Source: a virus. From it: a stretch of 11,708 nucleotides of DNA. A program made the translations under genes and the position numbers. Positions 1-11,708 of the stretch are shown here, one piece after another; within the stretch, counting starts at the first letter, position 1, and every line of letters begins with the position of its first letter. The notes beneath the pieces are model-generated. The model saw only the letters and a program-made list of their open reading frames with translations, did not search any database and was not told the origin of the DNA. Location of the stretch: UHGV virus genome UHGV-0100572; one strand, 5' to 3'.

Positions 1-170
1 TCAGCACGATTATGAACGAGCACGAATGGCCTGCTGACGCTATTGAAGTGCAACTGGCACATGCCAACGGCGGATCTGTGCGTGGGATTTACAACCATGC
101 TCAGTATCTCGATAAACGCAGAGAAATGATGCAGTGGTGGGCTGACTGGATTGATGAAAAGGTGGAGTGA
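1..170 (+). CDS. int: Tyrosine recombinase (phage integrase), C-terminal fragment; 5' end lies outside the window
   Basis: Reading frame entering the window at base 3 translates to ...EWPADAIEVQLAHANGGSVRGIYNHAQYLDKRREMMQWWADWIDEKVE and stops at TGA 168-170. The H...R...Y-x-H pattern resembles the catalytic-tyrosine C-terminus of tyrosine integrases. Assignment is from motif memory only. Confidence 0.6.
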   Translation, partial: STIMNEHEWPADAIEVQLAHANGGSVRGIYNHAQYLDKRREMMQWWADWIDEKVE

Positions 171-194
171 TCCACCTTAACAACTATCGAAGAG

Positions 195-228
195 CACAAA
201 GCCTTGCAATCCAGTGCAAAGCTTTGTG
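195..228. terminator. Imperfect 13-bp inverted repeat (12 of 13 pairs, 8-nt loop) between the convergent integrase and tailspike genes; possible terminator or RNA processing site
   Basis: cacaaagccttgc (195-207) pairs with gcaaagctttgtg (216-228); a T-rich stretch follows on the plus strand (237-244) but not immediately after the stem. Confidence 0.3.
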
Positions 229-260
229 TGTCTCAGTTTTGTTTATCTATAAAAGTTTAT

Positions 261-2822
261 TTATATTTTCTTAATATTATTAATGCACCAACGGAGATAT
301 GCGCACTCTAATACAAGCGCCTCGTCATATCGTATCCCATAGCGATTACCAGCCTTATTTTTAAGTCGTAATTCTCCTGTTTCATATATCTTCTCTATTT
401 GTTCTCCAAATTCATTCACCTCAATTTTTGAGGAAAAAACAGGCTCATAGCTATCATCCCATTCATCGTAACAAAGAATTCCATATGCAAATGGGTCTAT
501 TCCTTCTGATTCAAAGGCTTCTTTTACTCTCTGAGCAATAACTCCGAAATGTATCCTTGCTTTGTCCCCTTTCTCTTTTACAGCATCGGTAAACTTATAC
601 TGCATAAAATTGACTTTACCCCATGCCTTTAAAATCTCCTCAGGAATCTCCTCTTTTTCTATTTTGGCGCGTTCATCAGATGTGTTAATGCTTCCTGTCG
701 AAGCATAAACTTGATTCCAACGTTTCTCAGGTATTCCACAGTTCCCGCCAGAATCATCTGTTGGATAAATATGTTTTCCTGATACTGCATTGCCATCGCT
801 TGTAACCATGAATTTTGTGTTTCCGGATATGCTCTGAACCTGAAAACTAGCATCAGTTTGCGCAAGAATAGATCCTGCAGGCGCTCTCTTAATTCTCGCA
901 TAATTAGGATTGTCAATTGAACCAAGAAGAATTTGTGATTCCTGTTGTGTTGATTCAGATAGTATTCGTAAATCTCCAAATGGCAATTTGGTATTGCTTC
1001 GAGAATCTGCAGAGTTAAACAACATTGTGTCGCCGTAGCGAAGTGTTGTGTATGTCAGAGCAAATGGAGCATGAGACTCGATAATCTCCATTAGCCTGTG
1101 ATTTGTAGTGGCACACAAACCAAAAAATGTATTACTTGTCTGATTAGATGTTATTGGCGTGCCATCTCTCATCCTTACCTTAAACGGGTTTTCTATCATG
1201 CACCCCAAAAATGTATCCCGTGCAGAACGGTCAATTCTCACGCAAAAAGGAGCATCGCTCTGGAATCTGGTTCCTATATAACGATGTCCGTGTATAGCTT
1301 TGCTTACATTTCCTCCCAACCCGTCAATATTAAAAGCTCCGCCTACATCCCAATCAGTTAATGGGTCAGGAGAAGTTTTCATATCAACAAGTCTGCGCTT
1401 GGTATGATGATTAGCCCCAAATATTTGACTATTTATGATAACAAAATCAGAAAATCCACCGGCTCCACGATCATCTGGAATAAGTTTATTTTCTACAGGA
1501 TCATAATAATTTTCATATCCTTCCGGAGCATATGAGTCATGCCCAGGAGCAGGAGAAGCACCAAAGACATTTACCCCCCATAAACCACCAGATGTAAACA
1601 CACGATCAAGAATGCAACCATCACTACCATCACCCCAAATACCTCGTGGATATGAATTACCAGTTCGATAGCTTTTAAATCTACCTGCACCAGAAGGTTG
1701 AGTAACATCGAACCAAATATTTGCTTTTCGATGGTATCCAATAACTGCAATATCAATAAGTTGAGTATTACAACGGCATCCATTAAAAATACCGACATCC
1801 CAATCAGCACCCAAGTTGTCAATGCTGTCTGTGTATTCACCATCAGGGCCACTTTCTGGCGGGTAAACTTTTGTTCTCACTGCAAAGTGCTCTAGCTGAA
1901 CGCCTTCTGCTTGAATATTAATATTTACCGAAATTGCCTCATCCTGAGCATCACCAGAACCTGAGCGATACTTCCGTCTGGTACGTATCCTTTTTGTGCC
2001 AGTACCAACAAACATTAATGTTGAGCAATCAACCCAATTAAATACTGGCCCGATATAATGAGGAACGATACTCCCATTTTCACTATATTGATTAAGTGCC
2101 TGATATCCATATCCCCTCCCGGAACCAATAATTCTTTGACCATGAGTTAGTAGTTCCAGTTCAAGATCACAAATAAATACTCCCTCCGTCAGATAAATAT
2201 GCTTTCCTGTATCAAGAGCAGCTTGTATTGCGAGGCCGTCAATAGATTGTTCCAGTGAAGTAGCAAATGGATAAACCACCCTGGCTAATGATAGAGAAGA
2301 AAATTTCTCTGATAGTTTATGTAATGTCCCGTCACCTATAGCACCGAAATCTCTGATACTTACAAAATCTAGGTTTTTTGAATGTTGACTTCGTTGTATT
2401 GCTCCAGCAAGTGGTTGCTTAATAAATACATTAGAGTCATCAACTAATTGACCAGAGTTTTCATGTTGAAGGAGATGTCGCAGTTGATCGGGGTCATACT
2501 TCAGCACATTCTGGAAATAGAACTGCTGTACGCCATACGCATCGTACACAGCCATAGAATGACCTTGCACAGTTACGAACTTGGCAATCTGTCCGTTATA
2601 TACCGGATATCCAGCAGCGTTAATGATGATTGGTTGCGAAACAGGAACGTGAGAACCGTCTTCGTTCTCCACATAAACCTGAATCTGGTTTTCAGGATTT
2701 ACAGGGTCAGTGTCAATTTTGCCGATATAAATTTTGCCATTGGCTACGGCTTTAAAAGAACGTGCCATAGTGAAGAGTTGCGAAGGCATCGATACGATCA
2801 CATTGGCTGTAATGTCTGTCAT
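261..2822 (-). CDS. Tailspike protein: P22 gp9-like N-terminal head-binding domain, beta-helix depolymerase-like receptor-binding domain, C-terminal peptidase-S74-type intramolecular chaperone domain
   Basis: 853-aa ORF with ATG at 2822-2820 and GGAG 8 nt upstream. Residues 1-113 (MTDITANV...KYDPDQ) closely match the P22 tailspike head-binding domain as I recall it. A DFGAIGDG motif typical of pectate-lyase-fold beta-helix depolymerases lies near residue 160. The C-terminus has a TSDERAK motif (S715/D716) like the auto-cleavage site of endosialidase-type chaperone domains. Confidence 0.9.
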
Positions 2823-2880
2823 TTAATTTGCTCCAGATACAAGGAATCGCCGAAGCATGGCTACGGTGAATTTTTGGCAT

Positions 2881-2903
2881 AAAAAAACCCAGCCGAAGCT
2901 GGG
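2881..2903 (-). terminator. Rho-independent terminator downstream of ant
   Basis: On the minus strand: stem CCCAGC, loop UUCG, stem GCUGGG, followed directly by seven U (plus-strand A-run 2881-2887, stem-loop 2888-2903). It sits 20 nt after the ant stop. Confidence 0.65.
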
Positions 2904-2922
2904 TCGTTGCGTTGGTTATCTG

Positions 2923-3825
2923 TCAGTAGTTATGTACTGAAGGAGGTAATTCTTTATTCTTAAGTCTCATCCATGCGGAAAGATTCGTTGGTCCGTCTGG
3001 CTCATTAATATCAACATCTCGTGTATGGTTGATTAAAACATCTCTCGCCATTCCGATAACATACGAGAACTCATGACCGTAGTCGTAGCATCTGCCGGAA
3101 TAGTTCGATTGAATTTGTTTTAATGCCGGATACAGTTCGCGGAATAATGCCTGTGAGCGGTTGGCATAATCCCATAACCATACAAGGCTGTTTGCTTCTT
3201 TTGCAGAAAGCTCGTTTGCTTTCTTCTCTTGCTTGCCGATGAACTCACCTTCAAGCACTACCCTGTGGATGTACTCTACTGCTTGCGGTATCTGAGATGC
3301 ATCAAGCTCTTCAATACTTTCCACATTGAAACGCTGATGAATCATTGCATAAGCTTCTGGGTACATTAGATGCTTTTTGCTGACCAGCATATTTACAGCA
3401 TCACGAAGCGGAGTCCTGTCATCAACAGATGTTTTCTTACGTGCATTTTCTGCCTTTCCCTTCGTCCAGTAGTCATGCAGCACAGTAAAGCATTCTTCCT
3501 GGTACTGAATCAGTTTATCACGGATGTCAGCACGAACTTTCTCAGGGTTGATGCTGAACAGCCATCCATTTAACTTCTTCAAAGGAAGGCAGAGTAGCTT
3601 ACGAAGCTTACCATCAGCGGCAACCATGTTCATATGAACACAGTTGAATTTGCTAATCTGCTTCATGAGTTTTGTTTGCTGCGTTGACCAGCTCATTCCG
3701 AGGTTTTCAACGATTGGCTTCATCGCAACATATGCAACTCCGGCAGCCATGGCGGTGATAATTTGCTGACCGTTGAATGGCACGTAAGAGGTGTTCACTG
3801 CTTCTAAAATTGCTATACTATTCAT
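2923..3825 (-). CDS. ant: Antirepressor Ant (P22 immI antirepressor family)
   Basis: 300 aa from ATG 3825-3823 ([22 protein letters not shown]...), with GGAG 10 nt upstream. The N-terminus matches P22 Ant as I recall it. The ORF-track start at 3855 is a TTG adding 10 residues and is less likely. Gene order arc-ant-tailspike is as in P22. Confidence 0.85.
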
Positions 3826-3896
3826 GTTGGTTTTTCTCCAAGGATTTACCGACAACCGAAGCCCTAACTGTTACCGCAGTTGGGGCTTCAACTTTT
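3826..3896 (+). ncRNA. sar: Candidate sar-like antisense RNA covering the ant ribosome-binding site
   Basis: Extended -10-like TGcTATACT at 3811-3819 on the plus strand, inside the first ant codons. About 60-70 nt downstream is a hairpin (3858-3868 pairs with 3879-3889, one G-U pair) followed by aacuuuu. The predicted transcript is antisense to the ant GGAG and start codon. P22 encodes a 68-69 nt sar RNA at the equivalent place. Confidence 0.4.
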
Positions 3897-4112
3897 CACT
3901 TCTTTAAAGTGCCTACCTTCTACAGTTGCTCTGAGATAAAAATTCTTATCTTTACCGTTTAGTGCTTCCCAAGCATCAACAATGCACTTATTACAGATGT
4001 GGACTTCTCGATAACCAATAGCTTTCCTGTCAATATTAGTGAACATAACAGCTTCTTTATCTGTCAATGTGGATGCATGACAGAAGTCGCAATCTATATA
4101 AGATACCTTCAT
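3888..4112 (-). CDS. Small hypothetical protein with two CxxC pairs (zinc-ribbon-like), inserted between arc and ant
   Basis: 74-aa ORF. Its ATG (4112-4110) overlaps the arc stop as ATGA. A GAGGGG Shine-Dalgarno lies about 8 nt upstream. CDFC at residues 8-11 and CNKC at 40-43. I do not recall a gene at this position in P22. Confidence 0.5.
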   Translation of the reverse strand: MKVSYIDCDFCHASTLTDKEAVMFTNIDRKAIGYREVHICNKCIVDAWEALNGKDKNFYLRATVEGRHFKEVKS

Positions 4113-4267
4113 ACCGTTATCCCCTCTCTCTTCAGGCTGTCCATCACTCGCTTGTAAATCTCAGAGTTAACAGATCGCCCGTTCTCTTCCGCCACCTTAC
4201 GCACCAAATCCAATACTTCTTTAGGCCACCGCAAATTGAACTGCGGCATTTTGCTCATTCCTTTCAT
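4109..4267 (-). CDS. arc: Arc repressor (ribbon-helix-helix)
   Basis: ATG at 4267-4265 gives MKGMSKMPQFNLRWPKEVLDLVRKVAEENGRSVNSEIYKRVMDSLKREGITV (52 aa), near-identical to P22 Arc as recalled. GAGGTG Shine-Dalgarno upstream. The longer 73-aa ORF in the track begins at an ATG inside the Arc operator. Confidence 0.9.
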   Translation of the reverse strand: MKGMSKMPQFNLRWPKEVLDLVRKVAEENGRSVNSEIYKRVMDSLKREGITV

Positions 4268-4283
4268 ATTCACCTCACAATAT

Positions 4284-4300
4284 AGGTCCACCGTGGACCT
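4284..4300. promoter_or_regulatory. Mnt operator (Omnt)
   Basis: 17-bp palindrome aggtccaccgtggacct, matching the P22 Mnt operator as I recall it (AGGTCCACGGTGGACCT, central base inverted). It covers the predicted Pant transcription start. Confidence 0.85.
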
Positions 4301-4301
4301 A

Positions 4302-4330
4302 TTGAGAATATAGTAGAGTGCTTCTATCAT
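4302..4330 (+). promoter_or_regulatory. Candidate Pmnt promoter, divergent from and overlapping Pant
   Basis: Plus strand ttgaga (4302-4307), 17-nt spacer, tatcat (4325-4330), 27 nt upstream of the mnt ATG. Hexamers are weaker than Pant; placement by analogy with P22. Confidence 0.35.
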
Positions 4331-4335
4331 GTCAA
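4307..4335 (-). promoter_or_regulatory. Pant promoter driving arc, the small CxxC ORF and ant
   Basis: Minus strand reads TTGACA (4335-4330), a 17-nt spacer, then TATATT (4312-4307). That is a consensus -35 with near-consensus -10 at ideal spacing. Confidence 0.7.
4310..4330. promoter_or_regulatory. Arc operator (Oarc)
   Basis: atagtagagtgcttctatcat is the reverse complement of the 21-bp P22 Arc operator ATGATAGAAGCACTCTACTAT as recalled. It sits between the -35 and -10 of Pant. Confidence 0.85.
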
Positions 4336-4357
4336 TACACTAACTTGGGGTGATGGC

Positions 4358-4612
4358 ATGGCTAGAGACGATCCGCACTTTAACTTCCGTATGCCTTTGG
4401 AAGTAAGAGAAAAATTGAAATTAAGAGCAGAGGCTAACGGAAGGTCAATGAACTCTGAGTTATTACAAATCGTTCAGGATGCTCTCTCAAAGCCATCATC
4501 AATTGTAGGCTATCGAGACGAAGCTGAGCGAGTCGCGGATGAGCAATCTGACGTTGTTAAGAAGATGGTCTTTGAAACGCTGAAAAATATTTATAGCAAA
4601 AGTAAGTTATAG
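4358..4612 (+). CDS. mnt: Mnt repressor (maintenance of lysogeny, represses Pant)
   Basis: 84 aa, MARDDPHFNFRMPLEVREKLKLRAEANGRSMNSELLQIVQDALSK..., near-identical to P22 Mnt as recalled. Divergent from arc with the two operators between. Confidence 0.9.
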   Translation: MARDDPHFNFRMPLEVREKLKLRAEANGRSMNSELLQIVQDALSKPSSIVGYRDEAERVADEQSDVVKKMVFETLKNIYSKSKL

Positions 4613-4661
4613 GCTTATGACGTACAGTTAACCATATCGATATTGGCTCGCGTGATGACAA

Positions 4662-5381
4662 ATGAAAAAAAGCAATGGACTCACATTAAAACTTGACGGA
4701 ACCACCCCTGGCCAGCTGTCAATGGCTAAGTTGGTCAAGTATATGTCTGCTCTCGTAGATCTATACGGTTCTGCAGATTCTGTTCACTTCGACTGTGTAA
4801 GTGAAGGATCGGCTGACTTAAATGCATGGGTCGATAATGATATTTGTTATAACGCTGTCATAGCAAGGGCCTCTCTCTCAGCCAAAGAGAAATCACCCGC
4901 GTATCAAAAAATTGTTAATTTACTGGAACATGATGGTTTTTCAGCGAAACTACTCGGACGAAACCACTCAACCATTATCGCATTCCCGCGAGTAAAAAAG
5001 GAGCCAATCCCTTTACTCATAACAAAAACGTCAGAAGTTCAAGGAAGGCTATACAGTGTTGGCGGAAAAGACAACTCAATACCTGTGCGTATTGAGGGAG
5101 CCAACGGTGAAACATTCAAGTGCGAGGCAACCCCTGATTTGGCGGCAGCTCTTGGGTCCCATCTATTCAAATATATTAGGGTTAAAGGAGATGGGTGCTG
5201 GGAAAAAAAGAACAACAAATGGGAGCTAAAGAAACTAAAAATAACTTCATTTGTATTGCTCAAAAAATCATCACTCAAGGATGCTATTAATGCTATCAAG
5301 CAAGTTCCTGGAGATCAGTGGTCCGAGGAACGCGATGTTGATTCAATCCTTAGGACTCTGAGGAAGATAAATTGCGAGTAA
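4662..5381 (+). CDS. Hypothetical protein, 239 aa; upstream partner of the PIN-domain gene
   Basis: ATG-initiated ORF 49 bp after mnt. No recognisable motif (no Walker A, no hydrophobic segments). Its last 10 nt overlap the next ORF. AT-rich relative to the flanking late genes, by eye. Confidence 0.65.
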   Translation: MKKSNGLTLKLDGTTPGQLSMAKLVKYMSALVDLYGSADSVHFDCVSEGSADLNAWVDNDICYNAVIARASLSAKEKSPAYQKIVNLLEHDGFSAKLLGRNHSTIIAFPRVKKEPIPLLITKTSEVQGRLYSVGGKDNSIPVRIEGANGETFKCEATPDLAAALGSHLFKYIRVKGDGCWEKKNNKWELKKLKITSFVLLKKSSLKDAINAIKQVPGDQWSEERDVDSILRTLRKINCE

Positions 5382-5920
5382 TTTTAGATACCAATATTCT
5401 GGTATACCTACTATCAGATATAGAACACGATTATAGATTATCTGACCCTATACTTGGTTCTGAGATTCCAGATGCCAAAAGAAGAGCAGAAGCTCTTGTT
5501 GATCGAATAGATAACAAGAACGGGACAATCATCGTTCCAACTCCTGTATTGGCGGAGTTTTTAGTTGGAATCCATAAAGATTACCAACAAGAAAAACTGA
5601 ATGTTATCAAATCGTTATCGTGCTTCGAGACTGTATCATTTGATGAGTTGGCTGCTATTGAATGCGCATCGATACCAACATTAAAAGAATTAAGGAAAAT
5701 TAGCACAGAAGGTACAGCAAATAAAATTAAGTTTGACAGACAAATAATAGCAATTGCAAGAGCAATTAATGCTGACGAGGTATGGACTCATGATAAGGGA
5801 GTGTTTGAGCGTTGCAAAAGTCTCAATATTCCTGTGTTCACATTGTCATCAATAGAACCAATTCCGGTTCAAAGTCTCATGGAGTTCTTACACGATTCAG
5901 ACGATCAGAGATTACACTAA
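5372..5920 (+). CDS. PIN-domain protein (VapC-like putative ribonuclease), 182 aa
   Basis: N-terminus MRVILDTNILVYLL with the hallmark acidic residue at position 6. Further candidate acidic residues in VLAEFL and NADEVWTHDKG. TTG start at 5372 preceded by GAGGAAG with a 5-nt spacer. There is no in-frame ATG that would preserve the PIN N-terminus. Confidence 0.7.
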   Translation: MRVILDTNILVYLLSDIEHDYRLSDPILGSEIPDAKRRAEALVDRIDNKNGTIIVPTPVLAEFLVGIHKDYQQEKLNVIKSLSCFETVSFDELAAIECASIPTLKELRKISTEGTANKIKFDRQIIAIARAINADEVWTHDKGVFERCKSLNIPVFTLSSIEPIPVQSLMEFLHDSDDQRLH

Positions 5921-5935
5921 AATATAATTTTTATG

Positions 5936-5964
5936 CATCCGTGATAATTACATCCGTCACGGAT
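5936..5964. promoter_or_regulatory. Inverted-repeat and palindrome cluster upstream of the third cassette gene; candidate operator
   Basis: atccgtga (5937-5944) and tcacggat (5957-5964) are inverted repeats. atccgtcacggat (5952-5964) is a 13-bp palindrome. The motif CATCCGT occurs at 5936 and 5951, and again at 6478 downstream of the gene. Confidence 0.3.
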
Positions 5965-5984
5965 ACATAAAGCTATAGCCAAAA

Positions 5985-6470
5985 GTGGACAAACCTTTAT
6001 CTCACTCCAAACCATCTGGTATCCTGCGTAAAACTAAGGAGGTTGGTGTGTTTGGTATATTAACGAGAAGCAAGATAAAAAAATTAAGGGCAGAACTCGC
6101 CGAAACACAAAAACTGGCTTCACATTTTTACAAAATGAAATACGACGCTGAAGAGCGTGCATTTGTTGAGTTATGCGATTTATCTATTCGTATGGGAGTA
6201 GAGCCAGATGTAGCGGCAAAAACCCAACAAGGCATTGATATACTTGCAGATGTTGTTTTAAACAGGCAATATGCGTTTTATCTAAACGAGAAGGCCATTC
6301 AGATTTACTCTCAAATCTTCCTCCTAGAAAAAAGAAGAGGAACTCACGATCGAGAAGAGTGGTTAAATGAAGTTGTTAAAAAATCTGGCTGGGAAGTTGT
6401 TTCATCAGAGCTACCTCTTATTTGTGCTGATTTAATCGAAGAGGCAAAAGAGCGCCTATCCGATGGCTAA
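5985..6470 (+). CDS. Hypothetical protein, 140-161 aa depending on start
   Basis: ORF track starts at GTG 5985. An in-frame GTG at 6048 has a strong AAGGAGG Shine-Dalgarno 5 nt upstream and is the more likely start (6048-6470). No recognisable motif and no transmembrane segment. Stop at 6468-6470, 25 bp from the convergent gp16 stop. Confidence 0.6.
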   Translation: MDKPLSHSKPSGILRKTKEVGVFGILTRSKIKKLRAELAETQKLASHFYKMKYDAEERAFVELCDLSIRMGVEPDVAAKTQQGIDILADVVLNRQYAFYLNEKAIQIYSQIFLLEKRRGTHDREEWLNEVVKKSGWEVVSSELPLICADLIEEAKERLSDG

Positions 6471-6494
6471 ACGAATCCATCCGTGGATTACTAA

Positions 6495-8603
6495 TTACTC
6501 CCGCTCCATTCCGCTTAGCGATGCCACAATCCCACCCCTCGCTAAGCGCTGAAACTCTTCGTTTCCGACGGTATCACGTATCGCTTTTACAGCAGCTTTA
6601 TTTGCCATAAATCTGCGTTCAGCCGCCGCTAATGCACCATCACTTGCCCCAACCTTAACTGCCTTTGTTGCCTCTTGAACAGCCTTTTCAATAGCGTAAC
6701 GACCACTGCGGGATGCAGCTAACTTTTCTATCGTCCCTTTAGCTATAGATCCAGAAACAGCCCCCACAACACCGCCAACAATCCCTCCACCAGTGGTACC
6801 AACAATAGCCCCTGATGTTGAATTGCCTATTGCATTGAGAACTGTCATGACAGCTTTTGGCAGTCCTTGCTCAAGAGAGTTAATTGCCGGTATAGAGCGC
6901 CCCGTATGCTCTACATATCGCAGTGGTCTGGTTGCTGCTCTGGCAAGGTCGCTGTATGCCCTAGCAATCTTACCCATTTCTGGCGAGTGCTTGCTAATGG
7001 CAGTAATATTCTGCGGCGTAAGGATCGACGCTATATGGAATACGCCAGCAGACTCTGATTTACCGCCACGCACCCCTTGCGATACCGCATCTTGTAATAT
7101 TGATGCAATTGCTGGAGATCGCTCAGACTCTGGCAGTGCGCCAATAATCTGATGAAACTTTCCTGTCCCACTTTTTGATGAATTTTGCAAGGCTTTAATA
7201 CCATCAGTGACTAACTGATCAGTTGCAAGGTTTCTAAACGCTGCTTCAGCCTGTTCTTGTGCTGTAAATCTTGCTTTTGACAGATCATTAGCTTTTTGCC
7301 AGTCATCAAGAAAACCGCCATTTTGAGCCATTATGCGCATATCTTCCGTTGCTGCATCACGAAGCTCCGCCATGCGCCTTGCCGTATTTGCCTCACCAGA
7401 CCTTATATACTTCTGCTCAGCGTCAGCAAGTTTACTTCGCCATGCCTTCATGGCATCAAACGTGATTCCTTTTTTACCAGTTTTAGCATAAGCCGATGCA
7501 AATTGTTTCATCTCAGGAGTTAGCGGCATACCAGCCAAAATATCACCCTGAATTGTAGCGTTCAGGTTTGACATTCTGGCCTTTGCGTCAGGCATCGTGG
7601 AGCGTACGCTATCCCATGCTGCCTTTTCTGAGTTCTTCATTTTATCAATACTTGCTAAAACCCTTTGTTTTATGGCTGCACTTTTTTCTGATGCAGATCC
7701 AGCCTCAGCACCAAGTTCATCAAGTGCTGAGTGGAATTTCGACTGTATTTCACTAAAAGCCCTAGTATGTGCATCCTGAACAATTCCTGGTTCGGATGCC
7801 AATATCCCTTCGGCTTGTGCAATTCCACGACTTCCAGATCGCATTCCTGGTGTTAATGCGTTTATATCAATTCCAGCAGACTCAGCCGCTTTTGCTACAT
7901 CTTCGGACACATTAGCGGCCTGACTGGCAATTGACTGACGCCCAGCACCTGACTTTGCCATCCTGGAAACATCATTAGCAGAATTCAGTGCTGCACCACC
8001 AAGAGCCTGTGAAACCCTTGGCGCAATAACGCGCCCGACACCTGAAAGAACGCCTTGAGCACCAATATTGATACCACCGTTAATGGCAGCATTTTGTGCA
8101 AAGTCGCCCTCCTGATTTGCAGCATCAGCAAGAGAACCTGCAATCATGTTTCCTGCGGAACCGATATCTCCAACGAGCTTTGCTGGCGCTCCAGCAGCTT
8201 TTGCCGCTGTGCCAATTGGCAGGAGATACCCACCAATTGTTTCACCGGCTTGCGCGTAAGGGTCTGTCGGTCGATCGACGGGGCGATAAACATCATCCAA
8301 AACCTTGGGGCCACCAAGCCCCTGGCTGATTGCATTAATCAGACTTGCGCCACCCTGCAATACGTCAAATGGTATGTTTACCAGACCACGACCAGCCTGT
8401 TCTGCAATTTGCCCTGCACTTTGACCACCAGTGAGCCAGTCAGTAGCTTTTCCTACCAGAGATTGTTCGTCTGGCTGCGATTGGTTTTGAGTGGATTGAT
8501 CACCAGAAGACAGCATCTGAGCAATGCGACGTGCTCCCTCAGTATCGCCAGCAGCATCAGCATTCCTTAACGCCGTCATCAACTGTTCGCGACTATAGGC
8601 CAT
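6495..8603 (-). CDS. 16: Ejection (DNA transfer) protein, P22 gp16 family
   Basis: 702 aa, [29 protein letters not shown]..., Gly/Ala-rich as in P22 gp16. ATG 8603-8601 overlaps the upstream stop as TAATG. Last gene of the gp7-gp20-gp16 order. Confidence 0.85.
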
Positions 8604-9859
8604 TACTGCCCTCCGAGATATTTATTAATCAGATCGTCATCAGAAAGCTGCTGTTGCGGTGGCTGATATCCAGATGCTGATAACTTAGCATCAAGCTTCG
8701 ATGCAATCGCGTTAAGGCGTTTTTTTACTCCCTCTGTGCTTCCTTTGATGCCGTTTTCTGTGATGTTAAGTCCTGATGCAATATTTCCAAGAAAAGTAAT
8801 ATCGCGATCAGTTAAAACACCACTCATTAACTTCAGATTATCCTGTGTTAATAGCGACTGAAGCCTGCTTGCCTTGTTTATCAAATCTTGACTTGAATCC
8901 TGAAACGTTGGAATTCTTGAAGAAATCGAACCTGTAATATTTCCAAGGCTATCATCAGAGGCTATTTCTCTCGCAAGAGTAGCCGCCTCAGCCGCATAAC
9001 CCAGCGACATTTGTTTTTGTTGCTGGACATCTTGCTGCTTCTGCTGATTTTCCTGAAGCTTCATGTTTAGGTTACTGATTTCAGCTTCTGTTTTAGCTTG
9101 ATCTAAGCGATTTGAGATAACTTTTTGCTGGAGAAGAAGTTTTTGCAACTCTCTGTCAGCGGCAGAATTAGCCGCGCTAATATTCTGCCCTCTAATCGCT
9201 CTCGCATTCGTCATGTCATTATTGCGAATGGTTTCGTTAATCTTTTGCTGCTCCTGCTGACGACCAATCATCTTATCCTGATAATCCAGCATTTTATCCG
9301 GGCCAACAGCCCCTAGCGTCATAGTGGTCAGCATGTGTGATAGCTGCTCGGGATTCTGGATACCTGTCTGAATCATCCAGTCAGCATTAGCACCCACGCG
9401 ATTTAACCTGTCCTTGTTGTCAGTAATGAATTTACTGTAGGCTTCCGGTCCCTGAGAAAGAGCGACGTTAGCCCTCATGGCTAAATCGCCCATATCGTTG
9501 CGTTGCTGCTCATTAAGACCGGAAAACGCCTGTTGTGCCTGCGCAACAAACGCTGGATTTTCCTTGGCAAACTTAAATAGTCCCGATGGATCACCAGAAG
9601 CCCATGCATCAGCATGAACCTTATTGAACGCATTAATCGCTTTCTGTTGCTGTTCCTGCTTATAAATATCAGCAACTCCAGCCAGACCACGTAACGCGGT
9701 CAGACCAACGTTATTTGCACCTGAGCGAGCCAACTCATTGTTTTCGCGAATCAGACCAAGCGTTGCGTTAATGTCGCTTGCCTTTGGTGCATTCTCATTT
9801 TGCGTACCAATGCCAGCCAGAAAACCGCCAGAATTAATACCCTGTTGCCACGTAGCCAT
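8603..9859 (-). CDS. 20: Ejection protein, P22 gp20 family
   Basis: 418 aa, ATG at 9859-9857 with AAGGG Shine-Dalgarno 7 nt upstream. Lies between the gp7 and gp16 homologues as in the P22 late operon. Gln-rich coiled-coil-like central region. Confidence 0.8.
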
Positions 9860-9869
9860 TGATTAACCC

Positions 9870-10562
9870 TTAAAACAGTGAACCAAGCAGACCAAGACCA
9901 GCACCAATACCAGCCCCCCACGGAGTTGATAGCTCGAGAGCACTGGCTATGCCACCACCCAAAAGCGCACCGGATGCAGCACCACTAACACCCTGCTGCA
10001 ATGCTGACGGTCGGTTGGCGTTTGCCGCCGCCAGTGCTGCGCTTTGCTGCGAAATCTGACTCATGTTGTTGGCATATGTTTGCCCGGCGTTTGCCTGTCC
10101 CTGAAGAGCGCCAAGACCGATATTTGCCAGGTTGTTGTAATTGTTCATTTGTCCAGATAGCCATTGCTGACCAAGCGTTGGTGCGATTGTTGCTAACTGA
10201 TTACCGGTTGCAGTGGAACCCAATCCACCTGTTGCTTCCGCTGCCGCCAGACTCTGATAGCGAGCCTGACCAGCAAGATCTTTGTACTGCTGAGAGTTGT
10301 AATACTGGTTAAGCGCCTGACCTTGCCCTTCCAGAGACGATAAGTTCTCGAGGCTGCCGAGATACTTATCAGCCAGAGGAGTAAACGGCTTCAGGTTGTT
10401 CATGATGGTGTTGAACTGCTTATTCTGCAGGTCTGCGGCATACTTCTGAGCTTCTGCGGCATACTTTGCGCTTTTATCAGAGCTGCCACCTTTCCCGCCT
10501 TTTTCAGGGCAATAAGGTTCCTCGCCGCGCAGTTTTCTGCCCAGCTTAAATGCATATAACAT
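9870..10562 (-). CDS. 7: Ejection protein, P22 gp7 family
   Basis: 230 aa, MLYAFKLGRKLRGEEPYCPEKGGKGGS..., matching the P22 gp7 N-terminus as recalled (P22 gp7 is 229 aa). Gly/Ala-rich C-terminus. Confidence 0.85.
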   Translation of the reverse strand: MLYAFKLGRKLRGEEPYCPEKGGKGGSSDKSAKYAAEAQKYAADLQNKQFNTIMNNLKPFTPLADKYLGSLENLSSLEGQGQALNQYYNSQQYKDLAGQARYQSLAAAEATGGLGSTATGNQLATIAPTLGQQWLSGQMNNYNNLANIGLGALQGQANAGQTYANNMSQISQQSAALAAANANRPSALQQGVSGAASGALLGGGIASALELSTPWGAGIGAGLGLLGSLF

Positions 10563-10564
10563 GG

Positions 10565-11020
10565 CTATCTCCCGTGATTCAGGAAGTCGATTAGTTCTTC
10601 GCGTGTGGCGCTGTAAAAAGTCACGTCATCCACGCCTTTGAAGTATTTCTTGATGGTTCCTACACGCTTAAGGCCAATCATTGCGCAGTACATCTGACCG
10701 TGGCGGAATTTGCGTGCGGCGAACGATGTGACGCACTGAACGGTGGTGTTAGTCAGAATGTATCGCCAGAACGCCAGCCCGATTTCCTTGCTGAAGCCGC
10801 GAATCTCTGGCAGGTACATGGCGTGGCAATCGAATGTCAGCGGCTGAATCTCCTGATAGTAAACAATTCCGCCGAACTGCCCGTGCACGTTCACCTCAAA
10901 GTAACGGCATTCAGGTTTGTAGTCGTATCCATCACCGTTGTTGCTCCCGGCAATAATGTCAGGGTGATTTCCTACTGCTTCTATCAGGTCGATGTTTCGC
11001 GTTGGTTTGAATGTAATCAT
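10565..11020 (-). CDS. 14: P22 gp14-family virion assembly/ejection-associated protein
   Basis: 151 aa. Its position between the tail needle gene and the gp7 gene matches P22 order 26-14-7-20-16. ATG 11020-11018 overlaps the gp26 stop as TAATG. Confidence 0.75.
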   Translation of the reverse strand: MITFKPTRNIDLIEAVGNHPDIIAGSNNGDGYDYKPECRYFEVNVHGQFGGIVYYQEIQPLTFDCHAMYLPEIRGFSKEIGLAFWRYILTNTTVQCVTSFAARKFRHGQMYCAMIGLKRVGTIKKYFKGVDDVTFYSATREELIDFLNHGR

Positions 11021-11658
11021 TAATCAATCAACCCATGTGCACGCAAGGCGTCTTCCAAAGCCTTAGTGCGCCGACGCTCAGCAATTAGAGCATTGGCTAT
11101 AGCCTGGATTTCAGATTGCGTGTAAGTATCGCTAACGGTGAATGTCAGATCAGCATTGAATACGCCTTTATTCGCCGTGCCTGTTGCCGCGGTCCATCCA
11201 GTCTGGCGAGCGCCAACAACTTTTGTACCGTTAACAGAATAACTTCCTGATACGTTAAGGGATGAGGCAAGAGTTTGAGTTCCTGCTCTGCTGAGTGAAA
11301 CATAATCAACGATTATCTCTGATACCTTACCGTCGATATCCTGAACTTTTATTTTCAGACCATTAACATCATTCTCTATTTCAAGAAGCTTTACTTTTAT
11401 TCCTGAAATATCCTCTTCTGTTTTTGCAATTCTTTTTTCGTGCTCATCAAGAATTACATCCTGCTCATCATTTCTGACCTGCGCATCATAAGCACCGCCT
11501 CCTGCCTGATTTGCCTTTTCTGCAATGGAGCCAACATCAGTACCCTGATTTATGACATACAGAAGGTAAGACTGACTGAATATGTTGCGAGGGAGAATAG
11601 ATGCATCAATGCGTGTAGCCTGAACCACGACAGGCTTATTAAGTGATGAATCCGCCAT
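11020..11658 (-). CDS. 26: Tail needle protein, P22 gp26 family
   Basis: 212 aa. N-terminus [43 protein letters not shown] and C-terminus [21 protein letters not shown]...[33 protein letters not shown] closely match P22 gp26 as recalled. The central heptad-repeat region is shorter. Confidence 0.9.
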
Positions 11659-11708
11659 TACTCAATCCTTATCTGAGCACCAGACAGAGTTACAGGTGAC
11701 TTCGTGAT
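11658..11708 (-). CDS. 3' end of the preceding late gene (P22 gp10 position, head completion protein); 5' end outside the window
   Basis: Minus-strand frame from the window edge reads [16 protein letters not shown] then TAA (11660-11658), overlapping the gp26 ATG as TAATG. Identity is inferred from P22 gene order only. Confidence 0.45.

What the first reader, a model, noticed from the sequence alone, without database searches (positions are those of the whole stretch)
1..260. Integrase 3' end converges on the tailspike gene across a 90-bp structured spacer
An integrase gene ending at 170 faces the tailspike gene ending at 261. In an integrated P22-like prophage, int and the tailspike lie at opposite ends, so this arrangement suggests either the circular or virion form of the genome (with attP nearby) or a second integrative element abutting the prophage. 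The spacer holds a perfect 6-bp hairpin spanning the int stop codon (ggtgga gtga tccacc, 161-176) and a 13-bp imperfect hairpin (195-228). These could act as a terminator or as a sib-like RNase III site for retroregulation of int, as in lambda. I see no tRNA-like 3' fragment that would mark an att core.
Basis: inference. Interest (0 to 1): 0.4.

Follow-up and report, generated by a model that had tools for sequence, protein, structure and literature searches.

The report
Ordinary integrase–tailspike junction with terminator
This is the normal left end of a P22-like prophage integrated in the E. coli argW tRNA gene: the integrase gene ends in an already-annotated terminator hairpin directly beside the tailspike gene, so the layout is ordinary and says nothing unusual about the phage's state.

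Summary
An IntS-type integrase gene ends at 170 and the tailspike gene (minus strand) ends at 261. The 90-bp spacer holds two real hairpins: 159-178, 8 bp with the stop codon in its loop, and 195-228, 13 bp.

The main inference is wrong. This phage belongs to the Sf6/HK620/CUS-3/KplE1 subgroup, where attP lies upstream of int, between int and xis. P22 itself has attP downstream of int. In this subgroup int and the tailspike are therefore neighbours in both the prophage and the virion form.

A contig that differs from the window at 3 of 11,708 bases shows yfdC, then argW tRNA-Arg with the attL core, then the complete int, then the convergent tailspike. The window is thus the int end of an argW-integrated prophage, and no boundary lies in 170-261.

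Hairpin 2 plus its U-tract is the homologue of the HK620 feature annotated 'terminator for prophage excision transcript'. It occurs in about 60% of distinct int 3' ends sampled and also in E. coli K-12. It marks the point where different tailspike or moron cassettes are joined.

Lambda-type sib logic does not apply, because attP does not separate the hairpin from int. Covariation was not significant, and no experimental 3'-end data were found. Verdict: already known, low interest.

The parts
1..170 (+). 3' end (last 55 codons plus TGA at 168-170) of an IntS/CPS-53/Sf6/HK620-type tyrosine integrase. The full gene would span window coordinates -987 to 170.
   Evidence: Translation. Pfam Phage_integrase C-terminus. 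94-99% nt identity to HK620, Sf6, CUS-3 int and E. coli intS. The full 385-aa gene is seen in contig L130, which has 3 mismatches to the window.
159..178 (.). Hairpin 1: 8-bp stem AAGGTGGA/TCCACCTT with loop GTGA that contains the int stop codon. On the - strand it is followed by UUUUCAUCAAU.
   Evidence: Folds (z -4.7 and -3.8). A stem of at least 6 bp spans the stop codon in 43 of 90 distinct int 3' ends, against 21% in a shuffled control. Independent loop and inner-pair variants occur: GGTGGCA[taa]TGCCACC, GGTGGC[atagc]GCCACC, GGGGA[gtaa]TCCCC.
191..246 (+). Predicted intrinsic terminator of int transcription. Hairpin 2 is at 195-228 (CACAAAGC-c-TTGCA / loop ATCCAG / TGCAA-a-GCTTTGTG). The outer extension pairs 191-194 with 229-233. 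A U-rich tract UUUUGUUU follows at 237-244.
   Evidence: Folds. Collinear with the HK620 feature 'terminator for prophage excision transcript; XIS' at record 38289..23. Present in 64 of 108 distinct int 3' ends from IMG/VR and phage records and downstream of intS in E. coli K-12.
195..228 (-). The same palindrome read on the tailspike (late-operon) strand: 14 continuous pairs, -20.8 kcal/mol, followed by CUCUUCGAUAG with no good U-tract. Together with hairpin 1 on this strand it is the only structure available to stop late transcription before it runs antisense into int.
   Evidence: No other terminator-like site between 261 and 1. The function is an inference.
242..260 (.). Mosaic junction: similarity to all other intS modules ends here, just before the tailspike stop codon.
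   Evidence: Matches end at 242-255 in phages and in 2,681 E. coli genomes, and none continues into the tailspike. Alignment A1 diverges after the U-tract.
261..2822 (-). Tailspike gene (853 aa). It has a P22-type head-binding domain, a rare central receptor-binding part and a C-terminal S74 intramolecular-chaperone domain.
   Evidence: Only the head-binding part (about 2476-2822) is shared with other loci. The receptor part is at most about 41% identical to anything in 50,697 phage records and is absent from 5,426 complete E. coli genomes at megablast level.

Best explanation
The window starts inside the integrase gene at the attL (argW) end of an integrated P22-like (Lederbergvirus) prophage. 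The prophage carries the KplE1/Sf6/HK620/CUS-3-type recombination module.

In this module attP lies between xis and int, upstream of int. Integration therefore puts int at one prophage end, reading inward from a promoter that overlaps attL. The next phage DNA it meets is the end of the late operon, the tailspike gene, which reads towards it. The convergent int/tailspike layout is the same in prophage, circular and virion forms. It carries no information on integration state.

The 90-bp spacer is the conserved tail of the int module. Hairpin 2 plus its U-tract is the int intrinsic terminator. It stops transcripts from the int promoters from running antisense into the tailspike gene; this function is inferred and annotated but not demonstrated. 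Hairpin 1, which spans the stop codon, together with the same palindrome read on the other strand, probably stops late-operon transcripts before they run antisense through int and attL into argW. This is inference, about 40% likely.

The end of the U-tract is the joint at which different tailspike or O-antigen-modification cassettes have been recombined next to the same int module.
For: Shown here.
(1) Contigs carrying exactly this tailspike show yfdC, tRNA-Arg(CCU), a 385-aa int, the convergent tailspike, and then ant/arc/mnt and gp16/20/7. Host genes mlaA, fadL and fadIJ lie beyond yfdC.
(2) Contig L130 differs from the window at 3 of 11,708 positions. It places argW at window coordinates -1223 to -1149, the attL core CTGCAGGGGACACCA at -1163, and int at -987 to 170.
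(3) The HK620 and Sf6 records annotate the attP core upstream of int. CUS-3 has the attL core beside int and the attR core at the far end.
(4) The prophage-form records ON470589 and CP025913, and the remnant prophage in CP080146, all show argW, intS, an optional moron and a convergent tailspike or tail fibre.
(5) Hairpin 2 is collinear with HK620's annotated terminator.
(6) Both hairpins fold far better than shuffles.
(7) Hairpin 2 is present in 64 of 108 distinct int 3' ends. In 38 of 62 of these loci the next ORF is convergent, often a 570-900-aa tailspike only 6-60 nt after the hairpin.
(8) Where hairpin 2 is absent, unrelated hairpins often occupy the same place. Examples are L012 GCAAGGCCTG...CAGGCCTTGC, L024 AGCCCTTACA...TGTAAGGGCT and L092 GGCAGGC...GCCTGCC.

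Against: Terminator function is predicted only. The consensus scan did not flag either hairpin. The U-tract begins 3 nt after an extended stem and is interrupted.

Pairing is kept in 86% of cells, but covariation is no better than column shuffles: 34 of 500 shuffles reach the observed paired percentage, and only 8 cells show double changes. Conservation could therefore be simple descent.

No 3' end at intS was found in two held Term-seq supplement sets.

On the - strand, hairpin 2 lacks a U-tract. Hairpin 1 is degraded in many relatives and is not significantly more intact when a convergent gene follows (59% against 41%, p = 0.38).

Confidence: 0.85

Rival explanations
1. One reading: the junction reflects the circular or virion form of the genome, with attP in or near the spacer.
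For: In P22 itself the tailspike and int converge only in the circular map, with gtrABC and attP between them. The window alone cannot show what lies upstream of int.
Against: The attP core and argW k-mers are absent from the window and no tRNA fragment is present. In this int family the attP core lies upstream of int. Contigs with 3 mismatches to the window are integrated at argW. The same junction is present in prophage-form records.
Confidence: 0.02
2. One reading: int belongs to a second integrative element (for example a KplE1-like remnant) that abuts an independent P22-like prophage, with a boundary between 170 and 261.
For: Sequence similarity to other intS modules stops at 242-255, so a mosaic joint does lie in the spacer. 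Host genes do lie just beyond a complete int.
Against: The virion-derived complete genomes of HK620 and Sf6 contain this int next to the tailspike region. CUS-3 has attL beside int and attR at the far end of the same 40-kb element. No att-core repeat lies in the spacer. Only chance 11-mers are shared between the spacer and the rest of the 22.5-kb contig L130. The joint is a homologous or illegitimate recombination scar between phage modules, seen with dozens of different tailspikes.
Confidence: 0.02
3. sib-like retroregulation: read-through (N-antiterminated) transcripts form an RNase III substrate at hairpin 2, and int mRNA is then degraded from its 3' end, as at lambda sib/tI.
For: The hairpin is long (13-17 bp with an internal mismatch) and sits immediately 3' of int, overlapping a terminator as sib overlaps tI. 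After infection, in the circular form, PL transcripts could pass through xis, attP and int into this site. This last point is inference.
Against: The defining lambda logic is absent: attP lies upstream of int, so integration does not uncouple the hairpin from int. Sequence 3' of the U-tract differs in almost every relative, so no conserved extended read-through stem can exist. Panis et al. show that this module controls the Int/RDF ratio by IntS and TorI repression of the attL-overlapping promoter, and they propose this as the substitute for sib (PMC2951348). No fold extends the stem beyond 191-233.
Confidence: 0.06
4. The hairpins have no transcriptional role. They are inherited palindromic 'boundary sequence' DNA, conserved by descent and acting only as recombination linkers between modules.
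For: Covariation is not above shuffles. Symmetric deletions of the hairpin tip (CUS-3, N7, L022: CACAAAGCCTTGTG) and an inverted loop (L079) are typical DNA-palindrome behaviour. Breakpoints of similarity cluster at the hairpins: Sf6 at 163, VT2phi_272 at 168, CUS-3 and N7 at 206, others at 242-255.
Against: Non-homologous hairpins replace hairpin 2 at the same position in other int 3' ends. The shortened variants still keep a hairpin plus U-tract (N7, L022). A few true compensatory changes exist (G-C to U-A at columns 60/81, C-G to U-A at 66/75). A U-tract follows the stem in most copies.
Confidence: 0.1

Closest known systems
Coliphage HK620 int-distal terminator (AF335538 feature 38289..23, 'terminator for prophage excision transcript; XIS')
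   Same: The feature is homologous. Window 1-218 aligns at 95% identity to HK620 1-219, and the remaining arm continues at the other end of the circular record. It has the same position immediately 3' of the same int, and the same hairpin followed by a U-tract.
   Different: In HK620 the left arm is weaker (ACAAAAC against CACAAAGC). What follows is an O-antigen modification gene in the same orientation as int, then tR', then gene 9. Here the tailspike stop codon lies 33 nt after the hairpin, with no moron and no separate late terminator.
KplE1 (CPS-53)/Sf6/CUS-3/Kapi1 argW recombination module
   Same: Same integrase, same argW attL core, and same tRNA-then-int orientation with int reading into the prophage. 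The tailspike or a moron is the next gene.
   Different: Sf6 shares int only up to position 163 and has different downstream sequence followed by oac. CUS-3 has a tip-deleted hairpin 2 followed by neuO. K-12 has gtrABS. The window has no moron.
Phage lambda tI terminator / sib retroregulator
   Same: A hairpin immediately distal to int that can end int transcripts.
   Different: In lambda, attP lies between int and sib, so integration removes sib from int. Here attP is on the other side of int. There is no sequence similarity, and no conserved read-through extension.
Phage P22 int-attP-gtrABC-gene 9 region
   Same: P22-like virion genes, the immI region with sar RNA, and a tailspike that converges on int in the circular map.
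   Different: P22 has a different integrase module, with attP downstream of int. In the P22 prophage int and gene 9 therefore lie at opposite ends.

Membership tests
KplE1/Sf6/HK620-type (IntS, argW) recombination module | Tyrosine integrase homologous to IntS | tested here: met
   Window 1-170 is 94-99% identical to HK620, Sf6, CUS-3 int and E. coli intS. Pfam Phage_integrase C-terminus. The full 385-aa gene with Arm-DNA-bind_3, Phage_int_M and Phage_integrase domains is in the near-identical contig.
KplE1/Sf6/HK620-type (IntS, argW) recombination module | Integrated at the 3' end of argW, with tRNA and int in the same orientation and the attL core between them | tested here: met
   In L130 (3 mismatches to the window) tRNA-Arg(CCU) is at -1223 to -1149, the core CTGCAGGGGACACCA at -1163, and the int start at -987. 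This lies outside the window itself.
KplE1/Sf6/HK620-type (IntS, argW) recombination module | attP lies between int and xis, so int and xis end up at opposite prophage ends | not testable with these tools
   This is shown for the relatives HK620, Sf6 and CUS-3 and stated in PMC8787464. The attR/xis end of this particular prophage is more than 20 kb beyond what could be fetched.
Rho-independent (intrinsic) terminator | Stable stem-loop directly followed by a U-rich tract on the transcribed strand | tested here: inconclusive
   On the + strand the stem 191-233 (-19.9 kcal/mol) is followed by CAG and then UUUUGUUU. The stem is AU-rich, and the consensus scan did not call it. On the - strand, hairpin 1 is followed by UUUUCAUC, while hairpin 2 lacks a U-tract.
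Rho-independent (intrinsic) terminator | Transcript 3' ends map to the U-tract | not testable with these tools
   No intS 3' end was found in the held supplements of two E. coli Term-seq papers. A third paper had no supplements held as text.
Lambda sib-type retroregulator | Site lies beyond attP relative to int, so that integration uncouples it from int | tested here: not met
   The attP/attL core lies upstream of int. The hairpin stays attached to int in the prophage.
Lambda sib-type retroregulator | Read-through transcript forms an extended duplex cleaved by RNase III | not testable with these tools
   No extended stem appears in the folds, and the 3' flank is not conserved. Cleavage itself needs an experiment.
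P22-like phage (Lederbergvirus) | Tailspike with P22 head-binding domain, gp7/gp20/gp16 ejection proteins, and immI (mnt-arc-ant with sar RNA) | tested here: met
   Head_binding, P22_AR_N/C, and Arc plus Repressor_Mnt domains. sar RNA at 95.5 bits. P22_gp7, Inj_translocase and Phage_P22_gp16. 83-94% nt identity to HK620, CUS-3, P22 and epsilon34.

The most novel reading that the evidence does not exclude
The roughly 90-nt int-distal element (hairpin 1 spanning the stop codon, plus hairpin 2 and its U-tract) may be a selected two-way transcriptional insulator and cassette-exchange linker. On the + strand it would end int transcripts. On the - strand it would stop Q-antiterminated late transcripts from running antisense through int and attL into argW. 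Its conserved sequence, paired with the conserved tailspike head-binding domain on the other side, would provide the homology arms through which tailspike and O-antigen-modification cassettes are swapped among argW prophages. Hairpin 1 has not been annotated in any record seen here.
Probability: 0.2. Interest if true: 0.25.

Novelty: already known. Interest (0 to 1): 0.07.

Why it matters
It matters mainly as a correction. For P22-like phages with the IntS/argW module, an int gene facing the tailspike gene is the default layout. It should not be read as evidence for an excised genome, a nearby attP or a tandem element.

The spacer is a useful landmark. The conserved int terminator marks the fixed side of the tailspike/moron exchange site, which helps when delimiting prophage ends and host-range cassettes in E. 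coli and Shigella genomes.

There is no new biology, unless the stop-codon hairpin proves to be a functional antisense terminator.

Tried and rejected
(1) Covariation test on 64 distinct homologues (alignment A1). Pairing was 86%, but the measures were no better than column shuffles. I therefore make no covariation claim.

(2) Rfam. Nothing meaningful in 1-400 (best E-value 2.5, far below gathering scores). The only real hit in the window is sar RNA.

(3) The consensus terminator scan called neither hairpin. My own crude hairpin-plus-U scan found terminator-like sites downstream of 55 of 109 int 3' ends, against 17 of 109 in shuffles. It is too coarse to weigh heavily, and it clipped hairpin 2 to fit a tail.

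(4) Test of whether hairpin 1 is more intact when a convergent gene follows. The trend (59% against 41%) was not significant, p = 0.38.

(5) Search for an att core, argW k-mers or direct repeats in the spacer. None were found.

(6) Term-seq supplements searched for an intS 3' end. Nothing was found in two papers, and a third had no supplements held as text.

(7) A first tblastn call failed on a frame error and was repeated.

(8) The original HK620 and Sf6 genome papers (J Mol Biol 2001 and 2004) did not come up in my literature searches and I did not try to open them. Their view is therefore taken only from the GenBank feature tables.

(9) Walking to attR of this prophage was not possible, because only window-encoded proteins can be looked up and they reach at most about 22 kb from int.

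Full report
OBSERVATION

The + strand reads in frame to a TGA at 168-170. It encodes the last 55 residues of a tyrosine integrase. An 853-aa ORF on the - strand occupies 261-2822. It has a P22 head-binding domain and a C-terminal S74 chaperone domain, so it is a tailspike. The spacer is 171-260, 90 bp.

The large hairpin is at 195-228. It has 13 pairs and one C/A mismatch on the + strand. On the - strand it has 14 continuous pairs, because the mismatch becomes G-U.

Both hairpins fold much better than dinucleotide shuffles. Individual z-scores run from -3.8 to -5.3. The whole spacer scores -4.7 on the + strand and -6.6 on the - strand. ARAGORN finds no tRNA in the window.

WHAT THE INT IS, AND WHERE ITS ATT SITE LIES

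Window 1-250 matches the 3' end of int, and the sequence just after it, in HK620, Sf6, CUS-3, N7, IME10 and others at 92-97% identity. It matches intS in 2,681 of 5,426 complete E. coli genomes at up to 99.2% identity.

In the HK620 and Sf6 records the attP core (CTGCAGGGGACACCAT, the 3' end of argW) is annotated upstream of int, between int and the small hkaB/hkaC genes. In the CUS-3 prophage record the attL core lies immediately upstream of int and the attR core is at the far end.

Two papers describe this arrangement. The Kapi1 paper says that, as in Sf6, HK620 and KplE1, attP lies between int and xis, so int and xis end up at opposite prophage ends (PMC8787464). Panis et al. show that intS is transcribed from its own promoter overlapping attL. 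They also report that tRNA followed by an integrase in the same orientation is the commonest arrangement (PMC2951348).

P22 proper is different. Its map reads gene 9, gtrC-B-A, a 349-bp gap, int, xis. By established knowledge attP lies in that gap, downstream of int.

DIRECT TEST ON THE FLANKS

A look-up of the exact tailspike protein found 18 contigs. In the long ones the order is gp16, a small cassette, mnt/arc/ant, the tailspike, then a convergent 385-aa integrase, then Form_Nir_trans (yfdC), MlaA, FadL and FadI/J.

ARAGORN finds tRNA-Arg(CCU) between int and yfdC. Contig L130 (NCBI GCA_048600925.1) differs from the window at 3 of 11,708 positions. In window coordinates it places argW at -1223 to -1149, the att core once at -1163, and int at -987 to 170.

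The window is therefore the int end of a prophage integrated at argW. No att core, argW k-mer or meaningful direct repeat lies in the spacer.

The same int-then-convergent-tailspike layout occurs in other prophage-form records. It is even preserved in a decayed remnant prophage.

WHAT THE SPACER IS

HK620 annotates a 'terminator for prophage excision transcript; XIS' at record 38289..23. After joining the two ends of the circular record, this feature is collinear with window hairpin 2.

On the + strand the stem can extend to 191-233 (-19.9 kcal/mol). It is followed by CAG and then UUUUGUUU. E. coli K-12 has the same element between intS and yfdG/gtrA.

I collected 120 IMG/VR loci that share a 26-nt motif in the int 3' end. 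Of 108 distinct downstream sequences, 64 carry the hairpin 2 family. Similarity among them ends just after the U-tract.

In 38 of 62 of these loci the next ORF is convergent. It is often a 570-900-aa tailspike whose stop codon lies only 6-60 nt past the hairpin. The window's tight junction is thus one of many independent joins of different tailspike cassettes to the same int module. Where hairpin 2 is missing, unrelated hairpins often sit in the same place (L012, L024, L092). Tip-deleted versions (CUS-3, N7, L022) remain hairpins.

LIMITS OF THE STRUCTURAL EVIDENCE

On the 64-sequence alignment 86% of cells pair. The covariation measures, however, are no better than column shuffles. Only 8 cells have changes on both sides. 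The structure is supported by conservation, by replacement with analogous hairpins and by thermodynamics, but not by statistically significant covariation.

The consensus terminator scan did not flag either hairpin. No experimental 3' end for intS was found in the Term-seq supplements I could search. Terminator function therefore remains a well-founded prediction.

HAIRPIN 1

A stem of at least 6 bp spanning the int stop codon occurs in 43 of 90 distinct stop regions, against 21% when the 3' part is shuffled.

The outer arms AAGGTGG/CCACCTT are retained even when everything further downstream is unrelated. The loops and inner pairs differ: GGTGGCA[taa]TGCCACC, GGTGGC[atagc]GCCACC and GGTGGTG[taa]CGCCACC. 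An unrelated C-terminus has GGGGA[gtaa]TCCCC.

On the - strand hairpin 1 is followed by UUUUCAUCAAU, and the U's are encoded by the int codons GAA AAG. In the window no other structure lies between the tailspike stop and int. Hairpin 2 and hairpin 1 read on the - strand are therefore the only candidates for ending late transcription.

I rate this two-way role at about 40%. Hairpin 1 is degraded in many relatives (CUS-3, 611R6, K-12). It is not significantly more intact when a convergent gene follows.

THE SIB IDEA

Lambda retroregulation depends on attP lying between int and sib. Here the hairpin stays attached to int in the prophage, so that defining feature is not met.

The sequence 3' of the U-tract differs in nearly every relative, so a conserved read-through duplex cannot exist. 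The literature attributes control of the Int/RDF ratio in this module to repression of the attL-overlapping promoter by IntS and TorI. RNase III cleavage itself cannot be excluded in silico. I give it about 6%.

VERDICT

The principal interpretation is incorrect, and the terminator guess is correct but was already annotated in HK620. The feature is a known, widespread and ordinary part of argW-integrating P22-like prophages. Novelty: already known. Interest: low.

Noticed in passing
window 3826-3893 (+): sar antisense RNA (Rfam RF00262, 95.5 bits) lies in an immI region. ant is at 2923-3855 (-). An 84-aa protein at 4358-4612 (+) carries Arc and Repressor_Mnt domains, so it is mnt. An arc-like ORF lies between them.
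   Followed up: partly
window 4662-6470 (+): A three-gene cassette lies between mnt and gp16, on the strand opposite to the late genes. It encodes a 239-aa protein with no Pfam hit, a 182-aa PIN-domain protein that overlaps it by 10 nt, and a 140-161-aa protein with no Pfam hit. A sister prophage with the same tailspike (L131) has a different cassette at this spot (a P63C-domain protein). This looks like a variable moron or defence/toxin slot.
   Followed up: no
window 264-2400 (-), tailspike residues about 140-853: The receptor-binding part of the tailspike is rare. It is at most about 41% identical (partial coverage) to anything in 50,697 phage records. It is absent at megablast level from 5,426 complete E. 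coli genomes. The exact protein nevertheless occurs on 18 assembled contigs. It ends in a Peptidase_S74 intramolecular chaperone domain, as endosialidase tailspikes do.
   Followed up: partly
window 2886-2905 (-): A canonical terminator-like site (GACCCAGC-TTCG-GCTGGGTT followed by TTTTTAT) lies between ant and the tailspike start codon at 2822. This is upstream of the tailspike gene, on its own strand.
   Followed up: no
L113 (IMGVR_UViG_2856068565-series locus), int 3' end: The int C-terminus is replaced after ...CTTGATGG by about 8 tandem copies of the 8-nt unit TTTAATAG/GTTTAATA. This recalls the heptanucleotide phase-variation repeats of neuO, which lies next to int in CUS-3.
   Followed up: no
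L079 and L030 (IMG/VR loci), int 3' end: In L079 the loop of hairpin 2 is inverted (CTGGAT instead of ATCCAG) between intact arms. In L030 the palindrome around the int stop codon extends to 17 bp (ATTGATGAAAAGGTGGA gtga TCCACCTTTTCATCAAT). Both look like DNA-level palindrome rearrangements.
   Followed up: no
L007 (phage HK633, JQ086377), locus 1501-1846: This lambda-like siphovirus carries the same int and hairpin 2. It has lost the int stop codon, so int is 8 codons longer and hairpin 1 is gone. Its record annotates an attP downstream of int, by similarity to the ykgJ-yagV intergenic region. That conflicts with the upstream attP of HK620 and Sf6.
   Followed up: no
L134 (ENA metagenome scaffold, 14 mismatches to the window): The contig ends inside argW, 215 bp upstream of int. 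This is expected when integrated and empty or excised forms coexist in a metagenome and break the assembly at attL.
   Followed up: no

What the first reader, a model, noticed from the sequence alone, without database searches (positions are those of the whole stretch)
3888..4112. Extra small CxxC protein inserted between arc and ant, translationally coupled to arc
In P22, arc is followed by a short intercistronic region and then ant. Here a 74-aa ORF fills that space. Its ATG overlaps the arc stop (ATGA), it has a good Shine-Dalgarno, and it carries CDFC and CNKC pairs 29 residues apart, a zinc-ribbon-like arrangement. Because it sits in the Pant operon between repressor and antirepressor, it could be a further regulator of Ant or a host-directed moron product.
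Basis: partly seen in the sequence, partly recalled or inferred. Interest (0 to 1): 0.55.

Follow-up and report, generated by a model that had tools for sequence, protein, structure and literature searches.

The report
Small zinc-finger gene between arc, ant
A real, conserved 74-codon gene sits in a swap-in slot between the arc repressor and ant antirepressor genes of a P22-like E. coli prophage; its small zinc-finger protein resembles the docking domain of the ClpX protease, and its function is untested.

Summary
ORF 3888-4112 (minus strand, 74 aa) starts at an ATG that overlaps the arc stop codon (ATGA). A GAGGGG Shine-Dalgarno lies 8 nt upstream, and two CxxC pairs are present. The ORF fills a segment that P22 and epsilon34 lack. 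It is a genuine gene: every relative found is 74-75 codons, dN/dS is 0.11-0.53, and all four Cys are invariant down to 42% identity. Every relative whose context could be read lies exactly between arc and the sar/ant leader.

The family is tiny: 15 clusters among 5.8 billion proteins, 23 of 5,426 complete E. coli genomes, and no sequenced phage. It is always annotated "hypothetical".

Two unrelated small ORFs (73 and 57 aa) occupy the same slot in other phages. The zinc-finger alleles do not co-vary with arc, mnt or ant alleles. I therefore read it as an accessory cassette expressed with Arc. It is possibly a free-standing ClpX-docking-domain mimic, and probably not a core Ant regulator. The mechanism is inferred, not shown.

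The parts
3888..4112 (-). 74-aa ORF ('X'): a small C4 zinc-finger protein identical to the protein RefSeq annotates as 'hypothetical protein' (WP_000868958.1). Residues ~6-52 are ClpX-ZBD-like; a C-terminal ~22-aa extension carries invariant R67, F69 and K73.
   Evidence: ORF and annotation; intact frames, dN/dS 0.11-0.53; invariant C8 D9 F10 C11 S14 T15 N26 I39 C40 C43 R67 F69 K73; ClpX-ZBD likeness.
4121..4126 (-). Shine-Dalgarno GAGGGG for X, 8 nt upstream of its ATG and embedded in the last arc codons (..K R E G I T V).
   Evidence: Sequence read directly. The motif is conserved in all slot-filled loci.
4109..4112 (-). ATGA overlap of the X start codon with the arc stop codon, the translational-coupling junction. 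It is GTGA in some Salmonella alleles.
3897..4120 (-). Segment absent from P22 and epsilon34. It replaces the last ~15 nt of P22 arc (net +212 bp). It is bounded by the conserved arc 3' end (..DSLKREG) and by AAAGTTGAAGCCCC.
   Evidence: two-piece matches and alignment A2.
4109..4267 (-). arc, 52 aa, the first gene of the Pant operon.
   Evidence: Pfam Arc E=1.8e-27.
3826..3893 (+). sar antisense RNA. Its 3' end overlaps the last codon and the stop codon of X by 6 nt. It is complementary to the X-ant intercistronic region and the ant ribosome-binding site.
   Evidence: Rfam RF00262, 95.5 bits (gathering score 43), full length 1-68.
2923..3825 (-). ant antirepressor, 300 aa.
   Evidence: P22_AR_N 2.9e-45, P22_AR_C 3.2e-29.
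4307..4335 (-). Pant-like promoter (TTGACA, 17 nt spacer, TATATT; 11 of 12 matches). The scan found no other plausible promoter for arc-X-ant; its one other minus-strand match (4308-4279, 9 of 12) lies within the Pant/operator region, also upstream of arc.
   Evidence: The position matches the P22 and epsilon34 annotation.
4302..4330 (+). Pmnt-like promoter, overlapping and divergent from Pant.
4358..4612 (+). mnt repressor, 84 aa.
   Evidence: Arc domain 5.7e-27 plus Repressor_Mnt 4.8e-13.
2886..2905 (-). Intrinsic terminator-like hairpin after ant. No terminator-like site lies between arc and ant.

Best explanation
X is a genuine accessory gene of the immI Pant operon.

Shown:
- It is under purifying selection.
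- In every locus examined it sits between arc (4-nt start/stop overlap) and the sar/ant leader.
- It has no plausible promoter other than Pant and no terminator of its own.
- Its protein has four invariant Cys. Its first ~50 residues are most similar, by sequence profile and by predicted fold, to the N-terminal zinc-binding domain (ZBD) of ClpX.

Inferred from known P22 regulation: X is made whenever Arc is made. That means it is off in the lysogen (Mnt represses Pant), made in a burst right after infection until Arc shuts Pant down, and made again from late-operon read-through, while sar keeps ant translation low.

Proposed mechanism (inference): X binds one Zn through C8/C11/C40/C43 and acts as a free-standing mimic of the ClpX docking domain. 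It uses a hydrophobic patch that includes invariant F10, the equivalent of ClpX F16. With that patch it could bind peptides that normally dock on the ClpX N-domain (adaptor tails or N-domain-dependent substrates), or it could pair with the ClpX N-domain itself. Either way it would change which proteins ClpXP degrades in the freshly infected cell. The result would be to protect a phage protein or to blunt a proteolysis-triggered host or prophage defence. On this reading it is a swap-in cassette, not a core part of ant control.

My graded confidence:
- real gene: 0.95
- Zn-binding C4 finger: 0.85
- homologue of the ClpX ZBD: 0.7
- accessory cassette, not a dedicated Ant regulator: 0.65
- acts on ClpXP-linked proteolysis: about 0.3
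For: Real gene:
- All homologues are intact 74-75-codon frames.
- dN/dS is 0.11-0.53.
- The exact protein is seen on at least 1000 contigs.

Fixed position:
- Every homologue whose context could be read, down to 42% identity, lies between arc and ant with the 4-nt overlap.

Operon membership:
- Pant is the only plausible promoter and there is no internal terminator.
- sar is intact at 3826-3893.

ClpX-ZBD likeness:
- PF06689 is the best hit for 13 of 14 family members scanned and second for one (E 0.0008-0.04). The alignment spans both CxxC pairs in P0009, P0010 and P0014.
- hhalign of the family profile against E. coli ClpX 1-60 gives 93.7% probability and score 37.8.
- 300 shuffles of the ZBD that keep its four Cys score a mean of 12.9 (sd 3.1, max 27.5), and none reaches 37.8. 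Mu Com, YacG and DksA controls score 10-16.
- The AlphaFold model from the 11-sequence alignment has pLDDT 76.5 and pTM 0.61. It shows a knuckle, a beta-hairpin, and a helix starting at the second CxxC.
- A 63-aa viral protein named as a ClpX subunit ranks second in BFVD.

What the ZBD does in ClpX:
- It is the docking site for SspB, RssB and trigger factor, and it is required for lambda O degradation. The binding surface includes F16 and I46 (PMC7804408).
- F16 aligns with invariant F10 of X.

Cassette nature:
- Unrelated 73-aa and 57-aa ORFs fill the same slot with the same junctions. They occur in isolated phages Emek, vB_EcoP-611R6 and phiv205-1.
- X does not co-vary with arc, mnt or ant.
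Against: - No experiment bears on expression, Zn binding or any partner.
- Each Pfam hit is below the gathering score (14-19 bits against 27).
- The family profile against PDB sequences puts ClpX at only E=0.16, among spurious T-cell-receptor hits.
- X has a 10-residue insertion between the Cys pairs relative to ClpX, and ClpX I46 aligns with Ala. The docking surface may therefore differ.
- Strict confinement of the whole family to the arc-ant slot, across 42-100% identity, would also fit a function tied to immI.
- The covariation test is weak: 10 loci in mosaic genomes.
- Nothing links these prophages to a known N-domain-dependent ClpXP substrate. The one prophage examined has a toprim-type replication module and no gene annotated as a lambda O-type replication protein.
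Confidence: 0.35

Rival explanations
1. Generic accessory cassette. X is an infection-time accessory protein (anti-defence, inter-phage competition or host takeover). Its zinc finger binds some other host or prophage protein. The ClpX-ZBD resemblance reflects only shared ancestry or shape of a small treble-clef finger, with no functional link to ClpXP.
Against: The similarity to the ClpX ZBD goes beyond the Cys pattern (0 of 300 Cys-preserving shuffles). It includes the F16-equivalent residue of the docking patch. There is no match to any PADLOC, PHROG or NCBIfam family that would suggest another target.
Confidence: 0.3
2. Fourth layer of ant control. X modulates antirepressor output, either by binding Ant or Arc protein, or by binding the structured ant leader / sar duplex to tune ant translation. 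The RNA-level version would resemble phage Mu Com, a small zinc-finger protein that activates translation of the gene downstream of it.
For: Every family member with readable context is confined to the arc-ant junction. X stops 6 nt downstream of the position of the P22 arc stop, at the foot of the sar-target hairpin, so the junction geometry is preserved. It is translationally coupled to Arc. It is a small Zn protein directly upstream of a translationally regulated gene.
Against: P22 and epsilon34 regulate an almost identical leader without X. Unrelated Cys-free ORFs replace X next to the same leader. X alleles do not track Ant N- or C-domain types or arc types. The protein is near neutral in charge (12 K/R against 11 D/E, counted from the sequence), which is not typical of an RNA or DNA binder.
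Confidence: 0.2
3. Non-functional filler. The ORF is kept open only because the DNA serves as a spacer or recombination linker, or it is a gene-prediction artefact.
For: No functional data exist. The family is tiny, and some pipelines call only a 52-aa version. One frameshifted variant exists (P0007, a single contig).
Against: dN/dS is well below 1 at dS up to 0.87. Thirteen residues, including all four Cys, are invariant at 42% overall identity. Length is constant at 74-75 codons. The start/stop overlap and Shine-Dalgarno are conserved in all loci. The '52-aa' calls have an intact upstream frame with an ATG or GTG start.
Confidence: 0.03

Closest known systems
ClpX N-terminal zinc-binding domain (ZBD; Pfam PF06689 zf-C4_ClpX; PDB 1OVX, 2DS5-2DS8)
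   Different: X is stand-alone (74 aa), with no AAA+ module. It has 28 residues between the Cys pairs instead of 18, and an extra C-terminal ~22-aa beta segment with invariant R67, F69 and K73. It scores below the Pfam gathering score. ClpX I46 corresponds to Ala. X is encoded by a prophage immunity operon.
Canonical P22 / epsilon34 immI operon (mnt; Pant-arc-ant; sar)
   Same: All canonical parts are present and about 92-95% identical in DNA: arc, ant, mnt, the overlapping Pant/Pmnt promoters, and sar RNA.
   Different: An extra gene lies between arc and the sar terminator. The arc C-terminus is rewritten (KREGITV) so that it carries the Shine-Dalgarno and the overlapping start for that gene.
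Other occupants of the arc-ant slot: the 73-aa ORF (WP_001210981 / WP_128480504; phages Emek and vB_EcoP-611R6) and the 57-aa ORF (WP_000620145; phage phiv205-1)
   Same: Identical junctions: the start overlaps the arc stop (ATGA or GTGA), and the end is at TGAAGCCCC. They are similar in size and are also annotated as hypothetical.
   Different: They have no sequence similarity to X and no Cys pairs. They are more common (51 and 93 of 5,426 E. coli genomes against 23) and are present in isolated phages, whereas X is not.
Phage Mu Com (small zinc-finger translational activator of the downstream mom gene)
   Same: A small C4 zinc protein encoded immediately upstream of, and co-transcribed with, a gene whose translation is controlled by RNA structure (from established knowledge).
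   Different: No detectable similarity (hhalign 0.3%) and no zf-Com Pfam hit. The ant leader works without X in P22.
Phage-encoded modulators of host AAA+ proteases (T4 PinA and T7 gp4.5 against Lon; lambda CIII against FtsH; SPO1 Gp53 on ClpC). These are recalled from the literature and were not retrieved here.
   Same: Small early phage proteins that change host proteolysis. This is the functional class proposed for X.
   Different: None is a ClpX-ZBD mimic, none is related in sequence, and the assignment of X to this class is inference only.

Membership tests
ClpX-type C4 zinc finger (PF06689 zf-C4_ClpX) | Four Zn-ligand Cys arranged as CxxC ... CxxC | tested here: met
   C8, C11, C40 and C43 are invariant in all 11 aligned members, down to 42% identity, and in all DNA-level alleles.
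ClpX-type C4 zinc finger (PF06689 zf-C4_ClpX) | Score at or above the Pfam gathering threshold (27 bits) | tested here: not met
   Scores are 14.4-18.9 bits (E 0.0008-0.036). It is the best hit for 13 of 14 members scanned and second for P0014.
ClpX-type C4 zinc finger (PF06689 zf-C4_ClpX) | Sequence similarity beyond the Cys pattern | tested here: met
   hhalign of the family profile against E. coli ClpX 1-60 gives 93.7% probability and score 37.8, with 35% identity over 31 columns. None of 300 Cys-preserving shuffles reaches that score (max 27.5). Other C4 proteins score 10-16. The hhalign E-value is pairwise and is not corrected for a database search.
ClpX-type C4 zinc finger (PF06689 zf-C4_ClpX) | Treble-clef fold superposable on the solved ZBD | tested here: inconclusive
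ClpX-type C4 zinc finger (PF06689 zf-C4_ClpX) | About 18 residues between the two CxxC pairs | tested here: not met
   X has 28 residues between the pairs (25-28 across the family). hhalign places a 10-residue insertion after the first knuckle.
ClpX-type C4 zinc finger (PF06689 zf-C4_ClpX) | N-terminal fusion to a ClpX AAA+ ATPase | tested here: not met
   X is a stand-alone 74-aa protein in every locus.
ClpX-type C4 zinc finger (PF06689 zf-C4_ClpX) | Hydrophobic docking patch (F16, I46) that binds adaptors and substrates | tested here: inconclusive
   ClpX F16 corresponds to invariant F10 of X. ClpX I46 corresponds to the nearly invariant A50, and ClpX I47 to L/M51 (patch defined in PMC7804408).
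ClpX-type C4 zinc finger (PF06689 zf-C4_ClpX) | Zn binding and constitutive dimerisation | not testable with these tools
   This needs metal analysis and SEC-MALS or NMR on purified protein.
P22-type immI region | mnt, arc and ant genes with divergent overlapping Pant/Pmnt promoters | tested here: met
   Pfam Arc, Repressor_Mnt, P22_AR_N and P22_AR_C hits. Promoter pair at 4302-4335. About 92-95% DNA identity to P22 and epsilon34 outside the insert.
P22-type immI region | sar antisense RNA across the ant ribosome-binding site | tested here: met
   Rfam RF00262, 95.5 bits, 3826-3893 (+), full length.
Moron (as defined in Hendrix et al. 2000 and used for the 'ant moron', PMC2629481) | Present in some and absent from other closely related phages at the same position | tested here: met
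   Absent from P22, epsilon34 and all 53 matching phage records. Present in 23 E. coli genomes. Alternative ORFs occupy the slot in others.
Moron (as defined in Hendrix et al. 2000 and used for the 'ant moron', PMC2629481) | Own promoter and terminator, giving independent expression (typically from the prophage) | tested here: not met
   There is no plausible promoter for it inside the insert: the only site the scan flags there is a weak plus-strand match (4077-4104, 9 of 12), which cannot drive a minus-strand gene. There is no terminator-like site, and the start overlaps the arc stop. This was a consensus scan only.
Mu Com-type zinc-finger translational activator | Sequence membership (Pfam zf-Com) or profile similarity | tested here: not met
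   No such Pfam hit.

The most novel reading that the evidence does not exclude
X is a natural, phage-encoded, free-standing decoy of the ClpX N-terminal docking domain. It is made in the first minutes of infection from Pant. It sequesters adaptor tails or N-domain-dependent degrons, or caps the ClpX N-domains. This reprograms ClpXP proteolysis to favour the incoming phage, for example by stabilising a phage protein or by preventing protease-triggered activation of a toxin-antitoxin or abortive-infection defence. It would be the first described viral mimic of an AAA+ unfoldase substrate-recognition domain. The arc-ant junction would then be a dedicated slot for interchangeable immediate-early counter-defence genes.
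Probability: 0.25. Interest if true: 0.75.

Novelty: new variant of a known kind. Interest (0 to 1): 0.45.

Why it matters
The P22 immI region is a textbook regulatory circuit (Mnt, Arc, sar, Ant). This analysis shows three things about it.

- In many enterobacterial prophages the arc-ant junction is a precise cassette slot. At least three unrelated small genes occupy it, each translationally coupled to Arc and ending at the foot of the sar hairpin.
- One occupant is a previously unclassified stand-alone relative of the ClpX substrate- and adaptor-docking zinc finger.
- If that protein acts on ClpXP, it gives a directly testable example of a phage mimicking a protease recognition domain. The slot would then be a place to mine for immediate-early phage effectors.

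There is also a practical point for annotation. Several pipelines truncate the gene to 52 aa and so lose the first CxxC pair.

If instead it proves to be an ordinary accessory protein of unknown target, the finding remains a modest annotation improvement.

Tried and rejected
- Pfam, PHROGs, NCBIfam and PADLOC scans gave no family at curated or significant level for X. The only lead was the sub-threshold ClpX finger.
- tblastn and blastn against 50,697 phage records and 72,556 plasmids gave no match.
- The GTDB species-representative scan gave no locus.
- The first AlphaFold run used 7 near-identical sequences and failed (pLDDT 40), so it was not used.
- Foldseek against PDB and BFVD gave nothing significant. 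The afdb_sample library was unavailable.
- The family profile against PDB sequences gave top hits to T-cell-receptor alpha constant domains, which I judged spurious because they lack the Cys ligands. ClpX scored only E=0.16. An endothelin hit from the shallower profile was also dismissed.
- The idea that the Salmonella '52-aa' proteins are N-terminally truncated alleles lacking the first CxxC was rejected. The upstream 22 codons are intact, with an ATG or GTG start.
- A classical zinc ribbon or Mu Com-like protein was rejected on fold and profile grounds.
- I tested for covariation of X with Arc, Mnt and Ant (whole protein, N-domain and C-domain) and found none.
- Literature searches for a described gene between arc and ant, for phage ClpX-ZBD mimics, and for ClpXP control of antirepressors found nothing relevant.
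- A link to the ClpP-like gene seen after mnt in some prophages was considered. Those loci (L026, L027) carry the other cassettes, not X.

Full report
**1. What is in the sequence**

The window is the late-operon end of a P22-like prophage. It carries, in order:
- ejection-protein genes (P22_gp7, Inj_translocase, DUF2824);
- the immI region, also called the "ant moron";
- an 853-aa tailspike with a P22 head-binding domain.

On the minus strand, a Pant-like promoter (4335-4307) is followed by arc (4267-4109, 52 aa), the ORF in question (4112-3888, 74 aa) and ant (3825-2923). A terminator-like hairpin lies at 2905-2886. mnt is divergent on the plus strand (4358-4612).

Rfam finds a full-length sar antisense RNA at 3826-3893 (+), scoring 95.5 bits against a gathering score of 43.

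The ORF's ATG overlaps the arc TGA (ATGA). A GAGGGG Shine-Dalgarno lies 8 nt upstream, inside arc. The protein has C8xxC11 and C40xxC43.

**2. It is an insertion relative to P22, and the slot is a cassette site**

All 53 phage records that match the region, including P22 and epsilon34, align in two pieces around the ORF. In a four-way alignment, homology to P22 and epsilon34 stops in the last arc codons (after ..GAAGGG / GAGGGG). It resumes at AAAGTTGAAGCCCC, at the foot of the sar terminator hairpin. The X stop codon lies 6 nt downstream of the position of the P22 arc stop. An upstream reading frame therefore still terminates at the foot of the sar-target hairpin.

In complete E. coli genomes the same immI backbone occurs in several forms:
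- with no insert, as in P22;
- with X;
- with an unrelated 73-aa ORF (MRFIEVDEIG...; strains KE40, UMNK88, GN05476);
- with an unrelated 57-aa ORF (strain APEC O1).

Each of these ORFs starts on the arc stop (ATGA or GTGA) and ends at TGAAGCCCC. Among 5,426 complete E. coli genomes, X occurs in 23, the 73-aa ORF in 51 and the 57-aa ORF in 93.

The two alternative ORFs also occur in isolated phages: Emek and vB_EcoP-611R6 for the 73-aa ORF, and phiv205-1 for the 57-aa ORF. X occurs in none of 50,697 phage records.

Arc proteins next to X belong to at least four sequence types. Their C-termini nearly all follow the pattern ..DSLKREG(I/V/L)xV, with a different last residue in three loci. The arcs beside the other two cassettes end the same way. 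The conserved arc 3' end and the sar hairpin thus look like the homology arms for cassette exchange. That last point is inference.

The epsilon34 genome paper already describes this whole region as a high-flux "ant moron". Its text does not mention a gene between arc and ant (PMC2629481).

**3. It is a real gene**

A search of 5.8 billion proteins found 7 clusters. A profile search found 15. An exhaustive HMMER search of 1.84 billion representatives found 5 clusters at the 50% identity level. All are from Escherichia, Salmonella, Citrobacter or unnamed enterobacterial assemblies.

All full-length members are 74-75 aa. The "52-aa" Salmonella and Citrobacter entries are gene-calling truncations: the 22 upstream codons are intact and start with ATG or GTG on the arc stop.

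Pairwise dN/dS is 0.11-0.53, with dS up to 0.87. Thirteen residues are invariant at 42% overall identity: C8 D9 F10 C11 S14 T15 N26 I39 C40 C43 R67 F69 K73.

Every homologue whose context could be read, about 30 loci including 8 IMG/VR contigs, lies between arc and ant. The exact window protein is seen on at least 1000 contigs and is always named "hypothetical". One frameshifted variant was seen on a single contig (P0007).

**4. What the protein resembles**

No library gives a curated-level hit. PF06689 (the ClpX C4 zinc finger) is the best hit for 13 of the 14 family members scanned and second for the other, including the divergent ones. For three members the alignment spans both Cys pairs.

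hhalign of the family profile against E. coli ClpX residues 1-60 gives 93.7% probability. The ClpX sequence was checked against PDB entries 1OVX and 2DS5. The alignment pairs IDCDFCHAST..DRKAIGYREVHICNKCIVD with LYCSFCGKSQHE..VRKLIAGPSVYICDECVDL, with a 10-residue insertion in X.

As a control, I shuffled the ZBD 300 times while keeping its four Cys in place. The shuffles scored a mean of 12.9 ± 3.1 (max 27.5) against 37.8 for the real sequence. Mu Com, YacG and the DksA finger scored 10-16.

Caveats:
- the Pfam scores are below threshold;
- profile-against-PDB HMMER gives ClpX only E=0.16, among spurious hits;
- Foldseek finds nothing;

I rate homology to the ClpX ZBD at about 0.7.

**5. How it most likely works**

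*Shown.* The gene belongs to the Pant transcription unit. The promoter scan found no plausible promoter for it other than Pant: the only other minus-strand match (4308-4279, 9 of 12) lies within the Pant/operator region, also upstream of arc, and the only match inside the insert is a weak plus-strand one (4077-4104). There is no terminator between arc and ant. The gene is positioned for coupling to arc translation.

*Inferred from established P22 biology (summarised in PMC2629481).* X should be silent in lysogens because Mnt represses Pant. It should be made in a burst at infection until Arc represses Pant. It should be made again from late read-through toward the tailspike gene, while sar blocks ant translation.

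*What the ZBD does in ClpX.* The ZBD is the docking site for the adaptors SspB and RssB and for trigger factor. It is required for degradation of lambda O. It uses a hydrophobic surface that includes F16 and I46 (PMC7804408). ClpX F16 aligns with invariant F10 of X, and I46 aligns with A50.

*Proposed (confidence about 0.3).* X acts as a free docking-domain mimic that diverts or blocks N-domain-dependent ClpXP recognition early in infection.

**6. Rivals**

- A generic accessory or counter-defence protein whose finger binds something else (0.3).
- A fourth layer of Ant control, at the protein level or, like Mu Com, at the RNA level (0.2). Against this: P22 runs the same leader without X, Cys-free ORFs can replace X, and X does not co-vary with arc, mnt or ant (Spearman 0.02-0.12 over 10 loci; a weak test). 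For this: the family is strictly confined to this slot.
- Non-functional filler (0.03). The selection data argue against it.

**7. Novelty and verdict**

The gene is already in databases as an uncharacterised hypothetical protein. Small hypothetical ORFs next to arc are annotated in a few phage genomes. I found no description of the slot, of this family, or of its ClpX-ZBD likeness.

I class it as a new variant of a known kind: a stand-alone, insertion-bearing ClpX-type zinc finger embedded in the immI operon. Interest is moderate (0.45). It would rise to about 0.75 if the ClpX-decoy reading is confirmed.

Noticed in passing
window 4662-5381 (+) and 5372-5920 (+): Two overlapping genes (10-nt overlap) lie directly after mnt, where P22 has sieA. 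One is a 239-aa protein of unknown function (PHROG 19868 only). The other is a 182-aa PIN-domain protein (Pfam PIN 4e-10, weak VapC similarity). This looks like a toxin-antitoxin or defence-like module, but neither gene matches PADLOC.
   Followed up: partly
L002 3188-3409, L025 1689-1910, L026 1786-2007 (73-aa ORF); L027 2189-2362 (57-aa ORF): Two further unrelated small ORFs occupy the arc-ant slot with identical junctions. They occur in 51 and 93 of 5,426 E. coli genomes and in phages Emek, vB_EcoP-611R6 and phiv205-1. Neither has a significant family match; the 73-aa ORF has only a weak Pfam FlbD hit (E 0.025).
   Followed up: partly
L026 2507-3043; L027 2874-3410: Some related prophages carry a gene annotated 'ATP-dependent Clp protease proteolytic subunit' (WP_000903306.1) immediately after mnt. 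This is intriguing given the ClpX-like finger, but these loci carry the other slot cassettes, not X.
   Followed up: no
L010-L012 and L016-L018 (gene called at 6001-6159 or 4001-4159); proteins P0005, P0006, P0013, P0018, P0025, P0028: Annotation pipelines often call the gene as 52 aa from internal Met23, which drops the first CxxC pair. The full 74-codon frame, with an ATG or GTG on the arc stop, is intact in the six loci whose DNA was checked (L010-L012, L016-L018).
   Followed up: yes
window 4109-4135 (-); the same position in L006-L035: Arc proteins of at least four different sequence types nearly all end in ..DSLKREG(I/V/L)xV when a slot ORF follows (three loci differ in the last residue), whereas P22 and epsilon34 Arc end in ..KKEGRIGA. 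The conserved 3' end carries the Shine-Dalgarno and start of the downstream ORF. It probably serves as a recombination arm.
   Followed up: partly
window 261-2822 (-): The tailspike is 853 aa. It has a P22 head-binding domain (1-113) and a Peptidase_S74 intramolecular-chaperone domain (715-774). It differs from the 693-aa tailspike in the otherwise 99.9% identical immI locus of strain Ecol_AZ146, so the receptor-binding module has been swapped.
   Followed up: no
window 5985-6470 (+): A 161-aa ORF (RefSeq aa) between the PIN gene and the gene-16-like ejection gene. It has no match in Pfam, NCBIfam or PADLOC.
   Followed up: no
P0007 (one 6,640-bp Logan contig): A single frameshifted variant of X: 50 aa, diverging after residue ~28. 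It is either a pseudogene or an assembly error. It is the only disrupted copy seen.
   Followed up: no
L001 11452-12621 / L036 1-635: In strain Ecol_AZ146 the same prophage is interrupted by an ISEc52 (IS3-family) element in the ejection-gene region. The window lacks this insertion, so it comes from a different, uninterrupted copy.
   Followed up: no

Follow-up and report, generated by a model that had tools for sequence, protein, structure and literature searches.

The locus analyzed here raises the question of whether the short interval opposite the start of the phage antirepressor gene ant encodes an antisense RNA of the sar type and whether such an RNA might regulate both ant and a small gene inserted upstream of it, as a sequence-only reading of the DNA had proposed. 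The window, i.e., the whole stretch of DNA that was analyzed, comprises 11,708 nt of the viral genome UHGV-0100572. With a probability of roughly 0.93, we assign positions 3826-3895 of the plus strand to an ortholog of P22 sar that acts as in P22, within the immI region of an E. coli P22-like prophage. Homology, synteny, conservation of the promoter and the terminator, and covariation were all observed. P22 sar has been characterized since 1987 (Liao et al. 1987; Wu et al. 1987; Schaefer & McClure 1997, as cited in a section of the epsilon34 genome paper, PMC2629481) and forms an Rfam family; the RNA described here belongs to that known family in a known context, and its finding in itself matters little. 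The sole part of the locus that might repay more work is the slot between arc and ant, which holds variable small genes and meets ant at the sar terminator.

The P22-type immI region was complete in the window, with mnt, the Pant and Pmnt promoters, arc, ant and the tailspike gene (Table 1). A consensus scan recovered Pant on the minus strand (TTGACA-17-TATATT, 11 of 12 consensus positions) and Pmnt on the plus strand (TTGAGA-17-TATCAT, 10 of 12), both of which were collinear with the promoters annotated in P22. In a megablast search, a 701-bp core showed 91.6-95.3% identity to P22, epsilon34 and their relatives over 66-67% of its length, and the middle part of the core was found in no phage record. 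The whole core stretch was present in 23 of 5,426 complete E. coli genomes, with 19 of 20 at 99.9% among the matches listed. Since the whole stretch occurs in E. coli genomes, the window represents an E. coli P22-like prophage, whereas P22 is a phage of Salmonella.

Table 1. Features of the window referred to in the text, with the evidence for each assignment.
Feature	Coordinates	Strand	Evidence
Tailspike (853 aa)	261-2822	-	
ant (antirepressor, 300 aa)	2923-3825	-	Pfam P22_AR_N 2.9e-45, P22_AR_C 3.2e-29; alignment to P22 ant
Psar, within ant codons 3-12	3791-3819	+	Aligns to P22 BK000583 'sar promoter' (L001 689-717)
ant ATG	3825-3823	-	ORF list; P22 alignment
sar antisense RNA, about 68-70 nt	3826-3895	+	Rfam RF00262; aligns to P22 sar misc_RNA (L001 724-793)
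sar 5' stem-loop	3826-3853	+	3826-3831 pairs with 3848-3853; Rfam structure and RNAfold agree
sar terminator hairpin (14 bp, loop UACC)	3858-3889	+	Aligns to P22 'sar terminator' (L001 756-793)
orf74, 74-aa CxxC...CxxC gene	3888-4112	-	ORF list
arc (53 aa)	4109-4270	-	Pfam Arc 1.8e-27; alignment to P22
Pant (-) / Pmnt (+), divergent and overlapping, with operator region	4279-4335	-/+	Consensus scan
mnt repressor gene	4358-4612	+	Pfam Arc 5.7e-27, Repressor_Mnt 4.8e-13

A scan of the whole window against Rfam gave a single match, to the sar family (RF00262), at 3826-3893 on the plus strand, covering model positions 1-68 of 68 with a score of 95.5 bits (E = 6.3e-20; gathering score, 43). This full-length match was collinear with the sar annotations of P22 (BK000583) and epsilon34, in agreement with the sar-type antisense RNA that had been proposed, and the predicted size of about 68-70 nt and the placement opposite the ant leader were as in P22, as had likewise been claimed. 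Non-conservation of the P22 promoter and terminator had been named as grounds for giving up the proposal; in the alignment, 28 of 29 positions of Psar and 68 of 70 positions (97%) of the RNA were identical, and the proposal stands. The locus thus resembles that of P22 in the position of sar, its promoter, the RNA sequence, the two-hairpin fold and the mnt, arc and ant partners. The RNA differs from that of P22 at two positions, where C stands for T (3850) and A for G (3866); G.U pairs of P22 thereby become a G-C pair in the 5' stem and an A-U pair in the terminator, respectively. The 70-nt RNA was predicted to fold into two hairpins with a free energy of -33.3 kcal/mol (z = -7.36), and none of 200 shuffled sequences folded as well. 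The loop of the 5' hairpin holds the anti-Shine-Dalgarno sequence UUUUUCUCC.

The extended -10 element claimed for the plus strand was present at 3811-3819 as TGCTATACT, 7 nt before the sar start. Psar, a promoter predicted by homology, lies in the 5'-terminal codons of ant, faces Pant and consists of a poor -35 hexamer (GTGTTC, matching the consensus at 2 of 6 positions), a 17-bp spacer and the extended -10 TGcTATACT. The pattern TGNTATACT, for which 0.24 chance occurrences were expected in the window, was observed twice; the second match, at 6236-6244(+) within the 5985-6470(+) ORF, was accompanied by no Rfam match or other support. The element TTGCTATACT was retained in related loci that had been retrieved independently by means of the inserted protein. 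A simple sigma-70 consensus scan did not flag Psar, because its -35 region is poor. As the consensus scan had recovered Pant and Pmnt and missed Psar and the sar terminator, the latter two were assessed by their homology to the features annotated in P22.

These properties of Psar bear on the alternative that sar is an inactive relic at this locus, its promoter having lost strength through either the A-to-C change of the -35 region or the longer convergent Pant transcript. The -35 with its two consensus positions and the failure of the consensus scan to flag Psar are what such a reading would lead one to expect; more broadly, the poor -35, a promoter and a terminator that consensus scans pass over, and a short U tract all count against an active sar here. 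However, the A-to-C change, at 3796, is the sole difference from the annotated P22 Psar and is shared with epsilon34, in which Psar is annotated, and the resulting GTGTTC variant also occurs in 53 of 134 related loci. Further, the extended -10 is intact, both substitutions in the RNA strengthen stems, and the Psar-sar type was found in 285 of 5,426 complete E. coli genomes at a coverage of at least 80%. We therefore regard loss of sar function as very improbable. The insert does lengthen the zone between Pant and the point of Pant-Psar convergence, which could change any promoter interference.

The hairpin at which the RNA would end was present, although its dimensions differed from those given by the sequence-only reading. 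Instead of 11 bp at about 45 nt past the -10 element, the stem contains 14 pairs (3858-3871 with 3876-3889; 12 Watson-Crick and two G.U) closed by a 4-nt loop and begins 38 nt past the -10 element, or 32 nt past the start of the RNA. The tail described as U-rich is in place (AACUUUUCAC; AACUUUU at 3890-3896 in the RNA) but contains just four U; the U tract of P22 has three. A simple terminator scan did not flag the sar terminator, as was also the case for P22.

To compare sar among related loci, we used a search pattern that joined the extended -10 element to the base of the terminator with 21 fixed bases. It matched three species-representative genomes (Pectobacterium, Pluralibacter and Serratia) and at least 119 viral contigs (L015-L133, from IMG/VR), and the set of 134 loci consisted of the pattern matches including the window and loci fetched earlier. 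The invariance of the -10 element and of the lower 5' arm of the terminator in this set is due to the pattern, which fixed them. Rfam detected sar in every related locus tested, including diverged copies scoring 44-57 bits, and all 30 distinct sar variants folded into the same two hairpins. Compensatory double changes were observed at positions 4 and 5 of the 5' stem (G-C, A-U or U-A) and at positions 12 and 13 of the terminator stem. A MAFFT alignment of the 30 variants was set aside, as the different sequence types were offset from one another by one column in the 3' arm of stem 1; because this misplacement would mislead pair counts, pairs were tallied from the folds of the individual sequences. 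Such a tally favors pairing, but the compensatory changes are nonetheless directly visible in the sequences.

Because inverted repeats in DNA can form hairpins on either strand, the conserved structures might instead work on the minus strand, as a leader structure of the ant mRNA or as an attenuator between orf74 and ant, with no functional RNA on the plus strand; the complementary strand does fold, at -21.9 kcal/mol. Its z score, however, is -2.7, against -7.4 for the plus strand at -33.3 kcal/mol. The conserved G.U pairs, at positions 8, 9 and 14 of the terminator and positions 1, 3, 4 and 6 of stem 1, exist on the sar strand only and turn into A.C mismatches on the other, where the hairpin is followed by GGUUGUCGGUAAAUCC and lacks a U tract. 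The plus strand, moreover, has the invariant extended -10 element at the correct distance upstream. For want of a U tract and because the G.U pairs do not transfer, we rejected a terminator or attenuator on the minus strand, and we give hardly any credence to a minus-strand function of the hairpins in general.

Variation among the loci was unevenly distributed between the two hairpins. The 5' hairpin (3826-3853 in the window; compared across L004-L133) fell into at least four sequence types that track the ant leader, and the terminator hairpin was nearly invariant. The 5' types may represent specificity groups for sar acting in trans between co-resident P22-like phages. In RefSeq/PGAP annotation, only coding genes were listed under the Psar-sar match in the 285 E. 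coli genomes, and sar was not listed as an ncRNA; in the genome Ecol_AZ146 (L003), for example, sar at 6127-6194 carries no ncRNA annotation.

The position of the RNA relative to the ant start was examined by homology with the annotated P22 start, which places the 5' end of sar at 3826, one base after the ant ATG (3823-3825). The ant Shine-Dalgarno sequence, GGAG, is the complement of 3836-3839 and is located inside the sar target. Since sar begins one base past the ATG, it covers the Shine-Dalgarno sequence and the leader but not the start codon; thus, the claim that the RNA is antisense to both holds for the former, and the ATG is only abutted.

In P22, sar is convergent to the Pant mRNA and, by pairing with the leader of ant, prevents translation of Ant from being initiated (PMC12197685; PMC11016777), and sar reads have been detected during P22 infection (PMC13397905). 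A 68-69-nt transcript that represses Ant translation has been established for P22 only (PMC12197685; PMC13397905), and it is by analogy with that work that sar would be made and would repress translation here. According to this model, Psar would fire from inside the first ant codons opposite the Pant mRNA, which would carry arc, orf74 and ant, and the transcript would end about 68-70 nt on, at the 14-bp hairpin. Being fully complementary to the ant leader and displaying the anti-Shine-Dalgarno sequence in its predicted 5' hairpin loop, sar would pair with the ant mRNA and hide the ribosome-binding site, so that less antirepressor would be made and lysogeny would be set up and kept more readily. 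The presence of orf74 shifts arc away from the terminator and leaves sar, Psar and the sar target unchanged.

The phages P1 and P7 likewise possess a small antisense RNA, c4, which acts at the ribosome-binding site of an antirepressor gene to block its translation (PMC12197685). In sequence and fold, c4 is unrelated to sar, and it lies outside RF00262. It is processed from the transcript of its own target and, unlike a convergent RNA that is complementary throughout, acts via short segments of complementarity.

The DNA between arc and sar was compared with that of the phages. Relative to P22 and epsilon34, the window contains extra DNA from about 3896 to about 4125, and orf74 is absent from both phages at this place. 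The insert amounts to +219 bp, with the 162 bp of arc becoming 381 bp of arc plus orf74. The ATG of orf74 overlaps the arc stop codon (ATGA) and is preceded by GAGGGG. The C-terminal residues of Arc are REGITV here and KEGRIGA in P22 (junction GAGGGGATAACGGTATGA), as the insert supplies both these residues and the orf74 Shine-Dalgarno sequence. The epsilon34 sar (gp72, EU570103), from the nearest phage record (95.3%), has the same GTGTTC -35 variant and the same architecture as the window; it differs within 3826-3895 at 3841, 3850, 3866 and 3873, and epsilon34 has no gene between arc and ant.

Homologs of orf74 with 81-85% identity were found in E. coli, Citrobacter freundii and Salmonella, and all copies with readable context were flanked by arc and ant and had sar encoded on the other strand. 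The family is small, with 7 clusters among 5.8 billion proteins, and an exhaustive profile search of 1.84 billion representatives returned 5 proteins and no annotated distant relative. No match was obtained by tblastn in 50,697 phage records, a PDB sequence search gave a chance match only, and PHROGs and PADLOC gave nothing meaningful. The copies differ mostly at third codon positions, and both CxxC motifs with their cysteines are invariant, which together indicate that orf74 is a real gene. The Salmonella copies (L010 and L011; 2935-3159) have been called as 52 aa, and their full frame is intact, with a GTG start that overlaps the arc stop (GTGA).

The match of the orf74 product to Pfam PF06689 (zf-C4_ClpX) scored 18.9 bits, below the gathering score of 27, and all 7 family members gave weak sub-threshold matches to this model (best E, 7.7e-4). 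A first AF2 model, built from a shallow alignment, was unusable (pLDDT 49.6). A second one reached moderate confidence (pLDDT 65.8), and its top PDB match in Foldseek was the ClpX zinc-binding domain (2ds5_A), with a non-significant E of 0.82 and a TM score of 0.65 (target-normalised).

The RNA does end within the inserted gene, as had been predicted: the 3' end of sar falls in the last codons of orf74, and the terminator overlaps the orf74 stop, whose TGA is the complement of 3888-3890, with TC as the last two bases of the stem. It had been suggested from this arrangement that the RNA may regulate both genes. In such a case, pairing of sar over the orf74 stop would also alter expression of orf74 and perhaps of arc, a route for which would be cleavage of the duplex by RNase III that shifts the stability of the upstream arc-orf74 fragment. 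This dual role appears unlikely to us. It is favored by the overlap of the sar 3' end with the orf74 TGA and the last two sense codons, and by the shared Pant transcript of arc, orf74 and ant, in which an ATGA overlap couples orf74 to arc. On the other hand, the overlap comprises just 6-8 nt at the 3' end of orf74, about 220 nt from its ribosome-binding site; being so remote, it cannot block initiation of orf74, and to judge from the sequence, sar control of orf74 at that step is unlikely. Any effect of sar on orf74 would be limited to what happens at the 3' end of the gene, where cleavage of the duplex or a disturbance of ribosomes during termination, for example, is possible. The same geometry was also found for whichever gene lies upstream in members of the family, arc of P22 included, and as it is common to the family, it was inherited rather than gained with the orf74 insert.

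This shared geometry became evident when the interval between arc and ant was compared across the 134 loci. In about 71 of them, arc directly adjoins the terminator, and in about 57, a gap of 170-270 bp separates the two. The ORFs in the gap were of at least eight unrelated kinds, 46-89 aa in length: besides orf74, these were three CxxC...CxxC proteins, a second Arc-like protein, a predicted membrane protein, and two proteins of 73 and 80 aa. Among the CxxC proteins, that of L053 (60 aa) is a genuine zf-C4_ClpX protein, with 43 bits in Pfam, and hhalign compared the orf74 product with the other CxxC proteins of the slot at a probability of 17% (E = 0.0015). All of the ORFs share one stop, the TGA of the terminator stem, and each ORF that was recovered in full has a start that overlaps the stop of arc. 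As the TGA is the same across these ORFs, a stop inside the sar terminator is a family trait and not peculiar to the window. Where arc abuts sar, its stop is usually 4-5 nt beyond the stem. In P22, it is arc that ends at the sar 3' end, with a TAA that follows the stem at a distance of 4 nt and is in frame with the TGA position, 6 nt from it, whereas here orf74 occupies that place, with a TGA that overlaps the last two stem bases.

These observations led us to the tentative idea, which we hold to be doubtful, that P22-like phages reserve the junction of arc and ant for small genes that can replace one another and, where a full ORF is present, are translationally coupled to arc, with the sar terminator serving as a recombination joint and the cassette proteins acting in the immI circuit. 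In such a slot, the cassette proteins could modulate the stability of Ant or of a repressor via ClpXP, and ribosomes that terminate inside the sar target could tune sar pairing. As orf74 and its counterparts show, the arc-ant interval, which is usually drawn as plainly intercistronic, is a recurrent site of small accessory genes co-expressed with the antirepressor. Should these small zinc-ribbon proteins take part in the choice between lysis and lysogeny, a textbook regulatory module would gain a component. According to a section of the epsilon34 genome paper, the 'ant moron' is in rapid flux; the arc-ant small-gene slot as such is not described there (PMC2629481).

An arrangement similar to that of the window was found in the coliphage CUS-3 (CP000711), which has the same order of arc, a small CxxC gene, sar and ant. 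The CUS-3 sar scored 84.6 bits, and the small gene likewise overlaps the arc stop and ends at the terminator TGA; its product, however, is a different protein of 67 aa, and the 5' hairpin of its sar is of another sequence type. The interval 1277-1768 of CUS-3 (L134, CP000711.1) is annotated solely as 'bsq2; boundary sequence', and it holds an unannotated Arc-like ORF (end 1504), the 67-aa CxxC ORF (1501-1704) and sar (1699-1766, minus strand). CUS-3 was described in a section of the epsilon34 paper as apparently lacking arc (PMC2629481); judging from these ORFs, the 'missing' arc looks like an annotation gap.

Two further observations concern the flanks of the immI region. The tailspike ORF had only a partial match in the nearest E. 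coli prophages, and the best E. coli genome covered 72% of the window at 97.3%, with an annotated tailspike of 2,082 nt; sequence comparison thus points to an exchange of the receptor-binding part of the tailspike. On the 3' side of mnt, in the 4662-5920(+) region, a 239-aa ORF gave no Pfam or PADLOC match and overlaps by 10 nt the start of a gene for a 182-aa PIN-domain protein (Pfam PIN, 4.1e-10). Within the 'ant moron', the 239-aa ORF and the PIN protein may constitute an accessory module of two genes, of a toxin or defence-like kind.

What the first reader, a model, noticed from the sequence alone, without database searches (positions are those of the whole stretch)
4613..6494. AT-rich three-gene cassette in the mnt-to-gp16 moron slot: candidate new defence or exclusion module
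Between mnt and the convergent ejection-protein gene, where P22 carries sieA as I recall, are three plus-strand genes: a 239-aa protein with no motif I can recognise, an overlapping PIN-domain protein, and a 140-161-aa unknown protein. None looks like a membrane protein such as SieA. The region is visibly more AT-rich than the flanking late genes, which suggests horizontal acquisition. Cargo genes at this immunity locus of a temperate phage are prime candidates for anti-phage defence expressed from the prophage.
Basis: partly seen in the sequence, partly recalled or inferred. Interest (0 to 1): 0.85.

Follow-up and report, generated by a model that had tools for sequence, protein, structure and literature searches.

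The report
Prophage cargo: PIN nuclease gene pair
The cargo slot next to the mnt repressor of an E. coli P22-like prophage holds a conserved two-gene unit, a nucleic-acid-binding-type protein and a PIN nuclease, which is probably an untested anti-phage or toxin-antitoxin system, plus an unrelated orphan gene.

Summary
Between mnt (4358-4612) and the convergent gp16 gene (6495-8603) lie three plus-strand genes: A (239 aa), an overlapping PIN gene B (182 aa), and C (140 aa from GTG 6048). None is membrane-like. P22 carries orf59a and sieA in this slot.

It is not one three-gene cassette. A and B form a fixed pair. In 72 of 73 loci B directly follows A, and their divergence tracks closely (r=0.97). 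C is an E. coli-only orphan that also occurs without A and B. It sits in a plug-in site where three unrelated ORFs share the same upstream sequence and start codon.

B keeps the PIN acidic residues D6, E62, D122 and D141. A has no Pfam family. Its model shows a ferredoxin/RRM-like domain, an OB fold and a tail with a near-invariant arginine.

In prophages the pair sits just downstream, on the same strand, of lysogeny repressors of three unrelated types. In chromosomes it lies beside type I R-M, Mrr and Nhi-like genes. DefensePredictor lists this exact PIN protein as an untested predicted defence gene.

Most likely A and B are a lysogen-expressed, toxin-antitoxin-like defence module with a new kind of partner. 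The AT-richness contrasts only with the gp16 side. No phenotype data exist.

The parts
4302..4330 (+). Promoter-like site upstream of mnt (TTGAGA-17-TATCAT, 10 of 12), at the position of P22 Pmnt. It is the likely driver of mnt and, by read-through, of genes A and B.
   Evidence: Consensus scan. P22 annotates Pmnt and Pant at the equivalent place. Function here is inferred.
4358..4612 (+). mnt, an 84-aa Arc/Mnt-type ribbon-helix-helix repressor. It is the upstream neighbour of the module on the same strand.
   Evidence: Pfam Arc 5.7e-27 and Repressor_Mnt 4.8e-13. About 85% DNA identity to P22 mnt.
4613..4661 (+). 49-nt mnt-to-A spacer with no terminator-like or promoter-like site detected.
   Evidence: Scan of 4000-6700 found nothing here. 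Sequence.
4662..5381 (+). Gene A, 239 aa, the partner of the PIN nuclease. It has an N-terminal ferredoxin/RRM-like domain (about residues 1-110), an OB fold (about 118-199) and a low-confidence C-terminal tail with conserved W220 and R234. It belongs to no Pfam family.
5372..5920 (+). Gene B, 182 aa, a divergent VapC-like PIN-domain nuclease and the presumed effector. Its TTG start overlaps the end of A by 10 nt.
   Evidence: Pfam PIN 4.1e-10. D6, E62, D122 and D141 are invariant in 27 homologues down to 30% identity. It directly follows A in 72 of 73 loci. It is identical to WP_001263856.1, which DefensePredictor predicts as a defence gene.
5921..6047 (+). Conserved spacer and expression site for the third gene. 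It contains a promoter-like site (5896-5923), an 8-bp inverted repeat (5937-5944 / 5957-5964) and the Shine-Dalgarno sequence AAGGAGG (6036-6042).
   Evidence: Near-identical (3 mismatches in about 150 nt) through GTG 6048-6050 in prophages with three different third ORFs. Promoter-like site. Sequence.
6048..6470 (+). Gene C, 140 aa, soluble and probably helical, found only in E. coli. It is an independent cargo gene and not part of the A+B unit.
   Evidence: Only 3 protein clusters among 5.8 billion. No family hits. Present in 30 of 5426 genomes against 19 with A+B+C. Found with other cargo and no A+B in L070 and L071.

Best explanation
The interval is the variable cargo slot of the immI region of an E. 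coli P22-like prophage. It contains two separate things.

(1) Genes A and B are a translationally coupled two-gene module. It is probably transcribed with mnt in the lysogen. B is a PIN (VapC-like) metal-dependent nuclease with an intact acidic active site. A is a soluble protein built from two domain types typical of nucleic-acid binders (ferredoxin/RRM-like and OB fold), followed by a flexible tail that carries a near-invariant arginine.

The most likely working model is a toxin-antitoxin-like abortive-infection or exclusion system. A binds B and keeps it inactive, possibly by placing its tail in the PIN active site as VapB and FitA antitoxins do. Through its OB and RRM-like domains A would detect a nucleic-acid signature of an infecting phage. 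B would then be released or directed to cut RNA, or possibly phage nucleic acid, which stops the superinfecting phage.

(2) Gene C is an unrelated orphan cargo gene in a plug-in expression site. Its function is unknown.

Shown here: gene structures, domain folds, the catalytic residues, strict pairing and co-divergence of A and B, placement behind lysogeny repressors and beside defence genes, and the independence of C.

Inferred: co-transcription with mnt, A-B complex formation, inhibition by the tail, the trigger, the substrate, and the defence phenotype itself.
For: Pairing:
- B directly follows A in 60 of 60 loci from the first sets and 12 of 13 species-representative genomes.
- The junction is a 10-nt overlap in 40 loci and a 1-3 nt gap in 15.
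- Pairwise identities of A and B correlate at r=0.97, with 0 of 999 Mantel permutations reaching that value.
- Distant pairs at 24-32% identity are still A-like plus PIN (hhalign probability 99.7-99.9).
- In the only broken locus (L079) A is kept and the PIN is truncated. A PIN without A was never seen.

Effector:
- Pfam PIN scores above its gathering cutoff.
- D6, E62, D122 and D141 are invariant.

Partner:
- Ferredoxin/RRM-like N-terminal domain.
- W180, W187 and R234 are 97-100% conserved over 143 representatives with a median 29% identity to the window protein.

Expression niche:
- Of 30 distinct upstream neighbours on the same strand, 15 carry Peptidase_S24, 16 carry HTH_3 and 2 are Arc/Mnt. 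By my count that is 21 repressor-type proteins.
- No terminator-like site lies between mnt and A.
- P22 keeps its exclusion gene sieA in the same slot (PMC10883804).

Defence-island association:
- The pair lies beside type I hsdM/hsdS (L078, L081), a PLD/DrmC-like nuclease (L078), an Nhi/AbiO-like helicase (L077) and an Mrr type IV restriction enzyme (L009).

Independent prediction:
- DefensePredictor Table S10 lists WP_001263856.1 as a 'Predicted novel defense gene' with mean log-odds 6.81. The cutoff is 4.
Against: - There are no experimental data on phage protection, toxicity or A-B binding.
- PADLOC has no model matching A, B or C.
- Some pairs sit in ordinary chromosomal places: inside the dcw cluster between ftsI and murE (L063/64), and between ggt and an MCP gene (L082). 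This fits any selfish toxin-antitoxin module as well as a defence system.
- A lacks the DNA-binding domain typical of type II antitoxins.
- In the validated two-gene PIN system DS-5, the partner is required for defence and is not an antitoxin. The inhibitory role proposed for A could therefore be wrong.
- The OB and RRM-like folds could serve protein-protein contacts rather than nucleic-acid binding.
- DefensePredictor hits validated at roughly 45% overall.
Confidence: 0.55

Rival explanations
1. A+B are a plain toxin-antitoxin addiction module. They would stabilise the prophage or its locus, through post-segregational killing or by preventing loss of the cargo region, with no role against other phages. 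A would be an unusual antitoxin and B the VapC-like toxin.
For: - Two-gene architecture with the partner gene first and overlapping reading frames.
- NCBI annotates homologues as VapC family toxins.
- The pair is scattered across prophages, an IS-flanked site and housekeeping clusters, as toxin-antitoxin genes typically are.
- The single decayed locus keeps A and loses the PIN, as expected if the PIN alone is toxic.
Against: - A has none of the antitoxin DNA-binding domains.
- Recurrent placement behind lysogeny repressors and next to restriction and other defence genes is more specific than random toxin-antitoxin scatter.
- Many toxin-antitoxin systems are themselves anti-phage, so this rival differs in biological role more than in mechanism.
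Confidence: 0.2
2. A+B serve the phage's own life cycle. They would form an RNA-binding protein plus RNase that processes phage or host transcripts, for example immI or late antisense RNAs, to tune the lysis-lysogeny decision or induction.
For: - The pair lies within the immI regulatory region, next to mnt, arc, sar RNA and ant.
- It is linked to repressors in many prophages.
- The partner has RNA-binding-type folds.
Against: - The pair is absent from most P22-like prophages and from all 50,697 deposited phage records at DNA level.
- It is freely replaced by unrelated cargo.
- It also occurs outside prophages, next to restriction systems.
- A core regulatory role tied to one phage type is therefore unlikely.
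Confidence: 0.08
3. All three genes A, B and C form one three-component system.
For: - The genes are adjacent on the same strand in the window and in 19 complete E. coli genomes.
Against: - C is found in 30 genomes, some without A+B and beside P63C or ClpP-like cargo.
- A+B occur with a different 109-aa gene, or with only a small unannotated membrane-like ORF.
- C has only 3 clusters, all from E. coli, while the A family has 1579.
- The sequence upstream of C is a shared plug-in site for three unrelated ORFs.
Confidence: 0.04
4. A+B, or C, act as counter-defence. The prophage would use them to disarm host immunity, for example with A as an SSB-like decoy, rather than to attack other phages.
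For: - The OB fold resembles SSB and RPA.
- Phage cargo slots also carry anti-defence genes (general knowledge).
- C is a small orphan protein, like many anti-defence proteins.
Against: - A conserved, catalytically intact nuclease paired with A is not typical of anti-defence proteins.
- Non-phage copies sit inside defence islands of bacterial chromosomes.
- Placement behind the lysogeny repressor implies expression in the lysogen, not early in infection.
Confidence: 0.06

Closest known systems
VapBC type II toxin-antitoxin systems (PIN toxin VapC with antitoxin VapB or FitA)
   Same: - The PIN domain has the four conserved acidic residues.
- The partner gene lies upstream and overlaps the nuclease gene.
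- The partner has a flexible C-terminal tail with a conserved arginine, comparable to the tail that VapB and FitA place in the PIN active site. This last comparison is from my own knowledge and was not tested here.
   Different: - The partner is 239 aa with ferredoxin/RRM-like and OB domains. VapB is a 70-100 aa protein with an AbrB, RHH, Phd or HTH DNA-binding domain.
- B is longer than typical VapC (182 aa) and scores far below the NCBIfam VapC cutoffs (27 bits against 140).
DS-5 of DefensePredictor (PMC13092281): a validated two-gene E. coli defence system with a PIN nuclease
   Same: - It is a two-gene unit of an uncharacterised partner plus a PIN nuclease.
- In DS-5 the PIN catalytic residues are required for defence and the partner is also required.
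   Different: - The proteins differ: DS-5 is WP_021513008.1/WP_021513009.1, while the window encodes WP_000749484.1/WP_001263856.1.
- The DS-5 partner has DUF5830 and an AcrIF4-like domain, whereas A has no Pfam hit.
- DS-5 spans 1648 bp against 1259 bp here.
HEC-03 (Payne et al. 2024 preprint): ABC ATPase plus PIN-domain protein
   Same: A VapC-like PIN effector is coupled to a non-VapB partner in an anti-phage system.
   Different: The HEC-03 partner is an ABC ATPase. A has no ATPase domain.
P22 SieA and lambda RexAB (exclusion genes expressed in the lysogen and linked to repressors)
   Same: - The genomic niche is the same. sieA occupies the same mnt-to-gene-16 slot in P22.
- Relatives of A+B sit directly downstream of CI-type repressors, where lambda carries rexAB. 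The lambda arrangement is from my own knowledge.
   Different: [quoted passage not shown]
- A, B and C have no membrane segments, and the effector here is a nuclease.
OB-fold single-stranded nucleic-acid binders (SSB, RPA32, Stn1, PriB, the MCM N-terminal domain, the class IIb aaRS anticodon-binding domain)
   Different: - There is no sequence-level relationship.
- No solved structure shares the whole two-domain architecture (TM-score on the query at most 0.28).

Membership tests
PIN domain nucleases (Pfam PF01850) | Sequence match to the PIN profile above the curated cutoff | tested here: met
   B scores 40.8 bits against a cutoff of 23.6, E=4.1e-10.
PIN domain nucleases (Pfam PF01850) | Four conserved acidic active-site residues | tested here: met
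   D6, E62, D122 and D141 are invariant in 27 homologues at 30-75% identity.
VapBC type II toxin-antitoxin | The toxin reaches the curated VapC family model cutoffs | tested here: not met
   NCBIfam scores: VapC (Leptospira) 27.1 bits against 140; TIGR00028 19.9 against 73.6; TA_toxin_VapC 14.8 against 80.
VapBC type II toxin-antitoxin | A small upstream antitoxin with an AbrB, RHH, Phd or HTH DNA-binding domain | tested here: not met
   A is 239 aa with no Pfam or NCBIfam hit. Its model shows ferredoxin-like and OB domains.
VapBC type II toxin-antitoxin | The toxin is toxic alone and is neutralised by direct binding of the antitoxin | not testable with these tools
   Needs expression and co-purification experiments, or a multimer structure prediction.
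Known anti-phage defence systems (PADLOC-DB v2.0.0) | Match to any model of a known or candidate defence protein | tested here: not met
   No families matched A, B or C at E<=1. DefensePredictor Table S10 also records no homology of the PIN to a known defence protein.
DS-5 (DefensePredictor) | Partner protein with DUF5830 and an AcrIF4-like domain; proteins WP_021513008.1/WP_021513009.1 | tested here: not met
   A has no Pfam hit. The accessions and the size of the unit differ.
SieA-type superinfection exclusion | An inner-membrane protein encoded in the mnt-to-gene-16 slot | tested here: not met
   The slot is the same. However, A, B and C have no hydrophobic segment (maximum KD19 of 1.19).
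Anti-phage defence system (functional class) | Genomic association with defence genes or with prophage loci expressed in the lysogen | tested here: met
   21 of 30 distinct upstream neighbours are lysogeny repressors on the same strand. Neighbours include type I R-M, Mrr, PLD/DrmC-like and Nhi/AbiO-like genes.
Anti-phage defence system (functional class) | Reduces phage plating or burst when expressed | not testable with these tools
   No experiment was possible. No paper held in the library reports a test of WP_000749484.1 or WP_001263856.1. Brenes & Laub 2025 could not be read.
OB-fold nucleic-acid-binding proteins | Five-stranded beta-barrel OB topology similar to SSB and RPA | tested here: met
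   [not shown]
OB-fold nucleic-acid-binding proteins | Actual binding of single-stranded DNA or RNA | not testable with these tools
   Needs gel-shift or pull-down assays.

The most novel reading that the evidence does not exclude
A+B may define a widespread and so far unrecognised two-gene immune system. In it, a new family of RRM-like plus OB-fold proteins would sense phage nucleic acid and license a PIN nuclease. That family has at least 1579 clusters at 50% identity and no Pfam model. The system would occupy the position equivalent to rexAB behind the repressor in many lambdoid and P22-like prophages of Enterobacterales and Pseudomonas, and would sit in defence islands of marine Gammaproteobacteria and beyond. 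The conserved polar residues of A's N-terminal domain (Y27, H42, S50, D91) might even form a ligand-binding or catalytic site of their own.
Probability: 0.4. Interest if true: 0.7.

Novelty: new variant of a known kind. Interest (0 to 1): 0.6.

Why it matters
If A+B protect against phages, they add a defence family with a new sensor or partner architecture (ferredoxin/RRM-like plus OB fold) to the small set of PIN-based systems. They would also show that the position directly behind the lysogeny repressor is a general landing site for such systems across unrelated repressor types.

The module is present in clinically important E. coli ST131 lineages. That could affect phage-therapy host range and prophage competition.

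The strict pairing, small size and clear catalytic residues make it easy to test. The plug-in site for the third gene also shows how prophages can swap cargo precisely at a start codon.

Tried and rejected
- **AlphaFold database search.** Foldseek against afdb50 was not available on the machine, so no full-length structural relatives with annotation could be sought there.
- **Solved structures by sequence.** Searches with the A profile, with B and with the B profile gave nothing meaningful.
- **Defence and family libraries.** PADLOC and NCBIfam gave nothing for A and C and only weak sub-threshold VapC hits for B. PHROGs matched A and B only to families of unknown function.
- **Deposited phage genomes.** Only the mnt/arc part matches. 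A+B DNA has no match among the phage records even in distant mode.
- **The neighbouring YafO module.** I tested whether the 199-aa protein upstream of a YafO toxin in the same slot of strain N56 is related to A. It is not (hhalign probability 0.4%).
- **Non-coding RNA.** Rfam on the whole window found only sar RNA and nothing inside the cassette.
- **Prior validation in the literature.** No held paper mentions the three RefSeq accessions. DS-5 and HEC-03 are different systems. The SNIPE paper was not informative.
- **Brenes & Laub 2025.** This paper (Cell Host Microbe 33:1004) is not held. I could not check whether this pair is among its validated prophage systems.
- **Terminator after gene C.** I considered the AATCCA/TGGATT hairpin after gene C as a terminator. 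I rejected it because it is weak and has no T-run.
Full report
**What the window is.** The window is the right end of an E. coli P22-like prophage. It reads as follows:
- integrase 3' fragment, 12-170
- tailspike, 261-2822, minus strand (Head_binding + Peptidase_S74)
- ant, 2923-3855, minus strand
- a 74-aa ORF, 3888-4112, minus strand
- arc, 4109-4330, minus strand
- mnt, 4358-4612, plus strand (Arc + Repressor_Mnt)
- three plus-strand ORFs
- the convergent ejection-protein genes gp16 (6495-8603), gp20 and gp7, then gp14

Rfam finds sar RNA at 3826-3893, which confirms the immI locus. The same DNA at 99.9% identity lies in complete E. coli chromosomes, including an O25b:H4-ST131 strain.

**Check of the observation.**
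- A, 4662-5381, 239 aa.
- B, 5372-5920, 182 aa. It overlaps A by 10 nt and matches Pfam PIN at E=4e-10, above the curated cutoff.
- C, 5985/6048-6470. The true start of C is GTG 6048, five bases after AAGGAGG, as RefSeq annotates.

None has a hydrophobic segment. P22 carries orf59a, t_mnt, PsieA and sieA in this interval. Only 22 of 66 P22-like phages have sieA (PMC10883804).

The AT-richness claim is half right. The interval is 39.6% GC against 48.6% for gp16. But mnt (40.4%), the tailspike gene (40.2%) and the whole left flank (41.5%) are equally AT-rich.

**The slot is variable.** E. coli P22-like prophages carry different cargo between mnt and gp16:
- a Rap1a-family protein plus a 104-aa protein (L066)
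- a minus-strand 139-aa protein plus a 122-aa protein (L067, L068)
- a 199-aa protein overlapping a YafO toxin, plus a 107-aa protein (L069)
- P63C-domain and ClpP-like cargo (L070, L071)
- the A+B pair

**The cassette splits in two.**
- The full three-gene block is in 19 of 5426 complete genomes. 41 records match at 99% identity or more, and at least 11 of them carry mnt+A+B but diverge where gene C begins.
- In strain KE40 a different 109-aa gene follows A+B. In PEC011 only an unannotated 62-aa membrane-like ORF follows.
- The three arrangements are near-identical through the GTG start codon at 6048-6050 (3 mismatches in about 150 nt) and unrelated immediately after it.
- Gene C is in 30 genomes, some without A+B.
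- C has only three clusters among 5.8 billion proteins, all from E. coli.

C is therefore an independent orphan cargo gene in a plug-in expression site.

**A and B are a fixed unit.**
- In 60 of 60 loci from E. coli genomes, contigs found through homologous proteins and IMG/VR viral contigs, a PIN homologue directly follows the A homologue.
- The same holds in 12 of 13 species-representative genomes.
- In the single exception, a Marinobacter MAG (L079), A is kept and the PIN is cut after about 28 codons at an island breakpoint.
- The junction is a 10-nt overlap in 40 loci and a 1-3 nt gap in 15. Pairwise identities of A and B correlate at r=0.97, with 0 of 999 Mantel permutations reaching that value.
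- PIN homologues at 30-38% identity are also preceded by A-like proteins, with hhalign probability 99.7-99.9. These come from Marinobacterium, Providencia, a Binatia MAG and unassigned metagenome contigs.
- A profile search of 1.84 billion representative proteins finds 1579 clusters at E<=1e-3 and 825 at E<=1e-10. Nearly all are 230-260 aa. Pfam has no model for them.

**What the proteins are.**

B keeps D6, E62, D122 and D141 invariant across 27 homologues. This is the canonical PIN acidic site. B is a divergent VapC-like protein. Its NCBIfam VapC scores are far below cutoff, and it has no relative by sequence in the PDB.

The AF2 model of A (mean pLDDT 85) has three parts:
- A low-confidence helical tail.

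No solved structure shares the whole architecture (TM-score on the query at most 0.28). Across 143 representatives with a median 29% identity to the window protein, the most conserved positions are Y27, G36, H42, F43, G49, S50, D91, F108, G128, G134, G135, G176, W180, W187 (100%), W220 (83%) and R234 (97%). A near-invariant arginine in a flexible C-terminal tail recalls the arginine that VapB and FitA antitoxins insert into the PIN active site. That comparison is from my own knowledge and was not tested here.

**Genomic niche.** I collected the nearest same-strand gene upstream of A in each locus and scanned the 30 distinct proteins against Pfam. Fifteen carry Peptidase_S24, 16 carry HTH_3 and two are Arc/Mnt. 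By my count 21 are lysogeny-repressor types of three unrelated architectures.

Examples of prophages with the pair behind the repressor:
- Pseudomonas lambdoid prophages
- a Providencia prophage
- Rac-like prophages of Leclercia
- Pantoea, Pseudomonas and Halomonas genomes

In the window the gap to mnt is 49 nt, with no terminator-like site.

Outside prophages the pair lies beside:
- type I hsdS/hsdM, in Marinobacter manganoxydans and a Saccharospirillum MAG
- a PLD/DrmC-like nuclease
- an Nhi/AbiO-like Schlafen-type helicase, in a variable island between dinG and glyS
- an Mrr type IV restriction enzyme

Some copies are in plain chromosomal sites: the dcw cluster, next to IS1595, and between ggt and an MCP gene.

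**Literature.**
- DefensePredictor (PMC13092281) lists WP_001263856.1, the exact PIN protein of this window, among 'uncharacterized clusters' as a 'Predicted novel defense gene'. Its mean log-odds is 6.81 and it has no homology to a known defence protein.
- The paper's strict cutoff is 4. Its precision at a log-odds cutoff of 0 was 45%.
- The protein was not found in the paper's table of tested candidates.
- Their validated DS-5 is a different two-gene PIN system. Its partner, with DUF5830 and an AcrIF4-like domain, is required for defence and is not an antitoxin.
- HEC-03 pairs a PIN with an ABC ATPase.
- No held paper mentions the accessions.
- Brenes & Laub 2025 could not be read. Prior validation there cannot be excluded.

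**Interpretation.** The best-supported reading is that A+B form a toxin-antitoxin-like anti-phage module expressed in the lysogen. B is the nuclease effector. A is a nucleic-acid-binding-type partner that restrains the nuclease, targets it, or both. Evidence shown here covers the anatomy, conservation, pairing and genomic context. Co-transcription with mnt, complex formation, the trigger, the substrate and the phenotype are all inferred.

The main rival is a pure addiction toxin-antitoxin module. It shares the mechanism and differs only in biological role. A role in the phage's own regulation, a three-gene system and a counter-defence role are each less consistent with the distribution.

**Verdict.** It applies to a two-gene unit, not three. 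The PIN effector is a known kind. The partner family and its link to repressors are new. An independent machine-learning study has already flagged the PIN gene. I rate it a new variant of a known kind, with interest 0.6.

Noticed in passing
window 6036-6050, compared with L003 and L002: Three prophages are near-identical (3 mismatches in about 150 nt) through the spacer, the AAGGAGG Shine-Dalgarno sequence and the GTG start codon, then encode three unrelated ORFs (140 aa, 109 aa, and a 62-aa membrane-like ORF). The site works as a plug-in expression site, with the exchange junction exactly at the start codon.
   Followed up: partly
window 5937-5964: An 8-bp inverted repeat, ATCCGTGA / TCACGGAT, with a 12-nt loop lies in the conserved spacer after the PIN stop codon. 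A direct repeat CATCCGT overlaps it. It could be an RNA hairpin or a protein-binding site. No T-run follows it.
   Followed up: no
window 3826-3893 (+): sar antisense RNA (Rfam RF00262, 95.5 bits, E=6e-20). It overlaps the start of ant and the end of the 74-aa ORF.
   Followed up: yes
window 3888-4112 (-): A 74-aa ORF lies between arc and ant and overlaps the arc stop codon. It has paired cysteine motifs and a weak ClpX zinc-finger hit (E=0.0015, below cutoff). RefSeq annotates it as hypothetical in E. coli P22-like prophages. No gene is annotated between arc and ant in P22.
   Followed up: no
window 261-2822 (-): The tailspike combines the P22 head-binding domain with a C-terminal Peptidase_S74 intramolecular chaperone domain, as in endosialidase-type spikes.
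   Followed up: no
L072 and L075 (Pantoea latae contig NZ_MWUE01000022.1); also L025 and L041: Two diverged copies of the A+PIN pair lie about 11 kb apart on one contig. One follows a tail-tip J gene and the other follows an S24 repressor.
   Followed up: partly
L079:5001-5808 (Marinobacter MAG): This is the only broken module seen. A is intact, but the PIN gene ends after about 28 codons, where similarity to the L077 island stops. An HTH + Peptidase_M78 gene follows.
   Followed up: yes
L063 and L064, 3251-4528: A distant A+PIN pair sits inside the cell-division (dcw) cluster, between an ftsI-like PBP gene and murE, in metagenome contigs. This is an odd place for a mobile module.
   Followed up: partly
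L069:3811-4814 (E. coli N56, same mnt-gp16 slot): A different overlapping pair occupies the slot: a 199-aa unknown protein followed by a YafO-family toxin, then a 107-aa coiled-coil-like protein. The layout is the same as A+B+C but the proteins are unrelated (hhalign probability 0.4% for the 199-aa protein against A).
   Followed up: partly
L001:10852-12021 (E. coli Ecol_AZ146): In this otherwise near-identical prophage an ISEc52 element interrupts the gp20 ejection-protein gene. The gene is intact in the window, so that copy of the prophage is probably defective.
   Followed up: no
[not shown]
   Followed up: no

What the first reader, a model, noticed from the sequence alone, without database searches (positions are those of the whole stretch)
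4662..5920. Overlapping two-gene unit: unknown 239-aa protein plus TTG-initiated PIN-domain nuclease
The PIN gene starts at TTG 5372, 10 nt inside the end of the upstream gene, with a good GAGGAAG Shine-Dalgarno 5 nt upstream. That arrangement implies translational coupling and fixed stoichiometry, as in toxin-antitoxin or sensor-effector pairs. The upstream partner is large (239 aa) and soluble-looking, unlike a typical small antitoxin, so a sensor or regulator role is plausible. The PIN protein has a C-terminal extension beyond a minimal VapC-sized domain. I cannot map the pair to any named system from memory.
Basis: partly seen in the sequence, partly recalled or inferred. Interest (0 to 1): 0.8.

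Follow-up and report, generated by a model that had tools for sequence, protein, structure and literature searches.

The report
Prophage repressor-linked PIN nuclease gene pair
A P22-like E. coli prophage carries, where phage P22 has its exclusion gene sieA, a tightly coupled gene pair (an uncharacterised RNA/DNA-binding-type protein plus a PIN nuclease) from a large unstudied family that usually sits just after prophage repressor genes, so it is most likely an untested anti-phage or toxin module.

Summary
Gene A (4662-5381, 239 aa) and a PIN gene (TTG 5372-5920, 182 aa) overlap by 10 nt, with GAGGAAG 5 nt before the TTG.

The window is the immI region of a P22-like E. coli prophage. The pair follows mnt and replaces P22's orf59a/sieA.

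The second protein is a PIN domain (Pfam E=4e-10). Its four acidic residues, D6, E62, D122 and D141, are invariant.

Gene A matches no Pfam, NCBIfam or PADLOC model. Its model shows a ferredoxin-like domain, an OB fold and a low-confidence C-terminal tail carrying a near-invariant Arg.

In 63 of 63 loci examined, A is followed directly by the PIN gene. The weak start is conserved: TTG in 31 of 39 distinct PIN genes.

In 37 of 58 distinct contexts a co-oriented prophage repressor (Mnt, CI or HTH) lies just upstream. The A family spans 1591 clusters at 50% identity. It is rare on plasmids.

The exact PIN protein is listed as a predicted, untested defence gene by DefensePredictor. It is unrelated to that paper's validated PIN system DS-5.

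Best reading: a lysogen-expressed PIN effector restrained or guided by a sensor-like partner, acting in phage exclusion. A plain toxin-antitoxin role is not excluded. No function has been tested.

The parts
4282..4335 (.). Divergent, overlapping promoter-like sites: Pant-like at 4335->4307 on the - strand and Pmnt-like at 4302->4330 on the + strand. A perfect 10+10 palindrome (4282-4302) lies beside them and is a likely operator. This is the probable transcription start region for mnt, A and PIN.
   Evidence: Consensus scan gives 11/12 and 10/12 matches. Palindrome I3. P22 has the same layout of Pant, Pmnt and operators. Function is inferred, not shown.
4358..4612 (+). mnt-like maintenance repressor gene (84 aa), directly upstream of gene A and co-oriented with it.
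   Evidence: Pfam Arc E=6e-27 and Repressor_Mnt E=5e-13. 85% DNA identity to P22 mnt.
4662..5381 (+). Gene A (239 aa, pI 9.15), the uncharacterised partner protein. It has a ferredoxin-like domain (aa 1-112, nt 4662-4997), an OB-fold barrel (aa ~118-199, nt ~5013-5258) and a low-confidence helical tail (aa ~205-237). The tail carries W220 and R234.
5360..5366 (+). Shine-Dalgarno sequence GAGGAAG for the PIN gene, lying inside the 3' end of gene A.
   Evidence: Read from the sequence. A GAGG/AGGG motif occupies the same position in homologous junctions.
5372..5920 (+). PIN-domain nuclease gene (182 aa, pI 5.1). It starts at TTG and overlaps gene A by 10 nt (5372-5381).
   Evidence: Pfam PIN E=4e-10, above the cutoff. 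Invariant D6, E62, D122 and D141. PGAP uses the same start. TTG is conserved in 31 of 39 distinct homologues. PHROG 21691. No solved relative by sequence.
5930..5971 (+). Strong hairpin 10 nt after the PIN stop codon (15-nt arms, 12-nt loop). It is the probable 3' end or terminator of the mnt-A-PIN transcript, though it lacks a T-run.
   Evidence: Inverted repeat I2, 93% complementary. Predicted RNA fold -20.4 kcal/mol, z = -5.45. Most homologous modules have a canonical GC hairpin plus T-run at the same place.
6048..6470 (+). Neighbouring 140-aa gene (GTG start, Shine-Dalgarno AAGGAGG at 6035-6041). It is not part of the pair: it is facultative and its function is unknown.
   Evidence: PGAP start. 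No family hit. It is absent from loci that keep the pair (L002, L015, L016) and present in L017.

Best explanation
The pair is a self-contained, horizontally mobile cassette carried mainly by temperate phages. In the lysogen it is probably transcribed together with the prophage's maintenance repressor: here from Pmnt through mnt, A and PIN to the hairpin at 5930-5971.

The PIN protein is the effector, a metal-dependent nuclease and most likely an RNase like VapC. Its translation is kept low and tied to that of A by the conserved TTG start, the Shine-Dalgarno sequence inside A and the overlapping junction.

A is the stoichiometric partner. Its ferredoxin-like and OB-fold domains are folds typical of nucleic-acid binding and probably act as the sensor or targeting part. 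Its flexible basic C-terminal tail, with the near-invariant R234, probably binds the acidic PIN protein.

In the resting lysogen the complex is harmless. On superinfection, a phage nucleic acid or protein engages A and the PIN nuclease cuts RNA. This blocks the incoming phage through abortive infection or exclusion.

Shown: the anatomy, the PIN identity, the co-conservation, the conserved weak start, the predicted folds and the recurrent position next to repressor genes.

Inferred: co-transcription, the A-PIN contact through the tail, the substrate, the trigger and the defence phenotype.
For: Context.
- The cassette occupies the slot that holds orf59a and the superinfection-exclusion gene sieA in P22, between mnt and gene 16.
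- Of 58 distinct contexts, 37 have a co-oriented prophage repressor just upstream: Mnt 13, CI (HTH_3 + Peptidase_S24) 20, HTH-only 4. Several of the remaining contexts are cut by contig ends.
- The isolated temperate Pseudomonas phage Ostro has the order CI, A, 'nuclease'.
- Other sites are typical extra-gene (moron) or island sites: beside DinI-like genes, integrase genes, Mrr-type restriction genes, Fic genes and IS elements.

Transcription unit.
- No terminator-like site lies between mnt and A.
- A terminator or hairpin lies directly after the PIN gene in the window and in most homologous modules.

Effector.
- The PIN domain has four invariant acidic residues.

Coupling.
- PIN follows A in 63 of 63 loci, and the TTG/GTG start and the junction are conserved.

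Partner.
- A is folded, basic (pI 9.15) and combines a ferredoxin-like domain with an OB fold.
- The conserved OB residues in the wide family are Gly, Trp and Arg. The tail residue R234 is kept in 97% of representatives.

Independent prediction and precedent.
- DefensePredictor lists this exact PIN protein (WP_001263856.1) among its predicted uncharacterised defence proteins, with log-odds about 6.8 against a strict cutoff of 4.
- The same paper showed that another E. coli pair of a PIN protein and an accessory protein (DS-5) defends against phage and is not a toxin-antitoxin system.

Distribution.
- The family is rare on plasmids: 8 of 72,556 records, none among the E. coli plasmids. This argues against a plasmid-addiction role.
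Against: - No experiment exists for this family.
- DefensePredictor's overall validation rate was only 45%, and gene A itself was not found in the stored, truncated tables.
- PADLOC has no model for either protein.
- The A-PIN contact and the role of the tail are inferred from low pLDDT and conservation only. I could not run a complex prediction.
- OB and ferredoxin-like folds are generic and also mediate protein-protein contacts.
- The same architecture (upstream partner, weakly translated PIN toxin) fits an ordinary type II toxin-antitoxin module.
- Co-transcription with mnt rests on consensus scans only.
- The window's hairpin lacks a T-run.
Confidence: 0.5

Rival explanations
1. The pair is an ordinary type II toxin-antitoxin (VapBC-like) module with an unusually large antitoxin. 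A simply neutralises the PIN toxin. The module's role is to stabilise the prophage (killing or arresting cells that lose it) or it is purely selfish, with no specific phage sensing.
For: - The order is partner first, PIN second, with a tight junction and a weak toxin start that ensures excess partner.
- Databases name many homologues 'type II toxin-antitoxin system VapC family toxin'.
- PIN toxins are known to pair with many unrelated antitoxin folds (PMC10440598).
- A has a low-confidence C-terminal tail with a conserved Arg, like the toxin-binding tails of VapB and FitA (the FitA comparison is from general knowledge).
Against: - A has no RHH, AbrB, HTH or Phd DNA-binding domain and is larger than the toxin and well folded.
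- NCBIfam VapC models score far below their cutoffs: 27 bits against 140.
- The family is almost absent from plasmids, where addiction modules are common.
- The repeated placement behind prophage repressors in slots that hold exclusion genes (sieA here) points to a lysogen-benefit function.
- A toxin-antitoxin module can also be a defence system, so this reading overlaps with the best explanation.
Confidence: 0.27
2. A and PIN form a constitutively assembled targeting nuclease. A uses its OB and ferredoxin-like domains to recruit the PIN nuclease to a particular nucleic acid, for example incoming phage single-stranded DNA, phage transcripts or a specific tRNA. Both proteins are needed for activity, and A is not an inhibitor.
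For: - The OB fold is most similar to ssDNA-binding proteins and to the anticodon-binding domains of class IIb aminoacyl-tRNA synthetases.
- A is basic, and the OB residues conserved across the family are Trp and Arg.
- DS-5 is a precedent in which the accessory protein is required and the PIN protein alone is not toxic.
Against: - The conserved weak TTG start of the nuclease and the excess of partner suggest that the nuclease has to be kept in check.
- No binding data exist.
Confidence: 0.15
3. The pair serves the phage's own lytic development, for example host RNA degradation or nucleic-acid processing, rather than the lysogen.
For: - Some family members lie among structural genes: between tail genes in L062 and between tail and protease genes of a Mu-like phage in L064.
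Against: - In the window the pair runs opposite to the late genes and in the same direction as mnt.
- In most loci it follows the lysogenic repressor.
- It is a facultative cassette, present in only 33 of 5426 complete E. coli genomes and swapped between P22-like prophages with different tailspikes and ejection proteins. It is therefore not a core phage function.
Confidence: 0.05

Closest known systems
VapBC type II toxin-antitoxin systems (PIN toxin VapC with antitoxin VapB; for example FitAB)
   Same: - The effector is a PIN domain with the four acidic residues.
- The partner gene comes first and is tightly coupled to the toxin gene.
- The partner probably neutralises the toxin through a C-terminal tail.
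- The likely activity is RNA cleavage.
   Different: - The partner is 239 aa, with a ferredoxin-like domain and an OB fold, and has no RHH, AbrB, HTH or Phd DNA-binding domain.
- The PIN protein belongs to a separate subfamily. It has an apparent extra segment after strand 1 and a C-terminal tail, scores far below the VapC model cutoffs and has no solved relative by sequence.
- The module usually sits in a prophage repressor operon rather than being self-regulated.
DS-5 of DefensePredictor (E. coli: WP_021513008.1, a DUF5830/AcrIF4-like protein, plus WP_021513009.1, a PIN protein)
   Same: - It is a two-gene E. coli system of an accessory protein followed by a PIN nuclease.
- PIN catalytic residues are required for defence.
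- The accessory protein is required and the system does not behave as a toxin-antitoxin pair (PMC13092281).
   Different: - There is no sequence relationship. The two PIN proteins share only the N-terminal 'V(I/V)LDTNIL' motif (BLASTP E=0.16). The accessory proteins are unrelated (hhalign probability 0.1%).
- The DS-5 PIN protein is 376 aa and its partner is a 166-aa zinc-ribbon-type protein.
Lysogen-expressed exclusion genes in prophage immunity regions: P22 sieA (same slot) and lambda rexAB (downstream of cI)
   Same: - The genomic logic is the same: a facultative gene set placed next to, and co-oriented with, the maintenance repressor, so that it is made in the lysogen.
- In the window the pair occupies the physical position of P22 orf59a/sieA.
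   Different: - There is no homology.
- By general knowledge, SieA and RexB are membrane proteins. A and PIN have no membrane-protein features and look soluble, and the effector here is a nuclease.
PHROG 19868 and PHROG 21691
   Same: Gene A matches phrog_19868 over its full length (E=4e-123) and the PIN protein matches phrog_21691 (E=4e-76). Both proteins are therefore already clustered as phage protein families.
   Different: Both PHROGs are labelled 'unknown function', and nothing in that library links them as a pair.

Membership tests
PIN domain nucleases (Pfam PF01850) | Sequence match to the PIN profile above the curated cutoff | tested here: met
   40.8 bits against a cutoff of 23.6, E=4e-10.
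PIN domain nucleases (Pfam PF01850) | Conserved acidic residues that hold the metal ion (three or four Asp/Glu) | tested here: met
   D6, E62, D122 and D141 are invariant in 42 homologues down to 30% identity.
PIN domain nucleases (Pfam PF01850) | PIN three-dimensional fold and nuclease activity | not tested
No biochemical data exist.
VapBC type II toxin-antitoxin system | The toxin matches curated VapC family models | tested here: not met
   NF047863 scores 27.1 bits against a cutoff of 140. TIGR00028 scores 19.9 bits against 73.6.
VapBC type II toxin-antitoxin system | A small upstream antitoxin with an N-terminal DNA-binding domain (RHH, AbrB, HTH or Phd) | tested here: not met
   A is 239 aa with no Pfam or NCBIfam hit at all. 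Its predicted folds are ferredoxin-like plus OB.
VapBC type II toxin-antitoxin system | The toxin is toxic alone and is neutralised by direct binding of the partner | not testable with these tools
   This needs expression and rescue assays and pull-down experiments. There is only indirect support: a conserved weak TTG start, a conserved tail Arg and opposite pI values.
DS-5 (DefensePredictor) | Homology of both proteins to WP_021513008.1 and WP_021513009.1 | tested here: not met
   BLASTP E=0.16 over 8 residues only. hhalign probability 0.1%.
Known anti-phage defence systems (PADLOC-DB v2.0.0) | Match of either protein to any defence-system model | tested here: not met
   No families at E<=0.1 for A, the PIN protein, the third gene or Mnt.
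Anti-phage defence system (generic) | Protection against phage when expressed in a naive host | not testable with these tools
   The only support is a machine-learning prediction for the exact PIN protein (log-odds about 6.8) and the genomic context.
Prophage lysogenic-conversion / moron cassette | A facultative gene set in a temperate phage genome, co-oriented with lysogeny genes, bounded by its own terminator and found in otherwise different phages | tested here: met
   - 45 IMG/VR viral contigs carry it.
- It follows Mnt, CI or an HTH repressor in 37 of 58 contexts.
- A terminator or hairpin follows the PIN gene.
- The same cassette at >=99% identity occurs in P22-like prophages with different tailspikes, ejection proteins and integration sites.
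- It is absent from P22 itself.

The most novel reading that the evidence does not exclude
The A-PIN pair is the founding member of a large, undescribed family of prophage-borne abortive-infection systems. The partner protein, a ferredoxin-like domain plus an OB fold, would directly sense a nucleic-acid product of phage infection (single-stranded DNA or a structured RNA). It would then release a PIN RNase that it otherwise holds inactive with a C-terminal Arg-bearing tail. The cassette would be a common replacement for sieA- or rexAB-type exclusion genes behind prophage repressors across Proteobacteria.
Probability: 0.3. Interest if true: 0.7.

Novelty: new variant of a known kind. Interest (0 to 1): 0.58.

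Why it matters
PIN nucleases paired with a restraining partner are a well-known kind of module. This partner, however, has no described family, and the pairing is conserved across at least 1591 sequence clusters.

The module's habitual place, directly behind Mnt or CI repressor genes and in P22's sieA slot, makes it a strong and easily testable candidate for a common way in which prophages protect their hosts from other phages.

It occurs in clinical E. coli, including ST131-type genomes, as well as in Salmonella, Pantoea, Pectobacterium and Pseudomonas. It could therefore affect phage therapy host ranges.

The conserved TTG start is a clean handle for testing how dosage of a toxic effector is controlled.

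If A proves to be a nucleic-acid sensor, it would add a new sensor type to bacterial immunity.

Tried and rejected
- Named defence systems. PADLOC gave no hit. NCBIfam gave only sub-threshold VapC hits.
- DS-5 of DefensePredictor looked like the same thing (accessory protein plus PIN in E. coli). Direct comparison showed no relationship.
- Pfam for gene A and for eight divergent or longer relatives gave nothing. No fused domain gives a clue.
- A profile search of PDB sequences with the PIN family gave no hit, even at E<=1.
- The afdb50 library was not available.
- Literature. No paper holds the two RefSeq accessions in its main text. No paper in the library links a PIN domain with superinfection exclusion, a repressor and a prophage. 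Papers on RexAB in P. putida and on NetFlax do not describe this pair. Brenes & Laub 2025 (E. coli prophage defence systems) is not held, so I could not check whether it tested this cassette.
- Plasmid-addiction idea. tblastn found only 8 distant matches in 72,556 plasmids.
- The third gene (6048-6470) as part of the system was rejected. It is missing from several loci that keep the pair, and a hairpin or terminator separates it from the PIN gene.
- The ORFs on the opposite strand inside the pair (for example 5039-5299) were taken as spurious. The + strand genes are conserved as proteins across the family.
Full report
**What the window is**

The 11.7-kb window is the right arm of a P22-like prophage of E. 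coli. On the minus strand it carries:
- a tailspike gene (261-2822)
- an Ant antirepressor gene (2923-3855; Pfam P22_AR_N/C)
- a 74-aa ORF (3888-4112)
- an Arc gene (4109-4330)
- the three DNA-ejection genes corresponding to P22 genes 16, 20 and 7 (6495-8603, 8603-9859, 9870-10562)

On the plus strand, between arc and the gene-16 homologue, lie four genes: an Mnt-like repressor gene (4358-4612; Pfam Arc and Repressor_Mnt), the two genes of the finding, and a further ORF.

Identical DNA (99.9%) occurs in chromosomes of E. coli from humans, wastewater and a dog. RefSeq annotates the same gene boundaries there, including the TTG start of the PIN gene.

In P22 itself the interval between mnt and gene 16 holds orf59a, the mnt terminator, the sieA promoter and sieA, the superinfection-exclusion gene. 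The pair under study therefore replaces sieA.

**The observation**

- Gene A runs from ATG 4662 to 5381 (239 aa).
- The PIN gene runs from TTG 5372 to 5920 (182 aa).
- The overlap is 10 nt.
- GAGGAAG lies at 5360-5366, five bases before the TTG.
- An in-frame stop lies six codons before the TTG with no other start codon between. A later start would remove the first catalytic aspartate.

The second protein matches Pfam PIN above the curated cutoff (E=4e-10). In an alignment of 42 homologues reaching 30% identity, D6, E62, D122 and D141 are invariant.

Two details need correcting.
- In 'NADEVWTHD' only the last D is conserved.
- Judged from the alignment and the partial Pfam match (residues 36-147), the protein's extra length comes from a segment after the first strand as well as a C-terminal tail. 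I did not model the PIN structure.

**Is the pairing real?**

I collected loci in four ways:
- by exact-protein look-up of A homologues
- by look-up of distant PIN homologues
- by a scan of IMG/VR with the A alignment (45 viral contigs)
- from one distant representative

Profile searches of all stop-to-stop frames showed that in all 63 loci with an A homologue (62 fetched loci plus the window), the PIN gene follows directly on the same strand.

This holds for very distant pairs as well.
- Marinobacterium: A is 28% identical (E=2e-24).
- Binatia: hhalign probability 99.9%.
- A phage with Neisseria-type uptake-sequence terminators.
- A Mu-like phage: the PIN protein gives hhalign probability 99.9%.

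Among 39 distinct PIN genes the start codon aligned with the window's TTG is TTG in 31, GTG in 3 and ATG in 1. Of the other four, two use an ATG one codon downstream and two are the distant L062/L063 pair, which starts at GTG. The junction is a 10-nt overlap in 20 and a 1- or 2-nt gap in 14. A GAGG/AGGG motif sits upstream in each.

A weak start codon kept across about 45% protein identity, from Enterobacterales to Pseudomonas, is strong evidence of two things: that this start is used, and that low, coupled synthesis of the nuclease is under selection.

**Limits of the unit**

Most homologous modules have a canonical terminator, a GC hairpin plus a T-run, directly after the PIN stop codon.

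The window has a strong hairpin at 5930-5971 (-20.4 kcal/mol, z = -5.45) but no T-run.

The next gene (GTG 6048-6470, with its own AAGGAGG) is absent from several loci that keep the pair. It is a separate facultative gene.

Upstream, consensus scans find the divergent Pant- and Pmnt-like promoters at 4302-4335 and no terminator-like site between mnt and A. Transcription of mnt, A and PIN as one unit is therefore likely, but it is inferred.

**What gene A is**

A matches nothing in Pfam, NCBIfam or PADLOC. Its only match is PHROG 19868, of unknown function.

With a 36-sequence alignment, AlphaFold gives a confident model (mean pLDDT 85). The model has three parts:
- an alpha/beta domain (residues 1-108)
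- a five-stranded barrel (118-199)
- C-terminal helices of low confidence (205-237)

A is basic (pI 9.15) and the PIN protein is acidic (pI 5.1).

An exhaustive profile search finds 1591 clusters at 50% identity (824 at E<=1e-10). Nearly all of the 150 best matches listed are 220-260 aa long and match along almost their whole length. Eight divergent or longer relatives have no Pfam domain either.

In 143 divergent representatives the best-kept residues fall in three groups:
- N-domain: P16, Y27, G36, H42, G49, S50, D91
- OB fold: G128, G134, G135, R173, G176, W180, W187
- tail: W220 and R234 (97%)

**Where the cassette lives**

Of 58 distinct contexts, 37 have a co-oriented prophage repressor gene just upstream: Mnt in 13, CI-type (HTH_3 + Peptidase_S24) in 20, and a 128-aa HTH_3 protein in 4. 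Ten of these were checked against Pfam, and the rest were assigned by similarity to those. Several of the remaining contexts are cut by contig ends.

The isolated temperate Pseudomonas phage Ostro shows the order Cro-like, CI-like, A, 'nuclease'.

Other sites are also typical of cargo genes:
- beside DinI-like genes
- next to an integrase fragment in P. aeruginosa
- beside an Mrr-type restriction gene in Marinobacterium
- beside a Fic gene and IS elements in Pectobacterium
- beside an IS1595 element in Binatia

In E. coli the module is present, always intact and at >=99% identity, in 33 of 5426 complete genomes. It is always chromosomal and never on a plasmid. It sits in P22-like prophages that differ in tailspike, ejection proteins and integration site.

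Across PLSDB only 8 distant matches exist in 72,556 plasmids.

**What is known**

The only literature trace I found is the DefensePredictor paper (PMC13092281). The exact PIN protein WP_001263856.1 appears in its Table S10 of predicted, uncharacterised defence proteins, with log-odds about 6.8. The strict cutoff is 4, and the overall experimental validation rate was 45%. This protein was not among the systems tested.

That paper validated a different PIN pair, DS-5, in which the accessory protein is required and the system is not a toxin-antitoxin pair. I compared both DS-5 proteins with the window's proteins and they are unrelated.

I could not read Brenes & Laub 2025 on E. coli prophage defence systems.

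**Interpretation**

The firm conclusions are these:
- The pair is a real, co-inherited, translationally coupled two-gene cassette.
- Its effector has an intact PIN active site.
- Its partner belongs to a large family without a description.
- Temperate phages carry it mainly in positions expressed with the lysogenic repressor.

The most likely function is protection of the lysogen against other phages. A would act both as the restraint on the nuclease, through its tail, and as the sensing or targeting subunit, through its OB and ferredoxin-like domains. The PIN protein would cut RNA once it is triggered. I give this about 0.5.

There are three rival readings:
- An ordinary toxin-antitoxin role with an unusual antitoxin (about 0.27). 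This overlaps with the defence reading.
- A constitutively assembled targeting nuclease, in which A recruits rather than inhibits (about 0.15).
- A lytic-cycle function (about 0.05). The orientation and the facultative distribution make this unlikely.

None of these can be settled without experiments. The decisive ones are listed separately.

**Verdict**

It is a new variant of a known kind: a PIN effector with a novel partner and a distinctive link to prophage repressor genes. It has been flagged by a machine-learning screen but has not been described or tested.

Interest is moderate to fairly high (0.58). The family is large, the context is telling and the hypotheses are directly testable. 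The effector class, however, is familiar, and no phenotype is known.

Noticed in passing
window 3888-4112 (-): A 74-aa Cys-rich ORF sits between arc and ant. It has a weak, sub-threshold hit to the ClpX C4 zinc finger and is annotated as hypothetical in RefSeq. P22 has no gene here; its sar antisense RNA region lies between arc and ant.
   Followed up: partly
window 6048-6470 (+): A 140-aa gene with a GTG start and a strong Shine-Dalgarno sequence (AAGGAGG, 6035-6041) lies between the PIN hairpin and the gene-16 homologue. It has no hit in Pfam, PHROGs, NCBIfam or PADLOC. It is present in some P22-like prophages that carry the pair and absent from others. It is another unknown cargo gene in the sieA slot.
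   Followed up: partly
window 4282-4302: A perfect palindrome, ATAGGTCCAC-G-GTGGACCTAT, lies next to the overlapping divergent promoter-like sites (Pant-like 4335->4307, Pmnt-like 4302->4330). It is probably the Mnt or Arc operator of this immI variant.
   Followed up: no
window 5930-5971: A strong hairpin follows the PIN gene (15-nt arms, -20.4 kcal/mol, z = -5.45) but has no T-run. Most related modules have a canonical intrinsic terminator at this position. It may be a Rho-dependent or RNA-stabilising end, or a recombination boundary of the cassette.
   Followed up: partly
window 12-170 (+) and 261-2822 (-): The window begins with the 3' end of an integrase-like ORF, followed by the tailspike gene, so it reaches the prophage end. 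The tailspike, the ejection proteins and the integration site (near dacD/sbmC or at tRNA-Arg/yfdC) differ between E. coli prophages that share the identical A-PIN cassette. This shows mosaic exchange of the cassette.
   Followed up: partly
L001 10852-12021: In E. coli Ecol_AZ146 an ISEc52 (IS3-family) element interrupts the gene-20 homologue of the otherwise identical prophage. That prophage is probably defective but still keeps the A-PIN pair intact.
   Followed up: no
L062 3722-3800 and L063 4711-4790: The distant A-PIN pair in these viral contigs is followed by an inverted repeat of GCCGTCTGAA, which resembles the Neisseria DNA uptake sequence used as a terminator. Together with the Kingella potus protein and plasmid hits, this places the family in phages of Neisseriaceae as well.
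   Followed up: no
L064 1867-3338: In a Mu-like phage contig the pair lies between a tail gene (Phage_tail_S) and the Mu-like protease gene, among structural genes. Its PIN protein is longer (239 aa). This context differs from the repressor-linked one and could mean a different expression time.
   Followed up: partly

What the first reader, a model, noticed from the sequence alone, without database searches (positions are those of the whole stretch)
5921..6494. Third cassette gene bracketed by CATCCGTG repeats and palindromes
The motif CATCCGT(G) occurs at 5936-5943 and 5951-5957, inverted at 5958-5964, and again at 6478-6485 inside a 6-bp-stem hairpin (6474-6489) just after the gene's stop. 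The upstream copies form a 13-bp palindrome and an 8-bp inverted repeat in the presumed promoter region. Four copies of a 7-8-mer within about 550 bp, all flanking one gene, look like operator sites for an autoregulator or like the boundaries of a separately acquired module. A strong AAGGAGG before GTG 6048 suggests the gene is well translated.
Basis: seen in the sequence. Interest (0 to 1): 0.5.

Follow-up and report, generated by a model that had tools for sequence, protein, structure and literature searches.

The report
Swappable gene slot in P22-like prophage
The repeats are two unrelated elements, not operator sites for this gene. The upstream copies are a hairpin at the end of the neighbouring PIN gene pair, and the downstream copy is a short conserved palindrome that follows many unrelated genes at this exchangeable position in P22-like prophages.

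Summary
They do not form one repeat family around the gene.

The window is the immI / "ant moron" region of a P22-like E. coli prophage. The gene order is tailspike, ant, sar, arc, mnt, a 239-aa gene, a PIN gene, the third gene, then convergent gp16.

**Upstream copies.** They are the arms and loop of one stem-loop (arms 5930-5944 and 5957-5971; RNA -20.4 kcal/mol, z -5.45), starting 10 nt after the PIN stop codon. This hairpin travels with the PIN gene pair. It precedes four different downstream gene families and is missing from 10 of 13 distinct copies of the third gene.

**True left edge.** It is a 34-bp block (6017-6050) shared with P22 sieA: a -10-like TGGTATCCT, AAGGAGG and the GTG start. 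Twelve unrelated small genes start at this same GTG.

**Downstream copy.** It lies in a conserved palindrome, invariant CC.TCC.TGG, which sits at the stop codon of many of those genes. The G of "CATCCGTG" is its one variable position.

**The gene.** It encodes a 140-aa soluble all-helical protein from a tiny family of unknown function.

The autoregulator reading is refuted. Interest is modest.

The parts
5930..5971 (.). Imperfect inverted repeat, or stem-loop, that contains all three upstream motif copies. The arms are 5930-5944 and 5957-5971 with a 12-nt loop. It is the 3' element of the 239-aa + PIN gene pair and starts 10 nt after the PIN stop codon.
   Evidence: - Repeat geometry: I1.
- RNA fold: -20.4 kcal/mol, z -5.45 on the + strand; -22.4, z -4.43 on the - strand.
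- It is present unchanged in 9 of the 10 PIN loci at 99% identity; the tenth (L017) carries one uncompensated G->T in the right arm. This holds whichever gene follows.
- It is absent from diverged PIN loci. 9 of those 14 have a GC hairpin plus T-run at the same position.
- It was not flagged as an intrinsic terminator, because it has no T tract.
5988..6016 (+). Remnant of the region upstream of the sieA-type promoter. It is 9 bp shorter than in the UMNK88, Ec15103 and P22 contexts, between a CTCCAA box and the -10-like element.
   Evidence: - Alignment A2.
- An 83%-identical class of E. coli loci matches window 5988-6050.
6017..6050 (+). Conserved left junction, or 'expression adaptor'. It comprises TGGTATCCT (6017-6025, extended -10-like; this reading is inferred), a short leader, SD AAGGAGG (6036-6042) and the GTG start (6048-6050). 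It is the same block as the P22 sieA 5' region.
   Evidence: - Found in 271 of 5426 complete E. coli genomes, mostly as window 6013-6054 only.
- Found in 69 phage records, including P22 sieA and HK620 hkcB.
- Per-position conservation runs from -33 to +3 across 83 context/gene combinations.
6048..6470 (+). Third gene: a 140-aa soluble all-alpha protein of unknown function, occupying the sieA slot.
   Evidence: - No Pfam, PHROG, PADLOC, NCBIfam or PDB sequence hit.
- 3 clusters in 5.8 billion proteins and 12 representatives in 1.84 billion.
- AF2 pLDDT 94.2 shows a long helical hairpin plus three short helices.
- It has no hydrophobic segment, unlike the 11 other slot families.
6474..6489 (.). 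Right-junction palindrome AATCCA-tccg-TGGATT, with core CCATCCGTGG at 6477-6486. It is a variant of the conserved (A)GCCATCC-N-TGGC(T) element that abuts the stop codon of many unrelated slot genes.
   Evidence: - Sequence variants.
- 98 of 107 CC[ATG]TCCNTGG hits in 1.3 Mb lie within 30 nt of the slot-gene stop.
- CC.TCC.TGG is invariant, with one G-C to T-A covarying pair.
- The fold is only -4.9 kcal/mol, z -2.05.
4662..5920 (+). Upstream two-gene cassette: a 239-aa protein (4662-5381) overlapping a 182-aa PIN-domain protein (5372-5920). It owns the 5930-5971 hairpin.
   Evidence: - PIN domain PF01850, E 4e-10.
- phrog_19868 and phrog_21691. No PADLOC hit.
- Homologs in Pantoea, Hafnia, Salmonella and Pseudomonas.
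6495..8603 (-). gp16-type DNA-ejection protein, convergent with the third gene. It is the backbone gene that bounds the slot on the right.
   Evidence: - PGAP names in identical or related loci: 'P22-gp16 family phage DNA ejection protein' and 'DNA transfer protein'.
- HK620 gene 16 matches window 6474-6560 at 88.5%.
4358..4612 (+). mnt repressor gene, the backbone gene on the left of the accessory region. The Mnt operator GGTCCACCGTGGACC lies at 4287-4301.
   Evidence: - Pfam Arc plus Repressor_Mnt.
- Sequence.
- P22 annotation.

Best explanation
The finding merges three separate features of the hypervariable accessory region between gene 16 and mnt in a P22-like E. coli prophage. This region is the "ant moron" that holds sieA in P22.

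1. **Upstream copies.** They are the arms and loop of one stable stem-loop (5930-5971) that ends the neighbouring 239-aa + PIN gene pair. It most likely acts at the RNA level as the 3' end of that operon, stopping or pausing transcription or protecting the transcript, and insulating the next gene. In relatives, a canonical intrinsic terminator sits at this spot. This functional reading is inferred.
2. **The third gene.** It is a swap-in cassette in the sieA slot.
   - Its left edge is a 34-bp block (6017-6050) with a -10-like element, a leader, the Shine-Dalgarno sequence and the GTG start. The block is shared with P22 sieA and at least 11 other unrelated small genes.
   - The block probably gives each incoming gene the same low constitutive expression in the lysogen.
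   - It also supplies about 34 bp of identity, enough for homologous exchange by phage recombinases. Both roles are inferred.
3. **Downstream copy.** It lies in a short conserved palindrome (invariant CC.TCC.TGG) in the 17-24-nt gap between the slot gene and the convergent gp16. The element is conserved while both of its flanks vary. The G that completes "CATCCGTG" is its one free position. Its match to the upstream hairpin is therefore best read as coincidence.

The gene product is a cytoplasmic helical protein of unknown function. By position, it is probably a prophage-expressed accessory or exclusion factor.
For: **Shown**
- Context: Pfam hits to Mnt, Arc and Ant and sar RNA at 95.5 bits. 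The sequence is 99.9% identical to prophages in ST131-type E. coli.
- Hairpin geometry and stability.
- The hairpin travels with the PIN pair and not with the gene.
  - A1 shows this directly.
  - E. coli breakpoints fall at window 6050/6054 (PIN pair kept, gene replaced) and at 6013/6030 (gene kept, upstream replaced).
  - The contingency among 112 distinct slot sequences is 3 / 10 / 7 / 92.
  - Four slot-gene families follow the hairpin.
- Position analogy: 9 of 14 diverged PIN loci have a GC hairpin plus T-run within about 45 nt of the PIN stop.
- Left block:
  - It is present in 271 of 5426 E. coli genomes and in 69 phage records, including P22 sieA next to its annotated promoter.
  - 47 upstream contexts are combined with 12 BLAST-unrelated gene clusters at the same GTG.
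- Right palindrome:
  - It directly follows or overlaps the stop codon in at least 7 unrelated families.
  - It precedes at least 5 different gp16 3' ends.
  - It is highly position-specific.
  - Its loop position 4 is A, G, T or C.
- Diverged homologs of the gene lack the motif, and several sit convergent to a gp16-like ORF.

**From the literature**
- P22 sieA with 85 bp upstream and 22 bp downstream is sufficient for exclusion (PMC10883804).
- The region between genes 16 and 9 is a known high-flux moron (PMC2629481).
Against: - The 5930-5971 hairpin has no downstream U tract on either strand and was not called a terminator. All copies are about 99% identical, so there is no covariation to support an RNA role. 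One variant (L017) carries an uncompensated G->T in the stem.
- The extra direct copy in the loop (5951-5957) and the exact 13-bp palindrome are not explained by a simple hairpin. They could mark a DNA-binding site.
- The upstream and downstream segments share two collinear blocks, ATGCATCCGTG / ATCCATCCGTG and TAATTAC (D5 and D6, 10 of 2000 shuffles). Common descent cannot be excluded.
- The right palindrome folds weakly (-4.9 kcal/mol). It shows only one covarying pair, and 13 of 500 shuffles reach its covariation score. Its function, whether RNA hairpin, DNA site or recombination joint, is unresolved.
- The census of slot genes was seeded with the left block itself. Conservation of that block within the sample is partly by construction.
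- No transcript mapping exists for this prophage.
Confidence: 0.7

Rival explanations
1. The four copies are operator half-sites for an autoregulatory DNA-binding protein encoded by the third gene.
For: - The palindrome and direct repeats lie upstream of the gene, and one copy lies downstream.
- The 7-mer count is above the shuffle mean.
Against: - The gene occurs without the upstream repeats in 10 of 13 distinct sequences, and the repeats occur with three other gene families.
- Diverged homologs have no copy within 300 nt.
- No DNA-binding domain or fold was detected.
- The repeats lie 53-90 nt upstream of the conserved -10-like element.
- The downstream 'copy' is a conserved element whose G is the variable position.
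Confidence: 0.03
2. The upstream element acts at the DNA level. The 13-bp palindrome ATCCGTCACGGAT, plus a third half-site 15 bp upstream, would bind a prophage or host protein. One candidate is the 239-aa partner of the PIN protein, acting like a toxin-antitoxin regulator. Binding would control read-through into, or expression of, whatever sits in the slot.
For: - The palindrome is exact, and the extra direct copy is not needed for a hairpin.
- The element always accompanies the PIN pair.
- There is no U tract to make it a terminator.
Against: - Toxin-antitoxin operators normally lie at the operon's own promoter. No copy occurs near the start of the 239-aa gene. The only other copy in the window is inside ant, at 3519-3525.
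- The 239-aa protein has no recognisable DNA-binding domain.
- Diverged PIN pairs have plain terminators at this position, not palindromic repeats.
Confidence: 0.12
3. The upstream segment (5933-5956) and the downstream segment (6475-6503) are homologous copies of the slot's right junction. On this view the PIN pair once abutted gp16. Insertion or recombination of the promoter-gene unit then left a degraded junction copy behind it, giving a direct-repeat scar around the gene.
For: - Two collinear blocks are shared: ATGCATCCGTG / ATCCATCCGTG (10 of 11) and TAATTAC (7 of 7), with spacings of 542-547 nt (D5 and D6).
- The alignment scores 24, reached by 10 of 2000 shuffles.
Against: - Unrelated windows of the same 11.7 kb reach scores of 22-23.
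- No locus was found in which the PIN pair directly abuts gp16.
- The same hairpin precedes four different slot genes whose right junctions differ.
Confidence: 0.12

Closest known systems
P22 sieA locus within the immI / 'ant moron' region of P22-like phages (Hofer 1995 as cited in PMC10883804; PMC2629481)
   Same: - The position is the same, between gene 16 and mnt, and the orientation is the same, convergent with gene 16.
- The 5' block is the same. Window 6017-6054 matches P22 13824-13861, which covers the sieA start and touches the annotated sieA promoter.
- A related palindrome follows the stop codon (P22: GCCGTCCTTGGC).
   Different: - The protein is unrelated to SieA. SieA is a 164-aa multi-pass membrane protein, whereas this one is 140 aa, soluble and all-helical.
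- The window lacks 9 bp between the -35-like box and the -10-like element relative to other contexts.
- An extra PIN gene pair lies between mnt and the slot.
Short conserved boundary ('linker') sequences between modules of lambdoid phages (Susskind & Botstein 1978; Clark et al. 2001 on HK620, as summarised in PMC3233612)
   Same: Short conserved sequences lie at gene boundaries, between segments that reassort freely. Here these are a 34-bp left block and a 10-16-bp right palindrome.
   Different: - The left 'linker' is itself a full expression signal that includes the start codon, so the exchange is exact to the ORF.
- I could not read Clark et al. 2001, so I do not know whether this particular junction was described there.
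Promoter-early stem-loop (PeSL) regulatory cassettes that flank novel ORFs in hyperplastic regions of T4-type phages (recalled from memory, not checked here)
   Same: A repeated promoter-plus-stem-loop signal brackets unrelated small ORFs and is proposed to mediate their shuffling.
   Different: - The phage group and the sequences are different.
- Here there is a single slot per genome, not arrays.
- No experimental evidence for recombination at these sites was obtained here.
Rho-independent terminator at the end of an operon (for example t_mnt of P22, annotated in BK000583)
   Same: A stable stem-loop lies directly after the last stop codon of the upstream operon and ahead of the next promoter. 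Diverged PIN pairs have canonical terminators at this position.
   Different: There is no U tract after the stem on either strand. Instead, a T-run precedes the stem and an A-run follows it.

Membership tests
Repressor-operator pair (autoregulated gene with flanking operators) | Operator repeats co-occur with the regulator gene in homologous loci | tested here: not met
   - Gene without hairpin: 10 distinct sequences. Gene with hairpin: 3. Hairpin with other genes: 7.
- Diverged homologs have no motif within 300 nt.
Repressor-operator pair (autoregulated gene with flanking operators) | The gene product has a DNA-binding domain or fold | tested here: not met
   - No Pfam or NCBIfam hit.
- Absence of a hit is not proof.
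Repressor-operator pair (autoregulated gene with flanking operators) | Operators overlap the promoter of the regulated gene | tested here: not met
   The repeats lie at 5936-5964. The conserved -10-like TGGTATCCT lies at 6017-6025. The promoter itself has not been mapped.
Intrinsic (Rho-independent) terminator, for 5930-5971 | Stable G+C-containing stem-loop directly downstream of a stop codon | tested here: met
   -20.4 kcal/mol, z -5.45, starting 10 nt after the PIN stop.
Intrinsic (Rho-independent) terminator, for 5930-5971 | Run of U immediately 3' of the stem | tested here: not met
   The stem is followed by GCTATAGCC on the + strand and AATTATATTTT on the - strand. The terminator scan did not report it.
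sieA-slot accessory gene of P22-like phages | Lies between gene 16 and mnt/immI, convergent with gene 16 | tested here: met
   Gene map, related annotated loci and P22/HK620 annotation.
sieA-slot accessory gene of P22-like phages | Uses the sieA-type 5' block (-10-like element, SD, GTG) | tested here: met
   Window 6017-6054 matches P22 and HK620 (92-97% over 38 nt). Alignment A2.
SieA protein family (superinfection exclusion protein A) | Sequence homology to SieA types A-C, multi-pass membrane topology, FxRYPxEAxxFNK motif (PMC10883804) | tested here: not met
   - No BLAST link between the 140-aa cluster and the SieA cluster.
- Maximum 19-residue hydropathy is 0.75 against 2.60 for SieA.
- The motif is absent from the sequence.
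Integron gene cassette / attC site | 57-141-bp imperfect palindrome with RYYYAAC...GTTRRRY core sites, plus a nearby integron integrase | tested here: not met
   The right element is 16 bp and has no GTTRRRY core. No integrase is encoded in the window.
Mnt operator (P22 O_mnt) | 17-bp palindrome GGTCCAC-C-GTGGACC with TCCA-N3-TGGA spacing | tested here: not met
   - The true operator is at 4287-4301.
- The 6474-6489 element has TCCA-N4-TGGA spacing.
- Most variants read GCCA..TGGC, and the element persists in HK620, which has only an mnt remnant.
- Binding was not tested.

The most novel reading that the evidence does not exclude
The sieA position of P22-like phages may be a dedicated, ORF-precise exchange slot.

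- A conserved 34-bp 'expression adaptor' (-10-like element, leader, SD, GTG) sits on the left, and a stop-abutting invariant CC.TCC.TGG palindrome sits on the right. Both would be functional docking or recombination signals, not just leftover backbone.
- They would allow at least 12 unrelated small genes to be swapped in and expressed identically from the prophage, without a dedicated recombinase.
- Eleven of those genes encode proteins with a hydrophobic N-terminal or membrane segment, as expected of exclusion factors.
- The 140-aa cytoplasmic helical protein would then be a mechanistically new kind of occupant, for example an intracellular anti-phage factor.
Probability: 0.3. Interest if true: 0.55.

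Novelty: new member of a known kind. Interest (0 to 1): 0.3.

Why it matters
**What it settles.** The attractive reading, a gene flanked by its own operators, does not hold. The repeats belong to two different neighbouring elements.

**What it adds.**
- It gives a precise anatomy of a known hot spot for prophage accessory genes.
- Many unrelated small genes are plugged in between the same 34-bp promoter/ribosome-site/start-codon block and the same short palindrome.
- This gives a simple way to harvest candidate superinfection-exclusion or defence genes from P22-like prophages: take whatever lies between the two signals.
- It offers a concrete, testable case for the old "linker sequence" model of phage mosaicism.
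- It flags two untested gene sets: the 140-aa helical protein family and the 239-aa + PIN pair. Both are carried by prophages of clinically important E. coli ST131-type strains.

Tried and rejected
- **Protein function of the third gene.** Pfam, PHROGs, PADLOC, NCBIfam and PDB sequence searches found nothing usable.
- **Rfam.** A scan of 3800-6700 found only sar RNA. Neither hairpin matches a known RNA family.
- **Intrinsic terminators.** The scan flagged neither hairpin.
- **Mnt binding at the downstream palindrome.**
  - The idea arose because O_mnt, GGTCCACCGTGGACC at 4287-4301, shares CCGTGGA with it.
  - I rejected it because the half-site spacing differs by 1 bp.
  - Most variants also read GCCA/TGGC, and the element persists in HK620, which lacks a functional mnt.
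- **A conserved minus-strand ORF.** The invariant ATG inside the reverse complement of the palindrome does not start one. The antisense sequence changes with each slot gene.
- **Long-range pairing of 5958-5964 with 6479-6485.** Only 7 nt pair, and the downstream G is not conserved.
- **Upstream and downstream segments as a duplication scar.** The alignment score is no better than background windows. I kept this only as a low-confidence rival.
- **Phage database searches.** Searches for the 5900-6012 segment and for the PIN protein gave no match.
- **Literature.** Casjens & Grose 2016 (PMC4969182) is not held in the library. Clark et al. 2001 on HK620 was not read either; it is cited only as summarised in PMC3233612.
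Full report
**Observation**

Reading 5600-6800 confirms every coordinate in the finding.
- CATCCGTG lies at 5936-5943, CATCCGT at 5951-5957, the inverted CACGGAT at 5958-5964, and CATCCGTG again at 6478-6485.
- The downstream copy sits inside AATCCA-tccg-TGGATT (6474-6489).
- AAGGAGG (6036-6042) lies 5 nt before GTG 6048.

ATCCGTG occurs four times in the 11.7-kb window against 0.95 expected, and 4 of 200 shuffles reach that count. The fourth copy is inside ant, at 3519-3525. In 1.5 Mb of related loci the 7-mer occurs at 1.19 per 10 kb, close to the random expectation.

The upstream copies are not independent. The repeat finder shows a 15-nt-arm inverted repeat (5930-5944 / 5957-5971, 93% complementary, 12-nt loop). 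It folds at -20.4 kcal/mol (z -5.45) on the + strand and -22.4 kcal/mol (z -4.43) on the - strand.

**Context**

The window is the immI / "ant moron" region of a P22-like prophage.

| Coordinates | Strand | Feature | Evidence |
|---|---|---|---|
| 261-2822 | - | tailspike with a P22-type head-binding N-terminus | |
| 2923-3855 | - | ant | P22_AR_N/C, |
| 3826-3893 | + | sar RNA | RF00262, 95.5 bits, |
| 4109-4330 | - | arc | |
| 4287-4301 |. | P22-type Mnt operator | |
| 4311-4331 |. | P22-type Arc operator | |
| 4358-4612 | + | mnt | |
| 4662-5381 | + | 239-aa gene, overlapping the next gene | |
| 5372-5920 | + | 182-aa PIN-domain gene | |
| 6048-6470 | + | third gene | |
| 6495-8603 | - | gp16, convergent with the third gene | |
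| beyond 8603 | - | gp20, gp7, gp14 and gp26, assigned only by gene order and size relative to P22 | |

Nineteen complete E. coli genomes carry 4600-6560 at 99.7% identity or better (18 at 99.9%). They include O25b:H4-ST131 strains.

**Do the repeats travel with the gene?**

The E. coli hits fall into natural recombinant classes.
- One class keeps window 4600-6050/6054, that is the PIN pair, the hairpin and the ribosome site, and then carries a different gene.
- Another class keeps window 6013/6030 onward, that is the third gene, behind completely different upstream cargo. Examples are a Panacea-domain gene, a P63C-domain gene and an XhlA-like gene.

Alignment A1 shows the 5936-5964 repeats unchanged in the two loci where the third gene is replaced. 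They are absent from the three loci that keep the gene.

| | With upstream hairpin | Without upstream hairpin |
|---|---|---|
| Third gene | 3 | 10 |
| Other genes | 7 (from three further families) | 92 |

Diverged homologs of the gene (35-52% identity, L164-L172) have no ATCCGTG/CACGGAT within 300 nt. Several lie convergent to a 720-820-aa gp16-like ORF, which is the same slot.

**What the upstream element is**

It starts 10 nt after the PIN stop codon. The tenth (L017) has an uncompensated G->T in the right arm.

In 14 diverged PIN loci (51-76% amino-acid identity; Pantoea, Hafnia and viral contigs) the sequence at this position is unrelated. Nine of them have a GC hairpin plus T-run, a canonical intrinsic terminator, within about 45 nt of the stop.

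By position, then, the element is the 3' end signal of the mnt-239-PIN transcription unit, ahead of the next gene's promoter. It lacks a U tract on either strand and was not called by the terminator scan. I therefore infer a stabilising, pausing or insulating hairpin and not a proven terminator.

The extra direct copy in the loop and the exact 13-bp palindrome are not explained by this reading. They leave room for a DNA-binding role. No phage record matches 5900-6012.

**The real left boundary**

Window 6013-6054 alone matches 271 of 5426 complete E. coli genomes and 69 phage records. In P22 the match covers the sieA start codon and abuts the annotated sieA promoter. In HK620 it covers the hkcB start.

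A scan of IMG/VR for AAAACTAAGGAGGTTGGTGTG returned 119 or more loci. Across 83 context/gene combinations the conserved block runs from -33 (TGGTATCCTGC) to the GTG. 47 distinct upstream contexts are combined with 12 BLAST-unrelated protein clusters of 42-164 aa, all starting at the same GTG.

TGGTATCCT looks like an extended -10 element, but this is my inference. The P22 promoter is itself only "putative" (PMC10883804). The window lacks 9 bp upstream of it relative to other contexts.

**The downstream copy**

In at least 7 unrelated slot families the stop codon is followed directly, or overlapped, by (T)AGCCATCC[A/G]TGGC.
- SieA has ATGCCGTCCTTGGCTT.
- The third gene has ACGAATCCATCCGTGGATT, or in another lineage CCGAAGCCATCCTTGGCTT.
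- In the hkcB-like families the motif AATCCATCCATGGATGA forms the last codons.

The element is followed by at least 5 different gp16 3' ends, 17-24 nt from the gp16 stop. It is therefore an island of conservation between two variable flanks.

Of 107 matches to CC[ATG]TCCNTGG in 1.3 Mb, 98 lie within 30 nt of the slot-gene stop. In 20 distinct variants CC.TCC.TGG is invariant. The position that is G in the window is A, G, T or C elsewhere.

One stem pair switches from G-C to T-A in 4 variants. Overall covariation is weak, with 13 of 500 shuffles reaching it. The fold is only -4.9 kcal/mol. I cannot tell whether it works as an RNA hairpin, a DNA site or a recombination joint.

**Is the upstream/downstream resemblance meaningful?**

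Two collinear blocks align, ATGCATCCGTG / ATCCATCCGTG and TAATTAC, with a score of 24 that 10 of 2000 shuffles reach. Unrelated windows of the same sequence reach 22-23.

The shared 8-mer also depends on the one variable base of the conserved palindrome. I treat the resemblance as coincidence and keep "junction duplication scar" as a low-probability rival.

**The gene product**

The start at GTG 6048 is supported by PGAP annotation in related loci and by homolog N-termini (MFG...).

The family is tiny: 3 clusters at 90% identity in 5.8 billion proteins and 12 representatives in 1.84 billion. It has a conserved AAKT..G..IL..VVLNRQYAFYLNE.AIQ core.

It is the only one of the 12 slot families without a hydrophobic segment. 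If it is an exclusion or defence factor, as its position suggests, it would act in the cytoplasm, unlike SieA. That function is inferred only from position.

**Comparison with what is known**

The region between genes 16 and 9 of P22-like phages is a described high-flux moron (PMC2629481). sieA diversity has been surveyed (PMC10883804). Short conserved boundary sequences are a long-standing model for lambdoid mosaicism (PMC3233612, citing Susskind & Botstein 1978 and Clark et al. 2001).

The papers I could read do not describe the 34-bp block and the stop-abutting palindrome as a pair. I could not read Clark et al. 2001 or Casjens & Grose 2016 (the latter is not held in the library). I therefore file this as a new, uncharacterised member of a known kind of accessory-gene slot.

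**Verdict**

The autoregulator reading is refuted. The module reading is right, but with a different left boundary. Interest is 0.3.

Noticed in passing
window 4662-5920: A two-gene cassette made of a 239-aa protein with no Pfam domain and an overlapping 182-aa PIN-domain protein. It matches phrog_19868 and phrog_21691, has no PADLOC hit, and shows only weak VapC similarity. Homologs of the 239-aa partner occur in Salmonella, Pantoea, Pectobacterium, Yersinia and Pseudomonas. It is a candidate toxin-antitoxin or defence pair that is not in current defence catalogues.
   Followed up: partly
window 3826-3893 (+): A full-length sar antisense RNA (RF00262, 95.5 bits). The P22-type Mnt operator (4287-4301), the Arc operator (4311-4331) and divergent Pant/Pmnt-like promoters are also present. 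The immI switch therefore looks intact in this prophage.
   Followed up: partly
window 6512-6521 / 6539-6548: A perfect 10-bp inverted repeat with a 17-nt loop, inside the 3' coding end of gp16. The fold of 6500-6575 is -19.2 kcal/mol, z -3.25. It could be the real terminator for transcripts leaving the slot gene.
   Followed up: no
window 6003-6016 versus L003, L005 and L006: The PIN-type context lacks 9 bp between a conserved CTCCAA box and the TGGTATCCT element, relative to the UMNK88, Ec15103 and P22 contexts. This may weaken or remove a -35 element for the slot promoter.
   Followed up: partly
L162 2944-3021 (also L005, L163, L103): In some lineages the right palindrome is followed by GGAGATTAACATG and a 25-aa hydrophobic ORF (MEINMVTVGWIIAFLIAFWVGRHWL) that overlaps the gp16 3' end in antisense. 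Two loci also have a second palindrome copy 190 or 385 nt further on, which suggests occasional tandem cassettes.
   Followed up: partly
window 3888-4112 (-): A 74-aa ORF between ant and arc with four cysteines. It has a sub-threshold ClpX-type zinc-finger hit (E 0.0015, below the cut-off) and is annotated as hypothetical in related E. coli prophages.
   Followed up: no
L003, L005, L151 (E. coli prophages), between mnt and the slot gene: The segment between mnt and the slot promoter carries very different cargo in different strains. Examples are a Panacea-domain gene, a P63C-domain gene, a ClpP-like protease subunit with a YafO-family toxin, and an XhlA-like gene. This makes a second, larger variable zone next to the single-gene slot.
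   Followed up: no
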